Assembly (NCBI GenBank): GCA_964458565.1 | Contig: CAYWJO010000025.1 | Span: 30,434 to 48,828 of the forward strand | DNA length: 18,395 bases | Origin: an uncultured archaeon | GTDB lineage: Archaea; Asgardarchaeota; Thorarchaeia; Thorarchaeales; Thorarchaeaceae | Reading direction: 5' to 3' | In this document: positions 1 through 18,395 of the stretch, piece after piece | How positions within the stretch are numbered: position 1 is the first letter of the stretch | Layout of the letters: each line of letters begins with the position of its first letter | Program-made: the position numbers and the translations under genes | The notes under the pieces: model-generated | Seen by the model: only the letters and a program-made list of their open reading frames with translations | What the model was told of the DNA's origin: nothing | The model's database searches: none

Positions 1-1851
1 CAGGATGGCACAGAAGGAAAAGTGGCAAGCTTGACCGTAGGGGATGAAACTGGAAGAATTCGTTTGGTATTATGGGATGATAAAACACAAGCGGTTATCG
101 ATGGTGCCCTTGAAGCAGGGATAGTCATACAAATCAGGGGTGGATATGTAAAGAAAGGTCTTGGAGATGATCTAGAAGTCAATTTAGGAAGAACTGGATA
201 TATCAATCCATTAGATGACTATGATATGGAGGATCTCGAGATTGACCTAACAGATGCAGAAATTGTAAAAATTACAGACTTGAAAGACCGTATGTTCAAC
301 ATTACTGTTAAGGTCAAAATTGGGAATATCTATCCACTATCAACTTTTACCCGAAAATCGGATGGATCTGAGGGTAAGGTATTGAGTATACAGGCATCGG
401 ATGAAACAGGCAGTACGCGGATAGTCTTTTGGGATGACAAGGCAGAACTCATGCAGGATGCTAAAATTGGTGAAGCGATTAGTGTTTCTGGAGCCAACTC
501 AAGAGAGGGTCGCCAAGGTGATATTGAGGTTCATGCAGGTAGAGCTGCAATCATTCAGAGAGAGATAGATGATGATATCGATGCTGTTTCAATAGATACT
601 GTTAGAGTATCCGCTGAGCCCCTTGGAATGAAGAGCATATCCGAACTCACAGTAGATATGCAAGATGTGGATATCGAGGGAAAGGTGGTTTCTGTCTATG
701 AGGTAAGAACCTTCGAACGAGAGGGAAAACAGGGAAAGGTACAGAATGTCATGATTGCTGACGAAACCGGAAGAATTCGTGTGACATTTTGGAATGATGA
801 TGTGGATAAAATCAAGGGTCTTGATGAGGGAGACGTAATTCGCCTCAAACATGGTTATTGTAAGGAAGGATATCGTGGTGGAGTGGAGTATCAAATCGGA
901 ACCAGAGCAGAAATAGAAAGAAATCCCAAAAATTCAGATTTGAAATCCTTGGACATAAGTACCGTTCAAAGTCTTGTAGACACCATCGGGATGAAGAGTA
1001 TATCTGAACTCACAGCTGATATGCAGGACGTGGATATTGAGGGGAAAGTGGTTTCTGTCTATGAGGTAAGAACCTTCGAACGAGAGGGAAAACAGGGAAA
1101 GGTACAGAATGTCATGATTGCTGACGAAACCGGAAGAATTCGTGTGACATTTTGGAATGATGATGTGGATAAAATCAAGGGTCTTGATGAGGGAGACGTA
1201 ATTCGCCTTAAACATGGCTATTGCAAGGAGGGTTATCGTGGCGGAGTGGAGTATCAAGTTGGATTCAAAAGCGAAATCGAAATGAATCCTGATAACTCCA
1301 ATCTGGACTCTTTAGACATAAGTGACATAGAAAAAATACCTACCAGACAATATGGTCGAGTCATGATAAGTGACATAACAAGTGAATCTGAAAATGATTC
1401 TGTTGAAGTGAGCGGTATTGTTGTAAGGGTGCCACAGTCTAGTCCAATATATCTTGCTTGTCCAGAGTGTAGGAAAAAAGTACAAGAAGATAGTGGAAAG
1501 TATCTATGTTCTAATTGTGGAGAGATCAAGAAAGCAGAGGCCCGCATGCTTTACAAGGTAACAATCGATGATGGATCAGGAACCATAAGGGTCACACTAT
1601 TTGGTGAAGCTGGTGAAAAGCTTCTCCAGATGACAGCAGAAGAAGCTCAGAAAATTATAGAAAAATCTGGAAACCCAAACAAGCCGTTTGACGAAAACGG
1701 TGACAAAATGTTAGGACGATATGTTATTGTCAATGGAAAAGTCACCAAATACCGTGATTCCCTAGACATATCTGCGGCAGGACTGGACTTTGTTGATCCT
1801 GAGAAGGAAATACTTAGAATGAAGGGACAAATAGAAGAGCTGACCAACTAG
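1..1851 (+). CDS. rpa: Replication protein A large subunit (multiple OB folds plus C-terminal Zn-finger OB, RPA70/RPA1-like); 5'-partial
   Basis: Frame is open from base 1 (QDGTEGKVASL...), so the gene starts upstream of the window. Repeated OB-fold signature D(E/D)(T/G)G.(I/T)R(L/I/V)..(W/F) occurs five times. CPEC-x13-CSNC zinc finger lies in the last OB fold, as in RPA70 DBD-C. Confidence 0.92.
   Translation, partial: QDGTEGKVASLTVGDETGRIRLVLWDDKTQAVIDGALEAGIVIQIRGGYVKKGLGDDLEVNLGRTGYINPLDDYDMEDLEIDLTDAEIVKITDLKDRMFNITVKVKIGNIYPLSTFTRKSDGSEGKVLSIQASDETGSTRIVFWDDKAELMQDAKIGEAISVSGANSREGRQGDIEVHAGRAAIIQREIDDDIDAVSIDTVRVSAEPLGMKSISELTVDMQDVDIEGKVVSVYEVRTFEREGKQGKVQNVMIADETGRIRVTFWNDDVDKIKGLDEGDVIRLKHGYCKEGYRGGVEYQIGTRAEIERNPKNSDLKSLDISTVQSLVDTIGMKSISELTADMQDVDIEGKVVSVYEVRTFEREGKQGKVQNVMIADETGRIRVTFWNDDVDKIKGLDEGDVIRLKHGYCKEGYRGGVEYQVGFKSEIEMNPDNSNLDSLDISDIEKIPTRQYGRVMISDITSESENDSVEVSGIVVRVPQSSPIYLACPECRKKVQEDSGKYLCSNCGEIKKAEARMLYKVTIDDGSGTIRVTLFGEAGEKLLQMTAEEAQKIIEKSGNPNKPFDENGDKMLGRYVIVNGKVTKYRDSLDISAAGLDFVDPEKEILRMKGQIEELTN
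625..1257 (+). repeat. Intragenic direct duplication of one OB fold (625-894 and 988-1257, offset 363 nt)
   Basis: Direct comparison: 685-845 is identical to 1048-1208 (161 nt). The flanks differ mostly at synonymous positions. Confidence 0.95.
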
Positions 1852-1871
1852 ACGCCACGATTTATTGGCAT

Positions 1872-2555
1872 TTAGATGGTTTTAGCAATGTGAGCAGATG
1901 GAGCGTACAATCCAATCTGTACCTCCTTTATTTGTTCCAATTCTTGTAACTTGATAACTTTAAGATGAATTTCAGCGGTGGAATATCCCCGGGACTTGAA
2001 ATATTCTGCGATTTCACGTATAGGAACTCCTTCGTCTGTAGCGTGTACTCGGATATATTGAAGTATCTGCTCATGAAGCTCTACTGCAGAGATGGTATCA
2101 TCTTGGAGGGGAGATTCCTGATGTTCGTTGGATTTTGGTAGTTCGGGAGTTCTGCCAGTAAGTTTGGTCATAGTATGATATCTGTGTAGTAAATGTAGTT
2201 CCATGTAGTGTGAATCAGTTACATCCTGAACAATTTCAGGAACTACATAAATTTCGTCTTGGTACTTGCGTATCTTTCCTATTGTCATCACCATGGAGCC
2301 TAGTTTGGTTTCTTCAAGGAGTCTAGCATCGGTCTTCCAAGCTTTGATTCGAATATCACCTGTTCCATCATTTATCGTGATACTTGAAAACCCATCCTTA
2401 TGAAACGGATCTTTGCTCACTGTACCCACAAGTACGACTCTTCTCAACTCGACTCCTTCGTTTGTAACTACATGAGGGCTTTCATTCTTCCCATAAGTTC
2501 CATGTATTATATCAGATATTGTTGCCCTGATAGCAGTAATTCTTTTCCGAACCAT
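1872..2555 (-). CDS. RPA32/RPA2-like small subunit (OB fold plus C-terminal winged helix)
   Basis: RRVVLVGTV...ITINDGTGDIRIKAW...VMTIGKIRKYQDE OB signature, a linker, then a wHTH-like C-terminus (EQILQYIR...GVPIREIAEYF...IKEVQIGLY). ATG at 2555 preferred over TTG at 2576. Convergent with rpa. Confidence 0.8.
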   Translation of the reverse strand: MVRKRITAIRATISDIIHGTYGKNESPHVVTNEGVELRRVVLVGTVSKDPFHKDGFSSITINDGTGDIRIKAWKTDARLLEETKLGSMVMTIGKIRKYQDEIYVVPEIVQDVTDSHYMELHLLHRYHTMTKLTGRTPELPKSNEHQESPLQDDTISAVELHEQILQYIRVHATDEGVPIREIAEYFKSRGYSTAEIHLKVIKLQELEQIKEVQIGLYAPSAHIAKTI

Positions 2556-2701
2556 TCTTGTCGACCACAATTGCAAGTTATTACACAGTTATAATGGTTG
2601 GATGAGTAATAAACACCGCAAAAATGGGATCTGTTGTCATTTGCTGGCTTCAATTAATTCATGTAAAGGAATATGAGATTGTCAATCATGGGTGATTGGC
2701 A

Positions 2702-2833
2702 TTATCTTGTTATCTCAATGAATTGATTAATTGCATCTAGAAATATATCGACTTCCTTTTGATTGTTATAGAGGTAGAAGCTAGCTCTGACTGTTCCCTT
2801 AGTTGGATCAATTCCAAGCTGATAGTGAAAAGG
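2702..2833 (-). pseudogene. sufS: Orphan 3' fragment of cysteine desulfurase sufS (43 codons plus stop), displaced copy
   Basis: Translates PFHYQLGIDPTKGTVRASFYLYNNQKEVDIFLDAINQFIEITR*, 29/43 aa identical and gap-free against the end of the sufS gene at 6986-7117. No start codon or upstream sufS sequence. Confidence 0.92.
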
Positions 2834-2924
2834 ACCTGTGCACAACAAACAATGTAGCAATGAAATTGTATAAACATAAGAAAAATAGATTCATTTGTTT
2901 ACTATGCTTAAAGGTCCGAAAATG

Positions 2925-3587
2925 TTAGACCATCCTTAGTTTCTCAATTTTTTTATTGACATCACTAAGACGTGTCTTTGTATCTTGCAGAATCTTCTTG
3001 ACTAAAACTTCAAAGTCCATTATTGTCTTGGAAACATCGTCTGGAATTGGAGATAATCCCGAATCAATTCCTTCAATGATTCTACCGTTCCATTTGTAGA
3101 GATGGTCAGCCATTTTTTCATATTCATTATAGATTTCGTTGTTAATTGCTGCAAGTTCTGCGATTTTTTGAAGAAGATCGTTACGTCTTTGCTTCCAAAG
3201 TGAATGGCTGGTTGTAGAGGTTAAATTCATAATATCTGCACTAGTTACTTGATGATTCAGTAAATCCTTGATAGGATTTAGAAGGCTATTAAGCTGCTCA
3301 AGCGCTTTTAGTTGTAGCTCTAACTTTGCTTCTTCACGTTCTAATCGACGAATTTCTTCGAAACGGTCCTCTCGAATCCATTGACGCTGCTGTATAAGGT
3401 ATGATATCAATGATATAGAACCAGTTGTTATTGAACTTGCCACTGCACTTGCTAGAGTTGAGTCAATAGAGTTACCAAGAATTATTGTAAGAGTAGGTGC
3501 AATTAATAGTGCAACTACCATGGCACCCAGTATGAATTTCCAATAGAAACCATTACCATCTTTCATATGGTTATTATTCCCCCACAT
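2925..3587 (-). CDS. Hypothetical membrane protein (two N-terminal TM helices plus helical/coiled-coil region)
   Basis: 220-aa ORF with hydrophobic segments FILGAMVVALLIAPTLTIILG and LASAVASSITTGSISLISYLI, followed by charged heptad-like sequence. Confidence 0.65.
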   Translation of the reverse strand: MWGNNNHMKDGNGFYWKFILGAMVVALLIAPTLTIILGNSIDSTLASAVASSITTGSISLISYLIQQRQWIREDRFEEIRRLEREEAKLELQLKALEQLNSLLNPIKDLLNHQVTSADIMNLTSTTSHSLWKQRRNDLLQKIAELAAINNEIYNEYEKMADHLYKWNGRIIEGIDSGLSPIPDDVSKTIMDFEVLVKKILQDTKTRLSDVNKKIEKLRMV

Positions 3588-3651
3588 TGATTTCGATTAT
3601 AGCACGGATTTGATGTCAGGTGGATGATGATAAAATCTCTTTTGGAAGAAA

Positions 3652-5751
3652 TTACCACTTATCATTAATGTATTCAGATGCCTTGTCTGTATCCAAATGT
3701 TGAGTTCCACTCGAAGTTCTATGCCCGAAGAGTGTTTTCTGTGTTTTTCTTAGTTCCTTTAATGAATCCGGAATTTTAACAAATGCAGGTTTTGTTGCTT
3801 TTTGGACTTTCACATGACAAATCAATTTTCCTCTAACAAACTTAAACTGAACATTGAAGAAATCTAAATACATCTCTCCGATGAATTTTCGAACAATATC
3901 TGTTAATCTTAGGTTAAATCCATCCGAATTTTGTTTGTTCCTTGCAAGGGTTTTGAGATCACGCTGTATGCCTAAAACATGTCCTTCATTATTCACTCCA
4001 ATTAGTAGATTACCACCTTTATCAGTGTTCATGAATGCTGCAATAGCATCTGCAACTTTGAATTCAAGAACTGGATTTGGTGTCTTAGTTTCATAGTCGT
4101 AACGGAGTGATGCCTTAAACTCACAAAACTTGTTTTCACCCTCACGTATGAGCCGATAGATTGGTGCGTCAATAGGCTCGCCAAAAAGAGTTTCTAGGAT
4201 TCTTTCAAATCTAACTGCAAGAAGTGTGCAAGAGCCTTTATCCTTCCCACCAATTGTCCATTTTATAACAAGTTTATCTTCATCCAATGTGTTTGGAATG
4301 ATAGTCATAATATAATATATTGCTGCTTTACCATTCCATGAGTAAACTCCGGACCATTTAGATGCTGAAATAAATGGTATAGTTTCTACAAGAGTCTGCG
4401 TTAAATGAAAATGTGCATTTTTCTTAACACGGATAGACCATTCTTCATCAATTCTGTTATTCTTTATTTCTTCTTTGAGCTTTGTTGGAAATGTTAGATT
4501 TTCAGGGAAATAGTCTGGAAATAATCTCAGATCATTATGACGAATACAGAATCCATATCTTGTGTAAATCTCGTCTAAAATATCAAGATATTCTCCCAAT
4601 TTGGGATATTTTCTTTTCAATTCAGTCATGCTGAGAACGCCATTTGATGCACTAGCTAAAATTGGAATTTCTGATCGGAGATTGTTAAAAGCTTCATCAT
4701 TAATAATAATCATGTCAGATTGTTCAGGATAATATTCAATTCCGCCCTCAGTAGAGAGATTGCTTATCAAGAATCGTGCATGCTCTTTTGGTATGGATGT
4801 TGAATATTCAGAGTTGTATCTATCAACAAGTTCGTCCAAAGTTATTTTTGGAATTCTCTCATCAGCAAGACTCTCCAATATTTGACGAATTCTGTCAGCG
4901 CTTTCTAGTCGAATTATTAGACCTGCATTATCCCAATCAATCAACTGTAAAATCCGATTTTTTAGGACATTAATATTGGTTCCATAAAGAGGACAAGCTT
5001 TAACGTAATCAACTATTCGACCTGACTTAATCAAATCATCCATTTTTGACTTTGCTCGGGATTCATCCATCTCATTATCTATGAATGTTTCTACAAAAAT
5101 TATCTTCTTTGAAATAGTAATAGACTCTTCAATATCTTCAAGTGTGGTCAATGCTCTATCAAGAGTTGTTTTATCTGTTTGCTTGAAGAATATCAAAATT
5201 AATTCGGAGTCGAATAGAAATGGGATGAAGGTACTCATAACAGCTTGTTGTCCACCATGGTCATGAAGAATTATCCGATGATTTGTACTGCAATCTAAAT
5301 CAAGATTCCAAGTCCAAATCTTCTTTCCGAATGTAGATTGTTCAGATCCAGGAGTCCCAGCTATGAGTTGATTGCATAACGTTGATTTTCCAGAACCAGT
5401 ATGCCCAATTAAACTAATTTTCTGATGTTTGAATTTAATTGATTCAATTGGAACTTTTATTTTCGAGATGCTCTGGCGGTAGAATCCACCTGGAGTTAGG
5501 TAGAGCATTGTGTTATTATAAACCCAAATTCCTACACAATGAACCTCTTGAATTCTCTCAGCAGTGCCAGTAGCTATATCAAACTGAATTATCTCGCTTT
5601 TTGTCCCTGCAAATACTGTTGCACCATCTTCTGAGAATGTTACACAGCGTCCTTGACCAGTAGCGAGGCTTGCACGAAAAGCAGGTCTAAATATTGGGTC
5701 ATCCGATTTCTCATCAGCTTCATAATATAAGATGTCACCCGTATCTGTCAC
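3652..5751 (-). CDS. Roc-COR GTPase with C-terminal Schlafen/AlbA_2 domain and N-terminal beta-propeller remnant; probably 5'-truncated
   Basis: P-loop GHTGSGKST, G2 STFG, Roc-type G3 HDHGGQ, G4-like ETFID, then a COR-like region (A.FLISNLSTEGGIEYY). AlbA_2 motifs GENKFCEFKAS and IAAFMNT.KGGNLLIGV. WD40-like blade (CVTFSEDGATVFAGT...IIQFDIATG). Frame stays open to 5826 without an ATG. Confidence 0.8.
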   Translation of the reverse strand: MTDTGDILYYEADEKSDDPIFRPAFRASLATGQGRCVTFSEDGATVFAGTKSEIIQFDIATGTAERIQEVHCVGIWVYNNTMLYLTPGGFYRQSISKIKVPIESIKFKHQKISLIGHTGSGKSTLCNQLIAGTPGSEQSTFGKKIWTWNLDLDCSTNHRIILHDHGGQQAVMSTFIPFLFDSELILIFFKQTDKTTLDRALTTLEDIEESITISKKIIFVETFIDNEMDESRAKSKMDDLIKSGRIVDYVKACPLYGTNINVLKNRILQLIDWDNAGLIIRLESADRIRQILESLADERIPKITLDELVDRYNSEYSTSIPKEHARFLISNLSTEGGIEYYPEQSDMIIINDEAFNNLRSEIPILASASNGVLSMTELKRKYPKLGEYLDILDEIYTRYGFCIRHNDLRLFPDYFPENLTFPTKLKEEIKNNRIDEEWSIRVKKNAHFHLTQTLVETIPFISASKWSGVYSWNGKAAIYYIMTIIPNTLDEDKLVIKWTIGGKDKGSCTLLAVRFERILETLFGEPIDAPIYRLIREGENKFCEFKASLRYDYETKTPNPVLEFKVADAIAAFMNTDKGGNLLIGVNNEGHVLGIQRDLKTLARNKQNSDGFNLRLTDIVRKFIGEMYLDFFNVQFKFVRGKLICHVKVQKATKPAFVKIPDSLKELRKTQKTLFGHRTSSGTQHLDTDKASEYINDKW

Positions 5752-5870
5752 ACCTGCAAAGGCTTTGTTTTCAAACCAACATATATCCTCTAAACAAGTG
5801 TTAGCACATTTTTCATTCGAACGATTTCAAAACCAGTCTGGTAGATGAAGCAAAATCCCGACTTGGCGGC

Positions 5871-6989
5871 ATGGGGGACCGCAGCTTTAGTCGCCTCATG
5901 GGGCAACTCTCAGACTATGATGTGCCAAGTGGAAAGTATGCTGAACGTACAGAACTAAAGAATTTCAGACATTATCTCAGGGGAGAAACCCTTCATTATG
6001 TCACCGACTTAACAGGCGATGATTTAAGACAACTCGAATCGAAAATTAGTCATCTAGCATGTATTGGTTCAAAGAGAGGCCAAGCAGGTCATATTAGGAA
6101 CCCGAAGTTCTCTGAAAATTTGGAGAGGATACGAACTCAGATTATGGGGAGTATGCTTAGTGATGGCCATCTAAGACCTAAATTGACAGCACTATATTAT
6201 GAAAAGGATCCAGATAGACTTGAGAGATTCAAAGAGATAATGAGTCAGATTGGAGATATTCAGTTTACAGAAACAATACGAAAAGATGGAACTGTTCTTG
6301 GAATGCCTGTTGTTGTTGGAAAGCTCATTGAACATTGGAGAATGCCAATTGGGGATAAGAGCGTAATCAATCCAAAACTTCCGGATTACATCATTAATGG
6401 ACGACCGGAATTAATGACAGAATATCTCAAACAAATGGTTTCTGAGGATGGTAGTTTTACGGATAAAGGAACTGGTTGGAGATTCAAATGGAATCGAGCA
6501 GTTGTACTTGATTGTGATAAAATGGAAGAATATGGATTAAAATCAAGAATAGAATCCAATGATATTGCATTTCTAATGGACTATGGAACCCGTGAAATAC
6601 GAAATTATAGAAATCCACATTCACGGAAAGAGGATGTTTCACCAATAATTACAATGACTATCAAAGAGCTTCGAGAATTGAAAGATGATGACAATTCCGA
6701 GGTTTCTCAAAGAGCTCAGAGCCTCAACAATTGCATCATAAATAATCGGAGTAATTTAATGGATGGAGAGCGACATATTGCAAATAATGTGGGAATAGAA
6801 ACAACAGTGACCCCAATGACCATTACACTTTATTCGGATTCAGGAAGGGTTTCTGTATTATGGGAAGGTAGGTCTCAGACTCAAACAGATGCTTCCATCT
6901 GGGGATTGATTGCCCCGCCGGATCACAAACGTAAGCTGACAAAGGTTGCTGAAGCAATATCACAAGGTCTTGTTAAGTTGGAGAATTAG
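5871..6989 (+). CDS. Double-motif LAGLIDADG-like endonuclease domain protein; possibly 5'-truncated
   Basis: Two LAGLIDADG-like helices (IMGSMLSDGHL and YLKQMVSEDGSF) about 95 aa apart with intervening ...GDKS..NPKLPDYI. Frame is open back to 5805. Stop overlaps the sufS stop by 4 nt. Confidence 0.6.
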   Translation: MGDRSFSRLMGQLSDYDVPSGKYAERTELKNFRHYLRGETLHYVTDLTGDDLRQLESKISHLACIGSKRGQAGHIRNPKFSENLERIRTQIMGSMLSDGHLRPKLTALYYEKDPDRLERFKEIMSQIGDIQFTETIRKDGTVLGMPVVVGKLIEHWRMPIGDKSVINPKLPDYIINGRPELMTEYLKQMVSEDGSFTDKGTGWRFKWNRAVVLDCDKMEEYGLKSRIESNDIAFLMDYGTREIRNYRNPHSRKEDVSPIITMTIKELRELKDDDNSEVSQRAQSLNNCIINNRSNLMDGERHIANNVGIETTVTPMTITLYSDSGRVSVLWEGRSQTQTDASIWGLIAPPDHKRKLTKVAEAISQGLVKLEN

Positions 6990-8227
6990 GAACTTGCCTC
7001 TATCAATTCCCACATAGCATTCAGAAATATATCGACATCATTCTCATTATTGTATAGATAGAAACTTGCTCTTGCTGTACCCTTCGTTGGGCTTATTCCC
7101 ATCTGATAATGAAAAGGGTGTACGCAATGGGCGCCAGAACGAATCATTACAGCGTATGAATCATTGAGATATGTTGCCACATCGTGTGCTGAGTCCACAG
7201 TATCGACAATAAATGTACAGAGACCGGTTTTAATGTTGATATCATCGGTTCCGATTATTCTGATATGCTCGTTATCCTTGAATTCTTTCAGAACCTTGGA
7301 TAAGAGGGTTCGTTCATGTTTTTCGATCTCATGCATGCCCAATCTCTGGAGATATTCGGCTGCTGCACCAGCTCCTATAGCGCCAGCATAATTCTGTAAT
7401 CCAGCCTCATACTTCTCAGGAGGTGGCAAGTATTCAGGAATGATACGCCCATTTTCGTATCGCACATCACTTACTGTATCGCCACCTGTGAGGAACATAT
7501 CCATGCTCTCTAGATGCTCGGATTTCCCATACAGCAAACCCATTCCTGTAGGTCCACACATCTTGTGAACGGAGATTGCACTAAAGTCGACATCGGTTTT
7601 TTTCATGCTGAGTGGGTGATGTGGAGCATATTGTGCATCATCGGACATCACAAGAGCACCTCTATCATGTGCGATTTCAACAATTTCTTCAATAGGTGCA
7701 ACAGTCCCTGTGACATTTGATGAGTGTACAACCGATACAATTCTAGTCTTGTTGTCAATTGTTTTCTTCCAATCTTCAATATCAAAAGTACCATCAGGTT
7801 TGGATTCGATAACCTCAATCCTTAGTCCGTCTCTCTTTGCTCGTTCAACAAAAGGCAATGACCCACTGTGATGTTCAAGAGATGTTGTTACGATTTTTGC
7901 GTCTTTGGGGATATCAATACATCTTGCAACAATGTTTAGCGATTCCGTTGCATTTCTCGTCCAGATGCATTCCTCTTCATGTTCTGCATTGATGAAACTC
8001 CTGAATTTTTCCCTAGCCTGGGTATATGCATTCGATGCCTCCTCGCCAAGTTTATGGATGCTTCGTCCACCACATGCAGGAAATACCTCGTAGTATTCAT
8101 TCATTGCTTGTATGACCTGTTTTGGTTTAAGTGCCATACATGCACTATCAAGATACACCAGTGGATGTCCATTGATCTCTCTCTTAAGAACAGGAAAGTC
8201 TTCTCTCACATCTAACATATTGATCAC
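6986..8227 (-). CDS. sufS: Cysteine desulfurase, SufS/class V PLP aminotransferase
   Basis: VREDFPVL...LVYLDSA, EHHS, DDAQ, PLP-lysine SVHKMCGPTGMG, catalytic RSGAHC and RASFYLYN motifs. Confidence 0.95.
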   Translation of the reverse strand: MINMLDVREDFPVLKREINGHPLVYLDSACMALKPKQVIQAMNEYYEVFPACGGRSIHKLGEEASNAYTQAREKFRSFINAEHEEECIWTRNATESLNIVARCIDIPKDAKIVTTSLEHHSGSLPFVERAKRDGLRIEVIESKPDGTFDIEDWKKTIDNKTRIVSVVHSSNVTGTVAPIEEIVEIAHDRGALVMSDDAQYAPHHPLSMKKTDVDFSAISVHKMCGPTGMGLLYGKSEHLESMDMFLTGGDTVSDVRYENGRIIPEYLPPPEKYEAGLQNYAGAIGAGAAAEYLQRLGMHEIEKHERTLLSKVLKEFKDNEHIRIIGTDDINIKTGLCTFIVDTVDSAHDVATYLNDSYAVMIRSGAHCVHPFHYQMGISPTKGTARASFYLYNNENDVDIFLNAMWELIEASS

Positions 8228-8457
8228 ACCTCAGCGAGCTGCCATCTATAGCCACCTTTTCCGAACTTCTTTATAATCAACCCTTTTTCTACCAATTGAT
8301 TGGCAGCTACAACAAAAGTATCTCCACCTGCACAGTCTGTACATAAATCGCTGAATCGATCTTCACGAGCCATGGATAATATTTCAGCTGTGGTCAGTGA
8401 ATCAGTAGTCTCTAATATCTGGAGAACGCACTTTGCATTTCTTGAAAGTTCGGTCAT
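8224..8457 (-). CDS. Small winged-helix-like protein with CxxC motif, coupled to sufS
   Basis: 77 aa. LTTAEIL...ANQLVEKGLIIKKFGKGGYRWQL is wHTH-like and contains a CTDC insert. ATGA overlap with the sufS start. Confidence 0.7.
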   Translation of the reverse strand: MTELSRNAKCVLQILETTDSLTTAEILSMAREDRFSDLCTDCAGGDTFVVAANQLVEKGLIIKKFGKGGYRWQLAEV

Positions 8458-8612
8458 AGCAAGAGCTACGAAAACAAGACAGAATAAGAAACCTTTGCTT
8501 TGTGAATTGATTACTTAACACAACGCTTAAATGAATCACAACATCGGGAGGCTTGCTCTGTTTCTTTCGGGCCTGATACTAGGACTGTGTGAAATAGGCA
8601 GAGGTGAACGCT

Positions 8613-8861
8613 TTGGGTAGAAGAAGGCGTCAAAAAATTCGACGACGACCACAGAAGAGAATCCCAGATGTATATCCATGTCCGCGATGTGGCAATACTG
8701 CAATTAAAGTGGATCTCGATAAGAACAATGCATGGGCCACTGTGAAATGCGGATCTTGTGGATTAGAGATGAACATAGATGAAGTCAATGAACTCACTGA
8801 ACCTGTTGATATCTATGGCTCATTTATAGACCGATTCTATGAGGAACGCCAAACAGTATAA
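8613..8861 (+). CDS. elf1: Transcription elongation factor Elf1
   Basis: MGRRRRQK basic N-terminus, CPRC...CGSC zinc ribbon and EPVDIY..FID motif. SD-like GAGGTGA at 8601-8607 favours TTG 8613 as the start over GTG 8604. Confidence 0.9.
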   Translation: MGRRRRQKIRRRPQKRIPDVYPCPRCGNTAIKVDLDKNNAWATVKCGSCGLEMNIDEVNELTEPVDIYGSFIDRFYEERQTV

Positions 8862-8932
8862 TATACTGCAGTACAATCACCAACATTCAGCAACGGTTAT
8901 AAGCAGAAACGCGCCGGAGGCTCTCGAGTCCC

Positions 8933-9043
8933 ATGCAGACAGAATTACAACCAATAATTGGCATCCTATTGAACGCAATGGGGATAATAGCTCTTATGCT
9001 CATCCTAGCTTACACAGTCTATGGTGAGGAAGAGGAAGAATAG
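8933..9043 (+). CDS. 36-aa single-pass membrane microprotein (not in the ORF track)
   Basis: MQTELQPIIGILLNAMGIIALMLILAYTVYGEEEEE*: one clean TM helix plus an acidic tail. TTATAA at 8897-8902 and GGAGG at 8916-8920 upstream. Confidence 0.6.
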   Translation: MQTELQPIIGILLNAMGIIALMLILAYTVYGEEEEE

Positions 9044-9067
9044 TCAATCTAGGAGGAGGATCCTCCA

Positions 9068-9301
9068 TTGAGTTTTGTAACGTTATTAAATCAGGCATTT
9101 GAAAACGTAGGCGCTAATATTGCAAATCTTGATGAAGTCAGGGATTTATTAGCAAAAATTGAGAATGAAGCGGATTCCATTAGTCATGTGATTTCATTAC
9201 TTGAATTAGAGATGGCTGAAGTCGATATAACTCTTAGAACAGATATACGCATCTTGATAAATGAATTCAAACACCTCTCAGAAGAGAGGCGAACTTCGTA
9301 A
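9068..9301 (+). CDS. Hypothetical helical protein, translationally coupled to lhr
   Basis: 77 aa, strong AGGAGGAGG SD at 9051-9059, TAATG stop/start overlap with the helicase. Confidence 0.65.
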   Translation: MSFVTLLNQAFENVGANIANLDEVRDLLAKIENEADSISHVISLLELEMAEVDITLRTDIRILINEFKHLSEERRTS

Positions 9302-12132
9302 TGGCTGACTTCAATATTTTTGATAACAATATCATAGATTTTCTGAAGTCAAAACAAATTACAGCACCCACACCTATCCAAGAAAAGGCGATACCAATTA
9401 TTTTTGGTGGTGAGGATGTACTTCTTTTAGCTCCCACAGGTAGTGGAAAAACAGAGGCGGCATTATTACCTCTACTACAAAAACTCGTCAAAAAGCGGCT
9501 GGAACGAGAATTATTTGGATTTTACATAATCTACGTGACTCCGCTTAGAGCACTTAATAGAGATGTATTCAAACGAATCGAAGAACTGTGCGACCATCTG
9601 AATCTTACCGTGGCTGTACGACATGGCGACACAACACAGCATTTTCGAAGAAAACAAGCAATTCATCCACCTAATCTATTGATTACGACTCCGGAATCAC
9701 TGCAGGCGATACTGCCAGGAAAAAGATTGCGATATCATCTGAGAACAACTTTTGCAGTCGTGGTAGATGAGATTCACGAACTAGCTGATAGTAAACGAGG
9801 AGCACAACTTACATTAGGTCTTGAACGTCTTGAGAAGCTAGTTGGAACACGTGTTCAAAGAATTGGCTTGTCTGCAACAGTTGGCAATCCAAAGGAAGTA
9901 GCTCAGCTACTTGTGGGTACGAGTAGAAGTGTCAAAACAGTTTGGGCTGGGTATCAGAATCGTTTGAAAGACCTTAGAATAGAGATGCCTAAACCTGATG
10001 CTAGAGATAAGAGAATATCAAGAAAGATCTCCTATCCCCAACATTCCACAGCCCGTTTACATCAAATTATCAAACTCATAGAGTCACATACCTCGACGAT
10101 TGTATTTACAAACACTAGGTCTTTCGCAGAAGTGCTTGGAGCTAAAATGAGACTCCTAAAACCAGAATATGAATTCGATGTTCACCATGGGTCTCTTTCA
10201 AAAGGCATCAGACTCTCTGCAGAGAATAGACTGAAGGAAGGAATTTCAAAGGCAATTATAGCCACCTCGAGTCTTGAGTTGGGAATTGATATCGGACAGG
10301 CAGATTTAGTGATTCAGTATTCAAGCCCGAGGGAAGTATCTCGTGCACTACAACGTACTGGAAGGGCAGGTCATGGCGTGGGACAAGTATCAGAAGGAGT
10401 CATAATATCGACCATGAATGCTGATGATATCTCTGAGTCCGCAGTGATTCTTCGTAGAGCGAAACAGAACAAAGTAGAAAGGGCAGACATTCCAAGAAAC
10501 GCGTGGGATGTACTTGCACATCAAATCAGTGGAATCTTGTTAGATACAGATGAAATCGAAATAGATGAACTCCTTAAACTCATTCATGCTGCATATCCTT
10601 TCTCCACGGTTTCAAATGAACAACTGAACAAATTATTACTCTTTTTGGAGAAGAGAAGAATTGTCAAACAAGAAGAGCAGAAAATTAGTAAGAACAGTAA
10701 GACAAGAAAATTCTACTATGAGAATCTAAGTACAATTCCGGATGTTAGAAAGGTAAATGCTATTGATATGAGCACTCGATCAAGCATCGGAGTTTTAGAT
10801 GAAGATTATGTTACTGAGAGTGTTGAAACTGGCTCGGTTTTTGTAATAAGAGGTAGACCATGGCAGGTTGTGAGTATCGATGATGATGAGGTTCTGTGTG
10901 TCCCTACTATTGATATCGATACGGAAGCTCCGAAATGGGTAGGGGAAATGATTCCCGTACCATATGAGGTGGCGGCAGAAGTGGGCGCACTCTGGTCAAG
11001 TCTAGTATCAAAAACAGAAGAGGACATGAGATTATGGGCCGCTTCTCAATATTTCCTCAAAGGGGATATGTTTGATCACGTTCTTGAAACCATTCTGAGC
11101 TCATTTAAGACCCTTGGCGCAATTCCTTCTGAGGGCCTCCTCATTATTGAAAGTTTCAATCAAGGGTTAGTGCTTCACTCAACCTATGGCACCAAGACAA
11201 ACGAAACTCTTGGTATAGTGCTAGCCGCTCTTCTCACAACAAGGATGGGAGTACAGGTTGGTGTGGAACGTGATCCATATCGAATCTTGTTCACTTCGGA
11301 TGAAAGGATTGATCCATCAAATATTCTCGATATTTTTAGAGACTATAATGGAGAACATGTAAGTACGATACTTAGAATGGTCCTTAAGCAGACACAGAAT
11401 TTTCTCTCACGATTTGTTCATGTCGCAAGGAGAATGGATGTGATTCGTAGAGATGTCAAGTTGAAGGATATTCCTATCAGGCATGTCATGAAAGTATCTG
11501 AAGGAACTCCTGTATTCGAGGAGGCAATGCGTGAAGTTCTGCATGAAAAGCTGGACGAGGAAAGAGTGATACACATCTTTGATCACGTGGCAAAGGGGAA
11601 ATTGGCAGTAAAGATAGTCACGTCAAAGAGCCCTTCATCACTTGCCCGGTTGATAGTTGAAGAGAAGAGCCGTTTCGAAGTAATTGGGGAACTATCAGAA
11701 GAACATGAAGTACTCAGGATGATGGAAGAAAGATTGTTAGCCAAGAAATTCAGATTAGTATGTCTTAACTGCAACTGGGATTCAAGGAGAACAGTTTCTA
11801 CATTGGAAGATAGCGTAAAATGTCCTGTCTGTGATGGAAAAATGATAGCTGTACTGCCACCGGGTAACAAGACATTTCTAAAGATTGTACAGAAGAAATT
11901 GAAGGAGCAACTACTTACAAAAGAAGAACAGAAAGAGTATACTTCAAAATCATTAACTGCAAGTCTGGTAGCGCAATATGGAAAGATTGCGCTTATTGTA
12001 TTGGCTGGCAGAGGAATAGGTCCAACAGGTGCATCCCGTATTTTGAAACCGGGTTTGACCGAGAGAATGGATATTTTGAAAGCTATTGCAAAGGCGGAGA
12101 TAGAATATGCAAGAACGCGACCATTCTGGTGA
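9301..12132 (+). CDS. lhr: Lhr-family SF2 DEAD/DEAH helicase with C-terminal Zn ribbon
   Basis: APTGSGKTEAA, YVTPLRALNRD, TTPESLQ, DEIH, GLSATVG, HHGSLS, ATSSLELGID and QRTGRAGH motifs, with C-terminal CLNC...CPVC. Confidence 0.93.
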   Translation: MADFNIFDNNIIDFLKSKQITAPTPIQEKAIPIIFGGEDVLLLAPTGSGKTEAALLPLLQKLVKKRLERELFGFYIIYVTPLRALNRDVFKRIEELCDHLNLTVAVRHGDTTQHFRRKQAIHPPNLLITTPESLQAILPGKRLRYHLRTTFAVVVDEIHELADSKRGAQLTLGLERLEKLVGTRVQRIGLSATVGNPKEVAQLLVGTSRSVKTVWAGYQNRLKDLRIEMPKPDARDKRISRKISYPQHSTARLHQIIKLIESHTSTIVFTNTRSFAEVLGAKMRLLKPEYEFDVHHGSLSKGIRLSAENRLKEGISKAIIATSSLELGIDIGQADLVIQYSSPREVSRALQRTGRAGHGVGQVSEGVIISTMNADDISESAVILRRAKQNKVERADIPRNAWDVLAHQISGILLDTDEIEIDELLKLIHAAYPFSTVSNEQLNKLLLFLEKRRIVKQEEQKISKNSKTRKFYYENLSTIPDVRKVNAIDMSTRSSIGVLDEDYVTESVETGSVFVIRGRPWQVVSIDDDEVLCVPTIDIDTEAPKWVGEMIPVPYEVAAEVGALWSSLVSKTEEDMRLWAASQYFLKGDMFDHVLETILSSFKTLGAIPSEGLLIIESFNQGLVLHSTYGTKTNETLGIVLAALLTTRMGVQVGVERDPYRILFTSDERIDPSNILDIFRDYNGEHVSTILRMVLKQTQNFLSRFVHVARRMDVIRRDVKLKDIPIRHVMKVSEGTPVFEEAMREVLHEKLDEERVIHIFDHVAKGKLAVKIVTSKSPSSLARLIVEEKSRFEVIGELSEEHEVLRMMEERLLAKKFRLVCLNCNWDSRRTVSTLEDSVKCPVCDGKMIAVLPPGNKTFLKIVQKKLKEQLLTKEEQKEYTSKSLTASLVAQYGKIALIVLAGRGIGPTGASRILKPGLTERMDILKAIAKAEIEYARTRPFW

Positions 12133-12724
12133 TGGAAAGAAACCCATGATTGTATTTGCAGGACGTAGTAATGTCGGAAAAAGCAGTACTATTAGAGCAT
12201 TAACAGGGAAGAAAGTCAGGGTTGGAAAACGCCCCGGAAGTACAAGATGGGAGCAATTTATTGATTTGGGAAAAATCTCTCTTGTGGATATCCCGGGTTT
12301 TGGATATATGGCAGGACAGAGCAAAGAAGCAATTGAAGAAACCAAAAAAATGATTGTCCAGAATTTGGAGAAATGGAGCGATAGACTTGCAATTTCTGTA
12401 CTGATCATTGATATCTCATTATTTCAAGAACTTGTTGAACGATGGGAGAAGAGAGGTGAGATTCCAATCGATATTGAATTCTACAGCTTTCTCTCTGAAA
12501 TCTCACCAAGAGTCATTGTGGTATGTAATAAGATTGACAAACTCAAGAAGAGAGAATTAGATGATGCAATCAAATTGCTAGAATTTAAACTACGTGAAGC
12601 TCTACCGAATGCGATTCCCAACATTGTCACCATATCAGCAACAAAAAAGAAAGGAGTGAGAAAGCTCGCTCAGATGATAGAGTCCGAGCTTTCTGGATTG
12701 GGCTTACCTGCACCAAGTTGGTGA
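12107..12724 (+). CDS. engB: GTP-binding protein EngB/YihA family
   Basis: GRSNVGKSS (G1), RPGST (G2), DIPGFG (G3), NKID (G4), SA (G5). Confidence 0.9.
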   Translation: MQERDHSGDGKKPMIVFAGRSNVGKSSTIRALTGKKVRVGKRPGSTRWEQFIDLGKISLVDIPGFGYMAGQSKEAIEETKKMIVQNLEKWSDRLAISVLIIDISLFQELVERWEKRGEIPIDIEFYSFLSEISPRVIVVCNKIDKLKKRELDDAIKLLEFKLREALPNAIPNIVTISATKKKGVRKLAQMIESELSGLGLPAPSW

Positions 12725-12727
12725 GTA

Positions 12728-13861
12728 TTATTTTCTCCTCTTCTGTATGATGTAATATGCAACTCCAATTACAATGAAAACAGAGGACAGCATTAACATA
12801 GGAATGATCGCACTTGGTGGTTCGATTGCATCCTCAGAGAGCCAATGGAGTATGTTCATGAACAAGAAACGATTATCACCCTGATAGAACCAGTCCTCAC
12901 TGTTCCTATTATCGGATTCAGGAAGTGCTAGAGACATTCCAGAGAACATGATTGTGGAACCACATATAACTACTCTACTGTTGTTATATTCGAAAGCAGA
13001 AAGCCAGGAAGGAAAGGTCCCATTTATGGCTGAATACGAAAGAGGAAATTGCTCGAATTCAGATATGGATATATTTGGAAAACTTGTATTTGCAAATGTA
13101 TTAGGTCCCTTTCTATATTGTGCGAAGGATTCATCATAGCTTTGGGCAATATTGCTATCAGCGTCATTTGGCTTGAGTGTTGCAGTCATTACTACAAGAT
13201 TGTTGATGTTCTTGAAAATGGGATGTGTGGCTTTCCATGTTGATGAGTCCATTTGAATGATATATGGAGATGTCGAGTTAAGGGAATTCGCATAATCAAA
13301 CATTGTATCACCGTAATTCTCAACGGATGTGGTCGATTCCGTAACATTATTGCTAAATCTGACACCAGTCATATTAAGAGCATCAAGCAGAGTGTTGATT
13401 GCGATGTTCTCACCAATATCACGAAATGTTGTATCTGCCCAATATTCTTCTATTTCTTGGTCAATATTTGGATTCCCTGCTATCAATAGTGAACTTCCAT
13501 TATTGAGCATTCTTGAAATTGCACCAATCTCGGACTGTTGAAAGGGATTACCTTCATCAGGAGCTGGGATGATAAGAATATCGACATCTTGAAGGTACGT
13601 ATCATTTAGGGGTGCACCTTCGTGTATCTTCACTAGGTATCTAGTGGAGGCATTTACCATATCTAACATCAATTTCAAACCAGTATCAGCATCATATGGA
13701 TCAAAATGCTCCCCATGAGTGTTATCTACAAGCACAACAACGGCATCTAATTCGATCTGTGCTGCAGTGGGAATCTGAACTGAAGATAGGACTAACATCA
13801 CCGCTATAATAGCTATATAGTATTTGGTCAGGCTCCTGAGCCTCATCATCGTAATTTTCAA
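12728..13861 (-). CDS. Type I membrane protein with GIFT (GldG/IFT52-like) domain
   Basis: Signal peptide (YYIAIIAVMLVLSSVQIPTAA). Motifs VLVDNTHGE, LQDVDILIIPAP...F..SEI.AI..ML.NGSSLLIAG, SRVVICGS..MFS and DN.FLFMNILHWLS. C-terminal TM helix and KRRK tail. The start may be ATG 13849. Confidence 0.65.
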   Translation of the reverse strand: MKITMMRLRSLTKYYIAIIAVMLVLSSVQIPTAAQIELDAVVVLVDNTHGEHFDPYDADTGLKLMLDMVNASTRYLVKIHEGAPLNDTYLQDVDILIIPAPDEGNPFQQSEIGAISRMLNNGSSLLIAGNPNIDQEIEEYWADTTFRDIGENIAINTLLDALNMTGVRFSNNVTESTTSVENYGDTMFDYANSLNSTSPYIIQMDSSTWKATHPIFKNINNLVVMTATLKPNDADSNIAQSYDESFAQYRKGPNTFANTSFPNISISEFEQFPLSYSAINGTFPSWLSAFEYNNSRVVICGSTIMFSGMSLALPESDNRNSEDWFYQGDNRFLFMNILHWLSEDAIEPPSAIIPMLMLSSVFIVIGVAYYIIQKRRK

Positions 13862-13898
13862 CCTCTTTGCTCAGTATTTGAGGGCGATTTTGAGCGGC

Positions 13899-13914
13899 GT
13901 TTTAAACCTTTCAC
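13899..13914 (-). promoter_or_regulatory. Putative archaeal BRE-TATA promoter for the GIFT-domain gene
   Basis: Minus strand reads GTGAAAGGTTTAAAAC (purine-rich BRE followed by TTTAAAA), about 40 nt upstream of 13861. Confidence 0.45.
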
Positions 13915-13941
13915 CATCTCCACATATCGCCAAGTGGAGAT

Positions 13942-14337
13942 TCAATTGGTCTTCCGTAACTTGGTAAACAAACGTCTGCGTTCTGCGTCTGTTGAATCTA
14001 CAATCTCATACGCGCCTCGAATCTCAGCAATCCTCTGAGCGAGTAGATGATAGCAGGTTGTTGAATCACCAGAGATTACGACGGATTGATAGAAGTCACG
14101 TCCAGTACAGAAAATTTCGGGGATTACGAGATATTCTTTTTTTGTTCCCTTTACTATCCAAACGTGCGTTTCACTTGGTTTGAATTGATATTTCTGTACT
14201 TTTGCTTCTTCCACGGCTCGTAAGGCTCTTACAAATCGATTACCAAACTTAGACTTGAAGAACTCAATATCATCTTGAGTGAGTTCGCTCTTTGAGAGTC
14301 GTTTGGTCTCGGATTTATTGAGTATCATAGTCTTCAT
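13942..14337 (-). CDS. SWIM zinc-finger protein (archaeal SWS1/ZSWIM7-like)
   Basis: VWIVKG...EYLV...FCTGRDFY...TCYHLLA follows the SWIM CxC...CxH layout, with the second Cys replaced by Gly. Confidence 0.7.
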   Translation of the reverse strand: MKTMILNKSETKRLSKSELTQDDIEFFKSKFGNRFVRALRAVEEAKVQKYQFKPSETHVWIVKGTKKEYLVIPEIFCTGRDFYQSVVISGDSTTCYHLLAQRIAEIRGAYEIVDSTDAERRRLFTKLRKTN

Positions 14338-14375
14338 ACCCTTGTATTATGGTTATGTTAAAATGATATAGGATT

Positions 14376-15218
14376 TTGAGTAATACACCGATGGAATTCA
14401 TCTTTGATGACAGAGCAATGGTACTAAAAGGTACGCTAGAAGCTGCACTTGTAGTTTCCGACATTCATCTTGGGTATGAGATTGAGCTAGAACAGCGTGG
14501 AGTCCATATCCCACCTCAGCATATAGACATGATCAGTCGACTAAAACATTTAATTCATACCTATAATATTGATAGATTATTCATTATAGGTGATGTGAAG
14601 CATTCTATCATGGTAGACAGTGCATACAACTGGAGTGTGGTACCAGAATTCATGGATGAGTTATCAGCATTTGTAAAGATTGTAATAATCCCGGGAAACC
14701 ATGATGGAGATCTTGAAGCGATACTTCCAAGAAGCGTTGTGTTAGGTAGTGTACAAGGTACGATTTTTTCTGATAACGGATATTCTGTGGGACTGATTCA
14801 TGGACATGCTTGGCCGTCTCGAGAGGTTTTAGACTCAGATTTAATCGTAATGGGGCACACTCATCCTGCAATAAAAAGAGAAAAGCGTGTAACCGCTCCA
14901 GATCTAGGAAGAACGGAGAGGATAAGATCGTTGGCTTGGATTCCAGTGATTTTGCGTTCTAGATTGGACAAACAATGTGTACGTATGAAAATGGGTATTG
15001 AAGAAGAGACGAAAGACTCTGAGGGTAAATTGCTTGTATTACCTGGATTCAATCCTTTACTAACAGGAATTTCCATCAATAGAATAGATTCGGAATTACA
15101 AGGTCCCTTCTATACTAATGGATGCATCGATTTTCTGGATTCGGATGTTTTGAGTACACAGGGAGTTTTTCTTGGGAAAGTAAAATTACTTCGGAAAAAA
15201 AGTCAACGAAACCATTAA
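14376..15218 (+). CDS. Calcineurin-like metallophosphoesterase (COG1407-type, putative nuclease)
   Basis: SDIHLG, GDVKH, PGNHD, HGH and GHTHP motifs, plus LP.FNPL. Confidence 0.9.
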   Translation: MSNTPMEFIFDDRAMVLKGTLEAALVVSDIHLGYEIELEQRGVHIPPQHIDMISRLKHLIHTYNIDRLFIIGDVKHSIMVDSAYNWSVVPEFMDELSAFVKIVIIPGNHDGDLEAILPRSVVLGSVQGTIFSDNGYSVGLIHGHAWPSREVLDSDLIVMGHTHPAIKREKRVTAPDLGRTERIRSLAWIPVILRSRLDKQCVRMKMGIEEETKDSEGKLLVLPGFNPLLTGISINRIDSELQGPFYTNGCIDFLDSDVLSTQGVFLGKVKLLRKKSQRNH

Positions 15219-15252
15219 ATCTCTCCTAGATGGGGAGCTCTCCCAGTTTTAT

Positions 15253-15315
15253 GGGTCGGTGGTCTAGCTACCATATCAGAATTTCTGCTCTGGCTAGATT
15301 GGTATGATTCTTGGT
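15253..15315 (+). tRNA. 5' half of a tRNA-Pro gene with a 30-nt BHB intron at position 17/17a (15270-15299); 3' half absent (pseudo- or split tRNA)
   Basis: Removing 15270-15299 gives GGGTCGGTGGTCTAGCTTGGTATGATTCTTGGT, the typical tRNA-Pro 5' half. The intron boundaries form a central helix CTAG/CTAG, 3-nt bulges CTA and ATT, and an inner helix CCA/TGG. No anticodon 3' strand or T-arm follows. Confidence 0.7.
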
Positions 15316-15404
15316 ATAGGAACACTTATTCTCTTTCGACCTTTGTTCTTATTGTAATTTGAAACACAAATGCGTTCATGAATCAGCAATTGAGGGATAA
15401 ATTG

Positions 15405-18325
15405 ATGATTGATATCTATAGTAGTGATAGTCAGCCAAATCCACTTGACGATATAATCATTGATTATCTATTAGGACAAAAAACGAAGGACCTCGGCTTG
15501 ATTTCAAATATGAAATAAATATCCAAAAAGGAGAAGATTTCCCAGAGATTGCGAAGGATCTTTTCGCTATGTCAAATTATGGTGGGGGCTATATAATTGC
15601 AGGGGTCAAAGAAACGCCAACAGGTACGTTTGAATTTATTGGACTTCCAAAAGGATTCCATATAGACCAGGCAGTTATTCAAGAGAAATTCAATTCATAT
15701 TCCTCAACTAAAATTCAGATTTTCTATACCGAACCAGAGAGAGAAGTTGATGGGGAAGTTCGAAAGTTTCCAGTTATTTATGCTCCACCATCAAAAGGCT
15801 TCTTGGTGCCATCAAAAGATGGAGAGTATAAAAAAAGTACAAAGAATAGAATTGCTTTTAGAATAGGCCAGTTATTCATCCGACGTGGAACTCAAAGTGT
15901 TCCCGCAACAAGTGAAGAGATTAGTAGAATATCAGAAAGAATAGCTAATCAAATTCTAAAACCATCTTTGCTATCTGGAAATCCTGATTCGGTTAAGGAG
16001 ATTCTATTTGGTAACTTTCTAAAAGTAAATCGCTTACCACCGAATATCTATATAGGTAAAGCTTTTCCAAAACGAAAAGAAACGGAGAAACAATATAGGT
16101 TCCCAGGTCCACATGTTGTTGTCGATGGATACTTCTATTCTTTTTTGGATCTATCACGACCGGGATTTCAGAATCGTGTGATTCAGGATTCTATTACTCA
16201 GTTAAAGACTGATTCAATGCTCGATGAAGAAGCAGACCAAGACATAATTATCAGATTGTTGAACAATGAGATTAGAAACGCGGGTCGTCATCTAGGTTTG
16301 TACTATCAAAAGAGGAAGGTCTCTATGTACTTTCCAGTCCGAAGCAAAGGTGACAGTTTTAGAAAAAAACAATGGCCTGGAAGATATCGAAGGTCAACTC
16401 GTACTGTTGCCAAGAAATTTACCCATAAAGGAAAGTCACGTTATTCTCATCCTGCAGTTCAGTTTAGATTTGCTTTTGTTGGTGACGGATTATATCTTCA
16501 AGTTCTTCCTAGATTTGTCCTTACACTTGATGGTTTTGAACCAATTAGTGATAGTGACTCTGGACCAGTTATTACCAAGCTATCATATAGACAATATAAT
16601 ACTCAATATCTTCTGAATATCTTATTCTGGATTTCCATATTACCGAGAAACTCACAAGGAATGATTGAATTAGATGAACGGATTGGTATATCAGACGAAT
16701 TAGTTCAAACAGTTATTGATGTGGGTATTCAAGAGGATCTACCTGTAACAACCCAAGCAAAAGAATTGGAAGAACATTATGTTGATGTTGTTAAACCGCG
16801 TCGTCCAAAGTTTCAAGCAACATATCTTGGCGAGCCAGATTTGATGTTTGGGCATGGAGGTGTTGAGAAGGATCCAAGAATCGGAATGAAGGAATATGGT
16901 CCGTATGAAGATTCTGATGGAACTCCATCTCTGTCACAGATACGTATTGGTATTGTAGGAACAGGACAAAGTATACAGCATGCTAAGAGTGTCCTTGCTA
17001 TGCTAGGTTCCAAGATAGATTCTCCTAAAGCAAACAAATGGTTGTTCCCTTCGTTTCCTGGTTTTAGTCGTAACAATCCTATTGATTGTGAGATTATTCA
17101 TTCGCCAAATTGGATAGCACGAATTCCTAAGGCTAGAATAGAACGAGTACTTCAAGTTGCAGATGTAAATCAACGAATCGCCGATGCTGCAAGTCTATTT
17201 ACCGAATACGCTTCCAAGATAATGATGGAAGATTCTCCTCCAGCTGTTTTAGTTTACGCACTTCCAGAGGAGATTGAGGAATACTGTGGAATATCAAAAA
17301 GAACCAGAGGCGCAAAACGTCCCAAGTTTAGTGAAGAAGAGAAAAGAAAACAAAAATTGGTAGAAACGGGACAAACATTCCTAACTGAATGGGGATTTGC
17401 CATTGAAGATGATGTGGATGATGTACCCCGAAGCTATGATTTGTGGGCAGCTCTGAAAGGACGTGCTATGGATCTAAATGTTCCAATTCAAATAATGCAA
17501 GAAAGTACATGCAGTGCAATCCTGAATTATTCAGAATCATCGGGTGATGTCGAGCCTCCATCAACCTATGCTTGGAATCTCTCGACAGGTCTCTATTACA
17601 AAGCTAGTGGGAGACCATGGCGCCTTGCAAAACTTACTCAGGGAACATGTTATGTTGGTATTTCCTTTTACAAAAGTCGACATGAAGTAGATGAAAAATT
17701 ACGTACCGCGATGGCTCAAGTGTTTACACATAGTGGGGAAGGATTTGTTCTCAGAGGTGGAGAAGTAAAGATTCAAGAGAGTACTAAAGAAGCTCATTTA
17801 GGTAAACAACAAGCATCTCTACTAATTGAAGAAGTAATAGAAAAGTTCACTAAACGTACTGAGGCTCCACCCTCAAGGGTAGTTATACATAAATCATCTT
17901 TCTTTTCAGAGGAGGAACGTGAAGGGTTTTCTGAAGCAATTGGAAACATACCTGTAGATTATGTATCCATACAGACATGGTCCAGATTTCGATTTCTTCG
18001 AAGTGGAAAATATCCCGTTCTTAGAGGAACTTTAATTTCCCTCACTCCAAATGATCATCTACTATTCACTCATGGCTACTCTCCAAGGTTGAGATCATAC
18101 CCAGGACATCGAGTGCCAACTCCTTTGTTAATTCAGCATAGTGGTGATACTGAAATAGGAATAATTAGCAAAGAGATTCTTAGTTTGACAAAACTAGATT
18201 GGAATAGTACTGCATTCAATAAGAAGGTGCCAATTACACTTGCATTCTCTAGAAAAGTAGGATTGGTCCTAGCCGAGTTTCCTGAGGATATGAATGTAAA
18301 AAATCATTACAAGTATTATATGTAA
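15405..18325 (+). CDS. ago: Schlafen(AlbA_2)-APAZ-short prokaryotic Argonaute fusion (catalytically inactive PIWI); 1-nt frameshift at A6 run 15478-15483
   Basis: AlbA_2: NEGPRLDFK...EIAKDLFAMSNYGGGYIIAGV...FIRRGTQS. APAZ-like from ~15995: EILFGNFLKV..LP.NIY...LQVLPRFVLTLDG...YN.QY...ILFWISIL. Short pAgo from ~16811: EPDLMFG...DPRIG...YGPY, IRIGIVGT, FPSFPGF, LKGRAM...PIQI, WNLSTGLYYKASGRPW, CYVGISFY, VVIHKSS, RGT, LTKLDWN...PITL. The track ORF 15569..18325 lacks the first Schlafen motif, and one extra A gives a 973-aa protein. Confidence 0.88.
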
Positions 18326-18342
18326 GTAAATTAATTTTGAAA

Positions 18343-18395
18343 TGGTGGGCCGGAGGCGATTTGAACGCCCGATCCCGTGGATCCGAACCACGAAT
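18343..18395 (-). tRNA. tRNA-Pro(CGG), 3' portion (5' end outside the window), CCA encoded
   Basis: Reverse complement: anticodon arm CGTGG-TTCGGAT-CCACG, short variable loop GGATC, T arm GGGCG-TTCAAAT-CGCCT, acceptor strand CCGGCCC-A-CCA. Confidence 0.9.

Follow-up and report, generated by a model that had tools for sequence, protein, structure and literature searches.

A probable tail-replacing homing element at the 3' end of sufS in an Asgard archaeal chromosome

Homing by the swapping of gene ends is described, in the literature that we searched, only for the WHO elements of yeasts and for fungal mitochondria. In Torulaspora and Lachancea, the gene for a LAGLIDADG-type endonuclease lies just downstream of the housekeeping gene FBA1 (Coughlan et al. 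2020, eLife, PMC7282813). At each homing event, FBA1 receives a resistant copy of its 3' end, and the previous end is displaced downstream, where the fragment has been proposed to serve as a homology arm; repeated events build rows of such fragments, and cleavage has been shown by experiment (PMC7282813). The mitochondrial mORFs of Glomus atp6, atp9, cox2, and nad3, and that of Allomyces macrogynus atp6 as cited in the same study, consist of an inserted foreign C terminus, a LAGLIDADG or GIY-YIG ORF, and the native C terminus stranded downstream, with the native copy matching close relatives and the inserted copy diverged (Beaudet et al. 2013, PMC3630166). The free-standing homing endonucleases of T-even phages (e.g., mobE) home without introns: the endonuclease gene is intergenic, and its product cuts a conserved neighboring gene in genomes without the endonuclease, with coconversion of flanking markers (PMC2790892).

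No published archaeal case of tail-swapping homing was found in the searchable literature. Archaeal homing endonuclease genes are known from inteins and introns, and the 3' end of a protein gene can also be replaced by integrase-mediated insertion, as with e14 in icd. Here we analyzed 18,395 nucleotides of a contig from an uncultured archaeon of the Thorarchaeaceae (the window), which very probably carries a tail-replacing homing element of the WHO or mitochondrial-mORF type in an archaeal chromosome.

Anatomy of the duplicated sufS end

The window encodes a cysteine desulfurase of 413 amino acids (sufS, 6986 to 8227, minus strand; Aminotran_5, E value = 2e-113) that shares 67 to 79% identity with SufS in each of the 24 further family genomes searched. 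Its last 43 to 46 codons are present twice in the same orientation, as the end of the gene and at 2702 to 2833 (minus strand). A sequence-only reading of this DNA had reported the two tails as identical at 29 of 43 amino acids and equal in length, and both observations hold; the tails are 70.5% identical in nucleotides, the stop codon is kept, and there is no frameshift. When the whole genome was searched with sufS by tblastn, the second tail was recovered with an E value of 8.9e-15, and it is therefore not a chance similarity.

The same reading had the similarity begin right after the catalytic Cys motif. The repeat extends 9 nt further. The downstream (orphan) copy has retained TGC ACA GGT (Cys-Thr-Gly, 2834 to 2842) opposite TGC GTA CAC (Cys-Val-His, 7118 to 7126) in the gene, which places the start of the repeat at the codon for the catalytic Cys. 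The in-gene replacement tail, from Cys369 to the stop (6986 to 7126, minus strand), is of allele type AHCVH-PFHYQMGISPTKG. The orphan tail, a candidate displaced native end (2702 to 2854, minus strand), is of type (H)C-TG-PFHYQLGIDPTKG...IEITR followed by the stop and has a 9-nt insertion at its Cys codon (within 2841 to 2851). The native allele in genus g6 has the junction WHCVG-PFHYQMGIDPKKG. By hand count, about 15 of 42 nt differ between the in-gene tail and the native-type junction.

Divergence between the two tails (pS 0.68, pN 0.20) resembles that of tails paired between different genera of the family (pS 0.83, pN 0.21), which makes the copies diverged orthologues and not the outcome of a recent local duplication. 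Codons 361 to 400 of the window sufS are closest to a relative in genus g3 (L002, 81% of nucleotides), unlike the rest of the gene. A sliding-window scan for a coconversion tract, made against distant relatives, gave a single signal: over the last ~50 codons, the affinity of the gene moves to genus g3. In the window, sufS now joins the body of the original gene to a 3' end brought by the element.

A conserved convergent neighbor of sufS (1 to 1851, plus strand) marks the far side of the site. Its product is 50 to 52% identical to that of the 719/727-amino-acid gene that comes immediately next in genera g6 and g8, after either sufS or the orphan tail. An RPA32-like gene, which had been expected to follow sufS at empty sites, is instead an extra gene of this genome and not a conserved neighbor. 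We are confident that a selfish endonuclease gene was inserted at the active-site codons of sufS, an essential gene, together with a substitute end, and that the original end was pushed 4.3 kb downstream.

The endonuclease family and the passenger genes

The gene adjoining the in-gene tail (P0002, 372 amino acids, 5871 to 6989, plus strand) is convergent with sufS and overlaps its stop by 4 nt. It had been described as a LAGLIDADG-like ORF abutting the in-gene copy, and structure prediction agrees. The model (pLDDT 89.9) has two alpha-beta-beta-alpha-beta-beta-alpha halves (H84-98/E/E/H/E/E/H and H179-193/E/E/H/E/E/H) with two LAGLIDADG helices. All 63 Foldseek matches in the PDB at an E value of ≤0.001 were LAGLIDADG proteins, nearly all of them homing endonucleases. 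The Foldseek probability was 1.0 against intein endonucleases, I-Tsp061I, PI-SceI, and I-DmoI (TM scores of 0.6 to 0.67 by target); I-OnuI and I-SceI were also among the matches. The acidic residues that close both helices (D98-G99 and E192-(D193)-G194) are nearly invariant among 36 homologues. No Pfam LAGLIDADG model matched P0002 above threshold (the best match for any homologue was LAGLIDADG_3, E value = 0.007, below the cutoff), and a profile search of PDB sequences returned no match. Judged from its model, P0002 has the LAGLIDADG homing-endonuclease fold.

P0002 belongs to a two-domain family, in which a novel N-terminal domain is combined with a LAGLIDADG core, and its gene is truncated at the 5' end. 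The N-terminal domain (~250 amino acids) is present in most family members and missing from P0002. In the window, its profile matched over the last ~37 positions only, in the frame at 5805 to 6986, and no remnant was found elsewhere; the domain breaks off in the divergent intergenic region between P0002 and P0003 (5752 to 5870). The window copy, lacking this domain, may be inactive. The family's N-terminal domain yielded a confident model (pLDDT 86.6) with no informative match by Foldseek in the PDB or by VIA-align wide (best Z 4.6).

The family is large (about 300 clusters at 50% identity) and unannotated. P0002 is 44 to 45% identical to the two other sufS-associated endonucleases described below and ≤38% identical to the remaining members found. 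Family members occur in 42 of the 86 genomes of the taxonomic family at 0 to 7 copies each, and copies are often fragmentary, interrupted by stops, or located at contig ends. This distribution is that of a mobile element.

Two passenger genes, both on the minus strand, lie between the endonuclease gene and the orphan tail, in a stretch with a G+C content of 32 to 37%, compared with about 41% in the flanks. P0003 (3652 to 5751, 699 amino acids) has a Roc/Ras GTPase domain (Roc, E value = 2.5e-8) and a C-terminal Schlafen AlbA_2 domain (SLFN_AlbA_2, E value = 7e-12) by Pfam. Its PADLOC matches were weak and at the P-loop level only (mad8, 1e-4; HerA), and its neighbors in the atlas, which scored below 0.9, were WD40-Roc proteins that carry TIR or DUF4365 effectors. 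Only one full-length homologue was found in the 86 genomes. P0004 (2925 to 3587, 220 amino acids) has a predicted membrane helix and a coiled coil but no Pfam or PADLOC match, and no homologue of it lies beside the single P0003 homologue. A defence role for this cargo is only a lead. The description of the island as integrase-free stands, as Pfam recognized an integrase in none of its ORFs.

Recurrence at sufS and at other gene ends

One endonuclease lineage occupies the same sufS position in three sources: the window genome (G000), a genome of another genus (G068), and a metagenome contig (L072). In G068, the neighbor of sufS across a gap of 5 nt is a convergent gene for a protein of 669 amino acids with 45% identity to P0002; 140 nt past the start of that gene, which is the sole gene between the tails, lies an orphan tail of sufS. 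In L072, the gene for a 68%/44%-identical endonuclease is likewise convergent with sufS and lies 5 nt from its stop. The AHCVH-type in-gene allele is common to all three elements. Similarity among the three element-borne tails does not clearly exceed their similarity to other tails. The orphan start codon in two genera is the same within about 9 nt.

The G065 genome, whose sufS is 94% identical in nucleotides to that of G068, has the exact empty site: the two loci align up to and again beyond an insertion of 2.17 kb in G068, the borders of which are the tails. The proximal part of the G068 orphan is 92% identical in nucleotides to the native tail of G057 and carries the genus signature GIDPKKGT, which is absent from the G068 in-gene tail. 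Judged from these sequences, the orphan is the native tail of G068 sufS. G065 and G078, both without the endonuclease, have mosaic tails that are proximally of the in-gene type and distally of the orphan type (94% of nucleotides in G065, 89% in G078), and these appear to be footprints of the element.

For the genus of the window itself, no full empty site was found. The nearest is a contig of about 151 nt (depth 4) from run X5, which samples the same salt-marsh habitat as the window. It matches 2802 to 2842 and continues into an uninterrupted sufS body (...YSVMVRSGWH), with the predicted junction CTG-PFHYQLGIDP; over part of its length, the contig is closer to the in-gene tail. The contigs examined gave no island-deleted form of the window strain, and a database search for a sufS with a tail close to the window orphan gave a best match of 67% identity. 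The X5 junction partly supports a native origin of the window orphan, for which no close full-length native tail was found. Two other candidates at sufS were set aside. An apparent orphan tail in G048 is the ordinary end of sufS, lying past a stretch of N in the scaffold. A tail in G075 that starts exactly at Phe372 lies at a contig end, and the body of the gene is on a different contig; such an assembly break is suggestive only.

The same layout is found at other genes. Paralogous endonucleases are convergent with, and ≤65 nt from the stop of, the genes for rpS19, S-adenosylhomocysteine (AdoHcy) hydrolase (three genomes), Lsm (three genomes), scpB, a ChsH2-like protein, and NiFe hydrogenase. 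Orphan Lsm tails were confirmed in five genomes, every one starting at residues 113 to 119; they match native tails of endonuclease-free genomes, and double orphans occur. Orphan tails were also confirmed for scpB and AdoHcy hydrolase, and no integrase was seen beside the Lsm, scpB, and AdoHcy hydrolase cases examined. Neither between the Lsm orphans nor in the window cargo did a profile search find traces of earlier endonuclease genes. Half of the family genes examined do not adjoin a convergent gene end, nine further family loci for which both flanks were available had no flanking repeat (tblastx, 1e-3), and the contig with an endonuclease adjoining NiFe hydrogenase (L026) had no orphan tail within its 3.3 kb.

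Origin of the element and comparison with known systems

We propose that the unit of the element is a LAGLIDADG endonuclease gene with a diverged copy of the last ~45 sufS codons abutting it tail to tail. The endonuclease would cut an element-free sufS (type WHC[V/T]G-PFHYQxGIDP) at or beside the catalytic Cys codon, and the break would be repaired from an element-bearing copy, with the sufS body as upstream homology and the orphan tail as downstream homology. The repaired gene would then end in the element's tail (type AHCVH-PFH.Q.GI[PS]), from which the site would be gone and which may thus resist cleavage, and the old tail would be left stranded downstream. In the window, the AT-rich two-gene module lies at the point where the N-terminal domain breaks off, between the endonuclease gene and the orphan tail, and the element is a derived copy, probably in decay. 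The sequence-only reading had already suggested a homing-type element that cuts sufS at a conserved site and repairs the gene with a tail of the element, and the recurrence in G068 and L072 and the empty site in G065 support that suggestion.

The topology of the locus, direct repeats flanking an insert, would be identical if a circular DNA (a plasmid or virus remnant) carrying a 3' fragment of sufS had recombined homologously in the manner of Campbell, with the LAGLIDADG gene as a passenger and not the driver. The cargo has the high A+T content and the rarity that one would expect of imported DNA, and the contig of the window also has a duplication of the glyA 3' end and mazG around an ABC-transporter island with two small unknown ORFs. 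No endonuclease gene was recognized there, nor any member of the P0002 family, so tail duplications can probably arise in this genome without one. Nevertheless, we regard such an insertion as improbable at sufS. It would have to bring one endonuclease lineage to the same codon in three unrelated sources, in G068 as the only gene of the insert, and its paralogues into the same layout at several other conserved genes; moreover, tails only 70% identical over about 140 nt are a poor substrate for unassisted recombination.

Replacement of a 3' end is also a known outcome of integrase insertion into protein genes, and the accessory genes of the island would suit an integrative element like e14 in icd that has since lost its integrase. 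We consider this very improbable, as Pfam recognized neither an integrase nor a fragment of one in the island, and none was seen beside the other tail-replaced genes examined. The complete minimal element in G068, in which the sequence-only reading would have looked for an integrase, has none, and its compact 2.17 kb has space for the endonuclease gene only. That reading had also pointed to relatives with a full second sufS, the sign of a tandem duplication whose second paralogue decayed and later received unrelated genes. Two sufS ends in the same orientation fit such a history, to which we nonetheless give next to no credence: a second sufS paralogue was seen at the locus in none of the 86 genomes, the orphan begins at the same codon in two genera, synonymous divergence is near saturation, as between genera, and G065 has the empty site.

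If this reading holds, it would account for core genes, sufS among them, that have mosaic 3' ends and phylogenies in conflict, for assembly breaks at target sites, and for "integrase-free islands" in Asgard genomes. The family would also constitute a natural, highly specific set of nucleases with targets readable from the repeat boundaries. We speculate further, and tentatively, that the gene ends targeted by the family could be integrase-free landing pads in Asgard archaea. Because the orphan tail would serve as the downstream arm of homology, whatever lies between it and the endonuclease gene would be copied along at each homing event; in the window, this would apply to the genes for the Roc-Schlafen protein P0003 and its membrane-protein partner P0004. 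The endonuclease might in this way spread accessory or defence cassettes between species and turn the ends of essential genes into integron-like exchange sites, a possibility that we consider doubtful at present.

Among known systems, e14-like insertions resemble the sufS element in that a gene end is replaced by an element-borne copy, but they are driven by an integrase, which the sufS island lacks. The T-even endonucleases share intron-less homing into a neighboring conserved gene, whereas their nucleases are of the HNH and GIY-YIG families, and their homing entails neither a duplicated gene end nor a replacement one. The mitochondrial mORFs are closer, as G068 sufS and Lsm likewise show a native downstream copy and a diverged in-gene copy. 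They differ in residing in organelle genomes, in having an ORF that most often runs in the direction of the host gene or continues its reading frame, and in that no passenger genes are reported there. The WHO proteins combine an intein-like endonuclease with zinc fingers, whereas the sufS-element endonuclease belongs to a separate, unannotated two-domain family, is convergent to its host gene, and almost touches the stop codon. The host is an archaeon without meiosis, and cleavage, experimental for WHO, is what we infer for sufS. The window copy adds the case of passenger genes, other than the endonuclease, inside a tail-replacing element. In the layout, the mosaic alleles of G065 and G078, and the double Lsm orphans, the archaeal loci match the WHO elements, and the same strategy would thus operate in Asgard archaeal chromosomes, through a large unannotated family at several essential genes.

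The two sufS tails and the stretch between them

In the window, sufS is encoded on the minus strand at 6986-8227 (413 aa; Aminotran_5, E 2e-113), and its last 43 codons occur a second time at 2702-2833 in the same orientation, with their own stop and at equal length. The two tails share 29/43 amino acids and 70.5% of their nucleotides, and a tblastn search of the whole assembly with sufS recovered the orphan copy at an E value of 8.9e-15. The duplication described in the sequence-only reading therefore stands, although at the nucleotide level it reaches three codons further than was proposed. Before Pro-Phe-His, the orphan has TGC ACA GGT (Cys-Thr-Gly) and the gene has TGC GTA CAC (Cys-Val-His); because the Cys-Thr-Gly codons are kept in the orphan, the repeat starts at the catalytic cysteine codon. 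The divergence of the window tails (pS 0.68, pN 0.20) equals that of tails from different genera (0.83, 0.21), which implies that one copy came from a distant sufS and not from local duplication. Codons 361 to 400 of the window sufS are nearest to genus g3 (81% nucleotide identity), unlike the remainder of the gene; this agrees with a putatively foreign tail. The longest identical block of the two tails, 14 nt (GTCGATATATTTCT on the sufS strand; 2750-2763 and 7034-7047), sits in the middle of the repeat, away from its boundary.

Between the tails, P0002 (5871-6989, plus strand) runs toward sufS, and the two genes overlap by 4 nt at the sufS stop. The cargo genes are P0003 (3652-5751, minus strand), whose product combines a Roc/Ras GTPase domain with a Schlafen AlbA_2 domain at its C terminus, and P0004 (2925-3587, minus strand), which encodes a membrane coiled-coil protein; G+C content is 32 to 37% across this stretch versus about 41% around it. 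Neither an integrase nor a tRNA was found between the window tails, and this, together with a 2.17-kb minimal form in genome G068, bears out the earlier description of the island as integrase free. The cargo is no part of the minimal element, as the G068 form is without it, and is rare among genomes of the taxonomic family. Its domain makeup resembles that of conflict-system NTPases with effector domains, a lead toward the suggested defense-like nature, although it matches no cataloged defense system.

An RPA32-like OB-fold gene (1872-2576, minus strand), with paralogues on contigs C46 and C70 (33 to 35% identical), lies between the orphan tail and a conserved convergent neighbor (1-1851). In genera g6 and g8 this neighbor directly follows sufS or the orphan tail, so the RPA32-like gene is an extra gene of the window genome and not, as had been expected, the downstream neighbor of an empty sufS.

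A LAGLIDADG family at gene ends

P0002 had no match in Pfam, and its relatives from an exhaustive HMMER search form about 300 clusters, none of which has a name. Its structure model, built on 36 homologues (pLDDT 89.9), gave 63 Foldseek matches in the PDB with E <= 0.001, all of them LAGLIDADG proteins and nearly all homing endonucleases (including intein endonucleases, I-Tsp061I, PI-SceI, I-DmoI, I-OnuI, and I-SceI), confirming the LAGLIDADG-like ORF that had been noticed next to the in-gene tail. The noncutting relative WhiA was also among the matches. The acidic residue and glycine closing each LAGLIDADG helix (D98-G99 and E192-D193-G194) are conserved across the family, and this conservation argues for a probable active nuclease over a WhiA-like regulator.

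Most family members are 600 to 1600 aa long and share a conserved N-terminal domain of ~250 aa, which is modeled confidently yet has no recognizable fold; longer members add HTH modules. P0002 retains only the last ~37 positions of this domain, the break point is exactly where the cargo begins, and no remnant was found elsewhere in the window. The cargo may have come in together with the element, or it may have arrived afterward and removed the N-terminal domain. The second family member of the window genome (L024, 7265-8683, on contig C77; 472 aa, 27 to 30% identical to P0002) lies at a contig end and is followed by an overlapping same-strand 247-aa ORF of no recognized family, so that no convergent gene end adjoins it.

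At 10 of the 20 family loci with a readable downstream neighbor, the endonuclease gene is convergent and within 65 nt of another gene's stop, a layout also seen in the window, at locus L066, and on the metagenome contig L072. The hosts are S-adenosylhomocysteine hydrolase and Lsm, in three genomes each, together with rpS19, scpB, a ChsH2-like gene, the large subunit of NiFe hydrogenase, and sufS; orphan tails were confirmed at the Lsm, scpB (one orphan), and AdoHcy hydrolase hosts. Lsm orphans occur in five genomes in all (two orphans in G068), every one starting at residues 113 to 119; in sequence they match native tails from genomes that lack the endonuclease gene, unlike the in-gene tails of occupied genomes. 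At the AdoHcy hydrolase of G096, tail and orphan are identical at 106/106 nt, and the proximal boundary is the only place of differences.

Two stacked Lsm orphans lie behind one endonuclease gene in G068 (L061 on contig C108; 8308-8418 and 9124-9213) and likewise in G064 (C111) and G078 (C154), with small ORFs of no recognized family between them. Stacking would be expected as the leftover of repeated homing; the stretch between these orphans showed no remnant of an older endonuclease gene. A 1474-aa family member in G018 (L059, 1207-6731, on C42) and G003 (L060, on C42) is followed by a same-strand ORF that overlaps it by 1 nt and covers only positions 172 to 512 of the methylmalonyl-CoA mutase profile; this endonuclease gene may split a mutase gene, which would be a different mode of insertion.

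The family is patchily distributed: of the 86 genomes of the taxonomic family, 42 have it (0 to 7 copies), as do 4 of 30 families of a phylum sample, and copies frequently lie at the end of a contig or contain stop codons. Such patchiness and damage are the pattern that a mobile, decaying selfish gene would produce.

Occupied and empty sufS alleles

When the 86 genomes were searched with the sufS end, one further true orphan tail turned up, in G068, which belongs to a different genus. Here, a convergent 669-aa gene lies 5 nt after sufS, it shares 45% identity with P0002 over its C-terminal 366 aa, and the orphan tail is 140 nt past its start, with no other gene between the tails. The L072 endonuclease gene is also 5 nt from a sufS stop, and its product shares 68% identity with the G068 protein and 44% with P0002; since the remaining family members found are at most 38% identical, one endonuclease lineage is tied to one sufS position. 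An AHCVH-PFH..Q.GI[PS] allele is present in 3/3 occupied sufS genes, and a WHC[V/T]G-PFHYQ.GID allele is present in the orphans and most empty sufS genes of genus g6. Across the family (codons 367 to 370; loci L002 to L051), the active-site loop alleles AHC[VTA]H and WHC[VA][GA] are intermixed inside genera g6 and g8, and the AHCVH-type loop accompanies GIP or GIS after PFHYQ. Some AHCVH alleles of endonuclease-free genomes may be footprints of earlier invasions.

The sufS of G065 is 94% identical to that of G068, and the two loci align through the whole in-gene tail and once more from the orphan start, with a 2.17-kb insertion in G068. The proximal half of the G068 orphan is 92% identical in nucleotides to the native G057 tail and carries the genus signature GIDPKKGT; the G068 in-gene tail has GIPVERGT. 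G065 and G078 are without the endonuclease gene and have mosaic tails, whose proximal part is of the in-gene type and whose distal part is of the orphan type (94% nucleotide identity for G065, 89% for G078). Recombination between tails with loss of the endonuclease gene would leave such mosaics; alternatively, they may stem from homing in which a crossover fell within the tail.

Among the genomes compared, the window genome alone represents its genus, and no database sufS with a tail close to the window orphan was found. Names borne by homologous proteins point to an Asgard archaeon of the Thorarchaeota type. The window derives from salt-marsh metagenomes, and in run X5, from the same habitat, a contig (about 151 nt, depth 4) matches window positions 2802-2842, the proximal part of the orphan including TGCACAGGT, and beyond them is the reverse complement of ...TATAGCGTCATGGTTAGATCTGGATGGCAT (YSVMVRSGWH), in the sufS body. 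This contig, short and derived from some related strain or species, shows the junction that an empty allele is predicted to have. At the Cys codon the window orphan is nine bases longer than the contig (CATTG[TTTGTTGTG]CACAGGT), and the added bases may be a repair scar at the presumed cut site. In two other genomes the assembly is interrupted inside sufS: in G075, contig C74 stops precisely at the boundary of the repeat (Phe372), and in G048 a scaffold gap (contig C37, 7300-7400) closes one codon before Pro371. Both interruptions may be due to a mixture of occupied and empty alleles in those samples.

Proposed homing and its alternatives

Insertion by an integrase-type element is contradicted by the lack of an integrase anywhere in the island and by the existence of the 2.17-kb form. 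Descent of the orphan from a decayed sufS paralogue is contradicted as well, given a boundary shared between cases, saturated synonymous divergence, and an empty site. Some weight remains for the idea that an imported circle recombined without assistance, for the window's own contig has a second island (L091, 5541-8846) bounded by two copies of the glyA 3' end and mazG. The genes of this island are those of an ABC transporter (ATPase and permease) plus two small ORFs of no recognized family; no integrase and no member of the P0002 endonuclease family is present, nor was any other endonuclease gene recognized in it. However, such recombination leaves unexplained the recurrence of one endonuclease lineage at one sufS codon.

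The best-supported model is that of the yeast WHO elements; for the archaeal cases, anatomy, recurrence, polymorphism, and native origin of orphans are shown. Under this model, the endonuclease would cut an element-free sufS allele near the repeat boundary, and repair would use an occupied allele as the template for both the endonuclease gene and the replacement tail, with the gene body and orphan tail as the two homology arms; the new tail would be without the cut site. We infer the cleavage, the cut position, and the resistance of the new tail.

A literature search found no case of archaeal tail-replacing homing; for a Heimdallarchaeal element next to the 16S gene, Wu et al. 2022 mention a homing-endonuclease-like gene. 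Tail replacement has been proposed and partly tested for the yeast WHO elements (PMC7282813); an earlier description concerns the mobile ORFs of fungal mitochondria (PMC3630166). The window element resembles both, in that the same tail-replacement model fits, with cutting here a presumed step.

Follow-up and report, generated by a model that had tools for sequence, protein, structure and literature searches.

The locus raises two questions: whether an archaeal protein that joins a Schlafen domain to a short prokaryotic Argonaute (pAgo) would work as a guide-triggered RNase, and whether the gene copy found here can still produce it. The window analysed is an 18,395-nt stretch of contig CAYWJO010000025.1 from an uncultured archaeon, and an Asgard host, which the initial annotation had suspected, fits the evidence. 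The gene is a single-polypeptide version of an archaeal Schlafen-APAZ/short-Argonaute defence system in a Thorarchaeota-type genome. Its reading frames are arranged as follows.

15464-18322, + strand: long frame for Schlafen, APAZ, and short pAgo, 953 codons, stop-free (stop codon at 18323-18325)
15405..15482, + strand: first 26 codons (MIDIY...LLGQK), in another frame than the rest, with a GAGGG Shine-Dalgarno-like motif upstream
15478..15483, + strand: A6 run with a one-base frameshift, one base too few compared with the intact homologue
15569..18325, + strand: callable ORF of 918 aa with an ATG start, lacking the strand that carries E-x4-D-x-K (from the ORF listing)

The initial annotation had described one frame that runs from Schlafen through APAZ to MID-PIWI, and this description holds. 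Frame translation showed zero stop codons at the junction of APAZ and Argonaute, and the modules were recognized by Pfam (E 1e-7) and PADLOC (E 1e-27 and 1e-140). The motifs it had quoted were all found, namely NEGPRLDFK (E8-x4-D13-F-K15), AMSNYGGGYIIAGVKE, CYVGISFY, and RVVIHKSS. In translation, the 26-codon segment aligns with how the intact homologues P0004-P0008 begin; the match of the segment from ATG 15405 to P0004, an intact 973-aa protein, confirms the proposed frame-corrected length of 973 aa. The full-length AF2 model has a pLDDT of 79.6 and a pTM of 0.76.

The frame correction was indeed needed; the weight of a reproducible frameshift between start codon and catalytic motif had been underestimated. 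Because of the frameshift, the first start codon in frame comes only after E-x4-D-x-K, and a search for alternative starts found the long frame free of ATG, GTG, and TTG up to 15569. Since the A6 deficit puts the 26 codons out of frame, a full-length product could arise only through rare -1 slippage. Otherwise a short peptide would be made, joined at most by a protein that starts at ATG 15569, is truncated at its N-terminus, and would have no nuclease activity because it lacks E8, D13, and K15. Gene calls on four other contigs gave an identical 918-aa protein.

The gene might nevertheless be fully functional, with the A6 run as a recoding or phase-variation site where -1 ribosomal or transcriptional slippage supplies a low dose of a toxic 973-aa effector. 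A -1 shift after AAA (15480-15482) gives ...GQK-NEGPRLDFK, which is exactly the homologue-like junction, and tRNA-Lys would re-pair perfectly on A-AAA. The remaining 2.9-kb frame is stop-free, and where the 26 upstream codons differ from those of L005, a homologue with 78% identity, 13 differences are synonymous and 4 non-synonymous. However, the frameshift is not conserved: every homologue examined is in frame, the closest ones (78% and 56% identity) included, and L005 has CAAAAGAGCGAA at the A6 site. Read in the zero frame, the A6 site also does not form a canonical X-XXY-YYZ heptamer, the RNA structure 3' of the run is unremarkable (z = -0.44 for the folded 77 nt), and six A residues are short for transcriptional slippage. 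A functional recoding site is thus unlikely, although low-level -1 slippage on A-AAA-AAC may still occur. The copy in this Thorarchaeota-type genome was most likely inactivated recently. Across the 953 codons, no lesion besides the frameshift was found, and the dN/dS relative to the 78%-identical homologue was ~0.07 in every domain, with dS saturated. As the frameshift is the sole lesion and the 5' segment still looks selected, a dead gene is not proven.

The N-terminal effector domain and its motifs are located as follows.

15485..15907, + strand: Schlafen/AlbA_2 nuclease domain (Pfam PF04326, E 1e-7)
15485-15508, + strand: E8, D13, and K15 (E-x4-D-x-K) of this domain
15563-15589, + strand: Schlafen-box-like FAMSNYGGG of this domain

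Pfam SLFN_AlbA_2 matches residues 8-148 with 33-34.6 bits, above the gathering cut-off of 25.3. The AF2 model of the domain (pLDDT 91.8) bears out the AlbA_2 fold that had been proposed: the first 34 Foldseek matches in the PDB all have the AlbA_2/Schlafen fold (E 1e-5 to 6e-3, TMq 0.39-0.56). The matches with E < 0.01 include the SAMD9 tRNase domain, SLFN5/11/12/13/14, and the uncharacterized AlbA_2 proteins DIP2311 and 2kyy. Alignment of 19 family members showed that E8, D13, K15, N38, G40, G42, R140, and R141 are invariant. In a structure prediction of a Schlafen homodimer from two copies of the domain (alignment A6), the score was 0.17 against a mark of 0.42, which counts neither for nor against such a dimer. 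A common origin with the Schlafen domain of the Roc-GTPase protein (3652-5751) was also considered and rejected, as BLASTP of that protein against the Argonaute fusion gave no match.

The fold and the catalytic motif are shared with SLFN11, SLFN13, SAMD9, and bacterial Slfn, although the window protein is only 12-19% identical to the eukaryotic and bacterial Schlafen/AlbA_2 tRNases. Several of these enzymes serve in immunity, where a trigger sets off their cleavage of tRNA. They are triggered by something other than an Argonaute, and the mammalian SLFNs have two lobes per chain plus a helicase domain. Bacterial Schlafens oligomerize and cleave tRNA once triggered (PMC13056530, as summarized in PMC13434031). 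The AlbA_2 domain has long been annotated as a DNA-binding domain (Ryazansky 2018), and some of the Foldseek matches are described as DNA- or RNA-binding, such as SLFN5 and the SAMD9 DNA-binding domain 7ksp. The domain might then handle guide or target, or have a regulatory role, and the protein would bind and silence its target with no collateral RNA cleavage. The invariance of the E-x4-D-x-K triad and the Schlafen-box glycines in the 19 members argues against a binding module, as does the catalytic role of the same motif in RzAgo, SLFN11/13, and bacterial Schlafens. The domain also sits where the characterized APAZ proteins have an enzymatic effector (TIR, SIR2, DREN, or HNH). Such a binding role is quite unlikely.

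The middle region and the Argonaute half contain these features.

15938..16759, + strand: APAZ region (PNTD1-PNTD2), residues 159-432 (PADLOC)
16760..16813, + strand: flexible linker between APAZ and MID (pLDDT < 50 at residues 426-448)
16814..18322, + strand: short pAgo (MID-PIWI), residues 451-953 (PADLOC pAgo_I, E 1.3e-140)
17444-17602, + strand: MID 5'-phosphate pocket W661/K665/Q676/K713, mapped onto CrtAgo H207/K211/Q222/K263
17657-17668, + strand: PIWI GISF (residues 732-735), at an expected catalytic Asp position
17888-17899, + strand: PIWI HKSS (residues 809-812), at an expected catalytic Asp position

The middle region is APAZ, as the initial annotation had it. The PADLOC models Aga_SIR2/REase/TIR-PNTD1-PNTD2 match residues 159-432 with E values from 1.4e-27 (best) to 1e-9, and phmmer matched residues 176-396 to the HNH-APAZ chain 9om4_A of SPARHA (E 2.5e-11), a solved APAZ. 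The region lies between the effector and the Argonaute, as in APAZ-effector modules. The linker falls where gene 1 stops and gene 2 starts in the two-gene relatives (alignment A4).

The pAgo_I model matches residues 451-953 from end to end, and the region upstream is APAZ, not PAZ. The best PDB matches of the Argonaute half (9om4_B 1.5e-67, 9qbp_B 1e-63, 9jsb_A 1.5e-61, 8ifk_B 2e-52) are, without exception, short pAgos with lengths of 470-540 aa. The closest solved Argonaute chains are thus those of SPARHA (9om4_B), SPARDA (9qbp/9jsb/9qbl), and SPARTA (8ifk), with target-normalized Foldseek TM scores of 0.82-0.88. The SIR2-associated Argonaute 8in8_C is the weakest match among the Argonaute chains (E 5e-25). 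The pocket residues K665, Q676, and K713 are conserved relative to K211, Q222, and K263 of CrtAgo; the first pocket residue, H or R elsewhere in the family, is W661 in the sub-clade of the window protein. GISF and HKSS, which we take to be the catalytic positions from the general GxD and RDG motifs, with no active pAgo in the alignment, indicate a non-catalytic PIWI, in agreement with the initial annotation. An Asp was found at either canonical position in none of the family members. Judged from these residues, the PIWI domain lacks the DEDX catalytic tetrad. Such catalytic substitutions occur in all short pAgos (Ryazansky 2018).

Comparison with the characterized Argonaute systems gives similarities of different kinds. 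SPARHA (short pAgo with HNH-APAZ, 9om4) and SPARDA (short pAgo with DREN-APAZ, 9qbp/9qbl/9vx1/9jsb) are of clade S2B type, and their Argonaute chains are the closest solved ones (E 1e-67 to 1e-60, TM 0.84-0.88). In both systems, an inactive PIWI sensor activates the N-terminal effector of the APAZ protein, and the window protein resembles them in this layout. However, they carry a DNase as effector (HNH, or the PD-(D/E)XK nuclease DREN), whereas a Schlafen RNase is predicted here; they are also two-protein heterodimers, and the window protein is one chain. The window protein would work in a SPARDA/SPARHA-like manner but is not a member of either system, because its effector is SLFN_AlbA_2 and is fused to the Argonaute. 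Single-chain SPARSA of clade S1A has the same effector-APAZ-MID-PIWI order in one polypeptide. Its effector is a SIR2 NADase, and its Argonaute clade is distant (8in8, E 5e-25, compared with 1e-67 for the S2B type); the window protein has no Pfam match to a SIR2 domain. Among 106 fused short pAgos, which form one monophyletic branch, 102 carry SIR2 (Ryazansky 2018).

The closest functional parallel is RzAgo, the SLFN-GHKL long-B pAgo of Runella zeae. RzAgo cleaves tRNA only with guide RNA and target DNA, the substitution D32A in its E(x)4(D/E)xK motif abolishes the activity, and the licensed cleavage leads to abortive infection (bioRxiv 10.64898/2026.05.29.728809). The principle of an Argonaute-triggered Schlafen tRNase has therefore already been demonstrated in another architecture. 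Both proteins are single chains with an N-terminal Schlafen domain (E(x)4(D/E)xK and a Schlafen box) fused to a dead Argonaute. RzAgo differs in being a long-B pAgo of 1071-1187 aa with PAZ and without APAZ, and its GHKL ATPase (PF13749) drives ATP-dependent tetramerization of the Schlafen domains. The window protein has no Pfam match to PF13749 (HATPase_c_4) at E values up to 1. The assembly of its nuclease must therefore differ from that of RzAgo, as it lacks the GHKL ATPase. Compared with the SLFN-pAgo of Kuzmenko et al. 2026, APAZ follows the Schlafen domain here, and the Argonaute groups with the short pAgos.

Homologues with the same architecture were found, as a minority. Most relatives have two genes, one for SLFN-APAZ and one for the short pAgo, and occur in Methanoperedens, ANME-1, Bathyarchaeota, Thermoplasmata, and DPANN. 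Examples are those of Ca. Methanoperedens nitroreducens (NZ_JMIY01000004.1, L024), ANME-1 (L025), Bathyarchaeota (L019 and L020), and Thermoplasmata (L030). These operons match the window gene in the kind and order of the three modules and in the invariant E-x4-D-x-K, and their Argonaute halves share 46-50% identity with the window protein and form one clade with it (SH-aLRT 100). Their genes overlap or adjoin in different frames, whereas the window has one ORF with a linker of about 20 residues. The fused form is a lineage-specific minority, seen only in one Bathyarchaeota lineage and in genomes of the Thorarchaeota family. The quick tree, built from the Argonaute alone, did not decide between a single and a multiple origin of the fusion. 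A single fused clade was rejected by the AU test on the careful full-length tree (p = 0.02, with the test group set after the first tree had been inspected), and the fusion arose at least two times.

The two-gene archaeal operons have been catalogued already and are uncharacterized. Short pAgos with Schlafen/Alba-APAZ partners are named both in the introduction of bioRxiv 10.1101/2023.07.12.548734 and in Fig. 1e of bioRxiv 10.64898/2026.05.29.728809; Perez Taboada 2026 does not mention Argonaute. The initial annotation overstated the novelty, which stands in so far as the literature searched contains no characterization of, or experiment on, the SLFN-APAZ/short pAgo pair, fused or split. It does not extend to the pairing, which surveys list and which usually takes the two-gene form.

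The gene lies within an insertion of about 5 kb at a tRNA-Pro hot-spot, and the ancestral tRNA-Pro site is disrupted. Two tRNA features mark the site.

15253..15320, + strand: 5' half of the ancestral tRNA-Pro(CGG), broken by a 30-nt insertion (aligns to positions 1-33 of the intact tRNA-Pro)
18343..18395, - strand: intact tRNA-Pro(CGG), inverted relative to the remnant and cut by the window and contig end

The relatives have an intact tRNA-Pro at the site of the remnant; in 7 of 9 family relatives, tRNA-Pro(CGG) lies 3' of the phosphatase orthologue on the same strand. Their gene order is phosphatase, intact tRNA-Pro, and then a DUF2122 nuclease with a C5 methylase. Inserted between those genes here are the Argonaute gene, the inverted tRNA-Pro, which begins 17 nt past the stop codon of the Argonaute fusion, and a 599-aa ORF. 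Rfam and ARAGORN scans of the window found no RNA or tRNA, because the inverted tRNA-Pro is cut by the window end; ARAGORN found it complete in L001 (4469-4545) and L002 (3997-4073). The same tRNA-Pro stands at the end of contig C47 (L116 14189-14265). An RM-like gene pair adjoins the insertion. A multi-gene system was considered and rejected, as the neighbourhoods of the fused homologues P0005, P0007, and P0008 have no genes in common, and for the 599-aa ORF, none of the other loci fetched has a homologue and neither Pfam nor PADLOC gives a match.

An assembly or sequencing artefact that hides an intact 973-aa gene is very unlikely. In its favour, a single homopolymer base is a typical error and the rest of the gene is intact. 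Against it, five assemblies share the identical A6 run: the MAG of the window, two assemblies of JGI metagenomes, and two that Logan made from separate SRA runs (contigs L001-L004). Full independence of these five is not certain, as the JGI assemblies may have been built from the reads of the SRA runs. Six A residues are short for a systematic Illumina error, and a collection of 5.8 billion proteins contains only the 918-aa call and no near-identical 973-aa allele.

We therefore favour, with a probability of about 0.6, a single-chain guide-triggered Schlafen-APAZ-Ago tRNase defence of which this copy is most likely inactivated. By analogy with the systems above, the Schlafen-APAZ-Ago fusion probably acts as a guide-triggered immune switch that cuts tRNA. 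The guide-activated RNase logic of the initial annotation is consistent with the Schlafen fold, the invariant E-x4-D-x-K, and an Argonaute closest to those of SPARHA/SPARDA/SPARTA. The MID-PIWI half, aided by APAZ, would bind a small 5'-phosphorylated guide, probably RNA, and the loaded protein would search for complementary invader nucleic acid, probably ssDNA, which the Argonaute would be unable to cleave. Duplex formation may cause a conformational change and oligomerization, as in SPARTA, SPARDA, and SPARHA. Oligomerization would then pair the N-terminal Schlafen domains into an active, metal-dependent E-x4-D-x-K RNase. The RNase might cut tRNA (or rRNA), so that translation halts and abortive infection or dormancy follows. 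The substrate, guide type, and phenotype are extrapolated, because the literature searched contains no experiment on such a system; we likewise infer the target type and the oligomerization. An unlikely extension of this scheme is a self-contained, ATPase-free, guide-programmable tRNase that assembles through APAZ/Argonaute oligomerization and is still used here, its toxicity kept low by the A6 run as a switch based on -1 slippage or phase variation.

The characterized effectors of short Argonautes are NADases (SPARTA, SPARSA) or DNases (SPARDA, SPARHA), and no RNase-armed one was found in the literature searched. The Schlafen-APAZ family would be such a case, and would bring together Argonaute and Schlafen, both immune modules that eukaryotes also have, in archaea, Asgard lineages among them. 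For experiments, the intact two-gene and fused homologues of other archaea are preferable to the frameshifted copy. The single-chain form would be the simplest construct for biochemistry, and might be a programmable sensor with an RNase read-out.

A single stop-free frame of 953 codons (15464-18322, with the stop codon at 18323-18325 of the window) joins a Schlafen (SLFN) domain, an APAZ region and a short Argonaute (pAgo). Residues are numbered from 15464, and the domains are as follows:

Residues 8-148: SLFN_AlbA_2 domain (Pfam E 1e-7, exceeding the gathering score)
Residues 159-432: APAZ, PNTD1-PNTD2 (PADLOC models, best E 1.4e-27)
Residues 451-953: short pAgo, whole model covered (PADLOC E 1.3e-140)

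The protein contains the motifs E8-x4-D13-F-K15, AMSNYGGGYIIAGVKE, GISF and HKSS. The initial annotation had placed these domains and motifs in one frame, which Pfam, PADLOC and a motif check bear out; its coordinates are correct, and the fused SLFN-APAZ-short pAgo it described is real and was correctly read. The full-length AF2 model has a pLDDT of 79.6 and a pTM of 0.76.

Residues 1-165, modelled separately, gave a pLDDT of 91.8, and the first 34 PDB matches of this model all have the AlbA_2/Schlafen fold (E 1e-5 to 6e-3). The structure matches include the SAMD9 tRNase domain (9o0d, 7ksp), DIP2311 (3lmm), 2kyy, and SLFN11, 5, 13, 14 and 12. The proposed AlbA_2 fold of the N-terminus is thus confirmed by Pfam, the domain model and the PDB matches. 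E8, D13, K15, N38, G40, G42, R140 and R141 are invariant in 19 family members. These residues are the motif set called catalytic by Kuzmenko et al. (E(x)4(D/E)xK plus the Schlafen box; 10.64898/2026.05.29.728809) and Perez Taboada et al. (Ex4(E/D)xK).

The Argonaute half was compared with the PDB by phmmer. It matched chains of SPARHA (9om4_B, E 1.5e-67), SPARDA (9qbp_B, 1.1e-63; 9jsb_A, 1.5e-61; 9qbl_B, 9.3e-60) and SPARTA (8ifk_B, 8j8h_A, 8qlo_B, 8fex_B, 8j7s_A; 1.6e-52 to 2.9e-45), which are short pAgos with HNH, DREN and TIR effectors, and a SIR2-associated chain (8in8_C, 5.4e-25). The solved HNH-APAZ chain 9om4_A matched the APAZ region (phmmer, E 2.5e-11). The AF2 model gave target-normalised TM-scores of 0.82-0.88 to the SPARHA, SPARDA and SPARTA Argonaute chains. 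The 5'-phosphate pocket of CrtSPARTA (H207, K211, Q222, K263; 10.1101/2023.07.12.548734) aligns with W661, K665, Q676 and K713. The last three are invariant across the SLFN-linked pAgo family; the first is W in the window's sub-clade, and H or R in most family members. Both canonical PIWI Asp positions, placed by the GxD/RDG motifs, are Ser, in agreement with the degenerate PIWI (GISF, HKSS) noted initially, and Asp is absent from both in all family members examined.

Scanning of GTDB species genomes uncovered relatives that share 43-50% identity along their full length; they belong to Bathyarchaeota, Ca. Methanoperedens, ANME-1, Archaeoglobus, Thermoplasmata, Woesearchaeota and Nanoarchaeota. 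When the frames were read, nearly all of these had two overlapping or abutting genes in different frames, encoding SLFN-APAZ (465-500 aa) and a short pAgo (500-540 aa). A single ORF was found only in the window, the locus of the homologue P0004 (L005), five more genomes of the window's family, and one Bathyarchaeota lineage (L018, P0006/P0007). One of the five (G313, encoding P0005) is labelled Candidatus Thorarchaeota at NCBI, a group placed in the Asgard kingdom Promethearchaeati, which supports the Asgard host first proposed. An exhaustive HMMER search (query residues 1-450, E up to 1e-30) gave 45 cluster representatives; most had 450-560 aa, and only two exceeded 900 aa. No SLFN-type APAZ partner was found beside other short pAgos of the Asgard genomes examined; among the partners sampled overall, those without SLFN had TIR, SMEK, DUF4365 or Mrr domains.

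When a tree was built from the Argonaute halves, the SLFN-linked pAgos all grouped together in a single clade (SH-aLRT 100). In a careful full-length tree, the fused Bathyarchaeota pair adjoins a split Bathyarchaeota operon (support 98/98). A single fused clade, a group defined with knowledge of the first tree, was rejected by the AU test (p = 0.02). Therefore, fusion or fission occurred at least twice.

Three further observations concern related loci. In one bacterial genome (Aurantimonadaceae MAG CANJKV010000150.1), a single 946-aa ORF (L056 2363-5200) encodes a short pAgo (residues 459-946) behind an N-terminal half that is not Schlafen; this further APAZ-pAgo fusion falls outside the SLFN clade. 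The Thermoplasmata locus L042 5869-8848 (MFD00008.bin.2.88) is split over several frames (437, 330 and 284 aa), and is apparently another decaying copy of the system. Beside two-gene SLFN-APAZ/pAgo operons, ORFs appear by eye to resemble type I RM specificity subunits or DNA methylases (L025 1451-2719, ANME-1; L027 1863-2498, unclassified MAG; L042 4280-5635, Thermoplasmata), which would put these operons in a defence-island context.

The window copy carries a frameshift. Its sole ORF with a start codon (ATG 15569, 918 aa) begins 3' of the catalytic E-x4-D-x-K strand. Two features lie upstream:

From ATG 15405, + strand: 26 codons in the other frame, with GAGGG upstream of the ATG
15478-15483, + strand: A6 run at the junction of the two frames

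The 26 codons match the N-termini of all intact homologues. If the run had one A more, or if reading slipped by -1 after AAA, the junction would become ...GQK-NEGPRLDFK and the product would have 973 aa. This is the frame-corrected length annotated initially, and it equals that of P0004, an intact homologue with 78% identity; the P0004 DNA reads CAAAAGAGCGAA at this site and is in frame. Against L005, dN/dS is about 0.07 in every domain, and over the 26 codons 13 differences are synonymous and 4 non-synonymous (dS is saturated). Therefore, the gene evolved under purifying selection for the greater part of its history, and the lesion seems recent. In our reading, the frameshift is genuine and has recently inactivated the gene. 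Low-level slippage across the A6 run is a minority alternative; the downstream RNA has unremarkable structure (z = -0.44), and the frameshift is conserved in none of the relatives examined. A sequencing artefact is also a minority alternative; the run is identical in the window and four contigs (JGI 3300031585, JGI 3300031360, SRR8557365, SRR9710542), and the protein collection searched held no near-identical intact allele.

The following features mark the insertion site (L116, contig C47 of the same genome; L002, a bridging contig; L104, a family locus):

Window 15253-15320, + strand: tRNA-Pro(CGG) remnant, 5' half with a 30-nt insertion
Window 18343-18395, - strand: intact inverted tRNA-Pro(CGG), cut here by the window end; the same tRNA is at L002 3997-4073 and L116 14189-14265
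L116 12326-14125: 599-aa ORF within the ~5 kb insertion; it and the Argonaute gene converge on the tRNA from opposite sides
L116 10562-12128 and L104 2453-3818: C5 cytosine DNA methylase (PF00145) and DUF2122 RecB-family nuclease (PF09895)

In 7/9 relatives checked, a metallophosphatase orthologue is followed ~50 nt on by an intact same-strand tRNA-Pro(CGG), and in L104 then by the convergent DUF2122 nuclease and the methylase. The remnant lies 3' of the metallophosphatase gene, where relatives keep one intact copy. Gene order was rebuilt from C47 and L002: after the remnant come the Argonaute gene, the inverted tRNA, the 599-aa ORF, DUF2122 and the methylase. This order places the Argonaute gene within a ~5 kb insertion at a tRNA-linked site near the RM-like pair, which fits a horizontally acquired defence gene. 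The methylase/DUF2122 pair, conserved beside tRNA-Pro in the window's genome and L104, resembles a type II RM module occupying a tRNA-linked hot-spot. A similar methylase-like ORF occurs in the family loci L110 and L114, by sequence motif only. The inverted tRNA orientation is at odds with a simple att-site duplication. The 599-aa ORF had no Pfam or PADLOC match, and no homologue at the other SLFN-pAgo loci fetched. No neighbour is conserved among the fused homologues at the loci fetched, and so the protein appears autonomous. The window encodes a second Schlafen-domain protein (3652-5751, - strand, 699 aa; Roc/Ras GTPase 111-260, SLFN_AlbA_2 539-685, E 7.5e-12), whose Schlafen domain showed no BLASTP similarity to the Argonaute fusion.

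By homology with SPARHA, SPARDA and SPARTA, the MID-PIWI/APAZ body would load a guide and act as a sensor that does not cleave, and the Schlafen domain occupies the position of their enzymatic effectors. RzAgo, a SLFN-GHKL long-B pAgo, cleaves tRNA only when guide RNA and complementary DNA are present and its Schlafen domains are paired (10.64898/2026.05.29.728809); bacterial Schlafens are described as tRNases activated by oligomerisation (PMC13056530, as summarised in PMC13434031). From these precedents, we commit to a mode of action in which the target would trigger oligomerisation, the Schlafen domains would pair, and the pair would cleave tRNA, leading to abortive infection. Unlike RzAgo, the window protein has no GHKL ATPase (Pfam), so the assembly route must differ; it would presumably be driven by APAZ or the Ago, as for SPARDA filaments. 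A homodimer model of the Schlafen domain on its own scored 0.17 against a mark of 0.42, which counts neither for nor against pairing.

Among fused APAZ-pAgos, Ryazansky 2018 placed 106/106 in one monophyletic branch, with SIR2 on 102. The architecture had been taken as uncharacterised. This holds for experiments, since none on any SLFN-APAZ system was found in the literature searched; the pairing itself was already catalogued. Schlafen/Alba-APAZ is among the short-pAgo partners named in the 2023 SPARTA preprint (10.1101/2023.07.12.548734), and Fig. 1e of Kuzmenko et al. lists SLFN-APAZ, without further study. The window gene is a fused, lineage-specific variant of this catalogued system, whose operating principle has lately been demonstrated for another class of Argonaute; the window copy is frameshifted.
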